The notes below the pieces were generated by a model. It ran no database searches, had not been told where the DNA came from, and worked only from the letters and a program-made list of their open reading frames with translations. A DNA stretch of 64,000 nucleotides. Origin: Candidatus Moranbacteria bacterium UBA1362. Lineage in GTDB: Bacteria > Patescibacteriota > Minisyncoccia > Moranbacterales > GWC2-37-73. The stretch is from assembly GCA_002306085.1 (NCBI GenBank), contig DBRS01000014.1:10690-74689 (forward strand), in the 5' to 3' direction. The translations under genes were made by a program, and so were the position numbers. The stretch's first letter is position 1, and every line of letters starts with the position of its first letter. This document shows, piece after piece, positions 1 through 64,000 of this stretch.

Positions 1-423
1 CTTTTCATGTCTGAGAGCAATGAGAAGATCGAGATCGCTCGCCGGTTTTGAATTTTTCATGGCAACCGCGCCTGTAACTGCAACCATCCTTACAAAAGGC
101 ACGAATCTGAGCCACTTTGCGACAGAAATGAGTTTTCTAAATTTTCTCAGCGAATTTTTGTTGCCGGCAATGCGCTTTTTGACCAAATACTTTTTTCCTC
201 TCAGAAAATAAAATCCGTTAAAATTATTCACGTACTGATTGAGCGATTTTTCCTCAAGACTGATAACAACATCCCTTAGTTTGAAGTTTGAAGAATGATT
301 GGGCGTGTCATAATAATCGCTCCTTATCATATGTTTCCATATTTCAAAAGCTGTGAGCGGATAATCAAAACAGTCATAATATATGATTGTTGCCAGAATA
401 TTTTTGGAAAGTTCGTGATTCAT
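1..423 (-). CDS. Hypothetical protein, putative minimal nucleotidyltransferase fold (partial; C-terminus lies beyond the window's left edge)
   Basis: Minus-strand ORF starting at ATG (revcomp of cat at 421-423) and open to position 1. Translation is MNHELSKNILATIIYYDCF...VTGAVAMKNSKPASDLDLLIALRHEK, with a G-x10-DLD pattern like NTase-fold proteins. It is not in the ORF track because it is open-ended. It abuts the AI-2E gene without overlap. Confidence 0.35.
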   Translation of the reverse strand, partial: MNHELSKNILATIIYYDCFDYPLTAFEIWKHMIRSDYYDTPNHSSNFKLRDVVISLEEKSLNQYVNNFNGFYFLRGKKYLVKKRIAGNKNSLRKFRKLISVAKWLRFVPFVRMVAVTGAVAMKNSKPASDLDLLIALRHEK

Positions 424-447
424 TTTTATGGCTCAGATTTAAAATAC

Positions 448-1482
448 TCAAATCTCTCTTTCTTCTTCGGTATTTTTATAAAACAAATCCGAAATAAGCA
501 CTCCGGCTGATGTGGCAAGTGGTATTGCCAGAATTGCCCCTAGCGTCCCTCCGAGTTTCGCTCCTATAAGCAACGCTAGAATAACAACAACCGGATTCAG
601 CCCTACGACCTTTTTCATAAGCTGCGGCGCAATGACATGACTTTCAAGTTGCTGAATGACAGTGAGAATTCCTAATATGATAAGTCCCGTAACGGGTGAA
701 ATAAAAAAACCGACAATCGAAGCCAGCGCCACGGATATAATTGGTCCAAGATACGGTACTATCTCCAAAAGCCCGGCAAACAGTGCAAGAATGAGAGCAT
801 ATGGCACTCTGAAAATTGAAAGTGCGATAAAATCAAGAGCAAATATTATAAGCATAAGAAGGAGTTGTCCTCCCAGCCATCTGCCTATTTTCTTTTTTAT
901 CCTGTTGGCAACGATTACGACGTGATCCTTGTGAGCTTTGGGGGTAAGCGAGACAAGAAAACTATTCATGCCATCTTCTTTGACGGACATATAAAAAGTC
1001 AGCGCAAAAATGACAAGCAGCGATATGAAGAAGGAAAACACGCTGGCGGTTGTTGAAAATACTTGTCCTGAAGATTGGAAGAAATTACTGATGGCATTTT
1101 GCAAAAATTCTCCACTTTGAAACTGGATACCATAAGAATTGGCATATCTTTCTATTCCCGTGAATGTATCGGCAAGCGCTCCGCTGTAAACCGGAAGCTT
1201 TTCAGCAAAATCTTTGAACTGGCTCACTAAAGGCGGAATGAGAAAAGAAATAAGGAGCACCACGAAAAGAACAATGGCAACATATATAATGAAGACACCG
1301 AAAGGTCGTGGTATTTTTCTCTTCGCCATCCAATCGATTGCGGGATCAAGAGTTGCAGTAAGAATTACAGAAAGAAGAAACAGAGCCACGATATCTCTCA
1401 CTAAATACAAAAACCACAGCCCCAACAGAACAAGTATCACACGTATGGCAACGTTTGTTGCTATGCTTATTTGCTTGTCCAT
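448..1482 (-). CDS. AI-2E family transporter (UPF0118/PerM-like membrane protein)
   Basis: 344-aa polytopic membrane protein. The N-terminal pattern LLGLWFLYLVRDIVALFLLSVILTATLDP and overall topology are typical of AI-2E/YhhT-type transporters. Confidence 0.7.
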   Translation of the reverse strand: MDKQISIATNVAIRVILVLLGLWFLYLVRDIVALFLLSVILTATLDPAIDWMAKRKIPRPFGVFIIYVAIVLFVVLLISFLIPPLVSQFKDFAEKLPVYSGALADTFTGIERYANSYGIQFQSGEFLQNAISNFFQSSGQVFSTTASVFSFFISLLVIFALTFYMSVKEDGMNSFLVSLTPKAHKDHVVIVANRIKKKIGRWLGGQLLLMLIIFALDFIALSIFRVPYALILALFAGLLEIVPYLGPIISVALASIVGFFISPVTGLIILGILTVIQQLESHVIAPQLMKKVVGLNPVVVILALLIGAKLGGTLGAILAIPLATSAGVLISDLFYKNTEEEREI

Positions 1483-1629
1483 CTAAATAAAATTACGAAT
1501 TACAATTATCAAACAAACTTTTTAATTAAATTTTACCGTTCTTTCTTTCTCCTTTTCTGAAAGGATAAAACGTGTTTTTTCTACTTGCCAACTTTACAAT
1601 TCGGGTTGCAAACTCAAGTCTATGTAAAA

Positions 1630-2904
1630 TCAAAGTCCGGATTTTAATATTTCATAAAGTTTTTTGTCATATCTGTGTGGGCCTATGACCGCGCAATTCA
1701 GTTTCTCCTTTTTGAAAATATCTTTTGCGACCCTCAAAATATCTTGCGAAGTCACAGCATCTATTTTATTCAAAGAATCTTGGATATTGTGAAGCTTCTC
1801 TCCGTTAAATTCCTGTTCTACAAAAAACATGGCAACTTCGTCGGAAGCTTCAAGATTCATCACGGCTCTTCCCTTCATGAAATCTTTGGCTTTTTGCAAT
1901 TCTTTTTCGCTCACTTTTTCACTTGCGATTTTTTTGTATTCGCCAAGAATCACTTTCAAAACATCCTCAAGTTTCCCATGATCAATTCCCGCGTATGTCG
2001 CAAAATATCCACAATCTTGATATGCATCGGCTCCGGCCTTGACGTGATATGCCAATCCTCTCCGCTCGCGCACTTCAGTGAACAAACGGCTACTCATATT
2101 TCCTCCAAGAATCACGCCGAGTGTCGCCAAGACGTAACGATCCTTATGATTGTGATGATAAGCGCGATTGCCAATGACCACATGCGTCTGATCCGTCTTT
2201 TTGAATTTGATCTTTATTGCAGGCTTGCTCTGCTTTTCAACAATTTTTTCAAACTGCAATCCTTTGCCTTTTTGCAGACTTCCAAAATATTTCTCCGTTT
2301 CCGAAATTATTTTTTTCTTGTCGAATTTTCCCGCAACACACACAATGGTTCTGTCCGCCGTGTAATGCTTTTTCATATAATCAACAAAATTCTTTCTTTG
2401 AAGACTCGCCACAGTTTTTTTGGATCCCACTATGTCTCTTCCAAGCGTATTCCCATCGTATATGAAATTTTCAAAAACATCCCAGATATTCCTTTGCGGA
2501 GTATCTTCATACATATTTATTTCCTGAATGATGGTTCCTCTTTCCTTTTCTATTTCTTTCGCCTCAAGCTTTGAATTCAGAACCATGTCAGAAATTATGT
2601 CAAAAGCGTCGTGAATGTGCCTTGAATCAACTTTCACATGATATTCGGTTCTGTCTTTTGCCGTAAAAGCGTTGTATTCTCCGCCAAAAGCATCCAGCTC
2701 TTCCGTAATTGAAAGCGACGTCGGCCTTTTTTTGGTGCCCTTGAAAAGCATGTGTTCGATGAAATGCGAAACCCCAGCTTCATCTCCTTTCTCATAGCGC
2801 GATCCCACACCGACCATCACGACCAAAGTCGCGGTCTCCGTCCCCTGCATGGGCACAGTAATCAGCCTCACCCCGTTTTTTAATGTCATTTTCTCAAATT
2901 TCAT
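1630..2904 (-). CDS. M16 family zinc metallopeptidase (insulinase/PqqL-like)
   Basis: 424 aa. The inverted zinc-binding motif HFIEHMLFKGT (HxxEH) lies near the N-terminus, with an M16 two-domain length. Confidence 0.8.
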   Translation of the reverse strand: MKFEKMTLKNGVRLITVPMQGTETATLVVMVGVGSRYEKGDEAGVSHFIEHMLFKGTKKRPTSLSITEELDAFGGEYNAFTAKDRTEYHVKVDSRHIHDAFDIISDMVLNSKLEAKEIEKERGTIIQEINMYEDTPQRNIWDVFENFIYDGNTLGRDIVGSKKTVASLQRKNFVDYMKKHYTADRTIVCVAGKFDKKKIISETEKYFGSLQKGKGLQFEKIVEKQSKPAIKIKFKKTDQTHVVIGNRAYHHNHKDRYVLATLGVILGGNMSSRLFTEVRERRGLAYHVKAGADAYQDCGYFATYAGIDHGKLEDVLKVILGEYKKIASEKVSEKELQKAKDFMKGRAVMNLEASDEVAMFFVEQEFNGEKLHNIQDSLNKIDAVTSQDILRVAKDIFKKEKLNCAVIGPHRYDKKLYEILKSGL

Positions 2905-2911
2905 ATCATTT

Positions 2912-3862
2912 TTATTTATTTTTTACTCTGCTTATTCTTATAAGTCCGGAGCAAGGCACTATTTCCACCCCTCTTTTTTCCAGTTCGTCCAAAAACAAGT
3001 TCATCCCCAAAGAATCCGATGAAATGTGCCCCGCGATTACCACATTCAGATGGGCTTTTTCCGCCTCTTTCCTGCCTTCCTCTCCCATATGCATACCTAT
3101 TATCGTACCTACTCCGGCCTGAGATAATTTTTCAAAAAGTTTCGGGCTTCCCGAGGTTCCTCCGGTTATCTCGGTAAGCGCAATCTTTCCGGCCCTGTTG
3201 TCCTCCGCTCCGGAAAATATCATGGGGCCAAATCCTTTTTTTGCGGCTTCTCTGTATTCTGGTATTTCCAAAAGCAGCTTAATAATATCTCCCACATATT
3301 CAGGTTTGTTTTTCTCCACCTTGTTTTTGATGAACTTAGCAACCATATTGTCCGCAGGAGTGTGCACGTTGATCAAATCTACATTCATCAATTTTGCGGC
3401 ATCCACTGTTTTGTAATGATTCTCAGCATTTATTCCCCGGCTCACTTCGCTGATTCTGACTTTCATAAGGCTTTCCGCAACATTTATAGGCACCCCATGC
3501 TGCTCCAGCACATCGGCCTGCATGTGCATCACATCATCAAGACCAGAAAGACCCATTCCGATTGGATGATGTGCGATAACAGTTTCTATATCCAATTCCT
3601 CCGCCAGCATGATTTCGGCGGTATCGATATCGATCCCGGCCATCAATTTTTTGACGCTTCTCCTTTCGCTATCGAAATGAATTCTTGTGTCAGAATACGG
3701 ATTGACAAAGCGCTCGACGTCGAAAGATTCTTTTCGGTCTTTCGGCAATTTTTCGTATCTCTCTTTTTGTCTTTTCAGATAGTCAGTAATTCTTTTTTTG
3801 CTGCGAAAATCATTTTTGATTCCGAGATTTATTGCAAGTCTGTATATTTCTTTGATATTCAT
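2912..3862 (-). CDS. Nif3-like dinuclear metal center protein
   Basis: 316 aa. It has the VIAHHPIG motif and a C-terminal NVVIAGHISSDSLG region, both typical of the NIF3/YqfO family. Confidence 0.6.
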   Translation of the reverse strand: MNIKEIYRLAINLGIKNDFRSKKRITDYLKRQKERYEKLPKDRKESFDVERFVNPYSDTRIHFDSERRSVKKLMAGIDIDTAEIMLAEELDIETVIAHHPIGMGLSGLDDVMHMQADVLEQHGVPINVAESLMKVRISEVSRGINAENHYKTVDAAKLMNVDLINVHTPADNMVAKFIKNKVEKNKPEYVGDIIKLLLEIPEYREAAKKGFGPMIFSGAEDNRAGKIALTEITGGTSGSPKLFEKLSQAGVGTIIGMHMGEEGRKEAEKAHLNVVIAGHISSDSLGMNLFLDELEKRGVEIVPCSGLIRISRVKNK

Positions 3863-3879
3863 TGCGTCTTATAAATTAA

Positions 3880-5187
3880 TTATTGTTGAATTTTTCTGAT
3901 AAGCGAAAGCGGTTCAATTCCTTTTCTATCTATCACAATATAGTAAAAACTATCGTGTCCGCCATGAGCGGATTCAACTTCTTTTCTGTCTTCATTATAT
4001 ATCCCCACGATTTTTATTGGAATATTCCTATTTTTTGCTATCACTTCCAGTTTGTCATCTTTTCTGAGCGCATTGTGAACTTTCACTTTCAATTCTTTTC
4101 CGTCCAATTCGACAACTTCTCCCACAAATTGATATTCATCATTCGACTGCTGCCCTGATAAATTTTGACCGGCTTCATTTCCAAATAAAAATCCTTTCGT
4201 ATACCCTCGATTCGCAAGTTTGTTCAGCTCTTCTCGCCCCCGATTCACGGCATTCTTTACCTCCGCAGAGTTTTTTTTCGATTCGATCACATCAATAACT
4301 TTCCTGTAGGCACGCGTCACGCAAGCGACATAATATGAGCTTTTGCTGCGTCCTTCTATTTTGAAGGATGTAACTCCCGCGTTTTTGAGCTCCTCAAGAT
4401 GTTCGATTAAATTCAAATCTTTACTGTTAAAAAAATATGTTCCGTGTGAATCTTCCTCGAGCTCGACAATTTCTCCGCTTTTCTTTTCAATCACCTTCGC
4501 GTATGCCCATCGGCATGGCTGGGTACAATCCCCTTCATTTGCACTCTTTCCACTCATCCATTTGCTCAAAATGCAGCGTCCGGAATAACTCATGCACATC
4601 GCCCCATGCACAAAATACTCAAGTTCCAGTTTTGGCACTTTTTTGCGGATAATTTTAATGTCTTCAAGTGTCACTTCTCTTGCAAGGATAATTCTTTTCA
4701 CTCCAACTTTATGCCAAAACTTGGCAGCCATCCAGTTTGTCGTGTTAGCCTGCGTGCTGAGATGAATGTCAATTCCTAGTAGGATTTTTTTCACAAGTCC
4801 TATTATACCGGGATCGCTCACGATGACAGCATCCGCTTTTAGTTTTTTTATAAACCTAAGATGTTTTTCGATTTGCGGAAGATGGTAGTTATGAGCATAA
4901 ATATTCACCGCTACATAAAATTTTTTTCCATGCGCATGAATATATTTGGAAGCCTCAAGCAGCGATTCCTCCGAAAAAGAATTTACGCGTGCACGCATCG
5001 AAACACTAGGGATTCCGGCATAAACGGCGTCCGCACCATATTCAATGGCATATTTGAGCTTTTCGATGCTTCCCGCAGGCGCAAGCAATTCTATTTTTTT
5101 ACCAAACTGATTTTTCGATCTGTTGGTCGAGTTTTTGGCAAAATCACGCGCAAGAAGCTCCTTTTTTGGGTTTTTTTCAGCATTCAT
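3880..5187 (-). CDS. Peptidase U32 family protein (collagenase-like)
   Basis: 435 aa. It carries the characteristic ELLAPAGS start of the U32 catalytic domain and a conserved E...C region (HGAMCMSYSGRC). Confidence 0.8.
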   Translation of the reverse strand: MNAEKNPKKELLARDFAKNSTNRSKNQFGKKIELLAPAGSIEKLKYAIEYGADAVYAGIPSVSMRARVNSFSEESLLEASKYIHAHGKKFYVAVNIYAHNYHLPQIEKHLRFIKKLKADAVIVSDPGIIGLVKKILLGIDIHLSTQANTTNWMAAKFWHKVGVKRIILAREVTLEDIKIIRKKVPKLELEYFVHGAMCMSYSGRCILSKWMSGKSANEGDCTQPCRWAYAKVIEKKSGEIVELEEDSHGTYFFNSKDLNLIEHLEELKNAGVTSFKIEGRSKSSYYVACVTRAYRKVIDVIESKKNSAEVKNAVNRGREELNKLANRGYTKGFLFGNEAGQNLSGQQSNDEYQFVGEVVELDGKELKVKVHNALRKDDKLEVIAKNRNIPIKIVGIYNEDRKEVESAHGGHDSFYYIVIDRKGIEPLSLIRKIQQ

Positions 5188-5277
5188 AGGTTTATACTAC
5201 AATTTAACTCTCTTTTGTGTTTAAGTCAAAAAAGCGCCCTGAAAAGCGCTTTTTTATCCAGAGAGATTGAGCATTTG

Positions 5278-5694
5278 TTAAACAATTTTTTTTCCGGTTC
5301 CCGATTCTTTTTCAGAAAAAAATTGTTTGATTTTTGCCACAAGCTCGGCTGGAGTATGTTGAGACTTCACAAAATATCCGTTGGCGCCCAACGCAAATGC
5401 TTGCTGCTTGTCTTCCTCATTGTTAAGATTGGTGAAAACAATGATAGGAATGTTCTTGAGACTTTCATTCTTTTTTATCTTTTCAAGCGTTTCCAATCCA
5501 TCGAGTGCCGGCATAACGATATCCAAAAGAACCATATCTATTTCCTTCCCTCTTCTTTCTAGCCATTCTATTGCCTCATTTCCATTTATCGCCTGTAAAA
5601 CCTCAAATCCCTGACCTGAGAGAGCCTGCGTATACATTTCGCGAAGATCTTCCTCGTCCTCCGCGATTAAAACTGTTCTTTTTTTGTTTTCCAT
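5278..5694 (-). CDS. Response regulator, stand-alone receiver (CheY-like) domain
   Basis: 138 aa. It begins VLIAEDEEDLREMY and contains LLDIVMPALDGLETLEKIK, giving the acidic pocket, phospho-acceptor Asp and conserved Lys of REC domains. Confidence 0.8.
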   Translation of the reverse strand: MENKKRTVLIAEDEEDLREMYTQALSGQGFEVLQAINGNEAIEWLERRGKEIDMVLLDIVMPALDGLETLEKIKKNESLKNIPIIVFTNLNNEEDKQQAFALGANGYFVKSQHTPAELVAKIKQFFSEKESGTGKKIV

Positions 5695-5801
5695 ATTATT
5701 TTGAGCAAATAATCTGATTAATATGAAATAATTATAGCATAATATTTAAATTTGTTCCATTAAATGCTTGATTTAGTTTGCTTTGCTGATAGACTAAAGA
5801 T

Positions 5802-6248
5802 ATGAATGTGCTGGCTACCAACAAAAGGGCGAGTTTTGATTATGAGCTTCTTGATCGTTATGAGGCTGGTTTAATGCTGACAGGAGCAGAAGTAAAATCG
5901 GCTAAAATGGGGCACATGAGCCTCAAGGGAAGCTTTGTTACAATGCATGGCGGAGAGTTGTACTTAACAAATGCCAGTATTTCTCCCTATAAATTCGCCG
6001 GAAGCTCCGAAAAATACGATCCAACCAGATCACGAAAACTGCTTGTTCACAAGTCCGAGATAAATTCTTTGGCGGGAAAAATGCACATAAAAGGCTTGAC
6101 ATTGGTGCCAGTTCGTGTGTATACTAAAAGACGACTTATCAAATTGGAATTCGCCATAGGACGTGGTAAAAAGGCTTTTGACAAGCGCCAAGATATTGCA
6201 AAAAAGGAAGCAAAACGCTACATAGACCGAAAACTCAGGAATGCCTGA
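5802..6248 (+). CDS. smpB: SsrA-binding protein SmpB
   Basis: 148 aa with strong similarity to SmpB (ASFDYELLDRYEAG...KLLVHKSEINSLAGK...GLTLVP). It lies immediately upstream of the tmRNA gene and ends with a TGA stop. Confidence 0.9.
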   Translation: MNVLATNKRASFDYELLDRYEAGLMLTGAEVKSAKMGHMSLKGSFVTMHGGELYLTNASISPYKFAGSSEKYDPTRSRKLLVHKSEINSLAGKMHIKGLTLVPVRVYTKRRLIKLEFAIGRGKKAFDKRQDIAKKEAKRYIDRKLRNA

Positions 6249-6287
6249 AATTTAAGTTTTGGAATTCAAAATTTGAAATTAAAAATT

Positions 6288-6323
6288 CCAGCTAAAAATT
6301 CAAAATTTTGAATTTTTAGCTGG
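6288..6323. repeat. Perfect 36-bp palindrome between smpB and tmRNA
   Basis: ccagctaaaaattcaaaa|ttttgaatttttagctgg is exactly self-complementary. Its last two bases overlap the GGGG start of tmRNA. It probably acts as the smpB terminator or as a processing or promoter element. Confidence 0.7.
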
Positions 6324-6728
6324 GGTTGTTTAGTTTCGACAGGTTGTACTTTTCAAAATATGCAAGCCGACCATTGCCGTAATGTCGCCAAACTTTCGGC
6401 AAAGATATAAGTGCAAACTTCATATCAAAAGCAAAAGCGGTTTTCGCAAGAGGATTTGCTTTTGCTCCAGCTTTAGCTTAATTTAACAGCTTTAGCCATC
6501 GGACTGCCGATTTCTCATAAGCAATCTCCGGTGTCAATCATGAGGATAGTTTGATGCGGTTTTCCGGCTGCATCAAGTGAAATTCTTCCGGAAACTGCGC
6601 ATGTCGGGTTTTGTTTATTTCATACCGCATGCGCCGATCTCCGATTTTTTCGGAGGGAAATAAAACAAGCTTGTAGAATATTTTGGATTGTCAATTTTGG
6701 ACATGGGTGCGATTCCCATCAACTCCAC
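6322..6728 (+). ncRNA. ssrA: Transfer-messenger RNA (tmRNA, ssrA)
   Basis: The 5' end GGGGTTGTTTAGTTTCGACAGG matches the tmRNA 5' consensus (GGGGnuG...UUCGAC.GG). The 3' end GGACATGGGTGCGATTCCCATCAACTCCAC matches the tRNA-like T-arm and acceptor. The acceptor stem GGGGUUG/CAACUCC contains the G3:U70 alanine identity pair. An internal tag reading frame (...GCA AAA GCG GTT TTC GCA AGA GGA TTT GCT TTT GCT CCA GCT TTA GCT TAA) ends with ...PALA-stop about 110 nt from the 5' end. CCA is not encoded. It sits directly downstream of smpB. Confidence 0.85.
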
Positions 6729-6883
6729 TGAAAAAATTTTAAATACTAAAGCAACCTGACTACATTCCTTAGGAAAACTAGTCATGGTTCACTAAAGCCA
6801 TAAGAAAGAGATTTCGTTTCAAACCAAAACAACCAACCGGTCCGGCGCCACTAAGAACAAATGAAGCGATCCGGACTCCCTAT

Positions 6884-7348
6884 GTGCTTGTCATTGATGA
6901 ACAAGGAAAACAACTTGGAAAGATGCCGATACAGGAAGCGCTTGCTACCGCGCGGGAACACATGCTTGATCTGGTAGAAGTTTCCCCAAAAGCAATTCCT
7001 CCCGTATGCCGCATCATGGGCTATGGAAAGTATCTCTATCAGCAATCCAAGCAGATGAGGCTGGCAAAAGCCAAGCAAAAAAAGATTGAAATGAAAGGAA
7101 TAAGACTGGGGCTCAGAACCGACACGCACGATCTCGATTTCAAAAGATCGCAGGCTGAAAAATTTCTGAAACAAGGAGATAAGGTCAAAATAGACATAAT
7201 GCTGAGAGGAAGAGAAAAAGCACACCAGGATCTGGCAAGAACAAATTTGCAGAATTTTATTTCATCGATATCCGTTCCATACAAAATAGAAGAGCCTATA
7301 AAAAGATTTCCTGGAGGATTTAATGTGATAATCGTACCAATTTCCTAG
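6884..7348 (+). CDS. infC: Translation initiation factor IF-3
   Basis: This is clear IF-3 (LVIDEQGKQLGKM...PPVCRIMGYGKYLYQQSK...DIMLRGRE). The listed ORF starts at GTG 6884, but the frame is open back to 6782. The upstream in-frame translation ...RFRFKPKQPTGPAPLRTNEAIRTPY aligns with the IF-3 N-terminal extension. The true start is therefore probably the non-canonical ATA at 6800, matching the classic AUU/AUA autoregulated infC start. Confidence 0.85.
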   Translation: MLVIDEQGKQLGKMPIQEALATAREHMLDLVEVSPKAIPPVCRIMGYGKYLYQQSKQMRLAKAKQKKIEMKGIRLGLRTDTHDLDFKRSQAEKFLKQGDKVKIDIMLRGREKAHQDLARTNLQNFISSISVPYKIEEPIKRFPGGFNVIIVPIS

Positions 7349-7457
7349 GAATAATAATTTTTAATTTTAAATTTGAATCAATTTCTAATTTTTAATGATT
7401 AAATTTTGAAACATTTAAAATTCAATCAAAATTTGAAATTCATAATTCAACAAAAAG

Positions 7458-7664
7458 ATGCCTAAGATGAAAACACCGAAGTCCGTTGCAAAAAAAGTAA
7501 AGATAACGAAAAACAAGAAAGCTATAAGAAGAGGCACCGGACAAAATCATTATAATTCCAAAGAAAGCGGAAAAGTAGGCAGAGAGAAGAAGAAAGACCA
7601 GAGACTTTTCAGAGCCGACGAAAAGAACGTTATTGATGCGCTACCGTATGTGATCGGAAAATAA
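7458..7664 (+). CDS. rpmI: 50S ribosomal protein L35
   Basis: 68 aa, starting MPKMKTPKSVAKKVKITKNKKA and ending ALPYV, like L35. It sits in the infC-rpmI-rplT arrangement. Confidence 0.85.
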   Translation: MPKMKTPKSVAKKVKITKNKKAIRRGTGQNHYNSKESGKVGREKKKDQRLFRADEKNVIDALPYVIGK

Positions 7665-7762
7665 GCACATAAATCACTAATCTACACGAATCGCGTCCCG
7701 AATTTTCCCGAATGCATTAGATTATTCGCGAATAAATCAGAGTCGATTCGAAAACTATCAAT

Positions 7763-8107
7763 ATGACACGAGTAAAACGAGGCGTAGTCGCTTCAAAAAG
7801 AAGAAAAAACACCCTGAAAATGGCAAAGGGATATCGCTGGCACCGCAGCAAAAATTATAAAGCAGCCAAGGAAGCAATCCTCAAGGCTGGAAAATACGCC
7901 CACAGGGACAGAAGAGCCAAGAAACGCACAAACCGCTCTCTTTGGATTTTGCGGCTGAATAATGCACTGCGCACGCTTGATCTCACCTATAGTAAGTTTG
8001 TAGCCTTGCTCAGAACAAAGAGCATTGAAATCGACCGCAAGGTACTTTCGCAAATGGCCGTGGAAAATCCGGCAGTATTTCAGAAATTAGTCGAGAAAGT
8101 AAAATAA
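7763..8107 (+). CDS. rplT: 50S ribosomal protein L20
   Basis: 114 aa, MTRVKRGVVASKRRKNTLKMAKGYRWHRSKNYKAAKEA..., a canonical L20. Confidence 0.9.
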   Translation: MTRVKRGVVASKRRKNTLKMAKGYRWHRSKNYKAAKEAILKAGKYAHRDRRAKKRTNRSLWILRLNNALRTLDLTYSKFVALLRTKSIEIDRKVLSQMAVENPAVFQKLVEKVK

Positions 8108-8127
8108 ATCCGCTTCCGATCCGAATT

Positions 8128-8158
8128 TTAAAACCCGTTTTGACGGGTTTTAAAATTT
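8128..8158 (+). terminator. Rho-independent terminator after rplT
   Basis: Hairpin aaaacccg-ttttga-cgggtttt followed by aaaattt. A second hairpin at ~8222-8245 (aaccggaatgaaatttccggtc) is followed on the minus strand by a T-run and serves the convergent gene 8281..8721. Confidence 0.6.
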
Positions 8159-8280
8159 GCGAAGAATCTTATGCTGCAAATTTATGCGATCACATGATTT
8201 TGCAGCTCATGCAAAATAACTAAAACCGGAATGAAATTTCCGGTCTTATAACAACAAGAATTTATAATAATATTAAACAT

Positions 8281-8721
8281 TCACAACACAATAAACTCAA
8301 TATTTTCATTTCCGTCGACTAATCTCGCATAAACCAAAACAACTTCTCTGTCCGGATATTTCGCCAAAATCTTTTCTTTCGCTTTTTTCAATTCTTTTTC
8401 GTGAAATCTTTGTTCTGCATCACCATCTTCTTTAAATTGCCTGCTGCCTCCATATGCTCCGCAATCCTGATGGTTCACAATAACTATTTTTTTGGCATGA
8501 TGTAAATTCACCGGAACGTCAATACAGGACATTGCCAGGTCATTCCCATCGCTTTCATTAATCGCCTTCGCGCTTCCCGGCAGTGACGGAAAATCAAATG
8601 AATTCAAACTTAATTCCTTTTGAACAAATTCAAACGTTTCTCGCCAAAAACGAAAATCGATGCAACAAAGAACGACAGCTTCGCATGAATGTATATCTTT
8701 AAATTTAAAGGGAATTTTCAT
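8281..8721 (-). CDS. Hypothetical protein, beta-carbonic-anhydrase-like Cys/His motifs
   Basis: 146 aa. It has CCIDFRFW and IVIVNHQDCGAYGG, which resemble the CxDxR and HxxCG zinc-ligand motifs of beta-class carbonic anhydrases. It is much shorter than typical beta-CAs, so the call is tentative. Confidence 0.3.
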   Translation of the reverse strand: MKIPFKFKDIHSCEAVVLCCIDFRFWRETFEFVQKELSLNSFDFPSLPGSAKAINESDGNDLAMSCIDVPVNLHHAKKIVIVNHQDCGAYGGSRQFKEDGDAEQRFHEKELKKAKEKILAKYPDREVVLVYARLVDGNENIEFIVL

Positions 8722-8762
8722 ATGTAAATTCGTAATGAATTATGAATTCGTAGTTTGCGAGA

Positions 8763-9203
8763 TTAATCTATCTTTATCCCATGTTTTGCGCGGCGTTTTC
8801 TAGCCACTCTGATTCTTGCAGCATGCTTCTCTATGGCTGCAGCAACTTTCGCATATTCCATCTCATCCATTGTAACCTTCTGCTTCTTGAGCTCTTCAGC
8901 CCGCTTCCTTGCTTCTTCCGCACGTTGCATGTCGATTTCTTCCGCATGTTCCGCAGTATCCGCAAGCACAACAAGCGCATTATCGTTGAATTCAATGAAT
9001 CCTCCCGAAGTCACAAGCGAAATTTCTTCTCCCCCGTCTTTAAGGACTATTTCCCCGGCCTTAAGCGCCGCAATATAACTGCGATGGTTCGGTAAAATCG
9101 TAACTTCCCCGTCGGAAACAGGAAGCGTCGCCTGGTCTATTTCCTGTTCAAACACGCTTCGCTCAGGAGTAACTATCTTAAATTTTATTTTCTGAGTAGA
9201 CAT
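8763..9203 (-). CDS. atpC: F0F1 ATP synthase subunit epsilon
   Basis: 146 aa, with FKIVTPERSVFEQEIDQATLPVSDGEVTILPNH...LVTSGGFIEF. It is the last gene of the atp operon, directly after atpD. Confidence 0.85.
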   Translation of the reverse strand: MSTQKIKFKIVTPERSVFEQEIDQATLPVSDGEVTILPNHRSYIAALKAGEIVLKDGGEEISLVTSGGFIEFNDNALVVLADTAEHAEEIDMQRAEEARKRAEELKKQKVTMDEMEYAKVAAAIEKHAARIRVARKRRAKHGIKID

Positions 9204-9333
9204 AAAAGATAACTTTATAATGACAAAATTCCAATGACTAGTGACAATTCAAGCTCAAAATCCAAAGTTCAAATTTGACATTTAATCATTTGGATTTGAT
9301 TTGCCATTGGAAATTCGTCATTTATCATTAAAC

Positions 9334-10716
<1,383 letters not shown>

Positions 10717-10887
10717 TCATTGAATTATTAGTTATTTTAAATTATCGGCTTATAATTTTTAATTCTTTAATGACTAATTTTAAATATTGTTTCATTTGAT
10801 AATCTTCAGTTGGATGCTAACTCATTTTTAGCAAAGATTCAAAAAATTATTATTATATCAATGTTTGAACTATATTTTAGTCGGAAT

Positions 10888-11865
10888 TCATTCCAATGCC
10901 GCTCTTCCCGCGCTGATCTCTGCAATTTCCTGCGTAATCTTTCCCTGCCTTATCTGATTGTATGTGAGCGTCAAATCTTCAGACATTTCCAGCGCTGCAT
11001 CGCTCGCATTCCTCATCGCCATCATTCTTGCGCTCTCTTCCGAAGCCTTTGATTCCAAAATCGCATGAAAAACCTGCATTTCAATGAGGCGTGGAATGAT
11101 AAACTGCAAGACTTCTTCTGGTCCCGGCTCAACTTTATATTCCTGCATAGGTTTTTTAAGACCATATTCCTCGGCGACAACATCCATTTCGGCAATCTGC
11201 TTTTCAATGTCTATTTTTGAAATCGGAAGAATTTGGCGGATACGGGTCTTCTGTACAACGGTCGAAACGTAGTCTGTATAAATTATGACTACCTTGTCGT
11301 ATTTTTTTGCCAAATATTCATCGATGACAATTTTTGAAATTGGCTTGATGTCAGCGACAGTCATGAATTGCACACCATCGGCAAACGCCGCAACAATTTC
11401 TTTTTTCAATTTACGCACCATTCCTTCTCCCTTCTTGCCGACCGTGATAAAATCAATTCTCACATCCTCGTCTCTTACGGGAGACAGGATTTTTTTGCCG
11501 GCGATACGGTTTATTTTCAATTTTTCCGGATGCAAAATTTCTTCACGAATTTTTTTGAAAATTTGCGTGTTAAATGAACCGCACAGACCTCTGTCGGAAG
11601 CAACGACAATCATCAAAACATTTTTCACTTCCCTGACTTCCAAAAGCCCGTGATCTTGCGAAGTTTCAAAGGCACGTGCAAGATTTGTCAGCACGCTCCA
11701 GGCGCTGTGCGCATATGGGCGGATCGCAATGACGCTCGAAACGGCGCGCCTCATTTTTGCAGCGCTAACCATCTCCATCGCTCGAGTAATCTTTCTGGTG
11801 CTATTGATAGACTTTATGCGTCTTCTGATATCTTTACCGCTTGGCACTTTGGTGACATGTGGCAC
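10888..11865 (-). CDS. atpG: F0F1 ATP synthase subunit gamma
   Basis: 325 aa. The N-terminus is IRRRIKSINSTRKITRAMEMVSAAKMRRA and the C-terminus ends ITQEIAEISAGRAALE. Confidence 0.85.
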   Translation of the reverse strand: MPHVTKVPSGKDIRRRIKSINSTRKITRAMEMVSAAKMRRAVSSVIAIRPYAHSAWSVLTNLARAFETSQDHGLLEVREVKNVLMIVVASDRGLCGSFNTQIFKKIREEILHPEKLKINRIAGKKILSPVRDEDVRIDFITVGKKGEGMVRKLKKEIVAAFADGVQFMTVADIKPISKIVIDEYLAKKYDKVVIIYTDYVSTVVQKTRIRQILPISKIDIEKQIAEMDVVAEEYGLKKPMQEYKVEPGPEEVLQFIIPRLIEMQVFHAILESKASEESARMMAMRNASDAALEMSEDLTLTYNQIRQGKITQEIAEISAGRAALE

Positions 11866-11922
11866 GTGACATGTTACAAGGAAATTCCAAGTTACTTGTC
11901 ACTTGTCTCTTGTTACTTATTA

Positions 11923-13422
11923 TTACTCGTAGGTTTCCTTATACTCTTTAATCGCCTTCTCCAGTGCCTCCACAACATCGTCTGTAAGGTCTTTTTTCTC
12001 TCCGATCAGCTCGATGACGTTCTTCGCCTGCGTGTCCAGATACTTATGAAAATCGTTTTCCCACTGCTTTATTTTCGCAACTTCAACGTCATCCAAAAAT
12101 CCGTTTGTCAGCGCATAGAGAATTGCAACCTGATGTTCAACCGGCATCGGTTCGTATTGCCCCTGCTTTATTATTTCTATGGTGCGCTGCCCTCTTTCAA
12201 TTTGAGCTCTGGTTTTTTCATCAAGATCGGATCCGAATTGCGCAAACGCTTCGAGTTCGCGAAACTGCGCCAGATCCAAGCGGAGTTTTCCTGCAACTTT
12301 TTTCATCGCCTTAATCTGCGCGCTTGATCCTACGCGTGAAACCGAAATACCGACATTAAGCGCGGGACGGACACCTTTGTAGAAAAGATCCGATTCCAAG
12401 AAAATCTGACCGTCCGTAATCGAAATGACATTTGTAGGAATGTAAGCGGAAACATCTCCCGCCTGTGTTTCAATAATCGGAAGCGCGGTAAGCGATCCTC
12501 CGCCGAATTCGTCATTCATTTTTGCGCTTCTTTCCAGAAGTCTTGAATGCAGATAGAAAACATCTCCGGGATATGCTTCGCGGCCCGGCGGACGGCGCAG
12601 AATCAATGAAATCTGGCGATATGCCCAGGCATGCCTTGAAAGATCGTCATAGATTACCAGAACGTCTTCGCCCTTGTCCATGAAATATTCGCCGAGAGCG
12701 CATCCGGAATATGGAGCGATGTATGAAAGCGCAGCACTGTCCGATGCTCCGGCCACAACGACAGTCGTATATTCCATCGCGCCGCGTTTTTCAAGCTCGC
12801 CCACAATCCTTGCGATTTTTGACTCCTTCTGGCCCACCGCGACATAGATGCATTTCATGTTCTGCTCCTTCTGATTGATGATAGTATCAATCGCGATTGC
12901 GGTCTTTCCTGTCTGGCGGTCGCCGATAATAAGTTCGCGCTGTCCGCGTCCGATCGGAATCATCGCGTCAATCGCTTTGATACCCGTCTGCACCGGCTGA
13001 TTCACAGATTTTCTGGTAATAACTCCGGGAGCGATTTTTTCCACAGGATAATATTTTTCAGCCTTGATATCTCCCTTGCCGTCAACCGGTGTTCCGAGCG
13101 GATTAATAACTCTTCCGATCATCGCGTCTGAAACCGGAATCGAAAGAATTTTCCCGGTAGTTTTCACTTCATCACCTTCCTTGATATCGGTATAGCTTCC
13201 CAAAACCATCGCTCCCACCCGATCCTCTTCGAGGTTAAGCGCCACGCCTATTTCACCATTGGGAAATTCCACCATTTCGGAAGCCATGATATCGGAAAGT
13301 CCTGAAATTCTGGCAATGCCGTCGCCGACTTCGACAACTTTGCCGACTTTTTCCGCCTGCACTTCTGTCTTGAAGTTTTCAATCTGTTTCTTCAGCTGAT
13401 CTACGATAAAATCCTTGTTCAT
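11923..13422 (-). CDS. atpA: F0F1 ATP synthase subunit alpha
   Basis: 499 aa, with [18 protein letters not shown] and [21 protein letters not shown]. Confidence 0.95.
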
Positions 13423-13579
13423 AAATATATTGTTACATTGTTATATTGTTAAATTGTTTTTTGGCTCAATCAAGAGCAATTTAGCCATCAAACAATTTAG
13501 CAATTTACTGGACTTGACTTTTATATCAATTTGGAGTATAATTAAAGGTTGGGAGCACATTACAAACTTGGAGGTTTAT

Positions 13580-13780
13580 ATGCTGATATTTTACTTGGTA
13601 ACCGCATCGTTATCGATCGGCGCAATTTGCGGCATAGTTTCATATTATGCCTGCGTTTCACTAATCAACTACGCGCCCAATTTTCCTTTGGTGGAAATCA
13701 TACACCCCATCGGAGCCCCTTATTTTATGTTTAATGCTGGTTCGGTTATCGCAGCAGTGCTGATGATCTGTTCGGCATGA
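13580..13780 (+). CDS. Small hydrophobic protein (66 aa), antisense-oriented inside the atp operon gap
   Basis: ATG at 13580 is preceded by GGAGG with 7-nt spacing. It encodes MLIFYLVTASLSIGAICGIVSYYACVSLINYAPNFPLVEIIHPIGAPYFMFNAGSVIAAVLMICSA, which has two predicted TM helices. It is followed by a hairpin plus T-run. The longer in-frame ORF in the track (from 13415) lacks an RBS. Confidence 0.4.
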   Translation: MLIFYLVTASLSIGAICGIVSYYACVSLINYAPNFPLVEIIHPIGAPYFMFNAGSVIAAVLMICSA

Positions 13781-13794
13781 AACATGGCAGCATC

Positions 13795-13836
13795 CGCCAC
13801 CTTTCCGCATTGCCGGACGGTGGTTTTTCTTTTTCC
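13795..13836 (+). terminator. Putative intrinsic terminator after the small ORF
   Basis: ccgccacc...ggtgg stem followed by tttttctttttcc. Confidence 0.45.
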
Positions 13837-14120
13837 TGGTTTTCGAATATACTGTTCTCAGCCAACGTTCAATGACCAAGGATCAATGATCAAGAAGATT
13901 TCTTGTTCATTGGTCTCTGTCCACTGACTCATGAGCCTGCATTTCTGCCTTTCGCATTTTATTTGCGCCATATGAAGTACGTAGGCAAAGCGCGAATGAT
14001 GAGCGTTAAAAAATTTTATCTTGGAGCGAAGCGCTTGCCCGGTGCCTTCATCAGGCGCGATTTTCTTTTGTAACTTTTTACCAAAAAGGAAAATTAATTC
14101 TGAATTTTAATTTCAAAAAA

Positions 14121-14522
14121 CTACTTTATCAATTCTTTTTTCAATCTTTTTAACTGCGTTGTCACGCTTGCGTCCAAAATTTCATCACCAACTCTTATCA
14201 CGATTCCGCCTCTGATATTTTCATCGACAACATTTTTCAAAACAACTTCTTTCGCCGAATATTTATTTTTGACAAAACTTTCTACTTCCTTGTATTCCGC
14301 ATCTTGCATCTTGCGTCTTGTCACTATCGTTGCTTCGACAATTCCGTGTTTCTTGTTGTATAATTCCGTGAATTTTTCAATTACTTTTCCGGCATTTTTG
14401 AGTTCACTTTCCTTTTTCAAGTTTTCGGCAAAACGCAAAACAACACCGCTGATTTCTTTTTCAGTCTTGTTTTCCGTAAGTTCCAACAATGTTTTCGCGT
14501 ATTGCGTTATTGTCGCTCTCAT
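14121..14522 (-). CDS. atpH: F0F1 ATP synthase subunit delta (short form)
   Basis: 133 aa. The C-terminal region GGIVIRVGDEILDASVTTQLKRLKKEL resembles the delta/OSCP C-terminus. Its position between atpF and atpA fits the operon. Confidence 0.7.
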   Translation of the reverse strand: MRATITQYAKTLLELTENKTEKEISGVVLRFAENLKKESELKNAGKVIEKFTELYNKKHGIVEATIVTRRKMQDAEYKEVESFVKNKYSAKEVVLKNVVDENIRGGIVIRVGDEILDASVTTQLKRLKKELIK

Positions 14523-15007
14523 TATTTTATCGCTTTCTCAATTAATTCTTTGTCCTTTTTATCATCAATTTTTTCTTCAATAACTTTTTCGGCCGCCATA
14601 GCAACAAGGTTTGCTACTTGCTTCTTAACATCCTGCATCATCTGCGTTCTCTCTAGTTCAAGTTTCTTTTCGGCATCCGCAAGAATTTTTTCACTCTGAG
14701 CTTTCGCATTAGCAATGATTTCTTCCTTGTTCTTCGCTGCCATACCTTCGGCCTTTGCCACAATTTCCTGAGCCTGTTTTCTTGCTTCCGTCAAAACATC
14801 TTTTTCTTTTTTTTCAATTTCCGTTAATTTTTTCTGCGCTTCTTCCGCATCTTTTAATCCCTTTTCAATCTTTTCTGTTCTTTCGTTTAAAAGCTTCAGC
14901 ACCGGTCCGTAGGCGAACTTGTACAGCACAAAAAGCAGCACAAGAAAATTAACGATCTGCGCCAGGAGAAGTCTCCAATCGATTCCAAGATTATGTAATA
15001 GCTCCAT
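14522..15007 (-). CDS. atpF: F0F1 ATP synthase subunit b
   Basis: 161 aa. It has a single N-terminal TM helix (LLLAQIVNFLVLLFVLYKF) and then a long charged coiled coil. Confidence 0.85.
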   Translation of the reverse strand: MELLHNLGIDWRLLLAQIVNFLVLLFVLYKFAYGPVLKLLNERTEKIEKGLKDAEEAQKKLTEIEKKEKDVLTEARKQAQEIVAKAEGMAAKNKEEIIANAKAQSEKILADAEKKLELERTQMMQDVKKQVANLVAMAAEKVIEEKIDDKKDKELIEKAIK

Positions 15008-15085
15008 ATATTTAATTAGTTATCAGTTGTTAGTTTATGGTTCACAGACAGATGCTGTGAACCGCTAACCAAAAACCGAAAACTT

Positions 15086-15379
<294 letters not shown>

Positions 15380-15445
15380 TTAAATGGTTAAATAGTTAAA
15401 TTGTTAAATTGTTTTGGCAATTTAGCAATTTAGCCATTTAGCAAT

Positions 15446-16198
15446 CTAATGAGATGTTTCCGTCACCGCCATTTTCAAAAACACCAACGTCAGCATCGCA
15501 AAAACCAGTGCCTGCACGAATCCCACAAACAGTTCCAAAAACAAAAACGGCAGCGGCACAAAATACGGAACCAGATTCAGCATCACAATGAGCAGCACTT
15601 CGCCCGCGAAAATATTTCCGAAAAGACGGAAGGAAAACGAAATAATTTTTGCAATCTCGCTGATAAGTTCCAAAATTCCCACAAAGGTTCCGATGAAATA
15701 CGGTTTATGAAAGGGACTCACGAAAAATTTGCCGGCATATTTTGCCGCACCAATCGCTGCAATTCCCATAAATTGGATTGTAAAAACCGAGATAAGAGCG
15801 ATTGCCAAAGTCACGTTGAGATCGGCGGACGAGCTTCTCAAAAATGGAATCAGCACATTCTCTCCGTGATGCTCGCCATAAACTCCCACTGTTCCCAGCC
15901 CCGGAATAAGTTCCACCCAATTGGACAAAATTACAAAAAGAAAGATCGTCATCACGATCGGAAAAAATTTCTTCGACTGTTCCCTGTTCTGAGTAACGCT
16001 GTCAACAAGACCCAGAACCGCTTCAATGACATATTCAAAAACATTCTGAAAGCCTTTCGGAACCAGTTGCAGGCGCGAACGCATGGCGAAAGAGGCGGCT
16101 ATTATTATCGCGCTCAAAGCAAGCGTCACGATCAAAGTATTGGTGACAATAAAATTTCCTATGTGAAAAAGCGGTTCCGGTGCTAATGATATTGTCAT
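15446..16198 (-). CDS. atpB: F0F1 ATP synthase subunit a
   Basis: 250 aa polytopic protein. SFRLFGNIFAGEVLL contains the essential Arg of subunit a. Confidence 0.9.
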   Translation of the reverse strand: MTISLAPEPLFHIGNFIVTNTLIVTLALSAIIIAASFAMRSRLQLVPKGFQNVFEYVIEAVLGLVDSVTQNREQSKKFFPIVMTIFLFVILSNWVELIPGLGTVGVYGEHHGENVLIPFLRSSSADLNVTLAIALISVFTIQFMGIAAIGAAKYAGKFFVSPFHKPYFIGTFVGILELISEIAKIISFSFRLFGNIFAGEVLLIVMLNLVPYFVPLPFLFLELFVGFVQALVFAMLTLVFLKMAVTETSH

Positions 16199-16208
16199 AA
16201 AGCGTCTT

Positions 16209-16526
16209 TTATTTAGAAACCTGTCTAATGGCAGTCAGGCAAGCACTTATATATCTTTGAATAAAATTATTTTTTATCTTCGGTTTTTCCATTCTTTCTT
16301 CGCTTCTTATAATGTCCATTAACTTTTTATAAACAATATAAAAAGTAACAATTATCGAAAGAAACAGGCCGATAAGCAGAAGCCATGGAGATGTTCCAAA
16401 TTTCTTATCCAAAAGCCTTCCTCCAAGCGTAAAAATTACCAACGGTATCGCGATTGAATATCCGAGTTCCCAGGCAAACCCCACAGCGGACCAGGAATCT
16501 TTTTTAGATTCTTCTTTCATCTGCAT
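16209..16526 (-). CDS. AtpZ/AtpI-like small membrane protein (ATP synthase gene 1 family)
   Basis: 105 aa. WSAVGFAWELGYSIAIPLVIFTLGGRLLDKKFGTSPW matches the AtpZ-family pattern W..G....P...G..LD.. It occupies the first position of the atp operon. Confidence 0.55.
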   Translation of the reverse strand: MQMKEESKKDSWSAVGFAWELGYSIAIPLVIFTLGGRLLDKKFGTSPWLLLIGLFLSIIVTFYIVYKKLMDIIRSEERMEKPKIKNNFIQRYISACLTAIRQVSK

Positions 16527-16796
16527 TTTAATATTTTTATATACCCGGGCCCTTTCTTCATCGAGGTTTTCTGCGACAGTGCAATAAAAAAACAGCGCAG
16601 CGCAGTCACTCTCCTAAAAAATACCCTTGGTTCTTATTATCTTACAAAAGTCAAGTAAAGTCAATACCAAAAAATTTAAACAAAGCCCTGGTTTTTGAAC
16701 ACATGATACCTATACGTTTTTTAACTTCAAAGCAATTATGCACATATTATGTGCCGCGCTTTATGCACATAAAAAAGTTTTTAGAAGAATAAAATT

Positions 16797-16827
16797 ACAC
16801 ACTTGCGCGCAGTGCGTGCAAGTGTGT
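16797..16827. terminator. 31-bp hairpin (10-bp perfect arms) downstream of tatD and upstream of the atp operon
   Basis: acacacttgc-gcgcagtgcgt-gcaagtgtgt. On the minus strand the hairpin is followed by AATTTTATT, so it is probably the tatD terminator. It could also be an operator. Confidence 0.45.
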
Positions 16828-16883
16828 AAAACTTTTCATGCCGTATGATATAAATATCCAAATTATTGCCAAATACCAGTAAA

Positions 16884-17729
16884 TTATTTTATTCCAAACA
16901 CCTCTTTCCCGTTTTGTGTGGTTTTTTCCGCCACTTCTTCAATGGAAATTCCTTTCACATCGGCAATCTTTTGCGCCACAAATTTCACAAAAACCGGCTC
17001 GTTGCGTTTCGATTTTTCAAGCGGCCGCGGAGTAAGATACGGGCAATCAGTCTCAATGACAATATTTTCAAGACCTATTTCTTTGATAAGACGATCATAG
17101 CTTTCTCCGTAGGTAATAATTCCGTTGAGCCCGATTTTATATCCGAGTTCTATAAACTTGTTGGCGGTTTTATAGCTTCCAACGAAACTGTGGACGATTC
17201 CTTTTTTGTCTGCCACATTGTTTTGCAAAATTTCCAGAAGATCATCATACGCATCCCAACAATGAATAATCAAAGGTTTTTGCACTTCATTGGCTAAGTC
17301 TATAAATTTCTTCAGAATTTCTTTTTGTTTTTCTTTGAGAGGATCAGTATCAATTCCTTCCTCAAAGTGATGATAATCCAATCCCACCTCACCGATCGCC
17401 ACAACTTTCGCATCATTCGCAAGCTCGAGGTATTTTTCACGTTCAAATTCTTCGCCGTTTGTCTTTATTTCGACTTCACTGATTTCTTCTTCCGGATCAC
17501 GATACGAAAAACTTCCTTTGTTGAGATGAACAGGATGTGTTCCGACCGCCGCCCATACCCCGGTTTTAAATTTATTGGCATATTCGACAGCGCGTTTGCT
17601 GGTAGAGTACTGCGATCCGACATTAACGACAAAAACGCCTTCTTCAAGGCATTGTTTCAAAATGTCTTCTCCATCGCCTTTGAACGCGGAAAAATTGACA
17701 TGTGCGTGAGAATCGAAATACTGTGACAT
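16884..17729 (-). CDS. tatD: TatD family metal-dependent deoxyribonuclease/hydrolase
   Basis: 281 aa. The N-terminal FDSHAHVNF, the internal HCWDAYDDL-like region and the C-terminal ETDCPYLTP are typical of TatD. Confidence 0.85.
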   Translation of the reverse strand: MSQYFDSHAHVNFSAFKGDGEDILKQCLEEGVFVVNVGSQYSTSKRAVEYANKFKTGVWAAVGTHPVHLNKGSFSYRDPEEEISEVEIKTNGEEFEREKYLELANDAKVVAIGEVGLDYHHFEEGIDTDPLKEKQKEILKKFIDLANEVQKPLIIHCWDAYDDLLEILQNNVADKKGIVHSFVGSYKTANKFIELGYKIGLNGIITYGESYDRLIKEIGLENIVIETDCPYLTPRPLEKSKRNEPVFVKFVAQKIADVKGISIEEVAEKTTQNGKEVFGIK

Positions 17730-17829
17730 GCATCAAGATGGCGTACCAAATACCTGAATGTATTCACACAAAATACATCCGCATGATACATGATACGTCT
17801 TCAATTATACCAAAAGCTTTGATAATATT

Positions 17830-18222
17830 TTATGGATTTCCTATTCTTTCAAGATTGCCGTTCAGCACTATGGGCTTCATTGCCAAAATTTCCTCTTTAT
17901 ATGAAACATTCGGAATGCCATCCAAAAGGAAAATTTTTTTTCCGAGCGCATGCGCAAATCCCATTTCCAAAAAAGAACACCCGCTTATATAATTTTTCCT
18001 TCCCTGTTTTTCGAGATTGTTCAGAACCAGAATGGCATCACAGTTTCTTATTTTACGGAGAAACAAACTTCTATCGTTCTTTTTCCTGTGTTCATCGCTC
18101 TCGATCACTTGATCAACATATTTAAAAGCGGGAACGACTTTATGTTTCAAAAAAATTAATCTCTCTTGCACGTCCATTATCTCAGGGATAACATGGACGT
18201 TTCCACTAAGCGCTATTTTCAT
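17830..18222 (-). CDS. Hypothetical protein, possible nucleoside 2-deoxyribosyltransferase-like Rossmann fold
   Basis: The ORF is open from 18276, but the second ATG at 18222 (MKIALSGNVHVIP...) is preceded by AGTGGGGG at SD-like spacing. Features are CDAILVLNN...GCSFLEMGFAHALGKKIFLLDGIP. The family assignment is weak. Confidence 0.3.
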   Translation of the reverse strand: MKIALSGNVHVIPEIMDVQERLIFLKHKVVPAFKYVDQVIESDEHRKKNDRSLFLRKIRNCDAILVLNNLEKQGRKNYISGCSFLEMGFAHALGKKIFLLDGIPNVSYKEEILAMKPIVLNGNLERIGNP

Positions 18223-18329
18223 AATATATTTCTTGCCCCCACTATTACTTATATCAAAATATATTACAAGTCGCATTTGCTATTATTCCGATACCGCGGA
18301 ATTGAGGGTTGGCCCCGGGCCATGAGAGA

Positions 18330-19751
18330 TTATCTTATCCTCTGGAACAATGGCTCCGTCTTTTTTGTTTCAAGCGCTTTCTTGATCTTTTCAGCAGTTT
18401 CGGGAAGAAACGGAACCAAAAGTTGGGATATGATATAAAGATCGGAGTTCAGCTTTTCCATTACCTCCTTGAACCTATTTTCATCAGCCTTTTTGAGTTC
18501 CCACGGCTTATTGTCTTCGATATATTTATTGGCCTTGCGAACAAACATCCAAACATATTCAAGAGCCCTGTCTATTTCAAAATTTTCCAAATATTCGGAA
18601 ATTTTTCCATCAGGTTTTACATCGGGAATTTGAAATTCCAAATTTTGGGAAAGTTTTATGACTCGCGAGGTCAGATTTCCCAATCCGTTCGCCAGGTCAG
18701 CATTATATTTTTCCGTCATCCTCTCCCACGTGATATCTCCGTCTTTGGACGATGGCAGTGACGTGAGAAGCACATAACGTGCGCCGTCAATTCCGAATTT
18801 TTCCACAACTTCTTCCGGATTGATAATATTTCCCAAAGTTTTGGATATCTTCTGATTGTTTATCGTGAGATATTCATGCGAAAGAATTTGGGTCGGAACG
18901 GAAACTCCCGCCGAAAGCAGCATGGCGGGCCAATAGATCGCATGGAACCTCAATATCCCTTTTCCAATCACATGCACCCTATTTTCATTCTCCAGCCAAT
19001 ATTTCTTATAAAGATCTCCTTCATTCTCATAGCCAAGCGCGGTGATATAATTCGAAAGCGCATCCACCCAGACATACATGATCTGGCCCTCGTCACCCGG
19101 AACCGGAACACCCCAATTTTCCGCACGTTTCACGCTTCTTGAAATCGAAAAATCTTCAAGACCCTGCCTGATAAAGCTCAACACTTCATTTTTTCTGTAT
19201 TCCGGCACAATTTTCAAAGTGTCGCTCTCAATCAACTCTTCGAGTTTTTTCTGATAGTTTGACAACTTGAAAAAATAATTTTCTTCTTCGACAACTTCGC
19301 ATTCCGTAAGATGGTCGGGGCATTTTCCGTCAACAAGATCTTTTTCCATCTTGAACTCCTCGCATCCAACACAATAAAGACCTTTGTAATTTTTTTTATA
19401 AATATCTTCTTTCTTGAAAGACGACCATAATTTCTGCGCTCCGGCAAAATGCTCCTTTTTCGCGGTTCTTATGAACTGATTGTACGAAAGGTTGAGCATA
19501 CCCTTAAGCCCCTGAAAGCTCTTGGCGTTTTCATCAATGAATTCTTCCGTCGATTTCCCCGCTTTTTTCGCGCTTTGCACATTCTTAAGACTGTTGTCAT
19601 CGGAACCCGTCAAAAAATATGTGTCATCTTTCAAGACGTCACGATGCCAACGCGCCAGAACATCGGCCTGGATTTTTTCCACGGCATGCCCGACATGCGG
19701 TTTGGCGTTCACATAGTCAATTGCTGTTGTTACGTAATATCTATTTTTCAT
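18330..19751 (-). CDS. metG: Methionyl-tRNA synthetase (minimal core form)
   Basis: 473 aa. It has the class I HIGH-type motif (AKPHVGHA), a zinc knuckle (CVGCEEF...CPDH) and the KMSKS-type motif KISKTLGN. Confidence 0.85.
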   Translation of the reverse strand: MKNRYYVTTAIDYVNAKPHVGHAVEKIQADVLARWHRDVLKDDTYFLTGSDDNSLKNVQSAKKAGKSTEEFIDENAKSFQGLKGMLNLSYNQFIRTAKKEHFAGAQKLWSSFKKEDIYKKNYKGLYCVGCEEFKMEKDLVDGKCPDHLTECEVVEEENYFFKLSNYQKKLEELIESDTLKIVPEYRKNEVLSFIRQGLEDFSISRSVKRAENWGVPVPGDEGQIMYVWVDALSNYITALGYENEGDLYKKYWLENENRVHVIGKGILRFHAIYWPAMLLSAGVSVPTQILSHEYLTINNQKISKTLGNIINPEEVVEKFGIDGARYVLLTSLPSSKDGDITWERMTEKYNADLANGLGNLTSRVIKLSQNLEFQIPDVKPDGKISEYLENFEIDRALEYVWMFVRKANKYIEDNKPWELKKADENRFKEVMEKLNSDLYIISQLLVPFLPETAEKIKKALETKKTEPLFQRIR

Positions 19752-19997
19752 ATTAAGAATGATGTTACATAAAAATAGTAGAAGCTAATAGCACCTACTG
19801 ACAAACGACAATGAAATAAACATTTATATCAACTAAATTTTATATTGGCACTGTTTTAATGATTAGGCAAGTCCTAAGAAACTTTCGCAATAAATTAGCC
19901 ATGTAAATCACAATTAATGTTTTTATATAGCATATCAACATGTTCACGTATGGTCAGTATTTTATTACCTATACAGATTTATTTCGCGTCTATTCTC

Positions 19998-21326
19998 TCA
20001 ATCGAAAAGCTTCTTGTAGTTCTTGGACCAGTATACGATTCCGTTGTAATAGTTTTCATTGAAAGCTCCGAGGTAGTTGATGGAAGCTTTTTTTATGGCC
20101 GATTTGCTGTCCGAAGTCGCGCCAGCATCTCTTAATTTTATCGCCATCGCCGTAACGCCGTCCGTGAGATCCCATGGATCGGGAGTTTTGTGCCCTGTTT
20201 TTGCCGCTATCCGCGAAGAATAGCCTTTCCACACATCAGACATGAACTGCGCAACTCCCATTGCTCCTCCCTGCCCGATATAGCTGCTTGGAGAACATGA
20301 AACTTTTTTGTTCTTGCTATAACCCAAATCGTCAACCAAATCATAGAAAATATCCATTCTCTTGTAGAGAAGCTTAATTGATTTTTTATATTTTGATCCG
20401 TATTTTTTGTATCTTGCCACTGCCACTTTTTCAACTTCTTTATACGTACATTGTCCCGTATTGGCTCCCAGGTTCGTTTCCATCTTCAGAAACCCGTAAA
20501 GAACACCCTTCGGAACTCCGGTATTTTTGCTGGCGAATTCTACCGCTTCCTTTATATCCTTCGCGTTAAAAGATTTTCCGGTCAATATGCTCAGGTCAGC
20601 CTGTAATTCCGCGAGTTTCTCCTGCAATTCACTGACTGTCGCTTCTTGTTCTTCAACTTCCTCCTGCACGTTTACCTGCTGGACAACTAAATCTTTCTTC
20701 TGCCCAACCTTCTCGTCAAGTATTTCTTCATGTTGTTTTTTCGTTTCGGCTAGCTCGATCTTGTCGCGCTCCACCTGATTTTTTGTCTCGGCAATATCTT
20801 GCGAAATATTCATTATCTTATCCTCAAGCGTCATGAGATTATCAGCATTGGAAAAAACATCCCTAAAATTTTCCCCCGCCAAAACTATACTAATAACCGG
20901 CTGGCTCTTGATGTAATATATCTGCTGGAGAAAACTCTTCAGCATCGCTTTCTTAAGCTCTATTTGCTCGTTCAAGTTTTTAATTTCCTCCTCTTTGCGT
21001 GAAATAGTTTCTTCAGCGTCCTTTATCGCGGCCTGCGTCTTGTTTATAGCGGACTGCGTCGAAGAAACCGCGCTCTGAAGTTGTCCCAAAACACTCTGTT
21101 TTTCCTGCAGTTCCTTTTGCTCTTTTTCAAGTTTCTTCTCAAGATCCTTGATGCTGTCTTCCGTATCTTCTATTTCTTCCTTCTTTTCTTTTTCTTCATC
21201 TCCCGCTGAATCTCCATCAGCAGCAAAAGCGCCGGCGTTCCAAAAGGAAATCTGAGACAAAGCGAAAACAGGCAGGACAAGCGCCCACACAACAGCAAAC
21301 ATGATGTTTTTCTGCGCGTTATTCAT
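19998..21326 (-). CDS. Secreted coiled-coil protein with C-terminal lytic transglycosylase-like (MltB/SLT_2-type) domain
   Basis: 442 aa. It has an N-terminal signal or TM segment, about 200 aa of E/K-rich coiled coil, then a C-terminal domain with GAMGVAQFMSDVWKGY, resembling the GAMG.QFMP motif of MltB-type transglycosylases. Confidence 0.5.
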   Translation of the reverse strand: MNNAQKNIMFAVVWALVLPVFALSQISFWNAGAFAADGDSAGDEEKEKKEEIEDTEDSIKDLEKKLEKEQKELQEKQSVLGQLQSAVSSTQSAINKTQAAIKDAEETISRKEEEIKNLNEQIELKKAMLKSFLQQIYYIKSQPVISIVLAGENFRDVFSNADNLMTLEDKIMNISQDIAETKNQVERDKIELAETKKQHEEILDEKVGQKKDLVVQQVNVQEEVEEQEATVSELQEKLAELQADLSILTGKSFNAKDIKEAVEFASKNTGVPKGVLYGFLKMETNLGANTGQCTYKEVEKVAVARYKKYGSKYKKSIKLLYKRMDIFYDLVDDLGYSKNKKVSCSPSSYIGQGGAMGVAQFMSDVWKGYSSRIAAKTGHKTPDPWDLTDGVTAMAIKLRDAGATSDSKSAIKKASINYLGAFNENYYNGIVYWSKNYKKLFD

Positions 21327-21552
21327 ATTTTTATTTTAGCATGCCCGTTAAGATAAGCAAACACCGGATAATTTCAAATTTTGAATTTTGAATAAATTTT
21401 TAATGTTTTATTTTTTAAACATTCAATCATTCAAGCTTGATCCGAGATCAAAATTCATAATTCAAAATTTTTTATTATAATCTTTACATCTTCTTATTTT
21501 TATATTATAATATTTTGGTTGTAATATAAAAATGCTTTAACAGAACAAACAC

Positions 21553-22515
21553 ATGCTGATAGATGATATAAAAATTGAAGTGTCTGCGGGAAACGGCGGA
21601 AAGGGATGCGTTGCTTTTAACAAGAACCTCATGAGTCTCGGCCCCGCTGGCGGGAATGGCGGAAAAGGCGGCGATGTCATTTTTCAGGGCGTTTCAGATC
21701 TTAACGCGCTTGGACAATTTCGCTATAAAAAGCAAATTTTTGCCGAAAACGGACGCGACGGCAAAGGACAATTTTGCGACGGACCGGACGGAAAAGATCT
21801 TGTGGTGAAAGTTCCGATCGGAACCGTAATTCATAACCTCGATACCGGGATAAGTCCCGAAATTACCAAAGTCGGACAACAATTGACAGTTGCGAAAGGA
21901 GGACGCGGCGGCAGAGGCAATTTTTTGTTCCGCTCCTCGAGAAACACCACTCCGAAACAATTTGAAGAAGGAAAAGAGGGCCAGCATCTTAATATACGTC
22001 TGGAACTTAAACTTATTGCCGACGTTGGGTTCGTGGGCCTTCCGAACGTAGGAAAATCAAGCCTTCTCAATGAAATCACCAATGCCAGCGCAAAGGTGGC
22101 CAATTATCAATTCACCACGCTTGAACCTAACCTCGGCGTTCACTGCGGGCTTATCCTTGCGGACATTCCCGGACTCATCGAAGGCGCATCCGCCGGAAAA
22201 GGACTTGGCATAAAATTCCTAAAACACATCGAGCGCACAAAAATACTTTTTCATTTTATTTCAGCCGAATCGGAAAATCCCGCAAAAGACTACAAACTTA
22301 TCAGAAAAGAATTGGGCAAGTATAACAAAAATCTACTTAGCAAGTCGGAATATGTTTTTTTGAGCAAAACAGACAATGTTTTGCCTGAAGATGTTAAGAA
22401 AAAAATCAAAAGACTTGAAAAAATTTCCAAAAAGATTCTACCTATTTCCATCCACGACTGGGACAGCTTGCAGAAAGTCAAGGACTTGCTTAATAAAATC
22501 GAGAAAGAAAAATAA
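21553..22515 (+). CDS. obg: GTPase Obg/CgtA (without long C-terminal domain)
   Basis: 320 aa. It has an N-terminal glycine-rich Obg fold (GGKGCVAF...GGNGGKGGDVIF), a G1 motif (GLPNVGKSS) and a G3 motif (ADIPGLIEGAS). Confidence 0.9.
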   Translation: MLIDDIKIEVSAGNGGKGCVAFNKNLMSLGPAGGNGGKGGDVIFQGVSDLNALGQFRYKKQIFAENGRDGKGQFCDGPDGKDLVVKVPIGTVIHNLDTGISPEITKVGQQLTVAKGGRGGRGNFLFRSSRNTTPKQFEEGKEGQHLNIRLELKLIADVGFVGLPNVGKSSLLNEITNASAKVANYQFTTLEPNLGVHCGLILADIPGLIEGASAGKGLGIKFLKHIERTKILFHFISAESENPAKDYKLIRKELGKYNKNLLSKSEYVFLSKTDNVLPEDVKKKIKRLEKISKKILPISIHDWDSLQKVKDLLNKIEKEK

Positions 22516-22807
22516 CATCTTGTTGTCATTCCGGCCATTAAGCTGAAGCCCAGAAAAACATCTCTTTCGGATTCCCGCTTTTCTGTCGCTTTGCTTCCTT
22601 TGCCATGCAAAGCATTGCAAGCAAGCAGGAGAATGACATTGCTTATCTTGTTACGTAGCATAGAGGCCTCTATAGAGGTCTCTATTTAAAAACACCATTT
22701 ATATGTTTTGAAAAATTTTAGAAACCAGTCTTATAAGATTTTCATTTTACAGATGGCCGCATAATTATGAAAATTTTGCATTTTCTGAAAAATTGGTGTC
22801 CAGAATT

Positions 22808-24115
22808 TTAATTAACGGCCAATCCGCTTGGCACGGCAGGTGCGATTGCATCTTCGCTTCCCGAGTTTCCAAAAGTTATCGGGTGTCCAGTTTCATTTGC
22901 TGTTCCATCCGAATCAACAACATATAGATAAGCAGTTGAACCATCTGGAAATGACCCCTGATTTAAACTTATTGTAATTGACTGTCCGTTTGAGTTCCAA
23001 GCAGTCGCAGGCTGAACTTCCAAATGATTACATGTTGAATACGTTGGAGCATTGCCGATAACAACGCGTGAAGGAGTGTTATCAACATATATATCGTCCA
23101 TCCATGTTTTAACTAAAGTTGGAGAATATACACCACCAGTATGCCATCCTATCGCCCAAATTTCATTGAAAACAAGATCCGCGCCCGCCCAATCTATCAC
23201 ATCATACATAGCAACTCCATCAACAAGCAATGTGTAGGTACGATTAACACTATCAAATATTGCTTCAAAAAAATGCCATACGTTTATCGCTGGATTATTT
23301 TCCCTCCATACGTTTCCGAATACATTCGGATTATCATAAACATATGCCTGTTGTTGTGTCCATGAGAAAGTTTTGTTGACTATGTCTGAATGATCTGAAA
23401 CCCTTAAAAACTTCGAGCTATGATTTCTAGTAGCCACATAGTTTGTTCCAATTCCGTTTGAACCAAAACTAAAGGTAGCTTTATCGGTCCACGGAGCATA
23501 TATTTGAAAGGTATCGGCAGTCGGATTTTTGACATAATACGTATCGCCAGGATTTATGTTGACAGGCAATTCTCCTCCGGCAAAAAACATGACAGGATTA
23601 TCTTCAACATATTCATGGTTTGCAACCGTTATGCTATCAGTGCTATCATCAAAGCTACAAGGAAGCTGATCGCTAACAAAAACGTTTGCATCAGCTTTCC
23701 ACCACCACGAAATATATAAATAGTTCGCCCCCGGAACATAATGCGTGCTCATTGCATTTACTCCGCCTGAACTATGATAATTAGCAGATGATTTACCCCT
23801 CTGTTCGCTTCTAATGGAATTATATTTAGTAGCGTTATATATATTACCTTCCCACGGATAGTCGGAACCGACTGGAATTTTCGCATCATTAGATAGTCCC
23901 GAATACTGGTTTTCAACTGTATCCCAAAGATTGGGCAATGCGGTAGTTTTCGTGCCAAATTCTATTCCTGAAATCATCACAGAATTTCCATGTGATATCG
24001 TTCCATTTACTGCACTGATACTTGGCGCGGCTTGAGAAATATTTGCAAAACAAAAAAGGCAAAATACCAACACGCATTTGATTATTCTACTTCTTTTTAT
24101 TTTTTTAATGCGCAT
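22808..24115 (-). CDS. Secreted hypothetical protein (signal peptide; W/Y/N-rich, possibly lectin/LamG-like beta-sandwich)
   Basis: 435 aa with signal peptide MRIKKIKRSRIIKCVLVFCLFCFANISQA. No recognisable catalytic motif was found. Confidence 0.3.
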   Translation of the reverse strand: MRIKKIKRSRIIKCVLVFCLFCFANISQAAPSISAVNGTISHGNSVMISGIEFGTKTTALPNLWDTVENQYSGLSNDAKIPVGSDYPWEGNIYNATKYNSIRSEQRGKSSANYHSSGGVNAMSTHYVPGANYLYISWWWKADANVFVSDQLPCSFDDSTDSITVANHEYVEDNPVMFFAGGELPVNINPGDTYYVKNPTADTFQIYAPWTDKATFSFGSNGIGTNYVATRNHSSKFLRVSDHSDIVNKTFSWTQQQAYVYDNPNVFGNVWRENNPAINVWHFFEAIFDSVNRTYTLLVDGVAMYDVIDWAGADLVFNEIWAIGWHTGGVYSPTLVKTWMDDIYVDNTPSRVVIGNAPTYSTCNHLEVQPATAWNSNGQSITISLNQGSFPDGSTAYLYVVDSDGTANETGHPITFGNSGSEDAIAPAVPSGLAVN

Positions 24116-24186
24116 TATTGTGTATGCCGATTATTTTTTGTGCTTAACGGCCAAAGTTTGTAAACATGTAAAATCGCGAAATTATA

Positions 24187-24573
24187 TTATATATGTTCGC
24201 GGTTGTGACGTTTTTTTGAAGGTTCGAAATGGTGGAGAACCGTATTGATCAGCCAAAGAACAAGACTGAAAGCAAGAGCCCACCAAAAATTTGTTATATG
24301 AAATCCCGGAACGATTGCGCTGGTCACCATCACAAGAAAAGCGTTTATTACAAATGTGAATAAACCTAGAGTGACTATTTCTATCGGTAGCGTAAGAATT
24401 ATCAAGATAGGCTTGATTATTGTGTTCAAAAATCCGAGCACCACCGCCACAACGAGCGCCACAAAAAAGCTCTGCACAAAAATCGCTTCATCAGGCAGGA
24501 TATACGCGGCAATCATCACCGCCAGTGTCGATAAAAACCAATGGATGACAGGCCTCATATTTATTGATAACAA
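24187..24573 (-). CDS. Phage holin family (DUF360-type) 4-TM membrane protein
   Basis: 128 aa. IIKPILIILTLPIEIVTLGLFTFVINAFLVMVTSAIVPGFHITNFWWALAFSLVLWLINTV matches the LTLP..TLGLF..N.....PGFH pattern of the holin superfamily IV / DUF360. Confidence 0.6.
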   Translation of the reverse strand: MLSINMRPVIHWFLSTLAVMIAAYILPDEAIFVQSFFVALVVAVVLGFLNTIIKPILIILTLPIEIVTLGLFTFVINAFLVMVTSAIVPGFHITNFWWALAFSLVLWLINTVLHHFEPSKKRHNREHI

Positions 24574-24663
24574 ATGATATTAGTAGCAGGCCTGATCTTC
24601 ATTCGTAAGTCCCGGAAAATAAAAACCTGCAATCAACAACTTATAACCAGATATCCATCTACA

Positions 24664-25638
24664 TTATACCCTATTTTTCCTTAAAAATATCTTGACGACA
24701 TGCCACGCTTGCTTTGCGCTTTTGGTTCCCATCAATTCTGTTCTCAAACCTTTTGCCCCATCAAAACCGCTTGCGTAGACTGCATAATGTTTTTTAATCA
24801 CGTTGTAATTTTTTGTGCCCTTTAAAAATTTTTCAAACAATCTGGCATGCTCAATCATTGCTTCAAGACGTTCTGCAACGGGAACATTTTCAATTTTAAC
24901 CTTGTGGTTGAAAAACCAGGGATTTCCCAAAACTCCCCTTCCTACCATAATCCCATCCACTCCCGATTCTTTCGCTTTTCGCACTCCGTCTTTGCGGCTT
25001 TTTATATCACCGTTGCCGATTATCACAACTCCGCTGCCTTTTGCAATCTCAACCGCGCGCTTGATTGCGTCCCAATCCGCCGTGCCGGCAAATGATTGTT
25101 TTTTTGTGCGCCCGTGAACTATTATGGCTGCAGGTTTTTCCGACAAAAGTTCGGCAAGCCACGACTCAATTTCATTTTCGCTCCAGCCGATCCTCGTTTT
25201 TACTGAAACAGGCAGATCGCCCGCACCTTTTTTTGCCGCCCGAATTATTTCCCTCGCCCGCTTGGGATTTTTCATAAGCGCCGCTCCCGCTCCCTGATCG
25301 ACGATGCTCTTGTCAGGACATCCCATGTTGATGTCGATCCCGTCAAAACCGAGTTTTCTTGCGACTTCCGCGCAATATCGAAAATTTTCCGGCCTTGCGC
25401 CGAAAAATTGCGCCACAATAAGATGTTCATCCTCGAGAAACCTCAAATTTTTCATCAATATTTTCTTTGCGTCTTTATTGACCAATCCGTCGCAAGCGAC
25501 AAATTCTGTGAAAAGAACATCCGGTTTGCCATACTTAACAAGCATCTGCCTCGTGGCGATGTCGGTAACGTCATGCATCGGAGCCAGCACAAAGAACGGC
25601 TTTTTCTTCTTTGCCAATTTTTGCCAAAAATTATTCAT
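24664..25638 (-). CDS. dus: tRNA-dihydrouridine synthase
   Basis: 324 aa. The FMN TIM-barrel motifs are FVLAPMHDVTD and GIDINMGCPDKSIV (catalytic Cys). Confidence 0.85.
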   Translation of the reverse strand: MNNFWQKLAKKKKPFFVLAPMHDVTDIATRQMLVKYGKPDVLFTEFVACDGLVNKDAKKILMKNLRFLEDEHLIVAQFFGARPENFRYCAEVARKLGFDGIDINMGCPDKSIVDQGAGAALMKNPKRAREIIRAAKKGAGDLPVSVKTRIGWSENEIESWLAELLSEKPAAIIVHGRTKKQSFAGTADWDAIKRAVEIAKGSGVVIIGNGDIKSRKDGVRKAKESGVDGIMVGRGVLGNPWFFNHKVKIENVPVAERLEAMIEHARLFEKFLKGTKNYNVIKKHYAVYASGFDGAKGLRTELMGTKSAKQAWHVVKIFLRKNRV

Positions 25639-25685
25639 AAATAAAGATTACTATATAAGCAAGAAAAGCGCCAAGAAATTATAAA

Positions 25686-25784
25686 GAGCCAAACAATTGT
25701 TTTTTGCGGCTTCCGCATGAATGCATCATAAACCAGGTTTGTGATGCATGAATGTAAGGCAAGCAAAAAATAATTGTTTGGCTC
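25686..25784. repeat. 99-bp element with 22-bp near-perfect terminal inverted repeats
   Basis: The arm gagccaaacaattgttttttgc lies at 25686-25707 and gcaaaaaataattgtttggctc at 25763-25784 (one mismatch). The 55-bp loop contains the direct repeat gcatgaatg twice. It sits just downstream of the minus-strand gene ending at 25799. Confidence 0.6.
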
Positions 25785-25798
25785 AGTCCAAAATCTAG

Positions 25799-26170
25799 CT
25801 ATTCTACGGTTTTTCCCAAGTTCGTCTTCTTAAAATTCACTTTCCAGACCGGTTCGTAAACATTGTCAAATTCATCCTTGGCAACAACCGTTTCTCCTTT
25901 CATGAGTGTTGAAATAGCAATATCATTCAGCATTTCTTTTTGCGAATCGACTTCCAGTTTCAAGTCTTCCAGTTTTTCATATGACCTTCCCAATTGCGCC
26001 TGTATCCTTGTTTCGATCGCCTTCTTCTTTTCTCGCAATTCCTTAATCTTTTCCACGATTTCTTCATACTCGTCAGTCTGCACGAGCGCGTCCTTATACA
26101 TGTCGCGCAGATCCTTCTGCTCTTTTTTCATCTCACGGATTTTGTTGAACACTTCTTGAACGTTTTGCAT
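25799..26170 (-). CDS. Hypothetical coiled-coil protein
   Basis: 123 aa and highly charged (KELREKKKAIETRIQAQLGRSYEKLEDLKLEV). No known domain was found. Confidence 0.4.
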   Translation of the reverse strand: MQNVQEVFNKIREMKKEQKDLRDMYKDALVQTDEYEEIVEKIKELREKKKAIETRIQAQLGRSYEKLEDLKLEVDSQKEMLNDIAISTLMKGETVVAKDEFDNVYEPVWKVNFKKTNLGKTVE

Positions 26171-26317
26171 ACTATTTTAGTATGGATTAAATGATTATTT
26201 TGCGATGACGAAATCAATGATAGCACATTTTGTAAAATCCAAAAAGAAAAAGCGCCGCAGCTCCCATGTGTGGGAACCGCGACGCATGCATGCTTCAGCG
26301 CCGTCACAATCTTATTT

Positions 26318-26737
26318 TCATACCGCAAACAGATGATTGGGATCCGCTATCCCAATATACTTGTGGAAAATCGGTATTTTGTCACCATAATGGCAGACGC
26401 TCAAAATCCTTACGTGCACGTGATATCCTTTTTTGATCGCATCTGTCAAAGACTTCCTATGCTGATGCAAATTATTCACGACCATAGAGCCTGTGGTGCC
26501 ATCTTCTCTTCTAAAGAAAATTTTACCTTTCCATACCTGTAATTTGACTGGGGCCAATTCAATCGTTTCCTCTTTGCGAAAAATACATCTGATCTGAGGT
26601 GCACTATAACATGCCCAAGCTATTCGTGAAAACCAACCTGCCGCAAAACAAGCAACACCAATTACTATGACCGTTATAATTGTCATATAACCTCCTCCCG
26701 GGATAAATTTTTGAATGTCAAAAAACTGAAGTGCCAT
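26318..26737 (-). CDS. Hypothetical protein with N-terminal TM anchor
   Basis: 139-aa ORF. The TM helix is TIITVIVIGVACFAAGWF. The start may instead be the internal Met at ~26686. Confidence 0.35.
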   Translation of the reverse strand: MALQFFDIQKFIPGGGYMTIITVIVIGVACFAAGWFSRIAWACYSAPQIRCIFRKEETIELAPVKLQVWKGKIFFRREDGTTGSMVVNNLHQHRKSLTDAIKKGYHVHVRILSVCHYGDKIPIFHKYIGIADPNHLFAV

Positions 26738-26892
26738 GAAAAACCCATTTTTTCTTTACTTCAAGATATTATCAAACAAAAATAAAGGCAAACCCAATTA
26801 TTCACACAACCACATGAAGTAGCATGGTAGCAGAAAAGAACCTGTATACATGGAAAAATTTTCGCAACCGTAAGTTTCTCGATACGTGCCTC

Positions 26893-26924
26893 AAACTGTT
26901 ATGTAACATGTTACATAACAGTTT
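26893..26924. promoter_or_regulatory. Perfect 32-bp palindrome (candidate operator) upstream of gene 26318..26737
   Basis: aaactgttatgtaacatgttacataacagttt is exactly self-complementary. Confidence 0.5.
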
Positions 26925-26950
26925 ATATAACACTTTACGCAACAGATTTG

Positions 26951-26985
26951 GAAAAAGAAAAGGCCGATACTTTGTGGTATCGGCC
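26951..26985 (-). terminator. Rho-independent terminator of gene 27023..27436
   Basis: 9-bp perfect stem ggccgatac/gtatcggcc, followed on the minus strand by ttttctttttcc. Confidence 0.7.
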
Positions 26986-27022
26986 ACTTGAAATGATATT
27001 TCATAACCAAATCAACCGTTCA

Positions 27023-27436
27023 TCAGGCCACTCGCCTCCCTTGCTTCCTCAGCTTTTTCTCCAACTCTTCTTCCCGCTTCTTCTGTTGTTTAACGTGCAC
27101 TGAAAAGCAAATCCGTTTCAACCACTCCTCTTTCTTAAATTCCGACGTTGAAAAAGAAACTCCTATGATGTGCTCACCGTGATTGAGGGATCTTATCTGG
27201 CGATGAAAAACTGCACTATTCAAAAATGATTCACTGATGATTTCCATGATATGTTTCTTGCTTCCATGTTGCGCATCATTTGAATTTTCATCGCCATTGT
27301 CCTCACTATCTTGGTGAAAATGTTCCGGGCAATTGACTACTATTTCGACATTACCGCCACAACTCCTGAGAGTCGCGGAAACATATGTTTCATCCTGCGT
27401 CTTAATTAGAATCTCAAACACACCCTTTGATTCCAC
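27023..27436 (-). CDS. Hypothetical protein
   Basis: 137 aa with an acidic and His-rich middle region. No known domain was found. Confidence 0.35.
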   Translation of the reverse strand: MESKGVFEILIKTQDETYVSATLRSCGGNVEIVVNCPEHFHQDSEDNGDENSNDAQHGSKKHIMEIISESFLNSAVFHRQIRSLNHGEHIIGVSFSTSEFKKEEWLKRICFSVHVKQQKKREEELEKKLRKQGRRVA

Positions 27437-27564
27437 ATCTCCCCTCCTGAAATTTGGCTCATATTGATTACAATTTTAAACAACAACCTATCTCTGCTGC
27501 AAATGAAAAATCCTTTATCTATAATACAACACAAAAGCTCATATTTTGCAAATAGAACGATAAA

Positions 27565-27600
27565 TGAAAAAGAGGGCGCGAAGCCCTCTTTGTAGTTTTT
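27565..27600. terminator. Bidirectional hairpin terminator (agagggc-gcgaa-gccctct)
   Basis: The stem-loop is flanked by A-run and T-run on both sides. It terminates the minus-strand gene 27737..28438. Confidence 0.6.
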
Positions 27601-27626
27601 ATGAGTCTTTTTTATCTTTGACTCTT

Positions 27627-27690
27627 CCCCACGCCAACAGAGATTAAGATGAATTACTCTCGGTTGGTGTGGGGATTTTTTTGTTTTTTT
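27627..27690 (+). terminator. Strong plus-strand hairpin plus T-run with no upstream plus-strand gene
   Basis: ccccacgccaacagag...ctctcggttggtgtgggg followed by attttttttgtttttttgttttt. It may be a second terminator or the 3' end of an unannotated small RNA. Confidence 0.45.
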
Positions 27691-27736
27691 GTTTTTGTTA
27701 TTAAGTTTTTCTCACTGTATTTAAATTTTTCAATTT

Positions 27737-28438
27737 TCACAGATACTCAGACAGCTTGTCGTAATAGTATGTAATATCCCTTATCCATTTCTGTTCGCTG
27801 GAATCGCCTTGACATCCTTTGTAGCCACATTTCCAGACAACCATTTTATTCGGAGTATCAAGCTTTTCTTCGTTGATCATCTGGCTGATTCTGGCCGCCA
27901 CAGTTTCGACGGCCTCCCTTGGAGAGTTGAAGCACGAATGTCCTCCGCTTCCCGTTTTTTCAGTTTTCATACGAAAGCCCCAATAATTGTAGCAGTCTTT
28001 TCCGTTGAGTACAGGCTTACGCTTGCCCCAGTTGCTTTCTTTCTTGGCAATGCTTACCAAAAATGCGGCTACCTGCGGATCCTGCATGGCTATATACGGA
28101 GCCATTTTTCCGATCGGATAGCCTTTCACCATTTTTTTTATTTCCATCTCGAAAGCTATGTTCCTTTTTTCCTCTTCCACAACTATCGGTTCTTCACCAA
28201 AACCTTTGACAAGAAAAAAGGCTGCCGCGACAGTAATCGAAAAAATGAACAGTAGCACGGGAACCAAAACTATGCTCCTATCTTTGCGGAGGTTTCCCAT
28301 CGTGAGCGGCATCGCAATTGCAGTTTTCACCGGCTTGCTACTGCGTTTCCGCAAACATGAAGACCTTTTTTTGGGAAGTTTTTTGTTTTTTTTGGAGATT
28401 TTTCTCATTTTTTTGTTTTTGAAAGCAAAAACGGGCAA
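27737..28438 (-). CDS. Membrane-anchored hypothetical protein, possible peptidoglycan hydrolase-like (ESxWG motif)
   Basis: 233-aa ORF. The probable true start is the internal MPLTMGNLRK, followed by a TM helix. AKKESNWGK resembles the E-S-G-W-G catalytic region of glucosaminidase/FlgJ-like domains. The C-terminus is Cys-rich. Confidence 0.3.
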   Translation of the reverse strand: MPVFAFKNKKMRKISKKNKKLPKKRSSCLRKRSSKPVKTAIAMPLTMGNLRKDRSIVLVPVLLFIFSITVAAAFFLVKGFGEEPIVVEEEKRNIAFEMEIKKMVKGYPIGKMAPYIAMQDPQVAAFLVSIAKKESNWGKRKPVLNGKDCYNYWGFRMKTEKTGSGGHSCFNSPREAVETVAARISQMINEEKLDTPNKMVVWKCGYKGCQGDSSEQKWIRDITYYYDKLSEYL

Positions 28439-28644
28439 CCACCCGTTTCTACCCTATCTTTATCCCATATATCTATTATACACCTTTTTGGGTAAAAAAT
28501 CAACCCCCGCTAAGAAACTGACAAGCCATTGATATATCATCAAGTATTTTTAAATCTTAAATAATATATCTCATGACCGATCGTTCTTATTTTTCGATTG
28601 ATCAGCTCTTAACGGAATTGATAATGGTGGCAAAGAAACACAAA

Positions 28645-30426
28645 CTATTTCTTGTTTTCTCTGCTGTAATTTTTCCAAAGAACGCGAAAATTTTCGTCGG
28701 AAAGAAGATCATTGAAAGTTCCCTCTGCAACTATTCTGCTGTTCTTAAAAAGATAGATGTAATCGAACTCTTTGAGAAGATGCAACCCGTGCACTGCGGA
28801 AATGACGACTTTGTCCTTGAAATTTTCAAAGATGTTCCGATATATTTCCGCCTCGTTTTCAATGTCGACACTGCTCGTCGGTTCATCCAGAAGCAGAAAC
28901 TGGCTATCCTTCGCGGCAAGGAACCCTCTGGCAAGCGCAAGTCTCTGCTTTTCTCCGCCGCTTAAGGATACTCCCCTTTCCATGACGTTTGTTTTGAGAC
29001 CTTTTTCAAGCCGTGAAATCAATTTGTCAAGCCTGGACATTTTTACGGCTTTTTCGATTTCATCTTCGCTCACATGAACTCCCATTGTTATATTATATTC
29101 AATTGTATTGTTGAATATTTCAGGTTCCTGCGGAATCAGCGTGCAATAATTGTGGATATGTTTAAGTCCGTGCTTCAGTTTTTTCCCATCACAAAAAACT
29201 TTGGCGTCGTCCGGCTCGTGCAATCCTCTCAAAAGTGAAAGAACAGTGCTCTTCCCCGAGCCGCTCGTACCGATAAGCGCGATTTTCATATTTCTTTCAA
29301 AACTCAATGACGCATCGGTTACGGCATATACTTTTAAATCTGAATCAATCTCCTGCCTGTAGGAAAAATTGAGCTGTTTAATCTGAATCGTCTTCCATTT
29401 TCTTGGAAGCGAATATCTTCTCCCGAGCCGCAGCTTGTCATATTCTTCATTTATCGTTTCGGCGGCCATAACAGCCTCGTTTTGCCTCACTGTCTCGCTG
29501 TATTTCCAGGCAAAAGTATCGAATGCGTTTCCGATATTGTTAAGATACTGATAAAGAACGAACAGCGTTCCGATTACTATGACTCCCTGATTTTTATATG
29601 ACACATACACATTAAGCAAAATAACCGCTGCTGTCATGACCTCGATGATCATGCTTGACGTAAACCACTTCGATTCGTTCAAAATTGAGCTTCTCAGAAA
29701 AACCCTGTACGGCTCCATCGACCGTTTTTCAATTTCTTTTGCGGCGCTTTTTTTGAGTCGCAGCGAAATTATTGTTATGTAGTTGCTGATGTAGTCGTAA
29801 ATTCCGGCCGCGATATTATTTTCGCCCTTGAAAATAATTTTGTAATGCCTTATCAACGCTTTGTCGAATTTCAATATCACATATACGGCAACAGCCGCAG
29901 TGAAAAGTGCAATGAAAACCGGATTTATGTCATACAATCCCATTATGATTATCGATACGACAAAAGCGGTGAAATTTTGAATAATGAAAAAAAGTTCGCT
30001 GGAAAATGTGAAGAGATTTTCGCTTGCCTTGTTAATCTTGTCGATTGTGTCTCCGGAATGATGGTCTTTGTGCCACCGCGCGGGCAGTTCCATGGTCCGT
30101 TCAAACATCGTTTGCCTGTAGTTTTTCCTTATCAAAAACGCGTTTCTGTTCTCAATTGTTCTTGAGATAAAATTAAATATCCACCCCATTATGCTCAGTA
30201 CGATCAGAAGGCCGACATTATACGCGATAAAAAGGATCGGGTTTGATTTTTCGGTAGCGAATTGTATCTCATTAAATATTCTCCCGATCACAACCGGCTG
30301 AAGGAGCCAGATGATGTTTCCGATCAAGGAAAACACAACAACAAAAATGTATGCCGTTTTTATTCCAGCTGCATATTCCCAAGAATATCTGAAAATGTTG
30401 TAGAGAGGATTTTTAGAATACATCAT
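28645..30426 (-). CDS. ABC transporter, fused permease/ATP-binding (type I exporter, MsbA/bacteriocin-exporter-like)
   Basis: 593 aa. It has a 6-TM N-terminal domain, Walker A GTSGSGKST, signature LSGGEKQRLALARGF and Walker B FLLLDEPTS. There is no N-terminal C39 peptidase domain. Confidence 0.9.
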   Translation of the reverse strand: MMYSKNPLYNIFRYSWEYAAGIKTAYIFVVVFSLIGNIIWLLQPVVIGRIFNEIQFATEKSNPILFIAYNVGLLIVLSIMGWIFNFISRTIENRNAFLIRKNYRQTMFERTMELPARWHKDHHSGDTIDKINKASENLFTFSSELFFIIQNFTAFVVSIIIMGLYDINPVFIALFTAAVAVYVILKFDKALIRHYKIIFKGENNIAAGIYDYISNYITIISLRLKKSAAKEIEKRSMEPYRVFLRSSILNESKWFTSSMIIEVMTAAVILLNVYVSYKNQGVIVIGTLFVLYQYLNNIGNAFDTFAWKYSETVRQNEAVMAAETINEEYDKLRLGRRYSLPRKWKTIQIKQLNFSYRQEIDSDLKVYAVTDASLSFERNMKIALIGTSGSGKSTVLSLLRGLHEPDDAKVFCDGKKLKHGLKHIHNYCTLIPQEPEIFNNTIEYNITMGVHVSEDEIEKAVKMSRLDKLISRLEKGLKTNVMERGVSLSGGEKQRLALARGFLAAKDSQFLLLDEPTSSVDIENEAEIYRNIFENFKDKVVISAVHGLHLLKEFDYIYLFKNSRIVAEGTFNDLLSDENFRVLWKNYSRENKK

Positions 30427-30550
30427 TTATTTTTTATGCGTCTGTCTTAATAATATCACCGGATAATAATGATGACAAAAAACCGCAATAAAAATTGCGG
30501 CCAGCATCTTTCGGCTAATAAAATTTATGCTCCTTGTCGGAGATAATCAT

Positions 30551-31294
30551 TCAGCGTAAAGCGGAACGCGAAAAAGAAGCAAGAAACAACAGGTGAATAT
30601 GAGTCAAAAGCAACCGCAAAAGAGATTTGTCATATTCATTGCGCCCGCTTTTGAAACATAAGACGCACTTTATCGGAGATTCTTGATAATAGCTTTCGAT
30701 AACATTAATATCTTCTCTGTTTGTAGCATGTTCCAAATTCCCGTTGGCGACCGCAAGATTAGACAGCTTGAAATTCATCGCTCCGGAATCACCGCTTGGA
30801 TAGTACAGCTCTTTAAGGGTTTTTCCGGATCTTATATCGATAAACCTTACCAGTCCTTCTTTTGATTTGGCCACCGAAACGAACAGATATGAAAGCAGCT
30901 TCGCGTATGAAACCTTTTCCACTTCCTTGCCGGGAAATACCTGACAAATTGACATGAAATCCTTCAAAAGCTTGCGCTCGTTGTTTATCCTGCCGATATG
31001 CTCGTAGCTGTTTTTCAATTCATTCTCTATTTGCTCGCGTTCGGCGAATAGACTGTTTATTTTTCTTCGGTATATGCGATAAATGAGAAAAATAAAGACA
31101 CTTTCAACAAAAATTATGACAGATTGCTCATAATCTTCCGGAATCGAGAAGCTTCCGATGACATGACCCTTGAAAATATGGGGAGTGAGAACTGACACGA
31201 CCGCAACCAGCACAAAAGCAAAAAGCACAGCTCTCCTTGCCATCAGAATTTTTTCTGAAATTCTTCTGATTCTTTTCGGCATCCTTTTGCACAT
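30551..31294 (-). CDS. Hypothetical membrane protein (2 N-terminal TM helices plus cytoplasmic domain) upstream of the ABC exporter
   Basis: 247 aa. No recognisable motif was found. Confidence 0.35.
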   Translation of the reverse strand: MCKRMPKRIRRISEKILMARRAVLFAFVLVAVVSVLTPHIFKGHVIGSFSIPEDYEQSVIIFVESVFIFLIYRIYRRKINSLFAEREQIENELKNSYEHIGRINNERKLLKDFMSICQVFPGKEVEKVSYAKLLSYLFVSVAKSKEGLVRFIDIRSGKTLKELYYPSGDSGAMNFKLSNLAVANGNLEHATNREDINVIESYYQESPIKCVLCFKSGRNEYDKSLLRLLLTHIHLLFLASFSRSALR

Positions 31295-31392
31295 TAATAA
31301 TTATTGCAAAAGTATTGAGCCAATTGCGATTATATTACGCAAAATATTTTTCTTTTTTTTCAATTTTAAAATTGCCAAAGGGCTTATTTGTT

Positions 31393-32634
31393 CTATATGT
31401 ATCTTCTGTTTCGAAGTTCATCAGGCAAATATTGCTGGCCGCTTGAGTCTTCCAAGGGGGTGTATTTGTATCCTTTCCCGTATCCAAGTTTTTCCATGAG
31501 CTTTGTCGGCGCGTTGCGTATATGCATCGGCACCGGAAGATTTCCGAATTTTTCGACGTCTTTTTTAGCTTTTTCGTACGCAAAATACGCTTTGACGCTT
31601 TTGGGAGCTTTCGAAAGATAGATTGCAAGCTGCGCCAAATGCACGCTGCATTCGGGATAGCCGATTTTATGGCAGGCATCGAAAACATTATTCGCAAGAA
31701 CAAGCGCAAAATTGTCGGCAAGTCCCACGTCCTCAGAAGCAAAGCGCAGCAACCTTCTTGCGACATATTTTGGATCTTCTCCGCCCTCAAGCATCCTTGC
31801 AAGCCAGTACAGCGCGGCATTGGCATCTCCCCCGCGCATGGATTTGTGAAGAGCGGAAATAATGTTGTAATGTTCTTCACCAGTTTTGTCATAGTAAAGA
31901 TGCGATTTTTGCAAAACCTTCTTGATAAGTTCGGAGTCTATCATCCGCGTTTGCCCGGTCTTTGCCGAAATTTCAGCCGACAGCTGCGCCGCCGCTTCCA
32001 GCGTGTTGAGCGCCATGCGCGCATCGCCGTTTGCAAGTTTTGAAAGGATCGAAATATCATTATCCGAAATTTTTATTTTCTCATTTCCAAGCCCTCTTAC
32101 CTTATCTTCAAGCGCGCGCCTAAGGATTTTTTCAATGTCACGCGGCTCCAGTTTTTCCAAAACCAGAATGCGCGAACGCGATATAAGAGCAGAAATGACT
32201 TCGAAACTGGGATTTTCCGTCGTGGCTCCGATCAGCGTGACAGTTCCGTTCTCAACATAAGGAAGTAGCGCATCCTGCTGCGCCTTATTCCAGCGATGAA
32301 TTTCATCAATAAACAAAATGGTTCTTTTCCCGTCCTTTTTTATTTTTTTCGCGCGCTCCACGACAGACATGAGATCTCTTTTGCCGCTTGCAACTCCGCT
32401 GAGCTGGATGAATTCCGAGCCTGTTTCATTTGCAATGATTGAAGCAAGAGTCGTCTTTCCGCTTCCGGGAGGTCCCCAAAAAATAAGCGACGGCACGCTG
32501 TCGCTTTCAATAGCCCTGCGAAGAAAAGAATCTTTTCCAACCAATTTTTCCTGCCCGAAAAATTCCTCAAGCTTCTGGGAACGCATGCTGTCGGCCAGCG
32601 GCGCATATCTTTTCATGTTTTCCTTCGCTTTCAT
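31393..32634 (-). CDS. rarA: Replication-associated recombination protein A (AAA+ ATPase RarA/MgsA)
   Basis: 413 aa, with Walker A FWGPPGSGKTTLA and Walker B ILFIDEIHRWNKAQQD. Confidence 0.9.
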   Translation of the reverse strand: MKAKENMKRYAPLADSMRSQKLEEFFGQEKLVGKDSFLRRAIESDSVPSLIFWGPPGSGKTTLASIIANETGSEFIQLSGVASGKRDLMSVVERAKKIKKDGKRTILFIDEIHRWNKAQQDALLPYVENGTVTLIGATTENPSFEVISALISRSRILVLEKLEPRDIEKILRRALEDKVRGLGNEKIKISDNDISILSKLANGDARMALNTLEAAAQLSAEISAKTGQTRMIDSELIKKVLQKSHLYYDKTGEEHYNIISALHKSMRGGDANAALYWLARMLEGGEDPKYVARRLLRFASEDVGLADNFALVLANNVFDACHKIGYPECSVHLAQLAIYLSKAPKSVKAYFAYEKAKKDVEKFGNLPVPMHIRNAPTKLMEKLGYGKGYKYTPLEDSSGQQYLPDELRNRRYI

Positions 32635-32691
32635 AAAACACAGTAATAATCGATCTTATAAACAAATTCTAGCATAAAAAAGAAAACCCTC

Positions 32692-33375
32692 CTAAGAGGG
32701 TTTTTTGCCGGACTCGTTGCGTCTGGCTTTTTTAAGCTGTTTTTCCAGCAATGCTTTGGCTCTTTCGGACCAGGGCTGCGGAGCATTTGTTCGAAGATAT
32801 TCCAGCGTATAATCTCTTTTGATGCCGCGTCTCAACATTTCTCTCCATGCCCGTTCCTTCCATTTTTCAGACATGTCATAATCCACTTTGATCGCTATGA
32901 CATTATGAAACAGGAAGTCGCCTTTTTCATTCTCAAGAAGCTTTTGCCACGCTCTTTCTCTCCATTCTTCGGGAGCGTAAGGGTTTTCAAGTATGTAATA
33001 ATAGTTGTAATACCAAAAACATTCGTTGAAAATTCTGCCGAAATTTTTGTCGAAATCTGCAAGTTTTTCCACCATCTCGGAAGGGAAATTTTTCGTCTGC
33101 CAAAAGAATGTGTTGGCATATTTTTCTCCAGCGTCCGGTTCAAGTCTGAAGTATTTCCTTATAGCTTCATGTCCGAGCACATACTCAGGGCTACAATCTT
33201 TGAAAATCTCCCGACCTCTTTCTGAAAAAACCTCACGATCTGTCAGAAACCATGCGCGTCCGTTAAAAACTATCCAAGACATGAAATAATATCTCATGCA
33301 ATACCTCCTTTTTATATAATCAAGGAACAATAAGTAAGCATACTTCACTCCAACTTCACTGTCAACAAGAGCCAA
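32692..33375 (-). CDS. Hypothetical protein with internal W-x-ERAW repeats
   Basis: 227 aa. The repeats are EEWRERAWQKLL, EKWKERAWREML and PWSERAKALL. Confidence 0.35.
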   Translation of the reverse strand: MALVDSEVGVKYAYLLFLDYIKRRYCMRYYFMSWIVFNGRAWFLTDREVFSERGREIFKDCSPEYVLGHEAIRKYFRLEPDAGEKYANTFFWQTKNFPSEMVEKLADFDKNFGRIFNECFWYYNYYYILENPYAPEEWRERAWQKLLENEKGDFLFHNVIAIKVDYDMSEKWKERAWREMLRRGIKRDYTLEYLRTNAPQPWSERAKALLEKQLKKARRNESGKKPS

Positions 33376-33415
33376 ACTACTTTGTTTTTTTCTTCAAATT
33401 ACTCCTGCCCGCTTA

Positions 33416-34654
33416 TTATTCATATTTCAAAGCATCAATCGGACTCATTGCCGCGGCTTTGCGAGCCGGATAGAATCCAAAAATTATTCCTACTGCCGCC
33501 GAAATTCCAAAAGCAAGCAATATTGAGGAAATAGAAATTTTCGTCTCAAGCGTTGAAAAATGCGACACAAAAAATGAAGCGACCCATCCGAACCCCACTC
33601 CGATTAGTCCGCCAAAAAAAGTAAGCACGACCGATTCTGCCAAAAATTGCAGATTAATATATATTTTTTTTATACCGACGGCTTTTCTTAATCCTATCTC
33701 ACGCGTGCGTTCCGTAACTGTCGTAAGCATCATATTCATTATCCCTATCCCTCCAACCAAAAGCGAAATGCCGGCAATGGACGCAAGTAACAGCGTAAGC
33801 GTTCCCGTAATGTTCGAAGCTGTTTCAATAATATCGGCCTGGTTCATAAGCCTGAAATCAGCTTCGTCCTCATTTTTTATCCCGTGCCTTTCAAGCAGCA
33901 ATGATGTGATTTGTTCTTGAACAGATTCCATCAAACTCTGATCGCTCGCGGTAATACTCACGGAGCTGATATGGTCGTTCCCCGTCAGATAGCGCTGTGA
34001 AGTCATGATTGGAATATAAACTGTATCATCGAAATTGTTAAATCCGCTGCCGCCTTTCGCTTCGGTAACGCCGATCACTTCAAAATTGATTCCATTTATC
34101 TTTATTGACTGCCCTACAGGATCGACCCCTTCTCCGAATAAATCATCACGCGTGTCTGGACCGAGCACTGCTACTTTCGCCAGAACTTTGGAATGATATT
34201 CCGTAATAAAATTTCCGGAATCGATTTCGATATTCCTGACCGAAACATATTCAGGAACCGTTCCTATTGTCTGGGTGCGCGTATTCGTTCCTTTCGCTGT
34301 AATTTGATATTGTCCGTTATCAGAAGGCGCTACCGCTTCTATGTTTTGCACTTCACTCTTAATGGCTTCTACATCTTCCCATGTTATCGTCTTGGCGCTT
34401 CCTGCCACTGATCTTACCCCGCCGCTTCTCTGCGCTCCCGGCTGGATCATGATAAGATTCGATCCGATCGACTGGATTTGTTCCGAAATGGAAGCCTGGG
34501 AGCCTTGTCCTATCGCGACCATGGCAATTACCGACCCCACACCTATGATTATACCCAAAACAGTAAGACCAGATCTAACTTTATTTGTGGAAAGAGACCA
34601 AATTGTTTCTCTCAATAAATCTCCAAGCATCGATTTAAAAACTGCTATCAGCAA
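33416..34654 (-). CDS. ABC transporter permease, FtsX/MacB-type
   Basis: 412 aa. It has an N-terminal TM, a large periplasmic domain and a C-terminal FtsX-like 3-TM bundle. Confidence 0.85.
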   Translation of the reverse strand: MLIAVFKSMLGDLLRETIWSLSTNKVRSGLTVLGIIIGVGSVIAMVAIGQGSQASISEQIQSIGSNLIMIQPGAQRSGGVRSVAGSAKTITWEDVEAIKSEVQNIEAVAPSDNGQYQITAKGTNTRTQTIGTVPEYVSVRNIEIDSGNFITEYHSKVLAKVAVLGPDTRDDLFGEGVDPVGQSIKINGINFEVIGVTEAKGGSGFNNFDDTVYIPIMTSQRYLTGNDHISSVSITASDQSLMESVQEQITSLLLERHGIKNEDEADFRLMNQADIIETASNITGTLTLLLASIAGISLLVGGIGIMNMMLTTVTERTREIGLRKAVGIKKIYINLQFLAESVVLTFFGGLIGVGFGWVASFFVSHFSTLETKISISSILLAFGISAAVGIIFGFYPARKAAAMSPIDALKYE

Positions 34655-34676
34655 TTTAAAATTTTAAAATTTATTT

Positions 34677-35387
34677 TCATTTTACGATATGGTCGTTCGG
34701 CACATTCTCCACGTCCCTCTCGATTTTTCCGTCTCTTATATGAATGATTCTTTTGGCATAATCCGCAACATCCATTTCATGCGTTATGATAACTATCGTA
34801 TGACCTTTCTCATTAAGCTCCTGAAAAGCTTTCATGACTATCTGGCTTGTTTTCGTATCAAGGTTTCCCGTAGGCTCGTCGGCAAGTATGATTAAAGGAT
34901 CATTAATTAATGCTCTTGCAATTGCGACGCGCTGCATTTGTCCGCCTGAAAGCTGATTGGAAAGATTGAAAAATTTTTCCTCTTCCATTCCTGCATACAG
35001 CAGACACTTCTTTGCCCGCTCGATGCGCTTTTCTTTCGGCACACCGGAATAAAGCAGCGGAAGCATAACGTTTCTCAATACTGTTGTGCGCGGAAGCAGA
35101 TTAAAAGACTGAAACACAAATCCTATTTTTTTTCTGCGAAGATCTGCAAGCTCGTCATCATTCAGTTTTGAAACTTCCCGCCCGTCCAAGAAATATTCCC
35201 CGCTTGTCGGAACATCAAGCTCGCCAAGAATATGCATAAGCGTGGATTTTCCACTACCCGACGGCCCTATAATAGAAACAAATTCTCCCTTTTTAATATT
35301 GAACGAAACATCATCAAGCGCGACGGTTTCCACATCTCCGTTCTTGTATACTTTTCTCAGATTCCTGCAATCGATCATAAATTTCAC
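34677..35387 (-). CDS. ABC transporter ATP-binding protein (MacB/LolD-type)
   Basis: 236 aa, with Walker [10 protein letters not shown], signature [15 protein letters not shown] and Walker [12 protein letters not shown]. Confidence 0.9.
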
Positions 35388-35397
35388 ATCTTATTTT

Positions 35398-36591
35398 TTA
35401 CATCCTTATCATCATATCTCTGCCAGGAAATCCCCTGGGGCCGTTCCTGTCATTTGATTTTTGGAGATCAGATTTCTCATCGCCTGAATCATTTGCATTT
35501 GAAGACTTGTGTGAATCCACCGCCCGTGTAACGATATTGTCGCCTTCATTTACGCCGCTTACTATCTCAGTTCTAGTATTATTCGTTATTCCGATTTCAA
35601 TCTGGCGGTCTTCCGGAATTTGGCCGTTCATTACCTGCACATAGTTTTTCCCGTTTCTTGTTTTTATGGCACTGCTCGGAATGATAACAGCGTCTTCCTT
35701 GGAGTTCGTAATTATTTCAGCCGACACGTTCATCCCCGGCCTTATTCTGTCGTCAAGCGAATCAAGGGATATAACTATGCCATATGTGACAACTCCCGAA
35801 TTTGTAGTTCCAAGCGCATCTATTTTTTCCACTTTTCCTGTAAGACTCAAGCCATCAATGGCATCAATGGCAACAGTAGCCGTTTGCCCGACTTTTACAT
35901 TCGAAATGTCCACCTCATTCACCTGTACCTCGGCTTTCACCGTGCCCAGATCTCCTATGATTATCGGTGTCTTATCGCCGTTTCCCGAAGACGAATCATT
36001 AAGACTGTCTCCGTTTTCAATGTTTATCTCAATCACGGTTCCGTCTATCGTGGAAACGGCTCTTGTTTCAGAAGCATTTTTGAGCGCGTTCTGATGGGCC
36101 TTCCAGCTCGTTTTGACGTTTCTTTCCGCAACTTCCACGGAAATTTCTGCCGCATCAAGTTTCTTTTTTGTAATTTTTTTCTCCTCGGAATTAGAATCTT
36201 CATATACATTCTTGGCTTCTTTTTTGTTAGCTTTTGCGTTCTCCAAAGAAGCCATCGCCTGCAGATATGAAGAATATGCTCTATCCGCGTCTATGCTTAA
36301 TTCATCATTATCTATCATAAAAAGCAGTTGTCCTTTTTTTACGCTGTCGCCTACGCTCACCGCCAAACCGTAAACCGTCCCTGAAATCCTAGGATCTACA
36401 TTGACAAGCTGATCAACAATAATACTGCCGCTTGCGGAAACCGATGTTGCCATGGGGCCTTTTTGCGCCCTTGCCGTAACGTAGCGAACTTCTTTGCTTT
36501 CGGAATTCGCGCTGCTGTATAAATAGTAGCCCGTGCCGGCTGCGAGCAAAAACAGAATGATCCAAAAATATTTTTTCCTGATGGATTTCAT
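35398..36591 (-). CDS. Efflux transporter periplasmic adaptor subunit (HlyD/MacA-like)
   Basis: 397 aa. It has a signal/TM, a biotinyl-lipoyl-like beta region, a long coiled coil and a C-terminal beta-barrel. It lies with the ABC/FtsX pair. Confidence 0.75.
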   Translation of the reverse strand: MKSIRKKYFWIILFLLAAGTGYYLYSSANSESKEVRYVTARAQKGPMATSVSASGSIIVDQLVNVDPRISGTVYGLAVSVGDSVKKGQLLFMIDNDELSIDADRAYSSYLQAMASLENAKANKKEAKNVYEDSNSEEKKITKKKLDAAEISVEVAERNVKTSWKAHQNALKNASETRAVSTIDGTVIEINIENGDSLNDSSSGNGDKTPIIIGDLGTVKAEVQVNEVDISNVKVGQTATVAIDAIDGLSLTGKVEKIDALGTTNSGVVTYGIVISLDSLDDRIRPGMNVSAEIITNSKEDAVIIPSSAIKTRNGKNYVQVMNGQIPEDRQIEIGITNNTRTEIVSGVNEGDNIVTRAVDSHKSSNANDSGDEKSDLQKSNDRNGPRGFPGRDMMIRM

Positions 36592-37032
36592 TTATTTATG
36601 ATTTAAATTAAAAATAATATACGACAACATATTATTATAATTTATTATAATTTCAATTCAGTTACAGTCAAGGAATATCCTGTATCAATGGCAAACGTTT
36701 TTCCGGGCCCGAAAACTTTTACGCCAGTGAAGCGCCTGGATATGCCATTTTTTCCGGGCAATTTTCGTCTTGCCTTATCTTAACATGCAAAGACCGCCTG
36801 TTCCAGCCTGGCGGAAAAGCCCTTATGAAGATGCCCATATTAAAAATTTAGCATTTTTCCTAGCTACTCCTATGCTTTAATTCCCCAAAAATATCGAAGC
36901 TTCTGAGAATTCTGCTAACTCATCATCGTCGACTCTCCCTATCACCGATTCAGCCATGCAAATTTATATTAACTCCAGTCTTTAATACGAGATTTATTTA
37001 ATATATTTGCAGGCTTCCGCCATTTATACAAA

Positions 37033-37683
37033 CTATTTGCACACGTACAGGCAAGAATCTATCCAATCCGAAAGTTTCTCCTGAGAGTCCACATATCCCA
37101 AGATGTCAAGCAAATTTCCTTTATGGAAACCAAGATGAAGATGTTTTCTTTCACCGTCAGTTTGTTCGCTGTAACCCCTTCCCAGCTTTCCGAGAACGTC
37201 TCCTTTGCGGATATTATCGCCGATCTTAGCATTCACCGATCCCAGATCAAGATGACCGTATATAACTGTGATTGAATCATTTTCAAGTTCGCATGCCTGA
37301 ACCGCGACTCCGCCATAGCCCGTGGCGCTCTTTTTTGACAGCAGCCTGCCTTCACAAACAGCCCTCACAAAAACATCGGAATCCTGTTCCTCGGGAAAAA
37401 CTTCAAAATCCGCCCCAGTGTGATATCCCGCAAATCTTTCCGGCTGGACAGGCGAACTGCCAGGGGAAATAAATATGCCAAAAGGTTTTTTTGTAACTCT
37501 TTCGGCCGCCCTGTCCAAAGGAGCAGCAAAATCAGAATTCTCCTCTTTCTTAACTTCTGCATCTTGCGCAACATGAAACACCGGAAAAGCCGTATCGTTC
37601 TTTTGCAGGAAAAATCTAAACAAAAGAAAAATCATCGAAAATACAATTATGGTGACGGAAAACATTATGAACAATTTTTTCAT
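37033..37683 (-). CDS. M23 family metallopeptidase (LytM-like)
   Basis: 216 aa with an N-terminal TM. GYHTGADFEV (HxxxD) and HLHLGFHKG (HxH) are the zinc ligands of M23 peptidases. Confidence 0.8.
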   Translation of the reverse strand: MKKLFIMFSVTIIVFSMIFLLFRFFLQKNDTAFPVFHVAQDAEVKKEENSDFAAPLDRAAERVTKKPFGIFISPGSSPVQPERFAGYHTGADFEVFPEEQDSDVFVRAVCEGRLLSKKSATGYGGVAVQACELENDSITVIYGHLDLGSVNAKIGDNIRKGDVLGKLGRGYSEQTDGERKHLHLGFHKGNLLDILGYVDSQEKLSDWIDSCLYVCK

Positions 37684-37865
37684 GATTTTTATCTCTGCTA
37701 TGTTTCTTATTAACGCTCATTTTCAATTCGCTGTAAAACAACACATTTCCCTATATTACATTTTCCAACATTATCGGATATTTGCAAAATTACAATATAA
37801 AAAATAATTCATATCATTTATTGCTCATTCTTGTCCGTGTTTTTTTCATCACAGAATTCATACAA

Positions 37866-39476
37866 TCACTTCCTTGAAATTATTTTGTTTTTGTACATTT
37901 CTTTGTCCGCTTTTTGGATCGCAGCATCCAGATCGCTGCTCAGCACAGCGTATGTCGCACCGATAGCGATGTCAATTTTTAACTTTTCCATTCCTTCAAC
38001 CAATATTTCTCCCGCTTTTTCCTGAAGGCGAAGAACGACCGTTTCCACTTCTCCTTTTTTTATTCCTGGAAGCAATATGCAAAATTCATCTCCTCCAAAC
38101 CTTGCAACCAGATCTTTTTCCCTGAATTGAGAATTCAAAAAATTTGCCGTTTTTTGAATAAGCCTGTCTCCCGCAAGATGACCGTAGCAGTCGTTAACTT
38201 TTTTAAGGCCATTCACATCGACCATAATCACGCCTCCGTTGAAATACCGGCGCTTCCTGTATCTTTCAAGTTCCCTTTCAAAATAATACCTATTGTAGAC
38301 TCCCGTCAGCATATCATGCGTGCTCGAATATATTATGCGCTCTTCGGCCATTTTATGTCTTGTGATGTTCACGGCATATATTCTTGCGACGTTGTATTGG
38401 GGAGTAAGATAGATGGTCTCTGCAAAATATTCGCTTCCGACTCCGATTTCGCGATAGATCGGCCTCTTTTTGTTCTTCTGCAGACGTTTTAAGATGATAT
38501 TTATGTCTTTCGGCAGAAATTCATTAAGGCCGCGTTCGCCACACAATCCGCGCAGCACATTTCTTGCCGCCCTGTTGGCAAATGTAAGATTCAAAGAAAA
38601 GTCTATTTCTATTATCGGATTCGGATCAAGTTTGGGAAAGGATGCCAGATGTTCAATTTTCTGTTCGGCCAATTTTCTCTCACTGGTATCGACAAACAGA
38701 ATTGTGAATTTGCCCTTTCCGGGACTCGAGGAGAATGTTTCGTAGTACCGCTTTGTTACCGGGTTATAATTTTCAAAACGCACGGATTTTCCCGTCAATG
38801 CCACATTGCCATATATATCCACCCAGGTCGGCATTTCATCGTTGGGAAATATTTCTTTCATTGTTTTTCCCACCACATCGTAAGCCTTAAGTCCCGTAAG
38901 ACGCTCGTAGGCCTTGTTTATTTCCAGGAAACGATAGTCGCAGGGAGCGCCGTGTTCGTCGCATATTATCTCGCAAAGAGCAAACCCCTCGTTCATCGAA
39001 TCAAACAGGGATTTATACCTGTCTTTGCTCGGATCGGTTCCATGGCCGCGCTTTTCAATCCCTTTTGCGCCGCCGGCAAAAAAGAAAAAAAACTTCTGAT
39101 TAAAGAGAATTAAGTTTGAAATTGAAAATACGATTATATTTTTTTCGGACTTCCCCCTTTCAAGACGCATGGTAATTTTTTTTGCCACTTTTTTCTTTTG
39201 ATCGGATGCGGACATTGCTTTTGTAACAGAACATCGCGGACAACTTGTTCCCTTTCCGCACCCTTCCTCGGACAAATTTTCGCAGATCAAAAACTCTCCG
39301 ATTTTTTTGTAGTAAGCACTTCCGGAAGAAGACTTGCGCAGCATTAAAGCTTCCTTGTTTGCCACAAGAATCCTTTTCTTTTCATCAAGAACAAGCGCAG
39401 CAAACGGCATTCCAGACACCATTTCCTCAAGCTTGCTTTGCAACGTTATTTTTTGTTTAACGGACAGATTTTTCAT
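37866..39476 (-). CDS. PAS-domain diguanylate cyclase (GGDEF)
   Basis: 536 aa. It has an N-terminal Cys-rich segment (CENLSEEGCGKGTSCPRC), PAS-like regions and a C-terminal GGDEF domain with RFGGDEFCILLPG. Confidence 0.85.
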   Translation of the reverse strand: MKNLSVKQKITLQSKLEEMVSGMPFAALVLDEKKRILVANKEALMLRKSSSGSAYYKKIGEFLICENLSEEGCGKGTSCPRCSVTKAMSASDQKKKVAKKITMRLERGKSEKNIIVFSISNLILFNQKFFFFFAGGAKGIEKRGHGTDPSKDRYKSLFDSMNEGFALCEIICDEHGAPCDYRFLEINKAYERLTGLKAYDVVGKTMKEIFPNDEMPTWVDIYGNVALTGKSVRFENYNPVTKRYYETFSSSPGKGKFTILFVDTSERKLAEQKIEHLASFPKLDPNPIIEIDFSLNLTFANRAARNVLRGLCGERGLNEFLPKDINIILKRLQKNKKRPIYREIGVGSEYFAETIYLTPQYNVARIYAVNITRHKMAEERIIYSSTHDMLTGVYNRYYFERELERYRKRRYFNGGVIMVDVNGLKKVNDCYGHLAGDRLIQKTANFLNSQFREKDLVARFGGDEFCILLPGIKKGEVETVVLRLQEKAGEILVEGMEKLKIDIAIGATYAVLSSDLDAAIQKADKEMYKNKIISRK

Positions 39477-41124
39477 TTAATTTTTTATTTTTAATCATCA
39501 TTTGGCGAGCAGCCTTGAGCGCACTTTCCACATCCTTGCCGCTTTTGGCGTATGCTATCCCGATTGAAACACCGGAAAACCTGATCGAGCCCTCAGCTTT
39601 CATCCTGTTGACTTTCGATTTTATCCTTTCAGCAATCGCAAGAATCATTTTCCCGTTTGTATTCGGAAGCAGTATGCAGAATTCATCCCCTCCGATTCGA
39701 GCCACGATGTCTTCATCCCGAAACTCGTTGGAAATGATATTCGCGGTCGCCTGAATAATTTCATCACCGACGGAATGTCCGTATGCGTCATTGATTTTCT
39801 TAAGCCCGTTTATATCGGCTCTTATCACGCCCCCGTTGAAATCCCTTCTTCCCTTGAATTTCTGCAGCTGTTTTTCAAAATACAGCACGTTATGAAGACC
39901 TGTCAGCGCATCATAGGTGCTGATGTGCTGTATTTTCTCCCGCGCCGATTTCCTTCCGCTGATATCCTTCAGAATCGTATATATCAGATCCTTGCCCTTG
40001 TCTTTTATAAGAATGCTCATTTCCTCCACATCGATACATTTTCCGCAAGTTCTCAGGAGTTTTATTTCAGATGACGGCAATGCCATAATGCCGCAAGCCA
40101 GCGACTGAAATCTCTTTGCCACGAAAGAATGGTAGTCGGGTCTGATAAAGTCATAAATGCTTTTTCCGGGATTGGAGCAGAAAAATTTGGCGCCGCACAA
40201 CCCTTCTGCCGCAGGATTTGCAAAAACTATCTTTCCTTTTTCATGCACAATAATGGCTTGGGGCGACAAGTCTACAAGAAGTTTGCCTCTCGCCTCTTCT
40301 TCCCTCATTTTTTTTCCTTTCGCGCGCAATTCATTGATATACAGACAATAGGGCTTCATCAAACCCGCTTCGACAATACCCAAATAAGCCAAATATGCGG
40401 ATAGAACCATCAGGATATGCCGGATATCGCCTGAAGCTGCGAAAAAATACCGATTTCCGGCGAGCAAAAATTCAATCAAAATATTTGCAAACAACGACAT
40501 CTCGATAAACAGGAAAACCAAATTGTCAAAACTGTCTTTTTTATAATGCAGAGAAAAAAGGCCGCCAATCGTGACGGCAAGTGCCGCATATCCCGCAGCA
40601 ATCCCCAGCGGCGTAATTGTTCCGTCAGATAAGATGACTGCGGGAAAAATATTCCACTGAAAAATCGAAAGCAAAACAAAAGCCGTCACGGCGGAGTACG
40701 CAAAAAAACTCAAACCCGCGTTAATTCTTTTTCCGATCAAAAACGGCGCTCCGGCGAACGATGCGCCAAGCATAAAACGCATGACAATACTGACCTGTTC
40801 CTGAAGGTTTCGGTCATATCCGGAAAAAATATCCGCCTCGACAATGGACAACAAATGGAATACTCCGAAAATACCGACAAAGAAATACGCAATGCCCATC
40901 AGGGTGAAAAAGTTGTTCTTCAAATATCTGCGGGAATTCCATACAAGCAGAAAAATGCTCAGAAAAATGGCCACGCTGGCAATTTCAGCCAGTGAATAGA
41001 AAAATAGATCGCTTTTTGTTTTTGCCAAAAAGAGTGCCACGAGAATGATTGCAAACCTCATTACAGGCACCCCATAGGATGCAACACTCATATTCGTCTT
41101 TATGTTGCGGTTACTGAGAAACAA
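39457..41124 (-). CDS. Membrane sensor diguanylate cyclase (multi-TM N-terminus plus PAS plus GGDEF)
   Basis: 555 aa with ~7 N-terminal TM helices and a GGDEF motif RIGGDEFCILLPN. It overlaps the downstream paralog by 20 nt. Confidence 0.85.
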   Translation of the reverse strand: MFLSNRNIKTNMSVASYGVPVMRFAIILVALFLAKTKSDLFFYSLAEIASVAIFLSIFLLVWNSRRYLKNNFFTLMGIAYFFVGIFGVFHLLSIVEADIFSGYDRNLQEQVSIVMRFMLGASFAGAPFLIGKRINAGLSFFAYSAVTAFVLLSIFQWNIFPAVILSDGTITPLGIAAGYAALAVTIGGLFSLHYKKDSFDNLVFLFIEMSLFANILIEFLLAGNRYFFAASGDIRHILMVLSAYLAYLGIVEAGLMKPYCLYINELRAKGKKMREEEARGKLLVDLSPQAIIVHEKGKIVFANPAAEGLCGAKFFCSNPGKSIYDFIRPDYHSFVAKRFQSLACGIMALPSSEIKLLRTCGKCIDVEEMSILIKDKGKDLIYTILKDISGRKSAREKIQHISTYDALTGLHNVLYFEKQLQKFKGRRDFNGGVIRADINGLKKINDAYGHSVGDEIIQATANIISNEFRDEDIVARIGGDEFCILLPNTNGKMILAIAERIKSKVNRMKAEGSIRFSGVSIGIAYAKSGKDVESALKAARQMMIKNKKLNEKSVR

Positions 41125-41279
41125 TATTGATCATAAATTGCACACGCTTTCATCAAGCGGTTAATTATCTTGATACAATTAATATTCAAATATATTTCAT
41201 TGATATCTGTTTTTTTCGGAGACGAAATAATCAGACAAAGCGAATGTATTTATTAAGGTAAAAATAAACTTGCATCTTT

Positions 41280-41429
41280 ATGTGGACGCTGTTTATAATC
41301 CTGCTAATCCTGTGGTTTATCGGACTCATAACCTCCTATACTTTCGGAGGTTTGATCCATATCCTTTTGGTAGCAGCCGTGATACTTCTCATAATCCGGC
41401 TCATTCAGGGACGCACTTCCCGATAAACG
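41280..41429 (+). CDS. lmo0937-family micro membrane protein (49 aa)
   Basis: MWTLFIILLILWFIGLITSYTFGGLIHILLVAAVILLIIRLIQGRTSR has the conserved GGLIHILLV core of this family. It lies in a different frame from the 78-aa ORF listed in the track. Confidence 0.6.
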
Positions 41430-41639
41430 CCGCCAAAAAGTCTGGTAAGGAATATATTCCTTACCAGAAATACGGCCCTTTGCTATACGCAAACGAGGTT
41501 CTTTAATGCAAAGCGCCGGGCGTCGACATTTGCATTTTGCCTGAATTTTGATTAATATTCGCGCAAAGGAGGTATTGGAGATATTAAAGCAATATAAGCA
41601 CCTTAACATCACCAAAAAACAAAGAAAAAAGGAGAAGAA

Positions 41640-42188
41640 ATGTCGACAACAAACAGTTGTGTTTTTATTGATACTGCAAACATCAATGCTTCATTCAGAA
41701 AAATAAAATCAAAACTTGGGCTGTCGGATAAAATCAAGCTTGACTTTGACAACCTGATCAAAATTATAACGGTTGGAAGCAACTTGGTCTCAAAATCCAT
41801 ATACGTGGAATCGAGATCATCAGATGACGGCAGCAGAAAATTCATTGATTTTCTGAAACACAGAGGTTTTAACGTGATCACCAAAGAGATCAAAGTAATT
41901 TCTCTCGACAACGGCGACAAGAAAAACAAGGCAAATTTCGATGCCGAGATAGCATACGACATATGTCAAAGCGTCTGGAAAAGAGAATGCAACAAGGTTT
42001 TTCTTTTCTCGGGCGATTCGGATTTTGCATATGTCACAAGGCAAATTAAAAATCTCGGCATAACCGTGGTCGTGATTTCCTCCAAAAACTCCCTGTCTCG
42101 GGAACTTTTGGAACTGGCGGACAATGTTGTTTACTTGGAAGATCTGCTGACAAATGAACACAACATAACATTTTCAAAACAATCATAA
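41640..42188 (+). CDS. NYN (LabA-like PIN-fold) domain protein
   Basis: 182 aa, with VFIDTANINAS...FDAEIAYD...FLFSGDSDF acidic residues typical of the NYN/LabA nuclease fold. Confidence 0.65.
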   Translation: MSTTNSCVFIDTANINASFRKIKSKLGLSDKIKLDFDNLIKIITVGSNLVSKSIYVESRSSDDGSRKFIDFLKHRGFNVITKEIKVISLDNGDKKNKANFDAEIAYDICQSVWKRECNKVFLFSGDSDFAYVTRQIKNLGITVVVISSKNSLSRELLELADNVVYLEDLLTNEHNITFSKQS

Positions 42189-42529
42189 ACGCCGAATGTT
42201 TTCCGCTTTTATAAAGCAGTTATTGAAGGCAATAAAAAATTCAAAACTATTCCAACAAACCTCCTTTGATTTAGCACCTGAGCCGCCTGAGCAGATTTTG
42301 CCAGACGGCTCTTAAATTTTTCAAATATCTTGGCAGATTTCTCGGCATTGTTTGCGCAAATTTATATTTTTGTGCCCGATGGCATTGCAATTAATTTTTC
42401 CGCATAACTTTTTCTCCCGCTTTTTTAATCAGCCTGAATACAATATTTTTCACATGCGTATAATGATATAATGCAGCTACGGCTGCCATAGAAGCTGATG
42501 TTTTATTAATTTGTTTTTATAAAACAACC

Positions 42530-43579
42530 ATGAAAAAACTTTTTCATCTATCGATGGGACTTATCGTGCTGGCTTTTGTCGCCCATATAATTTTCACAAA
42601 AGCCGTCATGGATAGCGCAGAGGAAAAAAGCGGGCAACCATCAAAACCAAGCATAGTTTCCGAAAAAAAACAGAATCTTCCCAAAAATAACAAAAGAGCC
42701 ATGAATCTGACATCCGACTCGATTCCCGTAATGGCGGAAAAGGAATTTGAAGGCTCCGACTTAAAATTGGATAAAGCGCTCAAAGAAACCGATGAGTACA
42801 CAAGCTATCTTGCAACATACAAAAGCGAGGGTCTTAAAATTTCCGCGGTCATGAACGTTCCCAAAAGCAAGGGTCCGCTTCCGATCATAATTCTCAATCA
42901 TGGGTACATGGATCCGAAAGTATACAAAAGCGGCAGCGGGGTTCCGAGAGAACTGGATTATTTTGCCAAGCACGGCTATGTTGTTTTTCAGTCCGACTAT
43001 CGAGGATACGGAACGTCGGATCTTGATCCAAGCAATGATGTGCGCCCTCGCAGCGGCTATGTTGAAGATGTTCTGAACGCGATCAGCGCGCTTAAAAAAT
43101 CCGATCTCGATTTTCTCGACAAGGAAAACATAGGTATGCTCGGACATTCGATGGGCGGCGGAATAGCACTTAACATCATGGTCACAAAACCTGACAGCGC
43201 GAAAGCGTACGTCCTGCTCGCTCCGATTCATTCCGACTATAAGGTTAACTTTGACAAGTGGGTCAAGACTGAATGGCCTGAAACCGCTCAGCAATTCTAC
43301 AGGATTTATGGAACATATAAAGAAAAGCCCGAGATTTGGGAAAGCTTCTCGGCAAAAAATTATTTTGACAGAATAAACGCTCCCGTGATGCTGCACCAGG
43401 GTTCCGCCGACAGCCAGGTTCCCGCAGAGTGGTCGCGCGATCTTTTCCGTGACCTCAAGGATCACAAAAAAGACGTCGCCTACCATGAATATCCGGGCGA
43501 AGAACACGTTTTCTCATCTGGCGCGCATTCCGTCGCAATGAAAAAAACACTCAGCTTCTTTGATAAGGAATTGAAATAA
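42530..43579 (+). CDS. Alpha/beta hydrolase (S9/dienelactone-hydrolase-like), membrane-anchored
   Basis: 349 aa with an N-terminal TM. It has the nucleophile elbow GHSMGGG and downstream Asp/His (HQGSADSQV, EEHVF). Confidence 0.7.
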   Translation: MKKLFHLSMGLIVLAFVAHIIFTKAVMDSAEEKSGQPSKPSIVSEKKQNLPKNNKRAMNLTSDSIPVMAEKEFEGSDLKLDKALKETDEYTSYLATYKSEGLKISAVMNVPKSKGPLPIIILNHGYMDPKVYKSGSGVPRELDYFAKHGYVVFQSDYRGYGTSDLDPSNDVRPRSGYVEDVLNAISALKKSDLDFLDKENIGMLGHSMGGGIALNIMVTKPDSAKAYVLLAPIHSDYKVNFDKWVKTEWPETAQQFYRIYGTYKEKPEIWESFSAKNYFDRINAPVMLHQGSADSQVPAEWSRDLFRDLKDHKKDVAYHEYPGEEHVFSSGAHSVAMKKTLSFFDKELK

Positions 43580-43701
43580 TCTTCTTATAAAAATCCCTGC
43601 CGAAAGCAGGGTTTTTTATTTGCTGGTAGCCCATATTCAAAAAAGCGCATTTTGCTTGATGCAAGCTGAAATGCGCAAACGTGTTTCTTTTGCCGGACAG
43701 A

Positions 43702-43863
43702 TTATGCCTCATCGTCCCATTTCACACCCTTAGCCCCGAGATATTTCCGAATATTCTTCTGCATGACGCAGCGCACCGTATCGGAAGATATCTTGCCCTT
43801 GGCACGCACGGCTTCGAGCGCTTCATTGAGCCTTATGAGATTTTTCTCTCCGTAGTCATCCAT
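43702..43863 (-). CDS. Small hypothetical protein (53 aa)
   Basis: Not in the ORF track because it is under 60 aa. ATG is preceded by GAGGAGGTAG. It encodes MDDYGEKNLIRLNEALEAVRAKGKISSDTVRCVMQKNIRKYLGAKGVKWDDEA. Confidence 0.4.
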   Translation of the reverse strand: MDDYGEKNLIRLNEALEAVRAKGKISSDTVRCVMQKNIRKYLGAKGVKWDDEA

Positions 43864-44053
43864 CGTCTACCTCCTCTGCAAAAGATTCAACACCTATTGA
43901 ATATAATAAAACACCGGCCGTTAGTCAAACAAAAAAAGCCGGTATTGTCGGCAATTTTTAATCTTCTGCAAGCGCCCCCAATTTTTAATTATACATCTTT
44001 TTTGACAAAAAGTCAAGCGATTAAACCGCTTCAGAAAATACTCCCAAAGCAGT

Positions 44054-44359
44054 CTAAAAATTACCGCGTTCGGTATAATTGCTAATCGCCATAACGAGCT
44101 GCACAAAAAGATATCCTATGAACATGTAGACGAGAAGCGCCACCAAAGTCGTGAATTCCACCACGTATCTCCCCTGAAGCGCCGGCGCCGGAAAAATGCC
44201 ACTAAACGGATTGAGAAGCGGTTCAGTTGTCGCATAAAGCCATCTTACGAACGGGGCATTTTCGCTCGCCCCAAAAAGTCTGAACAAAAAACGAAATCCG
44301 AGAAAAAATGCTATCACTCCTACAATAAAATTTATGAATATTATCATAATTCTGAGCAT
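44054..44359 (-). CDS. YggT family membrane protein
   Basis: 101 aa. FVRWLYATTEPLLNPFSGIFPAPALQG...VVEFTTLVALLV matches the YggT/Ycf19 pattern. Confidence 0.65.
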   Translation of the reverse strand: MLRIMIIFINFIVGVIAFFLGFRFLFRLFGASENAPFVRWLYATTEPLLNPFSGIFPAPALQGRYVVEFTTLVALLVYMFIGYLFVQLVMAISNYTERGNF

Positions 44360-44397
44360 AATTTTGATTAATCACGATTTGAATTTTTCATTTTATT

Positions 44398-44604
44398 TCA
44401 TTGAAAAAACGGGATGTTTCTTACCGAATCGTATACGCTTGCCAAAATTGCAGCCACTGCCGCCGCAATGACGGTCGCGCCTATCGCCCACCCCAATCCA
44501 TAGAAAATTCCTCTTAAAAAATTCCTGCCCGGCGAATTCGCCGATTCGATTCTGTCCGTAAGTTTTCTTACGCTGTTTATGAGCATGTTTACTTCCTCGT
44601 TCAT
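44398..44604 (-). CDS. Small hypothetical membrane protein
   Basis: 68 aa with a C-terminal TM helix (GLGWAIGATVIAAAVAAILASV). Confidence 0.35.
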   Translation of the reverse strand: MNEEVNMLINSVRKLTDRIESANSPGRNFLRGIFYGLGWAIGATVIAAAVAAILASVYDSVRNIPFFQ

Positions 44605-44819
44605 AATTCTTATTACATTTATGCGTAAATTTTTACAACTTGCGATCCGGATGCGTCAAAACTTTTACACGTAAAGATGCGAATATTTTTCTTATCCAAT
44701 ACCATTTTTTGCCCATTTTAAGCCTAATATTGTAATAGAACGAAGGCTGTGCTTCTGTAATATTAAATTTTTTCTTTGAGTACTACATCTTGCAAGTAAG
44801 CATTAAATCCGAAAAAACC

Positions 44820-45755
44820 ATGTACAAAATTCTGATTATGGGTAGCGGCTTTGTTGGACAAGCAACCGGAAAGTCGTTGTCTAAACTGGGACATGACGTG
44901 ATTTTTTGCGACACAGACGAAAGGAAACTTAGAAACCTTGAAAGCGAAGGATTTAAAACGTGCAGAGAAAAAAATTTGGAAGAAATCAGTCCGGATATAA
45001 TATTTTTGACGGTTCCCACTCCGACAAAAAACGGACAAGTCGATTTGAAATTCATACATTCGGCGGCAAAAAGCGTCGCCTCAAAAATAATCAAACGCGC
45101 GAACAATATTCCTCTTGTTGTCGTAAAAAGCACGGTTCCCCCCGGAACAACAGAACACTCAATTATTCCGATTCTTGAAACGTATTCGCAGAAAAAATCC
45201 GGACAGGATTTTGAAACAGCCATGAATCCGGAATATCTCAGGGAAAGATTTGCCGTCAAAGATTTTGAAAATCCAAGATTGATCCTGATCGGCTCAAATA
45301 CAAAAAGGGCCCGGGAAATGCTGTGCAAACTCTATGACCCGTATGCAAAAAAATGCCAGATAGTTTCCGTAACTCCCAAGGAGGCGGAGATGCAGAAATA
45401 CGTGCATAATCTTTGGAATGCGACAAAAATATCTTTCTTCAATGAGATACGGGCACTTTCGGAAAAGACCGGAATAAATCCCGACGCCATTTTCAGACTT
45501 ACGATAAAGAGCGCTGAAGCGTCGTGGAATCCGGAATACGGAATTCGCAATTTCGGGCCATATGGCGGCAGCTGCCTGCCGAAAGATACCGTTGCCTTCC
45601 TTCATTGGTCGAAAAACCACGCCCAAACCGATCTTCCGCTGTTGAGATCCGTAATTAAAGTGAATGAAAATCTCAGAAAAGAATTGGCGCAACCGAAAAT
45701 TTCAAGCGCGCAACCCGCAATCGGAGACAAAATGCATGAGATTCGAAATAACTGA
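44820..45755 (+). CDS. UDP-glucose/GDP-mannose 6-dehydrogenase family protein lacking the C-terminal UDP-sugar-binding domain
   Basis: The N-terminus MYKILIMGSGFVGQATG has the NAD-binding GxGxVG. The catalytic-cysteine motif is GGSCLPKD. The protein ends right after the central domain (...SVIKVNENLRK) at ~311 aa. The third, UDP-binding domain is absent, so the gene is either truncated or degenerate. The TTG at 44790 listed in the track is a less likely start. Confidence 0.7.
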   Translation: MYKILIMGSGFVGQATGKSLSKLGHDVIFCDTDERKLRNLESEGFKTCREKNLEEISPDIIFLTVPTPTKNGQVDLKFIHSAAKSVASKIIKRANNIPLVVVKSTVPPGTTEHSIIPILETYSQKKSGQDFETAMNPEYLRERFAVKDFENPRLILIGSNTKRAREMLCKLYDPYAKKCQIVSVTPKEAEMQKYVHNLWNATKISFFNEIRALSEKTGINPDAIFRLTIKSAEASWNPEYGIRNFGPYGGSCLPKDTVAFLHWSKNHAQTDLPLLRSVIKVNENLRKELAQPKISSAQPAIGDKMHEIRNN

Positions 45756-45766
45756 CAGCACAAATC

Positions 45767-48556
45767 ATGATTGCAGAAACCATCTACAACATGCGAGAAA
45801 TAATTCTGCTTTACGCACCTCTTGGAATAGTGGGAATCTGGCGCTGGAGCGTGTGGCTCTGGCAAAAAATACTCTCATTCCGTTACAGGCCGATTCCGCC
45901 GCTCGCTGAAAAAATTTTTTCCTACTCGATAATCACACCGGTGTACAACGAAGATCCTGAAGTTTTCGCTAGAGCTCTCATATCATGGAAAAATAACGAA
46001 CCGGATGAAATCGTAGCTGTCATTGACCGAAGCGACAAGGCATGTATTGATGTTTTCAAAAAATTTTCCGCAATTTTTGCGGGAGCAAGACTTTTCATCA
46101 CAGATGAGCATGGCAAGCGTCCCGCGCTCGGAAGAGGCATTAAAGCCGCCCGCTCACAAATCTTGGCGCTTGTCGATAGTGACACAATCTGGAACGAAGG
46201 AACCGCAAAAAATGCTCTCTCCCCGTTCCTTGATAGCAGTGTCGGGGGAGTTGCCACACGCCAGACAGTGCTGAATCCCAAGACGTTGGCCCAAAAACTT
46301 TTTGCCATACGGCTCAATCTCCGGTATCTTCACGAGTTTCCCTATCTTTCCGTCACGGGAAGTCTGCTGACCTGCCTTTCCGGCAGAACCGCTTTTTATA
46401 GAAAAAATGCCGTCCTGCCGATAGTCGATAAGATGATTCATGAGAAATTTTTGGGCAAAAAGTGCATAAGCGGAGAAGACAAAAGACTGACTTTCTTGAT
46501 ACAAAAAAAAGGATGGAAGATGAAATATCAGCAAGACGCTATCGTCAGCACTCCCGGAGCTCCCGAACTCGTGAAATTTTTTTCACAAAATCTGCGGTGG
46601 AGCCGCAACAGCTGGCGCACTGACATACGAGCATTCTTCAGTTATTTTCCGTGGAAACAAGAGCCGCCCCTGTTCGCATATCACCTTTTCGACAGAGCCG
46701 TACAGCCGTTCACATTGTTGATAGGTCCCATATATCTTTTCATTTTTATAAGCATGGGCTATTGGAACTTGGCTTTTATCCTGATCGCATGGTGGCTCAT
46801 AAGCAGGACCATAAAACTTTTTCCACACTTGAGACGGAATCCGAAAGATATTTTCATCGTTCCGTTCTTCGTGATTGCTCAATACGTCCTGGCAATACTT
46901 AAAATTTACGGGTTGTTTACGCTCGACTACCATTCCTGGATCACGCGCTGGCACAAAAGCAGATTACGAAAAAAAACATTCATGGAACTTCTTCCTTCAA
47001 GAATGACCGCGATTTTCGTGGTAGGCGGACTGTCATTTGCGCTTGTGCAATATCAATATGATAACTTGCAAAATAGCGAATCAAAGCAACGACAAACGGC
47101 CATTGCTTATACGGAAGATTTTTCGCAATTTGACCTCAATGCAAAACAGCAAAATTTCCAGCGGAAAAGAAACGCTTCAAATACAGTGTCATACATCTTA
47201 AGAAAACCTGATTCGCCCAACTTCATAAATTGGCGGCTCAATCTTTCTCCCGAAGCCTCAAAAAAGATTCTTGCACAGCGGCAATCGGGCTTTTCCGCGT
47301 CACCGGGGACAAAATTCCATATCAACATCGAAGACTTGAAAAATCCCATCTCTGCGGACGATCTCGATCCCATAGGAATGCCGCTAGTTTTTTACAATTC
47401 CTATACGAACACGATTCGCCTCAAGGGAAAAGGCTCGGTGGTGACAATTCCTTATGCGGCCAAAGTCTTGAAAAGTGCGGGCATAACCGAACCTCTCGAG
47501 GAAATATCTCCGGGCGAATGGATACTGAGAAGCGACCTGTATGTTTCAGACGGGGTTACGCTGATCATGGACAAGAAAGACATGAGATCACTGAAAATGA
47601 AAAGTGAGCCTGATAATTTCGTCAAGCTCCATTCTTACAACGGAAGCATCCTGATCAACGGGATAATGGTAACTTCGTGGGATGAAAAAGAATCGAGGCC
47701 CGACTATAAATATGAAGACGGCCGTGCATATATCCGCGCGAAAGAAAACGGAAGGATGGATATCCTTGATTCCGATCTCGGATATCTCGGGTATCCGAGA
47801 TTTTCCATCATCATGGGACTTCCGGAAACAGAAGGAGCGATATATGGCATTTCATGGAAAGTCAACAACAGTTCGATCGGAAAATCCGTGATTACCGGCA
47901 TCGTGAAAAATAACAGGATCCACCACAATTATTTCGGGTTGTATACGTATGGCGCAACCGGCATGGTGATAAGCAACAATGAGGTCTACGAAAATGTACA
48001 GTACGGGATCGACCCGCATGACGACTCCAATAATCTTCTTATTGAAAATAATTATGTGCACAATAATGGAAACCATGGAATAATCGTCTCAAAAAGGGTT
48101 GTTTGCAGCACGATCAGAGGCAACGTTTCGGAACGGAACAGGCTCCATGGCATAATGCTGGATCGCCAGTCAAATTACAATCTGGTGGAAAAAAACATCG
48201 CATCCGCCAATGTGAACGGCATAGCGATATATGATTCTCATTCCAATTTGATCAGAAACAACACCTTCGTGCAAAATCGTTTCGGCGTAAGAGCAAATGT
48301 AAATTCCTCAAACAATATGATTTTTGCAAACACAATGAAGAAAAATGAAAGAGGAATTTTCCTTTACAACGATGCAAAAGGAAATCTGATCTCGGGCAAC
48401 ACAATACGCGAAAACGACCAGGGAGTTTATTTCAAAAAAGCCAGAGAAAACGTGCTTTTCGACAAGCTTGGCTGGAATGACAATAAGATAAACATAAAAC
48501 TTGATGACTATTCTCGAAGCGGGAATTTCATCAGAAAGCCGGGAGGCGTTGAATAA
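45767..48556 (+). CDS. Processive family-2 glycosyltransferase (HasA/NodC/chitin-synthase-like) fused to a C-terminal right-handed parallel beta-helix (PbH1 repeat) domain
   Basis: 929 aa. The N-terminal half has a TM, GT-A motifs D..SD, ALVDSDT, GEDKRLTFL (like GDDRHLT) and QNLRWSRNSW (QxxRW), and then further TM helices. After ~aa 470 come many PbH1-type repeats (NNRIHHNYFGLYTYGATGMVISNNEVYEN...IENNYVHNNGNHGIIVS...EKNIASANVNGIAIYDSHSNLIRNNTF...), as in C5-epimerases and polysaccharide lyases. Confidence 0.75.
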   Translation: MIAETIYNMREIILLYAPLGIVGIWRWSVWLWQKILSFRYRPIPPLAEKIFSYSIITPVYNEDPEVFARALISWKNNEPDEIVAVIDRSDKACIDVFKKFSAIFAGARLFITDEHGKRPALGRGIKAARSQILALVDSDTIWNEGTAKNALSPFLDSSVGGVATRQTVLNPKTLAQKLFAIRLNLRYLHEFPYLSVTGSLLTCLSGRTAFYRKNAVLPIVDKMIHEKFLGKKCISGEDKRLTFLIQKKGWKMKYQQDAIVSTPGAPELVKFFSQNLRWSRNSWRTDIRAFFSYFPWKQEPPLFAYHLFDRAVQPFTLLIGPIYLFIFISMGYWNLAFILIAWWLISRTIKLFPHLRRNPKDIFIVPFFVIAQYVLAILKIYGLFTLDYHSWITRWHKSRLRKKTFMELLPSRMTAIFVVGGLSFALVQYQYDNLQNSESKQRQTAIAYTEDFSQFDLNAKQQNFQRKRNASNTVSYILRKPDSPNFINWRLNLSPEASKKILAQRQSGFSASPGTKFHINIEDLKNPISADDLDPIGMPLVFYNSYTNTIRLKGKGSVVTIPYAAKVLKSAGITEPLEEISPGEWILRSDLYVSDGVTLIMDKKDMRSLKMKSEPDNFVKLHSYNGSILINGIMVTSWDEKESRPDYKYEDGRAYIRAKENGRMDILDSDLGYLGYPRFSIIMGLPETEGAIYGISWKVNNSSIGKSVITGIVKNNRIHHNYFGLYTYGATGMVISNNEVYENVQYGIDPHDDSNNLLIENNYVHNNGNHGIIVSKRVVCSTIRGNVSERNRLHGIMLDRQSNYNLVEKNIASANVNGIAIYDSHSNLIRNNTFVQNRFGVRANVNSSNNMIFANTMKKNERGIFLYNDAKGNLISGNTIRENDQGVYFKKARENVLFDKLGWNDNKINIKLDDYSRSGNFIRKPGGVE

Positions 48557-48648
48557 ATTTTTTTTCGATGCGTATAAATCTTATGATGCTTTTCTATGCG
48601 GATACTCTCCGTTCCTAAAACATTCTTAACAACTTTCATAAAACGAAA

Positions 48649-49824
48649 ATGAGCAAAAATTTCAAGATCATAATTATGTTTTTGACGGTTATCGCCGCCC
48701 TTGCAGCGATAGCAATCTTTGCAAGAAAAAACTTAAAAGAAGATTTTCAGGATACCGCACCCCGCGAAATTTTTAGTGATATGAAAACCACGGAAATTCC
48801 GGAAGAAAAAAAATACACCGCCGAGGAAATATCATATTACATAAATCCTTCGGGCAGCGATGAAAACAACGGAAAGACGCGGGAAACTCCCTTCAAAACC
48901 ATCCAGAAAGCAGTTGATCTCGCAATGCCGGGAGACGTGATTTATCTTTTGGACGGAAACTACGAGCAGGACATCATTTCAAAAAGAAACGGCACGAAAG
49001 AAAATCCCATTACAATAACCGGATCCCACGCTGCGGCAGTTAAGGGAGGCGGCGGAGCAAGAGCGATTGAAATCAATCATGATCATATCGTCCTTGAAAA
49101 TTTCACCATTGACGGATTGCACGGAGATCCGAAGAAGCAATCGGGCTACAGGGATAAACTTATCTACGTGCAAGGAAAAGAAAAAGGTTCCGGAGTAACG
49201 GGACTTAAAATAACAAGAATGAACATAAGAAACGGAGGCGGAGAATGCATAAGACTGAGATATTTTGCTCAAGAAAATGAAATATCAAAAAACACCATTC
49301 AAAATTGCGGAGTTCATGATTTCGTCTTCAACGCCGGCGGAAAAAATGGAGAAGCAATCTACATCGGAACGGCTCCGGAACAAAGAACAGACGGCAAGAA
49401 TCCCACAAGCGACATAGACAGATCTGACCGCAATTGGATACACGACAACAAAATAGACACCCGCGGAAATGAATGCGTCGACATCAAGGAGGATTCCTCG
49501 GAAAACATCGTTGAGAATAATTCATGCACAGGGCAAAAAGACAAGGAATCCGCCGGACTTGATTCGCGCGGCAGCGGAAATATTTTTAGAAACAATGAAG
49601 TTTTCGGCAATTTGGGAGCCGGAGTAAGACTTGGCGGAGATGAAAAAGATGACGGAATTGAGAACGACGTGTATTCAAACATAATCAGGGACAATCGCAG
49701 CGGCGGAATAAAAATAATGAGAGAGCCGCAGGGGAAAATATGTTCAAATGATATGGCAAGAAACGGCAAAGGAAATTTTGTCGGAGATTATGCGGAAAAT
49801 TTTTCCAACAAAGAATGCGACTAA
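48649..49824 (+). CDS. Membrane-anchored right-handed beta-helix repeat protein (pectate-lyase/epimerase-like)
   Basis: 391 aa with N-terminal TM FKIIIMFLTVIAALAAIAIFA. Beta-helix repeats include ITITGSHAAAV, IENNSCTG and FRNNEVFGN. It lies directly downstream of the synthase fusion. Confidence 0.6.
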   Translation: MSKNFKIIIMFLTVIAALAAIAIFARKNLKEDFQDTAPREIFSDMKTTEIPEEKKYTAEEISYYINPSGSDENNGKTRETPFKTIQKAVDLAMPGDVIYLLDGNYEQDIISKRNGTKENPITITGSHAAAVKGGGGARAIEINHDHIVLENFTIDGLHGDPKKQSGYRDKLIYVQGKEKGSGVTGLKITRMNIRNGGGECIRLRYFAQENEISKNTIQNCGVHDFVFNAGGKNGEAIYIGTAPEQRTDGKNPTSDIDRSDRNWIHDNKIDTRGNECVDIKEDSSENIVENNSCTGQKDKESAGLDSRGSGNIFRNNEVFGNLGAGVRLGGDEKDDGIENDVYSNIIRDNRSGGIKIMREPQGKICSNDMARNGKGNFVGDYAENFSNKECD

Positions 49825-49835
49825 GCAAACAACAT

Positions 49836-50279
49836 TTAAATCATTTCTCTTGCCTTCATCGCCATTATTTTTGCCGACAGTCCCAGATTTAATTTTTCTC
49901 CTATATTTTTCTCGGAAAAAGGAAACACGATGTTTTCTTCCTTTGCGACATGATCATCTATGACCTGCTGCATCTCACGCACCTTATTTTCATACTCAAC
50001 CAACCCTCCATCAAAATCCCTGAGTTCGTTTATATAACCGCGGACTTTGTTGTGTTCCTGAATGCTTTCTTCAATCATTTTTTCGCCTTCCATTGATACG
50101 CTCCTGACCTCGGGATAGAAAAGCTCTTCCTCGATTTTTGCATGTGTTTCGAAATTTTTGAATATTCTTTCCGCCAGCCTCTTTTTGTCATCGAAATCTT
50201 TTTCATCGCCCAGATCGATGAAAAGCTCCTTAACTTTTCTATGATCCCTTTTTAGGATTTCTATAGGCATTTGTTCCAT
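49836..50279 (-). CDS. Hemerythrin-like (HHE cation-binding) domain protein
   Basis: 147 aa. The H/E spacing (H..E...H....E and the HxxxE region DDHVAKEE) is characteristic of the hemerythrin fold. Confidence 0.6.
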   Translation of the reverse strand: MEQMPIEILKRDHRKVKELFIDLGDEKDFDDKKRLAERIFKNFETHAKIEEELFYPEVRSVSMEGEKMIEESIQEHNKVRGYINELRDFDGGLVEYENKVREMQQVIDDHVAKEENIVFPFSEKNIGEKLNLGLSAKIMAMKAREMI

Positions 50280-50411
50280 ATGATTATCAATTAATATTTA
50301 TACGTGAAATACAATCGCTAAAATGAAAAATTTCGCTTTTAGCTTGAAATTATCAGCCTTCATTTTTGTACTATTGGAAGACATAGGGTTTACTAGAAAG
50401 GAGGCAAAAAA

Positions 50412-50588
50412 ATGAAGAGCAGCAACAGAGGTTTGGCAAGCGCAGACAAGAAAACGAGACGTGAGGTTGCCAGAAAGGGCGGCCGGGCTGAACATGAAAA
50501 ACGAGGGCTCCAGGCTGCCGACAAAGAAACAAGACGAAGAGTTGCAAGAGCAGGCGGGCGCGCATCGCGAGGAGGCCGCAGCAGATAA
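50412..50588 (+). CDS. Small basic KGG-repeat stress-protein-like peptide (58 aa)
   Basis: AGGAGG lies 7 nt upstream of the ATG. It encodes MKSSNRGLASADKKTRREVARKGGRAEHEKRGLQAADKETRRRVARAGGRASRGGRSR, with a repeated (K/A)GGR motif. It is not in the ORF track, which lists overlapping ORFs in other frames. Confidence 0.45.
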   Translation: MKSSNRGLASADKKTRREVARKGGRAEHEKRGLQAADKETRRRVARAGGRASRGGRSR

Positions 50589-50642
50589 AACCATAACTTT
50601 TTACTTTACATCAAAAACAAGCCGGAAAGAAATGAAAAAATT

Positions 50643-51032
50643 TCATCCCTCCCGCATCTTTTTCCCGAGAAAATCGACTATTTCTTTGTCGCCGACATAA
50701 CAATTTTTGCCATCCCACAAAAGCGGCACGCCGATTGAATTTTCTTCGATGCCGCAGGATAATGCTTTTTCCCTCAATTCTCTTGCATTCGCGCTGTTAA
50801 AATAAATTTCTTTCCTGGAAATGCTCACTTTTTCTTCCACATTATTTTCACTTATAAATCTTTCTACATTCGCGCAGTGGGGACAGCTTTCCCCGTAAAA
50901 CAGAGTCACCCCGTTCGGTGACTGCGGGTCCTGCCCGAAGAATTCTCTGCTTTCTCCTCCGAAAAGAACGAAAGCCAAAAAAGCCGCGGCAATGACGGTA
51001 AAAATAATAGATATTTTTGTTTCTTGTTGCAT
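50643..51032 (-). CDS. Membrane-anchored glutaredoxin/thioredoxin-like protein (CPHC active site)
   Basis: 129 aa with an N-terminal TM. LFYGESCPHCANVERF fits a glutaredoxin-like fold. It is a paralog of 58344..58754. Confidence 0.65.
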   Translation of the reverse strand: MQQETKISIIFTVIAAAFLAFVLFGGESREFFGQDPQSPNGVTLFYGESCPHCANVERFISENNVEEKVSISRKEIYFNSANARELREKALSCGIEENSIGVPLLWDGKNCYVGDKEIVDFLGKKMREG

Positions 51033-51070
51033 AACATTTTATGCCGATCTATTTCTGCCGAAAGAAAAAT

Positions 51071-51535
51071 TCACAAAAATTCATTCCGGAAAAAAATTCC
51101 GAATTCCTTCGGAAGCATATTTTCGATATCGCGTATTTCATTTTTGGCAATGTGTTTTCCGAGTATTTTAAAAACGCCCCTTATAGTTTTTTCCGTCGAT
51201 ATGTCCGGATCGCTCGGAAATTTTCTTTCCACTTCTCCGATAAATTCAGCCCTGTTGAATTTCACCGGCATTTTTGACGGCTTCCATCCTTCATAATAAG
51301 CGCCGCGTATCAGCATCGGAAGCTGCGCTCCGAAGTCAGCGGCTTCTTCAACGGTAAGCCGGTCCCGCACCGTCTGAATAACCGCCTTCAAAAGAGAATA
51401 CGCCCTGTTCCTGCTGCCCAGCCATTCAAATTCATTTTCAATATCCTTGAGAAGCAGATTTGATTTTTGGATTGTGCTGTCGAAAACACCTTTCTTCGGC
51501 ATATAATTTTGCTGATTTACTTTTAAGTACTGCAA
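51071..51535 (-). CDS. DUF2267 family protein
   Basis: 154 aa. LTVEEAADFGAQLPMLIRGAYYEGWKP matches the DUF2267 core. Confidence 0.55.
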   Translation of the reverse strand: MQYLKVNQQNYMPKKGVFDSTIQKSNLLLKDIENEFEWLGSRNRAYSLLKAVIQTVRDRLTVEEAADFGAQLPMLIRGAYYEGWKPSKMPVKFNRAEFIGEVERKFPSDPDISTEKTIRGVFKILGKHIAKNEIRDIENMLPKEFGIFFRNEFL

Positions 51536-51642
51536 AAGAAAAACAATTATTTCAGCGCGACATGATGAATCGCAACATATTTAAAGCTTCCCTCGAAAGG
51601 AAGCTTTAATCTGTATTCTATTTCCATCCATCTCGTCCGTAA

Positions 51643-52251
51643 CTACTTGCGCTTGGAGTTGCCATTGCCATGTTTTTTGTCATTGTCTTGCACCCCTTTA
51701 TCTTTCTGATACTTGCCGTCATGCTTTTTGTCATACCTGTCATTGCCACACTTCTTTTTTGAGCAATGGTGACGTTTGTCTTTCTTGTCCTTGTCCCCGT
51801 CTTTCTTGTCCTTATCATTATCGTCATCGTCATCATCATCGTCGTCATGTTCGTTATTGTTTCCGCCCACGCAGGCATTCTCGTTCCAGCTCCAGCGCGC
51901 ATGATCACCGCATCTCGGAATCCAGTTCCAGCCGGCATCCACTTCCCTTATTTTCGCGAGCAATTCTTCCTTGCTGTCGATGTCATAACTATCCTGCTCG
52001 CGTTTCCTGTCTTTGCGGTCATCGCCGTTGCCTCCTTTGCAACGATCCTCATCCGTATCCCATACCGCATTATCTCCGCAGTTCGGGACCCAATCCCAAC
52101 CGGCATCAGCTTCTTCCACGACCTCCAGAAGCTCCTGTTCGCTTGTTATCATGCTTCTTGCATCAGCTTGGGACGCCACACAGCCGATTCCAAAGACCGA
52201 AAGTGCAGCCAATAGGAGAAACTGCAATCCGCCTGTTTTTAGTCTTTCCAT
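51643..52251 (-). CDS. Secreted low-complexity Asp/Lys-rich protein with duplicated Cys-Trp motif
   Basis: 202 aa with a signal peptide. It has two copies of a ~25-aa motif (DAGWDWVPNCGDNAVWDTDEDRCKGGNG and DAGWNWIPRCGDHARWSWNENACVGGNN). The C-terminus is a poly-D (DDDDDDDDD) and DK/KD-rich tail. Confidence 0.4.
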   Translation of the reverse strand: MERLKTGGLQFLLLAALSVFGIGCVASQADARSMITSEQELLEVVEEADAGWDWVPNCGDNAVWDTDEDRCKGGNGDDRKDRKREQDSYDIDSKEELLAKIREVDAGWNWIPRCGDHARWSWNENACVGGNNNEHDDDDDDDDDNDKDKKDGDKDKKDKRHHCSKKKCGNDRYDKKHDGKYQKDKGVQDNDKKHGNGNSKRK

Positions 52252-52420
52252 AGCATTTTAGGTTAATTATTAGATAAGATAAGGCCTTAATCCTATCAAA
52301 AAACAGCTGCAATCATTAATACAAAGACGTTTTTGGCTTGTTTCAAAGGCTTTTGCTGTTAAAAAAACGACTTGTATATAAAAAGCCGCTTTTTATTTTA
52401 TTTTTAAAACTCCGTCGATT

Positions 52421-52606
52421 TTATTGCCTCAGCACAACATATACCATATATAAACCTGAAATCAGGGCAATAATTATGAGAAATCCCAGAATAGAACCGA
52501 AAAAATCACTCCAATATGCCCCGATTGCCGCTCCAATCGACAAAAGAGCCAGCTTGAATATTCCCAATTGCCGCCAAGTAAAAATATAAGATCTGAATAT
52601 TCGCAT
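52421..52606 (-). CDS. Small 2-TM membrane protein
   Basis: 61 aa, hydrophobic. Confidence 0.35.
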   Translation of the reverse strand: MRIFRSYIFTWRQLGIFKLALLSIGAAIGAYWSDFFGSILGFLIIIALISGLYMVYVVLRQ

Positions 52607-52685
52607 TTTTTAAATTTAAATTTTAGACATTATTAAATACAATCGTAGTGAAAATTATGTTCTTCCCGGCAAACCAGCAGAAAAA

Positions 52686-53846
52686 CTATTTTTGAAATAC
52701 AAACGTTTCCCAAAAATCATCTTTTTCTCCGCCCAGACGCCATAGCGCCACCTTTCCAATTCCGTGCCTTTCAAACAGTTCAAGCTTTTTGCAGATACTT
52801 TTTTCATTCTCGGTCCAAACAATGTAACTCCTGCCATTTTTGCGGTACGAAAAATTTACGCTTTTTTCCAATTCATTCCATTTTTGAACTGCTCCGCTGT
52901 CCATCCTTATCTTTTCCGCGTCCTTAATGTTGAGTTCTTCTTCAAGTCCGGTTGCTTTTCCGGACGGCAAAATTTCCCAGGCTTCAGCGTAGAGCGGAAC
53001 ACCGGCAAATATTTTGCTCTTGGAAGCTTTGGCATCGTTTATCGCATACGCGAGAATATCTTTGACCCAGCGCGCCGAAGCGACAGGCCCGGGAGAGCTT
53101 TGCGGATAGTGTTCGCCGTAGAGTTCAAAATACAAATGATCCGCCTTGGATGAAATCAGCCTAAGATCCTGCGCGTGCGAGCCGTTGTCTTCTTTCGGAT
53201 CGTCCTCTGATGTTTTCGGCAGAATTGAAACTCCAAGCATCTTGTTTTTTCTGTGCAGCGCGTCCGCAAGCTCTGACACAAACAGCGAAAACATTTCCTT
53301 CTGATCGGCTTTCATCATCTCATAGCCGATATTTGCGCCGTCGAATCCGTTACTTTCCACAATGGACACAATTTCCCTGATATGTTTTTTTCTCGCGTTT
53401 TCGTTTTCAATTGCCTTTCGAACCCTCTTATGATCCCAATCTGTTTCGGTTTCATAATATTCCGGAAGATTCACAATTGTGGCAAAAACCTTAACTCCTT
53501 TCTTCTGAGCATTCCTCAGCATTGCGATATCTTCTTTTGTATTGTCATATTTTTTGACCGAGCCGTCTTCGTCAAGCTTGTACCAAAAAAATCCCAGATA
53601 ATCTATGTACTGGGAATTTCTTTCAAACGATCTGAACGCATTTTCCTGATCCCAATACGGAACCCACGCCATAACTTCAAAATCCTCAAGTTTGGAACCG
53701 CATTTGATGGCTTCCGATTGCCCCGAAGGATGACGGTAAAAAACCAGCGCAAGCGCCAGAAAAATAAGAGCGGCTATTATTAACAAGACATCATGTCTGG
53801 ACATCAGGTTTCTGAAAAAATATAAGCACTTCAAAACATAGTACAA
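52686..53846 (-). CDS. Putative glycosyl-hydrolase-like TIM-barrel protein (GH18-like), membrane-anchored
   Basis: 386 aa with an N-terminal TM. The region SNGFDGANIGYEMM aligns with the GH18 DG.D.D.E catalytic strand, but the aspartates are replaced. The protein may be non-catalytic or belong to a GH-like family. Confidence 0.3.
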   Translation of the reverse strand: MYYVLKCLYFFRNLMSRHDVLLIIAALIFLALALVFYRHPSGQSEAIKCGSKLEDFEVMAWVPYWDQENAFRSFERNSQYIDYLGFFWYKLDEDGSVKKYDNTKEDIAMLRNAQKKGVKVFATIVNLPEYYETETDWDHKRVRKAIENENARKKHIREIVSIVESNGFDGANIGYEMMKADQKEMFSLFVSELADALHRKNKMLGVSILPKTSEDDPKEDNGSHAQDLRLISSKADHLYFELYGEHYPQSSPGPVASARWVKDILAYAINDAKASKSKIFAGVPLYAEAWEILPSGKATGLEEELNIKDAEKIRMDSGAVQKWNELEKSVNFSYRKNGRSYIVWTENEKSICKKLELFERHGIGKVALWRLGGEKDDFWETFVFQK

Positions 53847-53937
53847 TATTCGTCGAAAAGACCTTGCGCAACTTTCGCTGAAAAAGAAAAAAGCCTTGCG
53901 ATATCATATGTCGCAAGGCCGTGTTCATCGGCTCGTT

Positions 53938-54141
53938 TCATTTTCCGAGCCGCGCTTGATATTTTGCCGGTTCATTTTCAGGCCAGACTTCCCAAGTCTC
54001 GGGAACTTCGTCTCCGATGTGAAGCTTGAAAAACTCATCCGGAGGCTCGATGAATATCATCCTTCCGTCGCTCCTGCGCTTTGCCAATCCTCCGGCTGAT
54101 GTGCGATAAGTGATATCCTCGCGCGCTTCCTTCCCTTCCAT
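53938..54141 (-). CDS. Small hypothetical protein (67 aa)
   Basis: AGGAGG lies 8 nt upstream of the ATG. A hairpin plus T-run terminator lies downstream at ~53895-53930. Confidence 0.4.
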   Translation of the reverse strand: MEGKEAREDITYRTSAGGLAKRRSDGRMIFIEPPDEFFKLHIGDEVPETWEVWPENEPAKYQARLGK

Positions 54142-54378
54142 ATACCCTCCTCCTTATCTTGCATTTTTGTTAAAGATGCTTCCTGTAACTGAAACATCAG
54201 ATTACCATAAAAATTGTTTTTAGTAAAGCATGACAGTCCAAGCCGATCCAAACACAAAGGCTTTGAAATATTTTCAAAATTCCGCATCCGTCGAAAATGA
54301 AAATACGCCTATTTATTAATGTATTAAAAAAGAGCTAATTGCTTGATCTACAGTTATATTTTATCTCAACCTTCAGCC

Positions 54379-54407
54379 TTGCCAACTGCAGAATCTTTTG
54401 ATATAAT
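54379..54407 (+). promoter_or_regulatory. Near-consensus sigma70-type promoter (TTGCCA, 17 bp, TG-n-TATAAT) upstream of tRNA-Asn
   Basis: -35 ttgcca at 54379-54384, a 17-bp spacer and an extended -10 tgatataat at 54399-54407. A hairpin gttgct-gaaaa-agcaac plus T-run lies immediately downstream at ~54413-54436. Confidence 0.45.
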
Positions 54408-54540
54408 GCCTACGTTGCTGAAAAAGCAACATTTTTAAAAATCGAATATTCTGGCGTATCTGCCTGCCGCAGCCAAGACACAACTAAAGAGAAAAATATC
54501 TAAAAAGCTAATGCGGCAAATAACTTTCAAAAAACATTAT

Positions 54541-54612
54541 TCCGGCGTAGCGCAACGGTAGCGCAGGGGACTGTTAATCCCTTGGTTGTAGGTTCGAATC
54601 CTACCGCCGGAG
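54541..54612 (+). tRNA. tRNA-Asn (anticodon GTT)
   Basis: Manual fold. The acceptor is tccggcg/cgccgga, the D-arm gcgc-aacggta-gcgc, the anticodon arm gggga-cTGTTaa-tccct and the T-arm gtagg-ttcgaat-cctac. The discriminator is G and CCA is not encoded. Confidence 0.85.
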
Positions 54613-54750
54613 CACTGAAGTGTACTGTGCGTTCTCGAGTATGTAGTTAAAGGGAGAACGTAGCTCAAATAAAAGCTTTTTATCTTGAAGACGGCAGTTC
54701 TGAAGTAGAAAACTTAAGAGTTGCCGTTTTTCGTTTGCTTCAGAGGCGGA

Positions 54751-55489
54751 AAAGGGGTCAGGTACCTTTTTTCGGCCTTCCTCTTGGAATTAATGTAGAA
54801 ATCAGATTTAGTTTCTCGGCTATGTTTTTTATCCAATTTTCATTCCCATAAGGACGACCTCTTTTAATGGAATAATGTATTTTTTCCAATTTGTCTTCTT
54901 CGTTTTTATCAAGAGTATTAACCCATTCAAGATAACCGTCGGGCATTTCAACCGGCCATTTTGCAAGAAGCTTCTTTTGTTCCTCGTTTCCGTTTTCCCT
55001 GATCCAAAGACTGGACCATTTCCAATCTTGAGCCTTTTCAGTCAATCCGGCCCTCAAAGAATTTCTTTCCACATAACGGCAAACTTGCAAAAAATGATTA
55101 TCTTTTTCAACAAGAAAGGATTTGAATCTTCCCTGATAAACATGCCCGCAACCAATAGTTTTGTAATGGGCATGGTAACGTTGAGTGTGGGTATGAGTTA
55201 TCCATCTCATGAAATTTGACAAATCTTCTCCGTTTTTTGGATATAGCACAAAATGCCAATGGTTTGGCATTATGCAATATGAAAGAATTCGCATCGGATA
55301 CTTTTCCTTCGCTTCAAAAAGTATTTTTTCAAACGCTTCGTAATCTTTTTGTTTTTGAAATATTTTTTCTCTGCCATTGGCACGATTCAAGACATGGTAA
55401 ACCATATCGCCAACAGCTGAGCGTGGTATTCTTGCCATGCTCCAATCATATCACAATATTTATTGATAAAAAAGGTACCTGACCCCTTT
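54751..55489. mobile_element. IS200/IS605-family or RAYT-like element bounded by perfect 22-bp inverted repeats
   Basis: The left IR aaaggggtcaggtacctttttt (54751-54772) and right IR aaaaaaggtacctgaccccttt (55468-55489) are exact reverse complements. Each contains the GGTACC palindrome. They flank a single HuH Y1 transposase gene 140 bp from tRNA-Asn. Confidence 0.65.
54758..55438 (-). CDS. IS200-like / REP-associated tyrosine (Y1, HuH) transposase
   Basis: 226 aa. YHVLNRANGREKIF...ILSYCIMPNHWHFVLYP (the HuH motif is HWH) ...YQGRFKSF (catalytic Tyr region). The stop codon lies inside the left IR. Confidence 0.8.
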   Translation of the reverse strand: MARIPRSAVGDMVYHVLNRANGREKIFQKQKDYEAFEKILFEAKEKYPMRILSYCIMPNHWHFVLYPKNGEDLSNFMRWITHTHTQRYHAHYKTIGCGHVYQGRFKSFLVEKDNHFLQVCRYVERNSLRAGLTEKAQDWKWSSLWIRENGNEEQKKLLAKWPVEMPDGYLEWVNTLDKNEEDKLEKIHYSIKRGRPYGNENWIKNIAEKLNLISTLIPRGRPKKGT

Positions 55490-55553
55490 TTCTTTCTCAA
55501 TGTTGAATTGCTTCAAGGCGATGTTCTGCGGATCGGCTCCCGGTATTGTACAA

Positions 55554-56522
55554 CTAGCCAAAAATAACATTAAACAGATATCCCATGACGATTATCCCGA
55601 TAGTGGTTATTCCGAAAAAAATTGCCAGAAGCTGCCATCGCATCACCTTTTTGAGGATCAGTGCTTCAGGCAGTGACAGAGTAACGATTGCAGTCATGAA
55701 AGCTAAGACTGTGCCAAGCGGTGCGCCTTTGCCAACCATTGCATCCATTATTGGAAGAACGCTGACCGAATTGGCATAGAGCGGAACTCCTGACAAAACA
55801 GCCATTGGAACAGTCCACCAAGATTTTGCTGATAAATAATGTTCAACGAAGTTAGCAGGGATAAGACCGTGAATCAAAGCTCCGATTCCGACACCCAAAA
55901 GGACATAGGGAAAAATTTGTTTGGTAATTTTAAATCCATCTGTCCAAAAATATACCATCTGTTGACGAAAAGAAAGTTTATTGCCTCCATTTTCCAGTTC
56001 AACTTGCTTGCGCGATTTGAATTGCATGAGTTCGGGAAGGACATATTTTTCAACTTTTAATTTTTGAATCAACATTCCGCTAATTATTGCAATCGCCAGT
56101 CCGAATAAGTTATATAAAAAGGTTACTTTAATCCCGAAGAGTGCGGGGAAAAGATAGAGCGATGATTCGTTGATCAAAGGAGAGCTTATCAAAAATGCAA
56201 AGGTGATTCCCAAAGGAATGCCCGCACCCATAAAACCGATAAAAAGCGGGATTGATGAGCAGGAACAGAAAGGGGTAACAATCCCCAAAAGGGCGGCAAA
56301 AAGATAATTTAGCCCATACCAACGCTTTTTGGTCAGAATATCCCGTGCTCTTTCCATTGGAAAATAATAACGAGTAATCGCCATTATATAATTGACAACA
56401 ATCAAAAGCAGCCCGATCTTAACCGTGTCGTAAATAAAAAAGTTTATTCCGTCTGAAATTCCGGTATGCTCGGCTAGTTTGAAAACATCATAGGTCAGCC
56501 AATCGGCGAATGTTTTTATCAT
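55554..56522 (-). CDS. DUF318/ArsP-like permease
   Basis: 322 aa polytopic protein with the hallmark TPFCSCSSIP motif of the ArsP/DUF318 permease family. Confidence 0.7.
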   Translation of the reverse strand: MIKTFADWLTYDVFKLAEHTGISDGINFFIYDTVKIGLLLIVVNYIMAITRYYFPMERARDILTKKRWYGLNYLFAALLGIVTPFCSCSSIPLFIGFMGAGIPLGITFAFLISSPLINESSLYLFPALFGIKVTFLYNLFGLAIAIISGMLIQKLKVEKYVLPELMQFKSRKQVELENGGNKLSFRQQMVYFWTDGFKITKQIFPYVLLGVGIGALIHGLIPANFVEHYLSAKSWWTVPMAVLSGVPLYANSVSVLPIMDAMVGKGAPLGTVLAFMTAIVTLSLPEALILKKVMRWQLLAIFFGITTIGIIVMGYLFNVIFG

Positions 56523-56528
56523 ATATTG

Positions 56529-57245
56529 TTATAAATTGATTAAATATCTAATAAGGTATTGTAGATAGTAAATTCCAGCTAAAAGAAAAATTGTGGCAAC
56601 GCTATATCGCATTATTTTTTCAATGTTTTCCATTATATTGTAGATTTTTCCCAATTTTCCGATACTAAAAGCCAAAATAAAAGAAAAAGCAATAACGGGC
56701 AGCCCAGTTCCTAATGCAAACAAAGGAGGCAAAAGTAAACCGCCAGTTGATTTAATAACAAGTGGAATAAGTATTCCGAAAAATAATACTCCACTATAAG
56801 GGCAAAAGGCTAAAGCGAAAACAATACCCAATAGCAGTGTTCCAATATGTCCTTTTGTTGCCAGCCATTGTTTAATTTTTTCAATCTTCTCGTTTCTTGA
56901 GCCAATGTTTATTTTAATAATCCCAAACATTACTAATGCAATCAAGACAAGTAGTATTCCCAATACTTTATCGCCCCATCCCTGAAAAATTTTTGCCACC
57001 TGAAAGGAGGAAAGCCCGAAAAAAATAAGACCTGCCAAGAGCATATAGCTTATGCCCCTTCCCAAAGTATAAATAAAACCGCTGACTAGAGTATGCTTGG
57101 CGGTTTTTATTTCTCTGGAAATAAAAGCGATGGCAGTAATATTAGTTGCCAAAGGGCATGGACTGATGGAAGTCATCACTCCCAAGACAAAAGCAGATAG
57201 CAAGGGGATATTATATTGGTCTATTAAGATATTAAAAAATTCCAT
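56529..57245 (-). CDS. CcdA/DsbD-like transmembrane thiol-disulfide transporter
   Basis: 238 aa with 6 TM helices. The first helix carries SISPCPLAT, the Cys-Pro motif of the DsbD_2/CcdA family. Confidence 0.65.
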   Translation of the reverse strand: MEFFNILIDQYNIPLLSAFVLGVMTSISPCPLATNITAIAFISREIKTAKHTLVSGFIYTLGRGISYMLLAGLIFFGLSSFQVAKIFQGWGDKVLGILLVLIALVMFGIIKINIGSRNEKIEKIKQWLATKGHIGTLLLGIVFALAFCPYSGVLFFGILIPLVIKSTGGLLLPPLFALGTGLPVIAFSFILAFSIGKLGKIYNIMENIEKIMRYSVATIFLLAGIYYLQYLIRYLINL

Positions 57246-57256
57246 ATTTATTCGAA

Positions 57257-57823
57257 TTATTCAATGCAACAATCAATCGCTTTTCTTACGAGATCTCTTA
57301 GTTTTCCGGTAAAACCTGTTGGATTATTGTCGAGCTTGTTAAGCGCATTTTCGTCAATTTTTTTGATTGTTTTTTCAGATTCAACTCCACCGGCTTCTTT
57401 GATGTCATTTGTCCCGATAAGCTTCATATTTAAAGCCCAGAACATTCCATAAAGGTCATAAGATTTTTGGAACAGTTCCTTGGCTTCTTCTTTCTTGCCC
57501 ATTCCCAATTGTTTTGTTCCAACTTCCATAAGCCGCATCGATGCAGCCAGAAGGTGCTTGGAAATGCACCAAACTTCGCCTTCATATTCTTTAATAATTT
57601 TCTGAAGCAAAGACTTGCGCATTTCCCTTACTTCTTTGAGCAAATCAAAATATTCGTCTTTGCCTGTTTTTTCAGCTGTGAAGAAAAAATGTTCCTCAAT
57701 GCTAATAAGATTCATGATGGCAATACTAAGATCTTGATCGGATGATAGATCCATCTTATCCTGTTTCTTCATCTGATCAATTTTTTTCACGAATTCGCTT
57801 AAATTTTTGATTTTGTTTTGCAT
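57257..57823 (-). CDS. Hypothetical helical protein
   Basis: 188 aa. No motif was found. Confidence 0.3.
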   Translation of the reverse strand: MQNKIKNLSEFVKKIDQMKKQDKMDLSSDQDLSIAIMNLISIEEHFFFTAEKTGKDEYFDLLKEVREMRKSLLQKIIKEYEGEVWCISKHLLAASMRLMEVGTKQLGMGKKEEAKELFQKSYDLYGMFWALNMKLIGTNDIKEAGGVESEKTIKKIDENALNKLDNNPTGFTGKLRDLVRKAIDCCIE

Positions 57824-57827
57824 AATT

Positions 57828-58343
57828 TTATTTAGTTAGAAAATAATAAACGACGCTTAAAATGATTAAAGGTGCAATTGGCATTACCACTTTCTGAAAA
57901 GGAAAGTAGGCGTGTCCGTTATTTTTATCTTTGAGATGAAAATACCAGCTGGCGCCAAACCAAAAAGAAATGCTTCCGGCAATTATGCCGAAAAGCAGTT
58001 TGTCTAGACCGCAGTTACAAAAAGTATTTAAGGGATTGCCAATTATCTTGGAATAATGCAGCGGAATTAAGATTAAGGCATAATATCCTGCAATGTTAGC
58101 GTAAATTCTGCCTTTGAATTTGATATTTTTCTTATCCAGCCAGCTTTCCGTCCAAGCAATCATAGAAACGATCAGCCCTCCGATCCAAAGTCCGGTAATT
58201 GAATCATCTATTCCCAGCCAGCGTGAAAGTCCGACACCGGCGCTGACAGCAATTGTGCAAATTGGACAAACCGCCCATGCTTTTTTGGCAAAAATAACCC
58301 CGACTGTAAAAAACGCTAAAAATAACGCTGATTTTTTATTCAT
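57828..58343 (-). CDS. Membrane protein with CPxC and CxC motifs (possible thiol-disulfide oxidoreductase)
   Basis: 171 aa and ~4 TM helices. AVCPICT lies in TM1 and FCNCG in a later loop. Confidence 0.35.
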   Translation of the reverse strand: MNKKSALFLAFFTVGVIFAKKAWAVCPICTIAVSAGVGLSRWLGIDDSITGLWIGGLIVSMIAWTESWLDKKNIKFKGRIYANIAGYYALILIPLHYSKIIGNPLNTFCNCGLDKLLFGIIAGSISFWFGASWYFHLKDKNNGHAYFPFQKVVMPIAPLIILSVVYYFLTK

Positions 58344-58754
58344 TTATTTTTCGTAAATTTTTTGTTTGAAAAAAGCAATGATATCTTTGTCGCCACTCAG
58401 GCATTTTTCTCCGTCCCAAAGAAAGGGAATACCTATTGAATCTTTCGGTATTCCACAGGCTCTGGCTTTTTCTTCCAATTGTTTGAAATTGGCTCGGTCG
58501 CGATAGATCTCCTTTTGAGAAAATTTTATTTTTTCATCTACTTTATTTTTTTTGATGTAGTCTTCCACGATCAAACAATGCGGGCAGCCGTCCCCATAGA
58601 AAAAAATTATATTCTCTTCCGATTCCACTTTCTCCTGAACCGGCATCTCGCTTGCCGGCAATTGCTCTGAGCTTTTATCTTTGAAAAAAGCATAAAATGA
58701 AAATATCAGAGTGAAAATGAATAAGACTGTAGGTATAATGATTTTATTTTTCAT
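58344..58754 (-). CDS. Membrane-anchored glutaredoxin-like protein (CPHC)
   Basis: 136 aa. FFYGDGCPHCLIVEDYI. It is a paralog of 50643..51032. Confidence 0.65.
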   Translation of the reverse strand: MKNKIIIPTVLFIFTLIFSFYAFFKDKSSEQLPASEMPVQEKVESEENIIFFYGDGCPHCLIVEDYIKKNKVDEKIKFSQKEIYRDRANFKQLEEKARACGIPKDSIGIPFLWDGEKCLSGDKDIIAFFKQKIYEK

Positions 58755-58760
58755 GGTTTT

Positions 58761-59243
58761 TTATAATAAACTTTTTATTTCCGAAACAAGATAATCAGAA
58801 AAAGCCTTTTTGTCGGATATTAGTCTCCAAACCCGGGTGTCTTCTTTGATGTTGTCCTTGCCGTCGATAATCGGATTGATAAAAAGCGATGATCCAGCCG
58901 CCTTAAACTTAGCCGCAATTTCCTTATTTTCCGGCAAATCCACGTTAATTTCTTTGAATTCAATTTTTCCTTCATGCAACTCTAATTGAAAGAATTCCTC
59001 AAGCGTTGCTTTCGTGTATTGACCTATTGTTATGCAGGAATGGCAGCGGTTAGTGGAATGAAACATGTAAACCTGGATTTTTTCCGCCGGTTTTGTTTTT
59101 TGAACTTCAGTCTCCTGAGAATTTTTTTGCGTGTTGATGCTGTCGGACTGAGAATTTTTGTTCGAATTTGCGCTTATATAGATAAGTGCTATGGCAAAAA
59201 ACAAAGCGCTTCCATAAAGCAAATATATCCCTAACTTTTTCAT
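58761..59243 (-). CDS. Secreted/anchored CxxC protein (CHSC), possible thioredoxin-like fold
   Basis: 160 aa with an N-terminal TM. VYMFHSTNRCHSCITIGQY. Confidence 0.35.
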   Translation of the reverse strand: MKKLGIYLLYGSALFFAIALIYISANSNKNSQSDSINTQKNSQETEVQKTKPAEKIQVYMFHSTNRCHSCITIGQYTKATLEEFFQLELHEGKIEFKEINVDLPENKEIAAKFKAAGSSLFINPIIDGKDNIKEDTRVWRLISDKKAFSDYLVSEIKSLL

Positions 59244-59264
59244 AATATGCTCCTATCTTAATTA

Positions 59265-59552
59265 TTAGCACTTGCAATTGCAAGAACAAGCCCCGGCCTG
59301 ATTGTTTGCTGACATTTTGTAATTTGCCAATATTTCTTTGATTTGATCAACATCAGGCACTGATCCGGCTATGACTACTTTCTCATCCACAATCAAAACT
59401 GGCATGCTCATTACGTTATATTCCATTATTTTTTGAATGTCGGTTATTTTTTCTACCGTCGTTTCCATTTTTAATTCTTCCAGAGCTTTTTTTGTGTTGG
59501 ATTCAAGTTTTTGGCAATTAGGACAGTCAGAGCCTAAGATTTTAATGTTCAT
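59265..59552 (-). CDS. Thioredoxin-family small redox-active disulfide protein (CPNC active site) with Cys-rich tail
   Basis: 95 aa. MNIKILGSDCPNCQKLE resembles the 'redox-active disulfide protein 2' family that is commonly paired with ArsR and DUF318 permeases. The C-terminus is CSCNCKC. Confidence 0.65.
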   Translation of the reverse strand: MNIKILGSDCPNCQKLESNTKKALEELKMETTVEKITDIQKIMEYNVMSMPVLIVDEKVVIAGSVPDVDQIKEILANYKMSANNQAGACSCNCKC

Positions 59553-59557
59553 AACGT

Positions 59558-59866
59558 TTATTTGATTACTTGATTAAAAATTTTCTTATAATCCTTGATA
59601 GCTTTTTTATTAAGGGAATAGCGGATAAAATTTCCTTCCCTTGTTTCATTCAAAAGCCCTATTTTTTTCAGTTGCTTTAGATGGTGGGAAGCCAATTTGT
59701 CTGAGATGCCGATGGCGGGAATTATTTCGCATACGCATTTTGAGCCTCTCTGAAGAACGCAGAGAATTTTCAGTCTGTTTGGATCGGCGATGGCGCGAAG
59801 AAATGAATATGTTTTGGCAACATCATCCGCCTCTTTTGAATTTTTTCCGCAACAATTGAATGACAT
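59558..59866 (-). CDS. ArsR/SmtB family metalloregulatory transcriptional repressor
   Basis: 102 aa. The wHTH region has the metal-sensing CVCE motif (LKILCVLQRGSKCVCEIIPAIGISDKLASHHLKQLKKIGLL). Confidence 0.85.
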   Translation of the reverse strand: MSFNCCGKNSKEADDVAKTYSFLRAIADPNRLKILCVLQRGSKCVCEIIPAIGISDKLASHHLKQLKKIGLLNETREGNFIRYSLNKKAIKDYKKIFNQVIK

Positions 59867-60033
59867 AAAAAAACTATTCTAGTTTATATTAGAATAGTAT
59901 AATCTTTTTTTAATTTTGTCAAAAGTTCCGGGCCTGTTGTAACAAAAACAAGGCCTTAACGATCTTGTTTATAAAATACTTCCTATGATAGATATGTTTC
60001 GCAACTTTAATATTAGTCATAGCAAGGAATTGA

Positions 60034-60378
60034 TTAAAATGGTTTAGTGATATTTACGTCATCCACTCTGACTTTGTGAGAAATAATCAAAGACTTCAAA
60101 TGTTCCCTGAATTCTTGCATTGGCACAAGCCCGCTTCGTGCGTTTGTCAAAGCTTGAAATCCATCCGCTTTAGTTAAATTCAATCCGAGAGCCACCACTC
60201 CCATATTGAAACCAAGCTGGATCTTCCGCTCTTCGGATAAATCATCCCACTTGTCTACTTGTGTAAATCGTAGCACTTGTTCACAGGCGTGAATAACAAA
60301 ATCATTCATATTATTTCTTATATCTATAATTATATCATAAAAAGCTTTGGAGTTATATTGGTATAAAAAATAACCCAA
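60034..60378 (-). CDS. Hypothetical protein
   Basis: 114 aa with no motif. It lies immediately 3' of the intron-containing tRNA gene. Confidence 0.3.
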   Translation of the reverse strand: MGYFLYQYNSKAFYDIIIDIRNNMNDFVIHACEQVLRFTQVDKWDDLSEERKIQLGFNMGVVALGLNLTKADGFQALTNARSGLVPMQEFREHLKSLIISHKVRVDDVNITKPF

Positions 60379-60440
60379 TAAAAATGGGTTATTTTATCTA
60401 GCTCCGCGAGTAGGACTCGAACCTACAACCAATTGATTAC

Positions 60441-60986
60441 ACATTATCTCTTTGTTTCCAAAAAGGGTGGACTATATCATCTCCTTTACAGGAGTGAGGC
60501 GCTTCCCGGAATTTAAAATTCCAGTACTCTCTTGCAAGATAGTCTCTGAACCTTTCCCGGATGATGGGACTTGGCTGCTGATTACCATAATTTCTGCTGA
60601 GAAATGTTAGGCTTCCAGCAATTCACCTCATTCTTCACTTCCAAATTTCTTTGGAAGGCTGCGAATGTTATTATGCAACTCTCTGTGGCAATTTGCGCAT
60701 ACAAGAATGCATTTTTCAACTTCACCTTTCACTCTCTCCCAGCTGCGGGTCAAACCCGATTGGGAAACGCCAAATTCTTTTTTGAAGAATCGGCATGATG
60801 AAATTCCAATGCATCACTGCAACGATCATAGCCACAAAGCGCACACCTACCGCCTCCATATTGAATTGCCATTTCTCTAAGTTTCTTGCGTCTTTTTGAA
60901 ACAGCCTTGATCATATACTCTCGGCGGTCAGCATATTTTCGGGTATCCTTCATATATTTTAATTATAACATGAAGGAACGTGTACC
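60441..60986 (-). ncRNA. Group I self-splicing intron (inserted in tRNA anticodon loop)
   Basis: The minus strand contains the canonical group I core elements R (GTTCAGAGACTA, plus-strand coords 60541-60552) and S (GATATAGTCC, 60470-60479). The intron ends in G before the 3' exon. The 5' exon ends in U, consistent with a P1 U.G pair. Confidence 0.7.
60583..60953 (-). pseudogene. Decayed HNH homing-endonuclease gene inside the intron
   Basis: The 67-aa ORF 60750..60953 encodes ...GGGRCALCGYDRCSDALEFHHADSSKKN (a CxxC knuckle plus the HH of HNH). The same frame, interrupted by two TGA stops, continues as ...KNAFLYAQIATES..., where the second knuckle (N..LC..CH) has mutated to Y/I/A. Confidence 0.5.
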
Positions 60987-61744
60987 ACAGTCAACTGCTC
61001 TACCATTGAGCTATCGCGGAATATTTAATTTTAAAAATGTTGCCCAATAAAGCAACAAAAGCATTATAACAAAAGATTGCCTGCTTGGCAAGGCTTAAAA
61101 ATGGGCCGGATCTTGAATAACGCATCTGTCTTATCACTTGTTTTTGCGGCGTTTTTCGCGGTTGTCGCCATCGGCATGATTTTGATCGGCTTTGCTTTCA
61201 ATATGTTTTTCTGACAAAAGTAACGGCTTTTCCCGATATTTCGATTTTTTCACGAGAAGCATGTTATTCATCAATTAACATATTCTGTTTTTGTGATAGA
61301 ATATGAACATAACATTAATACAAAAAAATGAACCACAAAAGGCTTGAAGTTTTTCTGGAGTTCCTGTGTTTTGGAGTGATCATGGGCGTTATTGAAGACA
61401 TGATCGCAGTCAGAATCACATCAGGAACACCTATAACATGGAAGGTTTTCGGAGTCATCGTTTTAATAGCGATTCCTTTTGCCTTCATCGGAGAAATGAT
61501 CGTCGACAAGATCAACTTTGTGAAGCTTTTCAGAAGATTCTTTTCAAAAAAACGAAGGGCATAGAAAAAACAGCAAAACAAAATCGAAGCGCCGCAAGGC
61601 GTTTTTTTGTTTGCCGACATCCCTTCCCTGTTCATGCGGAGGATCCAATGATGAGCAATGTTCATCCCGATCACTGGCGACAGAAGACGAAAAAATTCTG
61701 TTTGTACTAAATGTAGGCATGATAATTAATTAATCTTCAAAAAA

Positions 61745-62128
61745 ATGGACAAAAAATACATCGACGGTTTTGTTCTTGCGGTTCCGAAAGAAAAACTTGA
61801 CTCTTATCGCGAGATGGCCCAAAAGATGGCAAAACTTATGAAAAAATACGGCGCCCTGAAATATATCGAGGCTGTCGGAGAAGACATGAATCCGAAAATG
61901 ATGGAAGGCATGGAAATTGCGAAATTCCCGCAGATGGTCCAGGCCAGGCCCGACGAAGTTGTGATGTTTTCCTTCATCGTTTTCGAATCCCGCGCGCATC
62001 GCGATGAAGTAAACGCCAGGGTCATGAAGGATCCCTTTTTGAATGATTATGAGATGAAGGAAAAAATGATGCCTTTTGACATGAAACGCATGGCCTACGG
62101 CGGATTTGAAGTCATCGTGGAAAGCTGA
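61745..62128 (+). CDS. DUF1428 family protein
   Basis: 127 aa. YIDGFVLAVPKEKLDSYREMAQKMAKLMKKYGALKYIE...FIVFESRAHRDEVNARVMKDP...MPFDMKRMAYGGFEVIV matches the DUF1428 consensus. Confidence 0.7.
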   Translation: MDKKYIDGFVLAVPKEKLDSYREMAQKMAKLMKKYGALKYIEAVGEDMNPKMMEGMEIAKFPQMVQARPDEVVMFSFIVFESRAHRDEVNARVMKDPFLNDYEMKEKMMPFDMKRMAYGGFEVIVES

Positions 62129-62265
62129 AAGTCCGGCATCTTCAAAAAACCCGCTGTACTGGCGGGTTTTTTACACGCATAATTTTTGTTTGCGAACTTT
62201 TCTTAAATCCAGGATAATTGAAGTAACATGAGAAGTCACGTGACCCCTCACGTTACCTTGCGTCA

Positions 62266-63069
62266 TCAGTCGTAAGGCAACGCGCCGAGTGCGGAATAGC
62301 GTTCATTGAGGCTGCCGAAAATCTCCATATCTTCTTCGCTTATTTCAAAATCAAAAATATCAATATTTTCTTCAAGATGCGGCTTTTGATTCGCTTTTGG
62401 AATCGGCACCGTTCCAAGCTGCAAATTCCAGCGCAGCAGCAGTTGCGCCGGCGATTTTTTGTATTTTTCCGCAAGCTGCGCAAGACGCGCATCATCAAGA
62501 CGATCGGTCCTTGTAAGCGGACTGTATGCCTGGATGACAATGTCGTTTTCCCTGCAATAGCTAAACATTGCCATGCTGTGTCCGAAAGGGCTCCATTCTA
62601 TTTGATTAACTGCCGGCACTTCACCGGTTGCCGACGCAAGCTCGTTGATAAGACTCATCGAGTAATTGCTCACGCCTATATCCCTTGCTATTCCCTCGTC
62701 TCTTGCCCTGATCAATCCCTTCCATAAATCTTCTCCTGCTCCTGTTTCCGGAGGGCGGTGAATAAGAATAAGATCTGCGTAATCCAATCCCATTTCTTTC
62801 ACATATGATTTTGAAGCTTCGTACGCATCGTCTATTTCTTCAATTTTTGTGACGATATACAGCTTTTCGCGCGGAACGTTGCTTGTTCTTATCGCCTCGC
62901 CTGCGGCCGGCTGCGTTCCATAGTCCGACGCAGTATCAATCATGCGGTATCCGATGTCTATGGCATGCCGCACCGTGCCGGCGGTATCCCTGGTAAGCTG
63001 CCACGTGCCAAGTCCCATGACGGGCATTCGGCGCCCGGTGCGCAAATTTATTTTTGATTCTATATCCAT
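62266..63069 (-). CDS. Aldo/keto reductase
   Basis: 267 aa. DTASDYG (catalytic Asp/Tyr region), KIEEI (Lys) and LILIHRP are the AKR catalytic tetrad context. Confidence 0.8.
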   Translation of the reverse strand: MDIESKINLRTGRRMPVMGLGTWQLTRDTAGTVRHAIDIGYRMIDTASDYGTQPAAGEAIRTSNVPREKLYIVTKIEEIDDAYEASKSYVKEMGLDYADLILIHRPPETGAGEDLWKGLIRARDEGIARDIGVSNYSMSLINELASATGEVPAVNQIEWSPFGHSMAMFSYCRENDIVIQAYSPLTRTDRLDDARLAQLAEKYKKSPAQLLLRWNLQLGTVPIPKANQKPHLEENIDIFDFEISEEDMEIFGSLNERYSALGALPYD

Positions 63070-63235
63070 AATAATAAAATTTTGTCTTCAAATTTATACA
63101 AACAAGCCTTGACGATTATTGCGCATACTGCGCGCATGCAAAAAAATCGAAAATAGTTTTGTATTAGTATCGGAGCCGTATGATGGCACTAATTAGTGTA
63201 ATAGAATGATACGGTAAAATAATAAAACAAAATTT

Positions 63236-63403
63236 ATGGAAAAAATCAAAGTCGAAAACCACACATTCACAGGATTTTCATGGTTCGCAGGTTGGCTTTT
63301 TACGATCGGCTTCCTCAAACTCACATTCTGGAAAGGAGCGCTTGCCTTGATCGTCTGGCCTTATTACATCGGACAATATATCAACGCATTGACGCAAAAC
63401 TAA
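63236..63403 (+). CDS. Small membrane protein (55 aa)
   Basis: MEKIKVENHTFTGFSWFAGWLFTIGFLKLTFWKGALALIVWPYYIGQYINALTQN. It is not in the track because it is under 60 aa. Confidence 0.35.
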   Translation: MEKIKVENHTFTGFSWFAGWLFTIGFLKLTFWKGALALIVWPYYIGQYINALTQN

Positions 63404-63439
63404 ATCTTTGCGGATAATTTCATAACAATTTGTATACAT

Positions 63440-63814
63440 ATGAAAAACATATTTTCGCGCGGATATGCAGAAATGATTATCCGTTGGTCTCCTCGTGTTC
63501 TGGGATTGGGATTCGTCTTGTTTCTCTCCCTTTTCGCTTTTGACGTGTTTGAGGGAGAATTCAACGCCAAGATGCTGCTGGGGTTTTTCATCCATCTTCT
63601 ACCTTCCCTAACGCTGCTCGCGATAGTCATTGCTTCGTGGAAATGGGAACTTGTCGGAGCGGTCTGCTTCTTTTCTTTCGCAATATTCTACGTGTGGAGC
63701 ATCGGATTGGGACGCCCTTGTAGCCGGTATGCTTTCATATCTGGACCGGCCGCGATCGTCGCCGCACTATTTTTCATGAGCTGGCTCCAAAAAAGAAAGT
63801 CGCTGAAAAAATAA
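63440..63814 (+). CDS. Hypothetical 4-TM membrane protein
   Basis: 124 aa and hydrophobic. It is followed by a terminator. Confidence 0.4.
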   Translation: MKNIFSRGYAEMIIRWSPRVLGLGFVLFLSLFAFDVFEGEFNAKMLLGFFIHLLPSLTLLAIVIASWKWELVGAVCFFSFAIFYVWSIGLGRPCSRYAFISGPAAIVAALFFMSWLQKRKSLKK

Positions 63815-63850
63815 CTATTCTAACGCAGACTGAACGCGCATGCAACATGC

Positions 63851-63890
63851 AAGAAGACCAACCGCATGTGATGGTCTTCTTTTTCTTTTA
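63851..63890 (+). terminator. Rho-independent terminator
   Basis: The stem gaagacca...tggtcttc is followed by tttttctttt. Confidence 0.65.
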
Positions 63891-64000
63891 CCTTCCTTCG
63901 GATTTTTTCCCCTTATTGATCAGCTCTCTGACTCTCTTTCCTCCCATCTGTCCAAGCTCCCGATACCCTTCATGCCCGAGCTCCTGTTTTCTCGTGTTTC
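63888..64000 (-). CDS. C-terminal fragment of a small basic stress-protein-like ORF (partial; the start lies beyond the window end)
   Basis: The minus-strand frame reads ...[36 protein letters not shown]-stop. It has GGKR motifs like the peptide at 50412..50588. Confidence 0.25.

Follow-up and report, generated by a model that had tools for sequence, protein, structure and literature searches.

Four small genes and a tandem-box palindrome in a variable interval of a Patescibacteria genome

Organization of the interval

The window, which is the whole 64-kb stretch of DNA that was analysed, appears to belong to a Patescibacteria (Moranbacteria-like) bacterium of anaerobic-digester origin. Ten near-clonal public contigs show 99.8–100% identity to it over positions 25400–28800, and the homologues found are labelled Moranbacteria or Patescibacteria. 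The interval under study is flanked by an ABC exporter gene and dusB. It codes for four small proteins on the minus strand, whose ORFs were all confirmed in the ORF listing and are numbered here from the dusB side. The genes and their associated features are the following:

25686–25784, minus strand: long hairpin of 99 nt in the gene 1/dusB spacer, its outer arms 22 nt and its inner stem 13 bp in length
25799–26170, minus strand: gene 1, 123 aa
26252–26285, minus strand: intrinsic terminator of gene 2, a 15-bp stem with 10 G-C pairs, then TTTTTCTTTT
26253–26952, no strand: ~700-bp block (palindrome, gene 2 and gene 2 terminator) absent from the sister species L011
26318–26737, minus strand: gene 2 ORF, 139 aa as listed, with an amino-terminal transmembrane helix
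26893–26924, no strand: exact 32-bp palindrome AAACTGTTATGTAACATGTTACATAACAGTTT, composed of AAAC, TGTTATGTAACA, TGTTACATAACA and GTTT
26962–26985, minus strand: intrinsic terminator of gene 3, GGCCGATAC...GTATCGGCC then TTTTCTTTTT
27023–27436, minus strand: gene 3, 137 aa, start codon GTG preceded by AGGAGG
27569–27591, minus strand: gene 4 intrinsic terminator, which is also hairpin 3 of the module, AAAGAGGGC-TTCGC-GCCCTCTTT then TTCATTTAT
27603–27624, no strand: second hairpin of the module, a short GAGTC...GACTC stem
27627–27700, plus strand: hairpin of 17 pairs (27627–27674) followed by the long T-run TTTTTTTGTTTTTTTGTTTTT
27737–28438, minus strand: gene 4, up to 233 aa

The palindrome, the inverted repeat, the plus-strand hairpin and the four ORFs described in the initial annotation all lie where it had placed them. 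Its reading of the interval as one gene block punctuated by palindromes has to be replaced by four predicted monocistronic units with a terminator each, which for gene 1 is a probable one. The minus-strand sites of genes 2, 3 and 4 feature the G+C-rich stem-loop and the U-run past the stop codon that define intrinsic terminators. For the most part the interval is ordinary, with four small genes that appear to be transcribed separately and to end in a terminator hairpin each. The view that their products lack confident homology holds for the 137-aa and 139-aa proteins and fails for the 233-aa and 123-aa proteins, which belong to large conserved uncharacterised families. Profiles of anti-phage defence proteins (PADLOC) gave no match for genes 2–4 and only weak coiled-coil-type matches for gene 1 (E >= 1e-4). 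A search of positions 25600–28500 against Rfam 15 found no family, neither for the 99-nt hairpin nor for the plus-strand hairpin (best matches of 15–24 bits against thresholds of 44–140, E 0.4–5).

The slot between gene 4 and dus is occupied by differing small genes in each related species:

L011 (sister species): gene 4, gene 3, gene 1, dus
L013 and L014: gene 4 adjacent to dus
L015: gene 4, the gene of a 98-aa Cys-rich protein, gene 1, dus

Conserved proteins: genes 1 and 4

The gene 1 product belongs to a conserved helical family of ~117 aa that features three long helices and a short carboxyl-terminal beta hairpin. The arms of the inverted repeat behind the gene (25686–25707 and 25763–25784) are 22 nt long, 95% complementary and 55 nt apart, and no second copy of them was found in the 64-kb window. 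Folding of the whole 99-nt element gives z-scores of -6.7 (minus strand) and -10.5 (plus strand). Compared with intrinsic terminators its stem is very stable but long and A+T-rich, and its minus-strand tail is UUUAUAAUUUCUU (UUUUUAUAAUUU in L011). The element exceeds the limits of the terminator scan (loop 3–8, at most 20 pairs), hence it went unreported there. It is kept in L011, where the arm substitutions are still G.U-compatible on the gene-sense strand. The 99-nt hairpin is most likely the intrinsic terminator or a 3'-end hairpin of gene 1, an unusually long structure of terminator type that would end the gene 1 transcript.

The start of gene 4 is ambiguous (TTG 28438 or ATG 28408; public annotations give the gene lengths of 197–223 aa). 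Its product is a member of a large unnamed Patescibacteria family with >1,500 relatives, composed of a Lys-rich amino-terminal tail, a single transmembrane helix and a ~150-aa conserved ectodomain, whose alpha fold resembles those of lysozyme and GH73 enzymes. Residue E134 in the KKESNWG motif is invariant (37/37 homologues) and its motif similarity suggests that it is the counterpart of the GH73 catalytic Glu. GH73 N-acetylglucosaminidases (the carboxyl-terminal domain of FlgJ, LytB, AtlA and the endolysin Ecd09610) have in common with gene 4 the lysozyme-like helical fold and the Glu in E-S-x-W-G, with an aromatic-Gly-(F/I)-(R/K) motif after it. The gene 4 protein differs from them by an identity of only ~14% and by a score under the Pfam threshold (16.2 bits against PF01832, whose gathering score is 30.2; E = 0.018). 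It also has four invariant Cys and one His, unlike classical GH73 enzymes, and a single amino-terminal membrane anchor without cell-wall-binding repeats. There was no match in NCBIfam, nor among PDB sequences by profile search. Gene 4 probably codes for a membrane-anchored peptidoglycan glycosidase, which, considering its fold and invariant Glu, would act in the extracytoplasmic space as a GH73-like cell-wall hydrolase.

Orphan genes 2 and 3 and the ~700-bp block

Genes 2 and 3 are orphans, either young or fast-evolving. The real start of gene 2 is most likely the second Met, predicted at ATG 26686 behind GGAGGAGG, which would give a protein of 122 aa; the sole promoter-like match for the gene is found at 26775–26747. 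Among 5.8 billion clusters its sole match is from the same species. No homologue was found in any related locus compared, nor a family match among Pfam, NCBIfam, PHROG and PADLOC profiles. The gene 3 protein, which is acidic, His-rich, fast-evolving and lineage-specific, also matches only the same species in the 5.8-billion-cluster search. It has 34% identity to a 139-aa protein encoded at the equivalent position in L011 and a single weak PHROG match (E = 1.2e-5). The gene 3 terminator is 90% conserved in L011.

Alignment of the window with L011 (blastn) defines the joins of the ~700-bp block: window 26993–26952 corresponds to L011 3234–3276, and window 26253 onward to L011 3264 onward. The block edges are the terminator T-tails TTTTCTTTTT and TTTTTCTTTTT. 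Its ends have TTTTCTTTTT alone in common, which fits equally well a deletion or an insertion by microhomology between the two terminator tails.

A three-hairpin module behind gene 4

The plus-strand hairpin, which the initial annotation had singled out as a terminator with no gene to terminate, is a real, conserved and terminator-shaped element. It folds at -31.8 kcal/mol (z = -5.6). L011 and L016 keep its stem and T-run, and one pair shows a compensatory change (C-G to U-A). Strains L005 and L008 have A instead of G at 27633, which converts a G.U pair into A-U. The hairpin is part of a back-to-back terminator module with three hairpins that is conserved in three species. The gene 4 terminator itself is kept in L011, L016 and L013. 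As in bidirectional intrinsic terminators, a sense hairpin with its U-run adjoins an opposite-strand hairpin with its U-run; the module differs in that it uses a separate hairpin per direction, the two being set apart by a third small hairpin. The conserved structure suggests that the plus-strand hairpin would keep antisense-direction transcripts from running into gene 4. Note that no annotated gene needs an antisense terminator here, because the downstream gene has the same direction.

The hairpin and T-run at 27627–27700 could also end a small antisense-direction RNA of ~130–170 nt, transcribed from the gene 3/gene 4 spacer and carrying the three hairpins inside, although this is considered unlikely. 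The terminator shape on the plus strand is canonical, and the three-hairpin stretch is far better conserved across species than the adjoining gene 3. The common allele at 27633 pairs as G.U only, so that this pairing occurs only in the plus-strand RNA. A plus-strand TATAAT (27519–27524) is found in L011 too, but on the minus strand it reads as the conserved -10-like box of gene 3, and L016 does not keep it. The promoter scan found no qualifying plus-strand promoter besides a weak one at 27447–27474. Moreover, no Rfam match has an E below 0.3, compensatory pairs amount to one among three sequences, and L013 is without hairpin 1 though its A/T-rich tract and hairpins 2–3 are kept.

The palindrome as a tandem pair of boxes

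The exactness of the palindrome was confirmed, and it is single-copy in the window at <=3 mismatches (0/100 shuffles matched), where four weak single-box look-alikes are found besides it. It consists of two abutting 12-bp TGTTAYRTAACA boxes with a 4-bp extension on either side. It is not one over-long operator but a pair of boxes of a motif that recurs widely in other genomes: the window palindrome is a local variant of the previously undescribed 12-bp box TGTTACGTAACA in tandem. It is carried by the same ~700-bp block as the orphan gene 2. Its assignment to the promoter position of this gene is only loosely true, because the palindrome is ~206 nt upstream of the likely start, ~118 nt upstream of the promoter-like match and close to the gene 3 terminator, starting 27 nt past the T-tail of the latter.

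Distribution of the box in other genomes

Searches for the 24-bp core gave 35 loci from reference genomes, 41 from metagenomes and 2 from viral contigs. Pooled, these matches give ~66 distinct sites with arrays of 2–4 boxes, mostly from Patescibacteria. The reference set is composed of one-genome-per-species contigs from 185,579 species, in which our arithmetic predicts between ~0.07 (uniform base composition) and ~1 (all DNA at 35% GC) chance matches, against the 35 found. Exactly TGTTACGTAACATGTTACGTAACA is present in 26/35 of them, an identity of the 24-mer among sites that is partly an artefact of exact-match searching. The sites have 24–28 bp alone in common and their flanks are unrelated. 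A third and a fourth box often abut the pair, and boxes weaken towards the edges of the arrays. Variants tend to preserve the symmetry of the whole 24-mer (ATGT/ACAT in the window, ACAT/ATGT in L017, AGCA/TGCT in L068). Outside the arrays, the same contigs contain 12 extra boxes at <=1 mismatch, versus 1.15 +/- 1.3 for 119 composition-matched control palindromes; these are mostly further tandem pairs in other intergenic spacers.

The taxa named for box arrays are Patescibacteria, Omnitrophota and MAGs labelled Bdellovibrionales or Planctomycetia.

Reference genomes carry 1–3 exact arrays each, and sites are tens of kb apart on long contigs. About 93% of the sites are intergenic, in genomes that are ~90% coding. 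The few intragenic copies encode LRNMLRN in native helices of MurE and MiaA, without insertion. No Pfam family has more than three members among the 150 closest neighbour proteins, and an all-against-all comparison found no common neighbour gene. Neighbours elsewhere are often of accessory or defence type (Fic, RhuM, DUF1016, Mrr, Abi_2, aminoglycoside nucleotidyltransferase), and an integrase gene lies at a distance of 347 bp from one site. One genome features boxes in duplicated spacers ahead of a tandem paralogue family. L068 has three arrays, one of them ~940 bp from an IS200-like Y1 transposase gene, which is the one such case overall; no Y1_Tnp was found among those window ORFs that were scanned.

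A -10-like element is found on the promoter side of 19/31 sites versus the gene side of 17/31, which is no enrichment. In same-strand spacers ~18/26 sites are closer to the preceding stop codon than to the next start codon (distances read by eye), as is the case in all ~10 long same-strand spacers, window included. Convergent spacers outnumber divergent ones (8 versus 4). A terminator-like hairpin lies within 30 nt of 18/64 sites, and no U-tract follows the box hairpin on either strand.

Possible functions of the tandem boxes

The tandem boxes most likely constitute a protein-binding site, which stays putative, where a symmetric DNA-binding protein would read adjacent boxes cooperatively, as with tandem operator boxes. 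The MetJ met-boxes and the operators of Arc/CopG-type proteins are likewise short palindromes with an ACGT-type centre, organised in head-to-tail arrays of 2–4 with a fixed period. The box differs from them in its length (12 bp, not 8 bp), in having no cognate repressor gene near the sites and in showing no clear promoter tie. A simple operator model leaves the MurE and MiaA copies unexplained, because these sites are inside real genes. The spacing ATGT-N8-ACAT is that of PadR operators. The half-sites of the Deinococcus RDRM, the operator of DdrO (for example GGTTATGCTATTTACATAAC; PMC8533742), resemble those of the window variant TTATGT-N8-ACATAA. The RDRM is a 17-bp site with a shorter spacing than the box, whose usual form elsewhere is ACGT and not ATGT/ACAT, and box sites had no XRE/COG2856 or PadR gene close by. 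The likeness of the window palindrome to RDRM and PadR operators may be taken as a lead only.

The stop-proximal sites, the convergent excess and the lack of -10 bias fit a promoter operator no better than a 3'-end or REP-like element. The palindrome would then be a hairpin at RNA 3' ends, serving as stabiliser or roadblock, or the target of a domesticated Y1 transposase, a reading that is held to be rather unlikely. Like REP/RAYT systems (IS200-like Y1), the boxes are extragenic palindromes often found just behind stop codons or terminators, 18/64 of them close to a terminator-like hairpin, and with unrelated neighbours; the absence of a common neighbour gene is how dispersed repeats behave. 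The window copy as RNA folds at -20.7 kcal/mol (z = -5.2), but past the hairpin there is no U-tract on either strand, and the Y1 transposase is near an array at one locus only. REPs are usually species-specific, whereas the same box sequence is common to several phyla, its copy number is low (1 per 64-kb window, 1–3 exact arrays per reference genome) and its intragenic copies are not insertions.

The proposal of the initial annotation that the palindrome is a recombination site fares worse. A 13-6-13 layout (lox, FRT, dif) is typical of tyrosine-recombinase core sites, and the palindrome resembles Xer/dif, lox and FRT sites in its inverted arms, 6-bp centre and total of ~28–34 bp. It could be read as 13-bp arms, AAACTGTTATGTA and TACATAACAGTTT, around the spacer ACATGT, with gene 2 delivered as a cassette, which is the least probable of the explanations considered here. 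The palindrome is indeed near one edge of the block missing in L011, but this edge falls off-centre in a T-tract 27–28 bp outside it, the L011 empty position has no half-site, and the ends share TTTTCTTTTT only, which is equally explained by microhomology between terminator tails; the palindrome is not the crossover point of the block. Accessory or defence-type neighbours at many motif sites, and the integrase gene near one of them, agree with a recombinase, yet the 66 sites have no recurrent recombinase family in their vicinity, and no recombinase is associated with the palindrome. The fully symmetric spacer would give no directionality, and arrays of 3–4 boxes with 12-bp periodicity are unlike crossover sites. 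The cumulative GC skew falls monotonically over all 64 kb, with no switch at the palindrome, which is therefore not a chromosomal dif site; other genomes carry 2–3 arrays. Similarly improbable is that the boxes are chromosome-organising sites (parS- or Noc-like) read by a conserved nucleoid protein instead of serving gene-specific regulation. In favour of this, the sites are few per genome and tens of kb apart on long contigs, their neighbours have nothing in common, and some are found in frame in essential genes of unchanged length, as parS is; by our own observation, the box equals the canonical parS TGTTTCACGTGAAACA minus two bases per half. This is opposed by the ~93% of sites that are intergenic in ~90% coding genomes, by the restriction of the exact array to a small minority of Patescibacteria species (35 loci, 185,579 species), by the boxes ahead of tandem paralogues in one genome, which resemble gene-linked cis-regulation, and by the fact that no ParB-like gene recurs near the sites. 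The 16-bp parS TGTTNCACGTGAAACA, longer than the 12-bp box, was absent from 53 loci and, with up to 2 mismatches allowed, from the window.

The explanation favoured for the locus as a whole, with moderate confidence, is a chromosomal gene-turnover spot between the ABC exporter gene and dusB, which would hold four monocistronic genes, their hairpin terminators and a box palindrome bound by a protein. Beyond the locus, it is tentatively suggested, as a possibility that is still doubtful, that (TGTTACGTAACA)n arrays are the recognition site of a widely shared DNA-binding protein, or part of a mobile palindrome system, under strong selection in ultra-small or host-dependent bacteria, the window palindrome being a symmetric variant. 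If this is true, selection would be strong enough to place the box within the reading frame of essential genes, murE and miaA among them.

Gene block and transcription units

The span 25686-28438 carries four minus-strand genes, coding for proteins of 123 (gene 1), 139 (gene 2), 137 (gene 3) and 233 (gene 4) residues, which taken by themselves are an ordinary block: small genes, each with a predicted terminator, in a variable part of a reduced genome. The features described there by the initial annotation are all present, as judged by repeat finding, ORF listing and folding. Its interpretation held for the glucosaminidase-like character suspected from the ESNWG motif of the 233-aa protein, whereas two of the three "palindromes" that it set apart are most likely ordinary terminator architecture. 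The third, an exact 32-bp palindrome, is of interest as an instance of a conserved tandem-box motif found across ultra-small bacteria, and not for its length. The features of the region are the following.

24664-25638, dusB, flanking gene
25686-25707 and 25763-25784, 22-nt inverted arms of a 99-nt element 3' of gene 1, recovered by the repeat finder
26285-26252, minus strand, intrinsic terminator directly 3' of gene 2
26893-26924, exact 32-bp palindrome, recovered by the repeat finder
26985-26962, minus strand, intrinsic terminator directly 3' of gene 3
27023-27436, minus strand, gene 3
27591-27569, minus strand, intrinsic terminator directly 3' of gene 4
27627-27674, plus strand, hairpin followed by a T-run
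28645-30426, ABC exporter, flanking gene

The four genes are predicted to be separate units. The intrinsic terminators of genes 2, 3 and 4 were located by a consensus scan; behind gene 1 come the 99-nt hairpin and a U-rich tail. Strong Shine-Dalgarno sequences are read upstream of genes 2 and 3. The most likely start of the 139-aa ORF, judging from the sequence, is its second ATG (26686), behind GGAGGAGG; where the 233-aa ORF starts is uncertain, with disagreement among public gene calls.

The sequence of the block is confirmed by ten fetched contigs that are 99.8-100% identical to the window over 25400-28800, and a fully identical 123-aa protein is encoded on many public contigs that derive from sludge and anaerobic digesters (digester samples with this species include JGI 3300028561 and 3300010365). 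Such near-clonal contigs offer almost no variation for covariation tests. Note that in assembly L001 (GCA_040766145.1) small indels at the equivalents of window positions 28058, 28014 and 26632 fragment genes 4 and 2 in gene calls. They are probably assembly errors rather than real pseudogenes because the rest of the sequence is identical.

Probable terminator hairpins

The 22-nt arms of the 99-nt element are single copy in the 64-kb window. Folding of the element gives z = -6.7 (minus strand) and z = -10.5 (plus strand), and it is kept in the sister species (L011), where three stem substitutions (A to G, C to U and a terminal one) are all compatible with G.U pairing on the gene-sense strand. 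This compatibility is consistent with a role at the RNA level, as a terminator or 3' hairpin of gene 1. It matches no Rfam family, and Rfam at a permissive threshold likewise gave no credible match. Elsewhere in the window a group I intron is recognized at 60448-60687 (minus strand, Rfam 85 bits), adjoined by a 114-aa ORF (60034-60378); no rRNA or tRNA gene that could host it is detected nearby by Rfam or ARAGORN. A tmRNA gene with tag peptide ANFISKAKAVFARGFAFAPALA lies at 6322-6730 (plus strand).

The hairpin on the plus strand at 27627-27674, followed by a T-run, is real (-31.8 kcal/mol, z = -5.6). It belongs to a module of three hairpins 3' of gene 4 that is common to the window, L011 and the related contig L016. 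Read on the sense strand, the module consists of an A-rich tract, which is the T-run of the plus strand, a large CCCCAC...GTGGGG hairpin, a small GAGTC...GACTC hairpin and the sense terminator. It shows a compensatory change at one pair, and the related contig L013 lacks the large hairpin and keeps the remainder. Among near-clonal strains, a G-to-A SNP at 27633 (L005, L008) turns a G.U pair of the large hairpin into A-U, and an 8-nt insertion at 27697 (AAAAACAA, sense strand) lengthens the A/T tract in L007. The simplest reading is that of a back-to-back terminator pair whose plus-strand member would stop antisense transcription into gene 4. The initial annotation had found no plus-strand gene for this hairpin to terminate and suggested a small RNA. 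A conserved small RNA transcribed on the plus strand is possible; the plus-strand TATAAT at 27519-27524 is also the complement of the conserved -10-like box of gene 3, and it is not retained in L016.

Variable slot between gene 4 and dus

Gene content between gene 4 and dus differs among related contigs.

Gene order from gene 4 to dus in the window and related contigs
L013 and L014: gene 4, dus
L015: gene 4, 98-aa Cys-rich protein, gene 1, dus
L011 (sister species): gene 4, gene 3, gene 1, dus
Window: gene 4, gene 3, gene 2, gene 1, dus

After the GH73-like gene, and ahead of gene 1 or dus, the slot is occupied by unrelated small genes in L015 (9112-9408, the Cys-rich protein, which is zinc-ribbon-like) and in L016 (1173-2070, proteins of 153 and 132 residues). 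Between the window and L011 the difference is an indel of ~700 bp (window 26952-26253) that carries the palindrome, gene 2 and its terminator, both junctions falling in terminator T-tails (TTTTCTTTTT / TTTTTCTTTTT). It may have been inserted in the window species, or L011 may have lost it by deletion between two short direct repeats.

Encoded proteins

None of the four proteins has an above-threshold match in Pfam, NCBIfam, PHROGs or PADLOC. The absence of confident homology stated in the initial annotation holds for genes 2 and 3, orphans whose only matches among 5.8 billion clusters are from the same species, but not for genes 4 and 1. Gene 3 has a counterpart of 34% identity at the same position in L011, and gene 2 has none in any related locus compared. 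A weak match (E = 1.2e-5) to PHROG 3506, "thymidylate synthase", covers residues 76-135 of the gene 3 protein, its C-terminal 60 residues only.

For gene 4 there are 1,557 relatives at E <= 1e-3, none of which is named or has a Pfam domain; homologues carry the labels Candidatus Moranbacteria or Patescibacteria. An alignment of 37 of the relatives shows a Lys-rich tail that varies, a single hydrophobic helix and a C-terminal domain that is strongly conserved; E134 (in KKESNWG), YNYWGFR, H167 and four cysteines are among the invariant residues. The predicted ectodomain spans residues ~85-233. The protein is GH73-like, without being filed as a member of that family, and defines a large unnamed CPR-wide family of predicted membrane-anchored GH73-like wall hydrolases. 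The gene 1 family comprises 420 cluster representatives with full-length matches, and identity is 84-88% in the two nearest species. Its confident model (pLDDT 92.5) features three long helices and a beta hairpin, and its comparison yielded no specific likeness. Profile searches of the gene 4 and gene 1 families against PDB sequences gave noise only.

Tandem-box motif

The 32-mer, which has no second copy in the 64-kb window, reads AAAC + TGTTATGTAACA + TGTTACATAACA + GTTT and thus contains two abutting 12-bp boxes, each a near-palindrome. A search of one genome per species for the pattern TGTTAYRTAACATGTTAYRTAACA found 35 loci, far above the chance expectation that we calculate as ~0.07 for uniform composition to ~1 if all DNA had 35% G+C. 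Exactly TGTTACGTAACATGTTACGTAACA is present at 26 of them. Most loci are from Patescibacteria (Moran-, Sacchari-, Kaiser-, Staskawicz-, Paceibacterota, Parcubacteria); others include Omnitrophota and MAGs labelled Bdellovibrionales, Planctomycetia, Gammaproteobacteria, Muribaculaceae, Eggerthella and Bacillota. Metagenomes add 41 loci of the exact form, whereas only two viral contigs have it, and 66 distinct sites are left once duplicates are removed. A full-text literature search for the motif strings returned primers and unrelated sequences only.

A third or fourth box, often degenerate, frequently abuts the pair. Outside these arrays the same contigs hold 12 extra boxes at <=1 mismatch, against 1.15 +/- 1.3 for composition-matched control palindromes, and most are further tandem pairs in other intergenic spacers. 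Four sites lie within ~20 kb of one 118-kb contig (L054:2406-2429, 4350-4373, 9653-9664 and L064:3331-3354), each in a short spacer between successive tandem paralogues (~500-670 aa, without Pfam domain), and the flanking sequence is conserved from spacer to spacer. Contig L068 carries three arrays (4342-4396, 6119-6142, 13543-13566) in a defence-type cluster (Abi_2, RadC, ResIII helicase, Mrr), one of them being the symmetric variant TGTTACGTAGCA abutting TGCTACGTAACA; an IS200-like Y1 transposase gene is found ~940 bp from one array. Variants tend to stay symmetric over the full 24-mer and not within the single boxes: ATGT/ACAT in the window, ACAT/ATGT in L017, L034 and L030, and AGCA|TGCT in L068.

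The window also has four single near-matches to TGTTACGTAACA with 1-2 mismatches (19728-19739, 19763-19774, 22649-22660, 51025-51036), making six with the two boxes of the palindrome where 1.29 are expected. Two of the four lie on either side of the Met-tRNA ligase start codon, and a third overlaps with the beginning of a 129-aa ORF; the four may be due to chance.

Genomic context of the boxes

All-against-all comparison of neighbours, clustering of small ORFs and a Pfam census of 150 neighbouring proteins revealed no recurrent partner of the boxes, no family appearing more than three times among the 150. Neighbours are heterogeneous and include Fic, NUDIX, histidine phosphatase, pyridine-nucleotide oxidoreductase, SDR, IleRS, a ZIP transporter, a P-type ATPase, rubrerythrin, RhuM, DUF1016, Mrr, a methyltransferase and one integrase. 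Among small DNA-binding candidates a single one was seen twice, an AbrB/SpoVT-like ORF (52-58 aa) that starts 39-112 bp from a box pair and lies in front of a gene for a DUF1016 nuclease of YhcG type (L023:2468-2644, L043:4286-4444), in two different MAGs with different box variants (ATAT and ACGT cores). No transcription factor was recognized among ten small window proteins.

Sites are intergenic in about 93% of cases. A few exact 24-bp pairs lie inside real genes (L021:4860-4883, L022:2792-2815, also L036 and L042), which code for a MurE-type ligase, a MiaB-MiaA fusion ORF (pair in its MiaA part) and two giant proteins. Translated in frame, the pair gives LRNMLRN, or LYNMLYN in the ATAT variant. 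In alignments with solved structures of MurE and MiaA, LRNMLRN falls within native helices and no residues are inserted, which argues against a mobile insert and favours a constraint on the DNA itself.

Nature of the motif

The mechanism to which we commit is that of putative protein-binding tandem boxes, and a cooperative operator is the top-ranked reading. A start codon is found 10-160 bp downstream at many sites, and -10-like boxes show no preference for the promoter side. The window variant TTATGT-N8-ACATAA recalls PadR-type and Deinococcus RDRM half-sites, a likeness taken as a lead only. A REP-like 3'-end element ranks second: in same-strand spacers the sites are more often nearer the upstream stop codon, and convergent spacers outnumber divergent ones. 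Terminators near sites are about evenly oriented, 10 pointing at them and 8 away, and flank them in both orientations.

A recombination core site, which along with an RNA hairpin had been proposed for the palindrome, is well behind, as is a parS-like site. The junction of the ~700-bp indel is separated from the palindrome by 27-28 bp, and no half-site is present there in L011, which argues against the palindrome as the crossover site. Canonical parS is absent from the window and from the 53 loci scanned for it, and a dif/terminus site is rejected as GC skew has no switch across the window. Between-site similarity ends 1-4 bp past the 24-mer, which led to rejection of a MITE or IS-end origin; the RPE-like in-frame insertion was rejected on the lack of added residues in MurE and MiaA, and a phage-operator origin was dropped with the motif in only two viral contigs.

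Significance

The GH73-like family defined by gene 4 bears on cell-wall remodelling or attack by these episymbionts and is readily testable through its invariant Glu, His and four Cys. To our knowledge, almost no cis-regulatory or chromosome-organising sites are known for these organisms. Identification of a protein that binds the tandem boxes would make them one of the first DNA codes, regulatory or structural, to be read in Patescibacteria.

Follow-up and report, generated by a model that had tools for sequence, protein, structure and literature searches.

Paralogous tRNA-Asn genes, one with a group I intron, in and beside an exchangeable cassette in Candidatus Moranbacteria

The 64,000-nt stretch of DNA analyzed here (the window) comes from Candidatus Moranbacteria (Patescibacteria), found in anaerobic digesters, and includes a hypervariable chromosome stretch, 3' of dnaG-rpoD, that carries two tRNA-Asn(GUU) genes. 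The first, tRNA1 (54541-54613, + strand), is intron-free and was identified with ARAGORN and Rfam; the second, tRNA2 (61020-60401, - strand), contains a group I intron and was delimited from the Rfam match to the intron core and by reading the sequence. Both genes are full length, and they converge, with 5787 nt in between. In the account that we consider probable, the two genes are paralogs, the interval 54745-61324 is occupied by alternative cassettes in different strains, and a separate serine-recombinase island uses tRNA1. The taxon is supported by the best RpoD matches, which come from Candidatus Moraniibacteriota MAGs at 75-77% identity, and by a protein identical to one from this stretch that NCBI lists under Candidatus Moranbacteria bacterium. 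A preliminary description had reported a tRNA-Asn pair around a transposase and a thiol-redox gene cluster, and ARAGORN, Rfam, Pfam/NCBIfam, and sequence reading all confirmed it. The arrangement recurs at 99.9-100% identity in assemblies made independently (Logan, ENA, JGI, and NCBI), which rules out an assembly artifact.

Recognizing tRNA1 was straightforward (Rfam score 72.7 bits, and also called tRNA-Asn(GTT) by ARAGORN). At default settings ARAGORN missed tRNA2, and with the intron option it placed an intron at position 33 and miscalled the gene as tRNA-Thr(UGU). On the - strand, tRNA2 consists of a 5' exon (61020-60987), a 547-nt group I intron (60986-60440), and a 3' exon (60439-60401); the end of the gene, previously placed at 60403, is at 60401. 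The intron core (60448-60687, -) scores 85.1 bits with RF00028, for which the gathering score is 50. The splice junction reads CUGU/g...g/UAA, with U at -1 and a terminal G, which places the intron between anticodon nucleotides 35 and 36. The exons have a canonical fold and, once joined, give a 73-nt sequence that is called as a canonical tRNA-Asn(GTT). Homologous intron-bearing tRNA-Asn genes are present at related loci L096, L106, and L108. A small ORF downstream (60034..60378, -; 114 aa from a TTG within the tRNA2 terminator) has no family match, and its call in most related contigs is shorter, at 91 aa.

Within the intron lies a frameshifted gene for an HNH homing endonuclease (60628..60953, -). 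Frame 0 ends after 67 codons at 60750, and a -1 shift at A_AAA_AAG (60783-60777) recovers the conserved C-terminal half; a 1-nt deletion in the A run has inactivated the gene. The corrected 108-aa protein has >1000 homologs, and the best 120 listed are mostly about 100-110 aa long and uninterrupted, with identity up to 90%. An in-frame version was found in L096, and homologous introns in other CPR genomes have uninterrupted 108-aa HNH genes; the identical frameshift is present in 15 loci of the population. The score of the tRNA2 ribozyme core matches that of relatives with intact endonuclease genes, and 8 of its 49 predicted pairs show compensatory changes. Decay of the intron-bearing gene, one of the fates suggested earlier, is therefore not supported: ribozyme and exons are intact, strains without tRNA1 at this locus retain tRNA2, and decay is confined to the endonuclease gene. 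Flanking the insertion site, the anticodon stems of tRNA1 and tRNA2 differ at two positions per side (GGGGA/UCCCU versus GUUGA/UCAAU, respectively). Either these differences or the dead endonuclease gene would account for the failure of the intron to home into tRNA1, and the mixed state of intron-bearing and intron-free genes may be stable.

Group I introns at position 35/36 of tRNA-Asn(GUU) have been described in Patescibacteria; they self-splice in vitro, four of them contain HNH genes, ARAGORN miscalls the genes that carry them as tRNA-Thr(UGU), and an intron-bearing and an intron-free tRNA-Asn in the same genome are rare (Nakagawa et al., mSystems 2026, PMC13011429). The tRNA2 intron resembles these in phylum, tRNA, site (U-1, terminal G), RF00028 match, and ARAGORN miscall, as well as in exceeding 500 nt with an HNH-type ORF. 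It differs in the fixed frameshift of its endonuclease gene and in having an intron-free tRNA-Asn(GUU) 5.8 kb away, with the retained copy varying among strains of the population. The co-occurrence of both genes in one genome is thus a seldom documented state of known elements.

Judged by their sequences, tRNA1 and tRNA2 are old paralogs with predicted independent transcription. The tRNA2 exons match tRNA1 at 63 of 73 positions (86%); the differences affect both strands in three stems (acceptor, D, and anticodon), with pairing kept, and one more is in the T loop. Homology continues upstream, where the 84-nt block of tRNA1 (54368-54451, +) and that of tRNA2, also 84 nt, are identical in 64 of 89 alignment columns and are nearer to each other than to those of L106, L096, or L108. 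Both blocks carry a near-consensus predicted promoter, TTGCCA-17-TGnTATAAT, at 54379..54407 (+) for tRNA1 (11/12 matches, extended -10) and at 61063..61091 (-) for tRNA2. In the tRNA1 trailer (54614..54744, +), which is common to all cassette types, a terminator-like hairpin (about 54691-54727) precedes a T run, and a similar hairpin and T run stand immediately 3' of tRNA2 (60364..60400, -; read as AATAACCCAtttttaTTGGGTTATTTTTT). Both tRNAs probably function. Exons like those of tRNA1 and of tRNA2, both intron-free, are present in other metagenomic lineages, and the tRNA sequences are too short to distinguish duplication within the lineage from arrival of one copy from a close relative.

The DNA immediately 5' of tRNA1 (54452..54540, +), as we read it, begins with a relic, 9 nt from the 5' end of a tRNA (TCTGGCGTA), which stands behind the conserved promoter block exactly where tRNA2 and related genes start. 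Directly 3' of the relic are an 80-nt leader (54461-54540) and then the complete tRNA1, and the 12-nt string TATTCYGGCGTA is present twice, at 54449 and 54537. Relic and leader hint at a replacement event, in which tRNA1, delivered horizontally or installed by recombination together with the 80 nt in front of it, would have been joined to the resident promoter at TATTCYGGCGTA by illegitimate recombination. Microhomology joins are seen at the locus, and strains of the L003 type (see below) lack the tRNA1 unit and have a diverged allele of the neighboring ORF that marks imported DNA. We nevertheless regard such a replacement as unlikely, because the relic resembles tRNA1 (8/9) and not tRNA2, and a partial tandem duplication plus deletion fits equally well. 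Furthermore, no donor came to light, either in viral scans or in a metagenome scan for the ancestral junction that such a replacement postulates. The leader has no further copies in any locus examined.

Comparison with near-identical strains delimited the replaceable DNA. In the window, this is cassette W (54745..61324), which comprises a RAYT-like gene, an ars-type operon, and tRNA2; in L010, L013, and L101 it is replaced by cassette N, a 7.0-kb segment with NYN, zinc-ribbon, Trypsin_2, and DUF6804 genes. The strains are otherwise 99.8-100% identical, and the flanks of N-type and W-type loci are identical to within a few bases of the borders, which bears out the suggestion that the DNA between the tRNAs is accessory. 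Its composition agrees, with a GC content of 37.2% for cassette W (32% for cassette N) against 41.0% for the window; among segments of equal size, cassette W falls in the lowest 0.4% for GC and has the largest tetranucleotide distance. Its left border lies 131 nt beyond tRNA1, past the terminator of that gene, and its right border 304 nt upstream of tRNA2, so tRNA2 is cargo rather than a border.

Which tRNA gene is present depends on the strain. The contiguous N-type contig of L101 has tRNA1 only and no intron. Conversely, L003, L012, and L102 keep cassette W, with tRNA2, and have no tRNA1 at the locus: positions 53906-54743, spanning tRNA1, its promoter and terminator, and a 67-aa ORF, are replaced by a 2.7-kb stretch made up of about 2.5 kb of unrelated DNA (HTH, DUF2178, MazE-like) and a diverged copy of the 67-aa ORF. 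Strains with both copies, tRNA1 only, or tRNA2 only at this locus are therefore known. Because the two genes are redundant, loss of either would be tolerated, and in strains without one copy the remaining copy would be the sole tRNA-Asn gene.

At neither border (54744/54745 and 61324/61325) did we find repeats or the signature of a recombinase, and the default explanation would therefore be recombination in the identical flanks, by which coexisting strains would exchange cassettes. Occasional illegitimate joins at microhomology are also seen at the locus: L001 and L002 are W/N hybrids with joins of about 20-nt microhomology at two different crossover points, and in some strains the RAYT-like unit is swapped for a fragment of cassette N. 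Three different sequences meet at 54743-54745, beside the end of the RAYT-like unit, and its Y1 transposase could have a role in these joins.

In other strains, a large-serine-recombinase island is inserted exactly at the 3' end of tRNA1, and the window represents the empty site. The crossover core, CGGAGC, is the final 6 nt of tRNA1 (54608-54613, +), and its repetition is all that insertion leaves. One island junction, CAGT-GCTCCG/AACGC, was read in L004 and L010, and the other in L103, where a 493-aa Resolvase/Recombinase/Zn_ribbon_recom protein abuts intact tRNA1. The cargo includes type III restriction-modification Mod and Res and an AAA_15 ATPase. L108 has a homologous recombinase (32% identity, E 1e-82) directly beside the 3' end of an intron-bearing tRNA-Asn. 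The 3' end of tRNA1 serves as the attachment site of the island, which in L004, L010, and L103 resembles known tRNA-linked islands in its position, adjoining recombinase (a large serine recombinase of the XisF/Ccr-like kind), regenerated tRNA, and defense cargo.

Integration targeted to a tRNA, as previously suggested, therefore does occur at tRNA1 in other strains, but the suggestion does not extend to the 5.8-kb segment between the two tRNAs. That this segment is itself an island integrated in tRNA-Asn, with the two tRNA copies as an att duplication, would suit its accessory, AT-rich character and the use of tRNA-Asn 3' ends by serine-recombinase islands in the population and in L108. However, we consider it very unlikely. 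The tRNAs are complete genes, inverted rather than direct, only 86% identical, and each has its own promoter and terminator, whereas the genuine island at tRNA1 leaves just its 6-nt core repeat. Unlike tRNA-linked islands, the segment has no recombinase and no att repeats; family searches of its ORFs found no integrase, and the variable borders (54745 and 61324) lie off the tRNA ends, with tRNA2 inside the exchanged unit.

The RAYT-like unit (54745..55490, -) contains a Y1_Tnp tyrosine transposase ORF (54758-55438, -; PF01797, 66.5 bits). The ORF lies between perfect inverted, hairpin-forming 23-nt arms (54750-54772 and 55468-55490), as in RAYTs and IS200-like Y1 transposases. Unlike RAYTs, it scores 73.1 bits for REP_Tyr_transpos, under the NCBIfam cutoff of 80, and the unit is strain-variable and has no further REP copies in the 64 kb. 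An inversion or duplication of the segment through the inverted tRNA copies or, as proposed earlier, through this transposase might draw on the inverted repeats (the tRNA 3' halves are 85% identical over 39 nt and the promoters 77% over 48 nt) and on the coincidence of several variant breakpoints with the end of the unit at 54743-54745. These repeats are short and diverged, however, and the REP-like arms occur just twice in the 64 kb and nowhere else in the loci fetched. Among about 65 related contigs read, there was no inverted variant, and in 23/23 loci shown the operon orientation relative to the AKR and GH18 flanks is unchanged, which makes this proposal quite implausible.

The notion that tRNA1 is a retro-copy of tRNA2, reverse-transcribed from the mature, spliced tRNA, accounts for the missing intron and the same anticodon but is hardly conceivable: it is refuted by the promoter common to both genes, since homology reaches about 80 nt upstream into nontranscribed DNA, and the exons differ at 10/73 positions with compensatory changes, no reverse transcriptase was found among screened ORFs near the locus, and PMC13011429 detected no group II introns in Patescibacteria.

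The paralogous pair is separated mainly by an operon-like, ArsR-led cluster (55554..59866, -). In order from ArsR (59558-59866), all on the - strand, it encodes an ArsE-family thioredoxin-like protein (Thioredoxin_3; 59265-59552; NCBIfam ArsE-family 100.7 bits, cutoff 62), an ArsF-family protein (58761-59243; its sole match NCBIfam ArsF, 105.6 bits, cutoff 60), a glutaredoxin-like CPHC protein (58344-58754), a membrane CxxC protein (57828-58343), a conserved 188-aa protein (57257-57823), an ArsG-family/DsbD_2 (CcdA-like) protein (56529-57245; NCBIfam ArsG 278 bits, cutoff 200), and an ArsP_1 permease, formerly DUF318 (55554-56522; Pfam). The CPHC, CxxC, and 188-aa proteins have no Pfam match, and one of these three ORFs has a weak glutaredoxin-like match. 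The gene content points to a predicted, arsenic-resistance-like operon, an ArsR-regulated metalloid/thiol-redox system of the ArsE/F/G/P type. It resembles the ArsEFG and ArsP organoarsenical resistance systems (Chen, Zhang & Rosen 2019; Chen et al. 2015; as cited in PMC9144182) in combining ArsR, ArsE-, ArsF-, and ArsG-family proteins above NCBIfam cutoffs, and Pfam ArsP_1 in one run, and differs from them in the three additional small uncharacterized proteins within the cluster. Homologs of the 188-aa protein adjoin cation-efflux genes in other CPR genomes, so the cluster may act on a metal and not on an arsenical.

Two redundant tRNA-Asn(GUU) genes in convergent orientation lie at this locus, which is a hot spot of recombination and integration. 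The intron-free gene, tRNA1, was called by both ARAGORN and Rfam at 54541-54613 on the plus strand. The second gene, tRNA2, lies on the minus strand, where sequence reading and exon joining resolved a 5' exon (61020-60987), a 547-nt group I intron (60986-60440), and a 3' exon (60439-60401). The joined exons give a canonical 73-nt tRNA-Asn(GTT) call. ARAGORN in default mode made no tRNA call at 60401-61020, and with the intron option it miscalled tRNA2 as tRNA-Thr(tgt) with an intron at position 33, an error known for the 35/36 intron class (Nakagawa et al., mSystems 2026; PMC13011429). Annotators should be aware that default tRNA finders overlook tRNA2 or name it tRNA-Thr. The two genes are identical at 63 of 73 positions, and where they differ in the acceptor, D, and anticodon stems, both strands are changed and the pairs kept. 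Upstream of each gene, a near-consensus promoter (TTGCCA-17-TGnTATAAT) lies within a homologous block; these blocks, 84 nt each, share 64 identical columns in an 89-column alignment and are more similar to each other than to the blocks of three other CPR genomes (L096, L106, and L108). A terminator-like hairpin follows each gene on its 3' side.

The anticodon loop of tRNA2 reads CUGU/g...gug/UAA across the intron, with U before the intron and G as its last nucleotide, which places the intron between anticodon nucleotides 35 and 36. Rfam model RF00028 matched the core at 60448-60687 on the minus strand over the full model (1-253), with 85.1 bits compared to a gathering score of 50. We found a 35/36 insertion in tRNA-Asn(GUU), a canonical spliced product, and a patescibacterial host; in site, tRNA, and phylum, the tRNA2 intron is of the same class as the patescibacterial tRNA-Asn 35/36 introns of PMC13011429. 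That study demonstrated in vitro self-splicing for other 35/36 introns and reported HNH genes inside four tRNA-Asn introns. In a small sample of four homologous introns, 8 of the 49 predicted pairs were changed on both sides, and the core was conserved. The ribozyme core score in the window is on par with that of L096 (82.5 bits), in which the endonuclease gene is intact; therefore, the ribozyme and the exons show no decay, and only the endonuclease gene is broken. The preliminary description had allowed that the intron-bearing gene might be free to decay, which does not hold for the ribozyme or the exons. A subthreshold Rfam match to YrlA at 60346-60451 (26.8 bits versus 69) is merely the tRNA T arm.

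Reading-frame inspection of the intron revealed an HNH-type ORF of 67 codons in frame 0 (60953-60750, minus strand). A -1 shift at A_AAA_AAG (60783-60777) allows the frame to continue into ...EFGVSQSGLTRSWERVKGEVEKCILVCANCHRELH... and to end at 60628. This motif, in the zero frame at 60777-60783 on the minus strand, is a classic -1 slippery heptamer, and slipping by -1 there would yield precisely the full-length conserved protein. The 1-nt frameshift was identical in all 15 population loci examined. The frame-corrected protein carries a CxxC...HH...CANCH pattern and had no Pfam match at E <= 0.01; it has >1000 homologues, some with PF01844, and the best 120 homologues listed are mostly uninterrupted and approximately 100 to 110 aa long, with identities of up to 90%. 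Introns homologous to this one, at the same tRNA-Asn site in other CPR genomes (L096/L097, L106/L107, and L108) also contain HNH genes, and the L096 relative is in frame at the frameshift site (GGAAAAAG). Because relatives are in frame, a 1-nt deletion is the simpler reading of the interrupted gene. Homing endonucleases generally decay after fixation. As an alternative to a plain deletion, low-level -1 frameshifting may occur at A_AAA_AAG. That the intron has not spread into tRNA1 could be explained by the frameshifted endonuclease gene alone; it could equally be explained, alone, by the anticodon stem of tRNA1, which differs on both sides of the insertion site.

Between tRNA1 and tRNA2 there are 5787 nt, in which all coding genes lie on the minus strand. 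The Y1 transposase domain matched PF01797 with 66.5 bits (cutoff 23); the RAYT (REP-associated tyrosine transposase) model NF047646 gave 73.1 bits, a near miss of its cutoff of 80, and the IS200 model gave only 22 bits. Perfect inverted 23-nt arms that fold as hairpins flank the transposase, and we found no further copies of these REP-like arms in the 64-kb window or the fetched loci. Beside it, an ArsR gene shares a minus-strand cluster with a DsbD_2 protein of the ArsG family (278 bits; NCBIfam cutoff, 200), an ArsF-family protein (105.6 bits; NCBIfam cutoff, 60), an MTH895/ArsE-family thioredoxin-like protein (100.7 bits; NCBIfam cutoff, 62), and an ArsP_1 permease (196.9 bits versus 32.3). 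Three small proteins of the cluster fell below family thresholds: a membrane CxxC protein, a weakly glutaredoxin-like protein, and a conserved 188-aa protein. The tRNA calls, the joined exons of tRNA2, and the family models agree with the initial observation that two tRNA-Asn genes surround transposase and redox genes, and the genes originally listed were correctly named. The content of the proposed "thiol-redox island" stands, and "ArsR-led ArsE/F/G/P-type cluster" is the better name for it. Functions of the ArsE/F/G/P families come from published work as cited in PMC9144182, and organoarsenical detoxification would be an annotation-level assignment for this cluster. In the other genomes inspected with an ars-like cluster (L109, L110, and L111), no tRNA-Asn gene lay beside it; the cluster adjoins tyrosine integrases in L109, and part of it lies between EF-G and EF-Tu in L110 and L111.

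The 188-aa protein (57257-57823 in the window; 10001-10567 in L110/L111) has at least 8000 homologues with 70 to 94% identity across Patescibacteria. In some genomes, its gene and a cation-efflux gene lie together between those for EF-G and EF-Tu. The protein is very conserved, uncharacterized, and probably metal-related.

We BLASTed 23 population loci against the window and read their junctions to define strain types. Loci of the window type, with both tRNA genes (L005, L006, L009, and L100), were 99.99 to 100% identical to the window. In the N type (L010, L013, and L101), a 7.0-kb cassette, here called N, takes the place of 54745-61324, a unit (cassette W) comprising the RAYT unit, the operon, and tRNA2 with its promoter. 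Cassette N encodes NYN, zinc-ribbon, Trypsin_2, and DUF6804 proteins; its 244-aa gene was tested as a diverged transposase and is not one. The N-type flank is identical to the window up to 54744, and the other flank differs only at 61332-61342 and at a polymorphism, 62049, that is also found in several W-type loci. One N-type locus, L101, is contiguous from the aldo-keto reductase gene to the GH18 gene and contains tRNA1 alone, without a group I intron. Given its replacement by cassette N in near-identical strains, the segment between the tRNA genes is accessory, as had been proposed. In a third type (L003, L012, and L102), cassette W is kept and tRNA1 is absent: a 2.7-kb stretch replaces 53906-54743, the part of the window with a 67-aa ORF and the complete tRNA1 unit from promoter to terminator. 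Approximately 2.5 kb of the replacement is unrelated DNA with genes for HTH, DUF2178, and MazE-like proteins; it also includes a diverged version of the 67-aa ORF, whose approximately 210 nt contain all 63 differences from the window. Three different sequences meet at 54743-54745, beside the end of the RAYT unit.

Five further loci (L001, L002, L008, L011, and L014) are W/N hybrids in which the last 450 bp of cassette N replace the transposase gene body. The joins fall within approximately 20 nt of microhomology, GGCGA(T)ATGGTTTAC(C/G)ATGT (L001 and L002, ~11110-11135; window, 55389-55420), at two different crossover points. Because the transposase body is replaced by the end of cassette N, joined in microhomology, these loci are recombinants of W and N, and the pattern of joins points to repeated illegitimate recombination between coexisting strains. 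An IS1595-family transposase insertion is present at window site 61726-61732 in L008 (11345-12197) and in L099; in L008 it has a 7-bp target duplication and lies between the DUF1428 gene and a 78-aa gene. Base composition deviates, too: cassette W has a GC content of 37.2% versus 41.0% for the window, within the lowest 0.4% of equal-sized windows, and the largest tetranucleotide distance (0.197, compared to a mean of 0.124 and a standard deviation of 0.020). The GC content of cassette N is 32%. Cassettes W and N behave as flexible DNA.

Of the rival explanations for the tRNA pair, the delivery of a replacement gene, raised in the preliminary description, is improbable, although one part of it may hold. 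The conserved promoter block is followed, before tRNA1 begins, by 9 nt left over from a tRNA 5' end and by a leader of 80 nt; these could mark an old gene replacement behind the conserved promoter. A 12-nt string, TATTCYGGCGTA, occurs twice in 54449-54548: one copy closes the conserved promoter block, and the other lies where tRNA1 starts. The 76 nt between the copies resemble nothing else fetched, and the arrangement looks like a scar, left either by a replacement or by partial tandem duplication. The pair itself may have arisen by duplication or through import from a close relative. No match was returned by a metagenome scan for the postulated ancestral junction, in which the promoter would adjoin tRNA1 directly, or by searches of viral contigs with tRNA1 and with the tRNA2/intron junction.

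Integration targeted to a tRNA gene, of which the duplicated genes had been read as the signature, survives in part. It occurs at tRNA1 in other strains; it does not account for the segment between the two genes. The presence/absence borders lie at 54744/54745 and 61324/61325, not at the tRNA genes. For the segment itself (54614-60400), the far border has no directly repeated tRNA 3' part; tRNA2, complete and inverted, is the sole tRNA-like repeat. Nor did we find an integrase or recombinase gene inside it, the Y1 transposase alone being present. As full-length inverted copies with 14% divergence, tRNA1 and tRNA2 are unlike the products of site-specific integration, and we rejected them as integration scars. 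Co-conversion of the two genes was also dropped: in a metagenome scan, their T-arm motif proved common across many lineages, both in tRNA-Asn and in other tRNAs, whether or not an intron was present, and is therefore not evidence of recent gene conversion. A retro-processed origin of the intron-free copy from spliced RNA is excluded because promoter DNA is common to both genes. Inversion of the segment finds no place in these data, since the operon was inverted relative to its flanks in none of the 23 population loci.

The integration at tRNA1 involves a serine-recombinase island. In two population loci, L004 and L010, foreign DNA starts after the last 6 nt of tRNA1, and on the contig L103 an intact tRNA1 is directly adjoined by a large serine recombinase of 493 aa, whose domains are Resolvase, Recombinase, and Zn_ribbon_recom. 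The core common to the island junctions is GCTCCG, and the window represents the empty site. We infer from these junctions a putative attB at the 3' end of tRNA1 and a putative attP of CAATTTG-GCTCCG-AACGCTGAAC; the two island junctions come from different contigs, and no single contig shows a complete island. The cargo includes a type III methyltransferase with a restriction subunit and an AAA_15 ATPase. Comparing L004 (11916-18245) with L010 (18898-20804), a 1.7-kb AAA_15 stretch is 99.9% identical but inverted, and its distance from the junction differs; the first 340 nt of the island are merely 91% identical, which indicates internal rearrangement or two versions of the island. In another CPR genome (L108), a homologous recombinase abuts an intron-bearing tRNA-Asn gene. 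At this locus, tRNA2 is cargo of cassette W, and tRNA1 lies in the conserved flank and is the attachment site of another island. The L108 serine-recombinase island also contains a LOOT RNA (RF03000, 64.3 bits) at 13504-13630.

The host belongs to the Patescibacteria (CPR). Dozens of anaerobic-digester metagenome contigs and the MAG GCA_035411305.1 encode identical proteins, an identical protein is labeled "Candidatus Moranbacteria bacterium" by NCBI, and RpoD, encoded just outside the window, is 75 to 77% identical to that of Candidatus Moraniibacteriota MAGs. A synteny search of the genome collection with the DUF1428 protein found no relative, and the closest genome by RpoD scan (L016) has no tRNA-Asn gene within 9.5 kb downstream. 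In several more distant Patescibacteria, tRNA-Asn is encoded on the rpoD strand, downstream of that gene, within 1.5 kb in L018 (4134-4207), L021 (12286-12358), and L047 (2231-2305) and at 9.8 kb in L022 (20862-20934). The position and orientation of tRNA2 match this arrangement, which hints that tRNA2 occupies the older position.

All components of the locus are of known kinds: a 35/36 intron with an HNH gene, a tRNA-linked serine-recombinase island, a RAYT-like gene, an ars-type operon, and strain-variable cassettes. What goes beyond the literature consulted is that one genome holds an intron-bearing and an intron-free gene for the same anticodon, and that near-clonal digester strains carry one, the other, or both. 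According to PMC13011429, the two forms rarely occur in the same genome, and this rarity is an argument that such introns are hard to lose. Such coresidence, with the two genes sorted differently among near-clonal strains, has rarely been documented and provides a natural test of what a tRNA intron costs or brings. With data that exist or are easy to obtain, three questions come within reach: whether carrying the intron is costly, useful, or neutral; whether the two forms can coexist only once the endonuclease is dead; and what course tRNA gene replacement takes in a reduced genome. Because tRNA1 and tRNA2 are redundant, strains can lose either gene. If one tRNA-Asn gene per CPR genome is the rule, as PMC13011429 implies, then, judged from this locus, tRNA1-deletion strains would depend on the splicing of tRNA2, and N-type strains on tRNA1.

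It is possible, although we hold it doubtful, that the population has been caught in a transitional state of tRNA-intron gain or loss even though the tRNA is essential. Such a state would begin with an intron-free paralogue beside an intron-bearing gene in one genome; the homing endonuclease would be decayed, or throttled to rare -1 frameshifting at A_AAA_AAG; and recombination would then sort the strains into three groups: intron-only, intron-free-only, and both. Provided that strains lacking one copy have the other as their sole tRNA-Asn gene, their relative success across digesters would be a direct natural measure of the cost or benefit of the intron.

Two further features of the window were recorded. 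A 202-aa ORF at 51643-52251 (minus strand), with no family match on record, has two internal repeats and a long low-complexity tail rich in Asp and Lys and is present in all related contigs. A tmRNA gene lies at 6322-6730 (Rfam, 121.6 bits), with the predicted tag peptide ANFISKAKAVFARGFAFAPALA.

Follow-up and report, generated by a model that had tools for sequence, protein, structure and literature searches.

The locus at positions 54743-55498 (minus strand) of the window, i.e. of the whole 64,000-nucleotide (64-kb) stretch of DNA analyzed here, is best explained as a TIRtron: a self-contained unit of 756 bp, measured from one outer repeat end to the other, which comprises a single TIRYT gene and two terminal inverted repeats of about 30 bp that co-evolve with the enzyme family. 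We put the probability of this reading at roughly 80%. The elements were named TIRtrons, and their proteins TIRYTs (TIR-associated tyrosine transposases), by Di Nocera et al. 2013 (BMC Genomics 14:522; PMC3733652), who report RAYT-like genes situated between inverted repeats unrelated to the GTAG REPs. The arrangement, which the original prediction regarded as unusual, had thus already been described, as TIRtron/TIRYT with a GGGGWSAS motif in that article and as subclass 2.1 of TnpAY1 by Quentin, Siguier, Chandler and Fichant 2018 (PMC6006769). The apparent oddity of a HUH transposase with terminal inverted repeats is thereby settled: the locus falls into a class that already has a name, although it is little known.

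Architecture of the unit and its transposase

The gene occupies positions 54758-55438 of the minus strand and encodes a RAYT-like Y1 HUH transposase of 226 aa, in which the HWHFV (aa 60-64) and YQGRF (aa 101-105) motifs are found as had been stated. It is flanked by two repeats. The one at the 3' end of the gene (54743-54772) is composed of the core AAAAGGGGTCAGGTACCTTTTTT (plus strand, 54750-54772) and the outer tract GAGGCGG, and the one upstream of the gene (55468-55498) is composed of the core AAAAAAGGTACCTGACCCCTTTT (plus strand, 55468-55490), located 30-52 bp before the ATG, and the outer tract TCTTTCTC. The 22-mer noticed originally, AAAGGGGTCAGGTACCTTTTTT, occupies 54751-54772, and 55468-55489 carries its exact reverse complement. 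The exactness of the two arms has held, but their length of 22 bp has not, since the perfect inverted repeat measures 23 bp (54750-54772 / 55468-55490) and is extended by an imperfect match through the purine-rich outer tract, out to 54743 and 55498 (about 30 bp per arm). A GGGGWSAS-type motif, GGGGTCAG, is present at 54754-54761, with its complement at 55479-55486. The overlap of the left repeat with the last codons of the gene is likewise real: the segment 54751-54772 covers the end of the reading frame, where the repeat encodes the final codons KKGT and the stop (protein tail ...RGRPKKGT*).

Apart from the flanking pair, no match to the 22-mer with up to 3 mismatches was found in the 64-kb window, in which the transposase gene is also single-copy, and 100 dinucleotide-preserving shuffles gave 0 matches. 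A separate scan of the same 64 kb with the 21-mer core, allowing up to 6 mismatches, returned zero extra copies, and no additional repeat copy was found in the loci of the same strain. The single gene, the two repeats and the lack of further copies in 64 kb make the system in this genome look nearly quiet. The GT[AG]G sequence is absent from the foot of the window's repeats.

Folded as single strands, the repeats are predicted to pair AAAA(A)GG with CC(T)TTTT around a 9-nt loop, and the resulting hairpins are weak (-3.8 to -6.7 kcal/mol, z-scores -1.7 to -4.1); part of the self-complementarity of a single repeat is merely A-runs opposite T-runs. The internal GGTACC palindrome, which had been proposed to form a small hairpin, was ruled out by geometry, because on its own it leaves no room for a loop, and the predicted fold uses the outer A/T-G/C stem instead.

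Inward of the upstream repeat we noted a candidate extended -10 promoter element, TGATATGAT (55445-55453, minus strand), which was read from the sequence and ends 6 nt before the ATG. In several homologs (L011, L013, L016, L051, L056, L071 and L132) a TGnTATAAT-like box is likewise placed 6 nt from the ATG; a generic promoter scan did not report the -10 box. The candidate lies 14 bp to the inside of the upstream repeat core, so that a -35 region would fall at the inner T-run of the repeat, and the position of the conserved box exactly 6 nt before the ATG suggests that the transcript is probably leaderless. The gene may have its own promoter beside the upstream repeat, and binding of the enzyme there could repress its own transcription.

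The protein matches the Pfam family Y1_Tnp with 66.5 bits. Among the NCBIfam models, REP_Tyr_transpos (NF047646) scored 73.1 bits, below its equivalog cutoff of 80, and transpos_IS200 (NF033573) 22 bits against a cutoff of 55. A sequence search of the PDB returned a sole match, E. coli TnpAREP (4ER8, E = 1.5e-4), in the alignment with which H60-W61-H62 falls on the HUH motif and Y122 (in CRYVERN) on the catalytic tyrosine. A confident AlphaFold2 model built from 46 homologs (pLDDT 91, pTM 0.88) also has 4ER8 as its best fold match (E = 1e-8, target TM 0.70), followed by the TnpA proteins of ISDra2 and IS608. The profile scores and the sequence and fold matches support the earlier grouping of the protein with REP-associated tyrosine transposases rather than with ordinary IS200 TnpA. 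The alignment to E. coli TnpAREP identifies Y122 as the catalytic residue, and YQGRF is a conserved motif, not the catalytic tyrosine. Residues N59, H60, W61, H62, Y101, Q102, Y122, N126, W139 and S143 are invariant across the 46 homologs; the tyrosine motif reads YVERNS in the window protein and YVERNP in the homolog consensus.

The last 90 residues are conserved and contain the WKWSS motif (aa 139-143, with S143 invariant and W139 and W141 conserved) as well as two RGRP motifs at about aa 193-196 and 219-222. A Pfam scan of aa 135-226 with E-values up to 10 identified no domain, just a sub-threshold match to AT_hook, and the tail gave no match to Bac_DnaA_C, HTH_23 or HTH_28. In the predicted model it forms short helices without a PDB match. 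More than 7,800 relatives were found; the closest named ones come from metagenome-assembled genomes (MAGs) of Parcubacteria, Moranbacteria and the "Patescibacteria group", and some Patescibacteria homologs already carry the NCBI name "REP-associated tyrosine transposase".

Inverted repeats with and without the gene

The homologs L011-L016 (69-80% identity), which reside in differing gene neighbourhoods, share the repeat, which stands about 50 bp ahead of the ATG and again over the stop codon, and in L011 both arms have changed together in a compensating manner (AAGTAC / GTACTT). A comparison of 14 homolog loci revealed that DNA similarity mostly begins about 50-70 bp before the ATG and stops about 8 bp after the stop codon. 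A protein-guided scan of metagenome contigs yielded 80 more loci (49-75% identity), with both flanks available in 69. We scored these for flanking inverted repeats and judged significance against shuffled controls, the shuffled maximum being 11: a score of at least 14 was obtained in 57 of the 69 loci and of at least 18 in 48. Each of the repeat variants GGGGTCAGGTACC, GGTGTCAGGAACC, GGGGTCAGCCACC, GGGGTCGGGAGTC and GGGGACAGGTCC is matched in the partner arm, and the GGGGWSAS motif fits strictly in 20/69 loci and in a relaxed form in 51/69. Many homologs have the downstream repeat beyond the stop codon, yet it still matches the upstream arm. Over 83 distinct repeats, a 7-bp stem within the repeat showed 78% pairing and a covariation score of 0.174 vs 0.109 in shuffles (0 of 500 reached 0.174) and at most 0.105 with the partners slid. 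Rather than being a one-off, the inverted repeats are conserved in the family: their pairing is near-universal in the 69-locus sample and the arms co-vary.

The repeat also occurs without the gene. An exact scan for the 21-mer AAAAGGGGTCARGTACCTTTT, with one genome per species, retrieved at least 119 stretches from at least 83 assemblies, and only about a dozen of the stretches listed have a homolog gene beside the repeat. Among the matches listed, MAGs labelled as Patescibacteria have 45 single sites, 1 inverted doublet, 5 direct pairs or arrays and 6 gene-flanking pairs, and those of Planctomycetota have 21 single sites, 27 inverted doublets, 8 direct pairs or arrays and 0 gene-flanking pairs; the 21-mer is found in MAGs labelled as other phyla too. 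It is letter-for-letter identical across genomes of 32-71% G+C with several phylum labels. The Planctomycetota doublets often have a common conserved spacer of 29 bp, and an inverted doublet is predicted to fold into a single long hairpin (-30 kcal/mol, z = -9.3). At least four MAGs (PCRW01, JAYRSG01, JBAZSS01 and CAYNJS01) combine the gene-bearing unit with unlinked single copies. Purines make up 67% of the 10 nt outside the repeat, and partial copies of the outer half are present outside 15 of 152 full copies and inside just 4. Cultured carriers of the 21-mer include Clostridium sp. Marseille-P3244 and Gordonibacter sp. 28C. In line with the REP-like dispersal that had been raised originally, the 21-mer is scattered without the gene, as singles and inverted doublets, in many genomes. 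A literature search with the repeat sequence itself yielded unrelated primers and nothing else.

By analogy with E. coli TnpAREP and with the TnpA proteins of IS608 and ISDra2, the enzyme would recognize the repeat in one of two forms, a small hairpin in single-stranded DNA or a near-palindromic duplex. It would cut at the purine-rich outer edge by means of Y122, with the metal held by H60 and H62, and then rejoin the DNA; occasional copying of repeat-bounded DNA to new places would give rise to singles and doublets. An enzyme specific for one strand would encounter the two inverted ends on opposite strands, which is not so for the ends of IS200/IS605 elements. Beyond the papers cited here, our literature search turned up no further work on TIRYTs and no biochemical study of any of them.

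Strain comparisons and mobility of the unit

An alternative that we consider unlikely is that the 756-bp unit is an active autonomous insertion sequence, which moves or is transferred as a whole and uses the inverted repeats as its ends. Such behavior would agree with the 99.87% identity of the unit between L001 and L009, the flanks of which are 73-79% identical (one piece 94.6%): the near-identity extends from repeat to repeat (757 bp), its left boundary is at 55498, and the drop at the outer end of the upstream repeat is sharp. It would also agree with the observation that the similarity between most elements ends at the repeats, and with the placement of RAYT group 1, equated with subclass 2.1, among the most IS-like groups (near-identical duplicates 6.3%, on plasmids 1.2%). 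We dropped the identity between L001 and L009 as proof of transposition, however, since homologous recombination is no less probable an explanation. Between the window and L002, a member of its own species (99.9%), the sequences part exactly where the downstream repeat ends on its outer side, and there a 2.5-kb cassette in L002 takes the place of the 627-bp tRNA-Asn segment; L002 and L009 have 3.46 kb in common at 99-100% identity, not the unit alone, and the right-hand switch point sits in a terminator that all three lineages possess. This case is explained by homologous recombination in which the identical unit served as one of the anchors. The comparison with L009 hints at a recent exchange of the unit between lineages, though not necessarily by transposition.

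Further observations argue against an insertion sequence that is active in this sense. The window contains one copy, and among the matches listed repeat-only copies are more numerous than gene copies. In the Moranbacteria-like L023, L070 and L121 the unit occupies one orthologous locus, and its identity (90-91%) is close to that of the flanks (80-90%), as is typical of vertical descent. The search for an empty site, i.e. for the two flanks joined with a gap of 0-30 nt in metagenome contigs, gave 0 matches.

The strain breakpoints in L002 and L009 fall directly after CCGCCTC (gene strand), and in L009 the downstream-repeat junction carries a partial copy, 21 bp long, of the repeat's outer half. 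On the other side, a 4.9-kb ArsR/thioredoxin/DsbD/ArsP block adjoins the upstream repeat in the window lineage and is absent in L009. Three strain-level differences thus begin precisely where a repeat ends on its outer side. It is conceivable, though in our view quite unlikely, that the unit's ends act as live DNA junctions where neighbouring cassettes are swapped between Parcubacteria lineages. If it is the enzyme that makes these joints, TIRtrons would exchange cassettes in addition to spreading repeats. One-ended mobilization, as in the IS91/ISCR elements, is a possible route for such swaps, by analogy.

The tRNA-Asn(GTT) gene (54541-54613, plus strand) lies 137 bp from the nearer repeat, in agreement with the distance of about 140 bp given originally. 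The significance attached to this closeness has not survived: among the 13 gene-bearing loci checked, a tRNA within 200 bp of the unit is seen only in the window's own lineage, and we rejected tRNA adjacency as a target-site feature, as it was not seen around homologs. In the sister strains L003 and L005 the sequences diverge beyond the final 7 nt of tRNA-Asn, where restriction-modification and defence islands begin, and this marks the tRNA gene as an independent integration hotspot. Its proximity to the unit looks incidental. As a separate matter, GGTTGTAGGTTCGAGTCCTACTCGCGGAGC was tried as a tRNA fragment left by an integrase and discarded; Rfam identified this sequence as the 3' exon of a tRNA gene that a group I intron interrupts.

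Relationship to known Y1 transposase systems

The possibility that the locus is a canonical REP/RAYT system (REPtron), in which a domesticated RAYT present as a single copy disperses REP hairpins of the GTAG type, or REPINs, in its own genome, is in our estimation very unlikely. RAYT is the best sequence, profile and fold match of the protein, inverted repeats flank the gene, and the inverted 21-mer doublets of Planctomycetota, with their predicted long hairpin, resemble REPINs. Against this stand the lack of a GT[AG]G foot, the score under the NCBIfam equivalog cutoff, the zero extra copies in 64 kb, and the occurrence of the same repeat across phyla, whereas REPs are described as RAYT-specific (PMC6006769); moreover, the published classification sets such elements apart as TIRYT, subclass 2.1. 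The original idea of a REP/RAYT-like system was right in spirit and wrong in category: a RAYT-like protein with conserved and dispersed repeats is there, but the foot is missing, the 64-kb window has no extra copy and the hairpin is weak.

It is highly improbable that the repeats are only control signals of a domesticated gene (a promoter operator and a 3' signal constrained by the C-terminal codons), with no DNA cut or moved, for although the upstream repeat adjoins a conserved promoter-like box and the downstream one encodes the conserved ...RGRPKKGT* tail, this would leave unexplained the gene-less copies, the inverted doublets and the partial copies of the outer half, and the downstream repeat past the stop codon in many homologs still matches the upstream arm, and the catalytic residues are invariant.

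The TIRtron reading has points against it as well, namely the NCBIfam RAYT score below the cutoff, YVERNS in place of the class 2 Y---NP, a tail without a known DNA-binding domain, weak hairpins, the inverted orientation of the two ends, and the lack of any repeat copy in the window beyond the two that flank the gene. The agreement with the published TIRtrons (PMC3733652) nevertheless extends to several features: a RAYT-like Y1 gene; long non-GTAG inverted repeats, among which GGGGWSAS, fitted here by GGGGTCAG, is common to many though not all of those described; set distances between gene and repeats; and one repeat overlapping the 3' end of the gene, as reported there for some. The same article describes repeat copies that occur in some genomes as singles, dimers or groups, whereas the window is without an extra copy. 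The probable host of the present unit, a member of Patescibacteria/Parcubacteria, represents a group absent from that survey, and we saw no report there of an exact 21-mer shared across phyla at 32-71% G+C.

According to Quentin and co-workers (PMC6006769), most TIRYTs belong to TnpAY1 subclass 2.1, which has a median length of 238 aa and a tail with an SS motif, and which they equate with RAYT group 1 of Bertels et al. 2017 (PMC5581495), a group placed in the latter study among the most IS-like RAYT groups and flanked by moderately repeated 16-mers. The window protein fits this subclass in outline and shares with it the length (226 aa is typical, so that the unusual length claimed at first disappears), the N-H-u-H form, the aromatic-Q motif and the SS tail (WKWSS), and also the low copy number and patchy distribution. 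It differs in having NHWH vs NH[V/Y/F]H, and YVERNS (YVERNP in the family) vs the Y---NP forms YIELNP or Y[IV]HLNP, so that both motifs come near the published ones without matching them exactly. The distal tail of subclass 2.1 is similar to the HTH profiles Bac_DnaA_C, HTH_23 and HTH_28, unlike the tail of the window protein, which matches none of them. A further difference concerns the repeats, which are near-universal around the homologs studied here, whereas the authors' own search found none around 2.1 genes.

With E. coli TnpAREP (RayT/YafM, 4ER8) the protein has in common the aligned HUH motif and catalytic tyrosine, and the location of the gene between inverted palindromic repeats; the E. 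coli enzyme differs in its length of 165 aa, without the long tail, and the E. coli REPs, which number in the hundreds, in their GTAG foot and strong bulged hairpin. The TnpA proteins of IS200/IS605 elements (IS608, ISDra2) share the Y1 HUH fold, and their single-strand cut-and-rejoin chemistry serves as the model for the mechanism suggested above, but they have a Y---Q signature and about 130-150 aa, unlike the YVERN-containing window protein. Their elements end in subterminal hairpins on one strand instead of terminal inverted repeats, and are near-identical and multi-copy, often with tnpB, in contrast to the single copy in the window.

The remark that such systems are little documented in this lineage was supported by our literature search, which found no paper coupling these transposases with bacteria of the Candidate Phyla Radiation. 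The present analysis extends the class to Patescibacteria, with their small, densely packed genomes, and adds to its description family-wide statistics of repeats and genes, the identity of the 21-mer across phyla, and breakpoints at the repeat ends. The cultured carriers of the repeat offer a practical route to testing the mechanism.

The terminal repeat and the ends of the transposase gene

In the TIRtron of the window (54743-55498), the transposase gene (54758-55438, minus strand) runs into one of the inverted repeats that bound the unit, and the repeat DNA itself encodes the last four codons of the 226-aa protein (KKGT) together with the stop. The overlap takes a different form in two homologous proteins, P0052 and P0077, in which the open frame continues through the repeat (KKRYLTPF... 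and RKGTRPLF...). The C-terminal region also carries two conserved RGRP motifs (aa 193-196 and 219-222; DNA about 54773-54784 and 54851-54862), which resemble AT-hook cores.

Ahead of the start codon, within 55439-55453 (minus strand), the window has a box resembling an extended -10 element, and seven homologous loci have one too, in TGnTATAAT/TATACT/TATGAT forms. The spacing between the box and the ATG is exactly 6 nt in 7 of 7 homologous loci (L011, L013, L016, L051, L056, L071, L132). Because the box ends so close to the start codon, the sequence suggests that the transposase mRNA is leaderless, in which case the GGAG directly upstream of the window ATG would be untranscribed or would lie at the extreme 5' end of the mRNA. 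In L051 (4823-5059) the homolog is a pseudogene with in-frame stop codons that still has both the promoter-like box and the repeat upstream of it.

Copies of the repeat in other genomes

The 21-mer core of the repeat recurs in Planctomycetota MAGs as inverted doublets, whose 29-bp spacer, GTGCGAAGCACCCTTCGGGCCGTTCCGGC or its complement, is conserved across different MAGs (L046, L052, L065, L077, L078, L082, L088, L093, L099, L119, L122). One reading frame in these doublets, ...STLRAVPAKGT*, is similar to the transposase C-terminus, and the doublets may represent units with an internal deletion. Exact copies of the 21-mer are present in two cultured Gram-positive isolates, Clostridium sp. Marseille-P3244 (L038, L067) and Gordonibacter sp. 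28C (L079), and near-exact copies, with 1-2 mismatches to the G-variant, in a MAG labelled Aenigmatarchaeota (L092).

Another arrangement was found in a Saccharibacteria-labelled MAG (L059; 620-733 and 1423), where a gene for a 224-aa homolog is followed by four tandem repeat copies, each accompanied by a piece of the 3' end of that gene. On the upstream side of this locus the full repeat is adjoined by a partial copy of its outer half, and comparable partial copies occur in L009, L011, L026, L031, L058, L080, L089 and L112.

RNA genes and variable blocks around the unit

A tRNA gene at 60393-61020 (minus strand) appears to be interrupted by a group I intron, which is matched at 60448-60687 by the Rfam model Intron_gpI (85 bits, cutoff 50, E = 3.5e-21). 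ARAGORN did not detect this gene. By our own reading, the 5' exon (about 61020-60988) and the 3' exon (about 60433-60393) are separated by about 550 nt of intron; once spliced, the anticodon loop would read CTTGTAA, which would make it a tRNA-Thr(UGU). Within the intron lies an HNH-type endonuclease reading frame (...CANCHRELHNN), disrupted by a frameshift at an A-run. Elsewhere, the window holds a tmRNA gene (6322-6728) with the tag peptide ANFISKAKAVFARGFAFAPALA.

The unit is separated from the intron-bearing tRNA by a 4.9-kb block (55499-60394) encoding ArsR-like HTH_5, thioredoxin_3, four unknown ORFs, DsbD_2 and ArsP_1. L009 lacks this block, and its unit lies ~50 bp past the terminator of the intron-bearing tRNA.

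The segment with tRNA-Asn (54541-54613) is wholly missing from the same-species locus L002. In the sister strains L003 (from 10832) and L005 (from 6019), divergence begins past the final 7 nt of this tRNA, and the islands beyond it differ: N6_N4 methylase, ResIII helicase and AAA_15 genes in L003, a type I restriction-modification system and Abi_C in L005. Judged from these sequence comparisons, tRNA-Asn is a hotspot where defence islands integrate.
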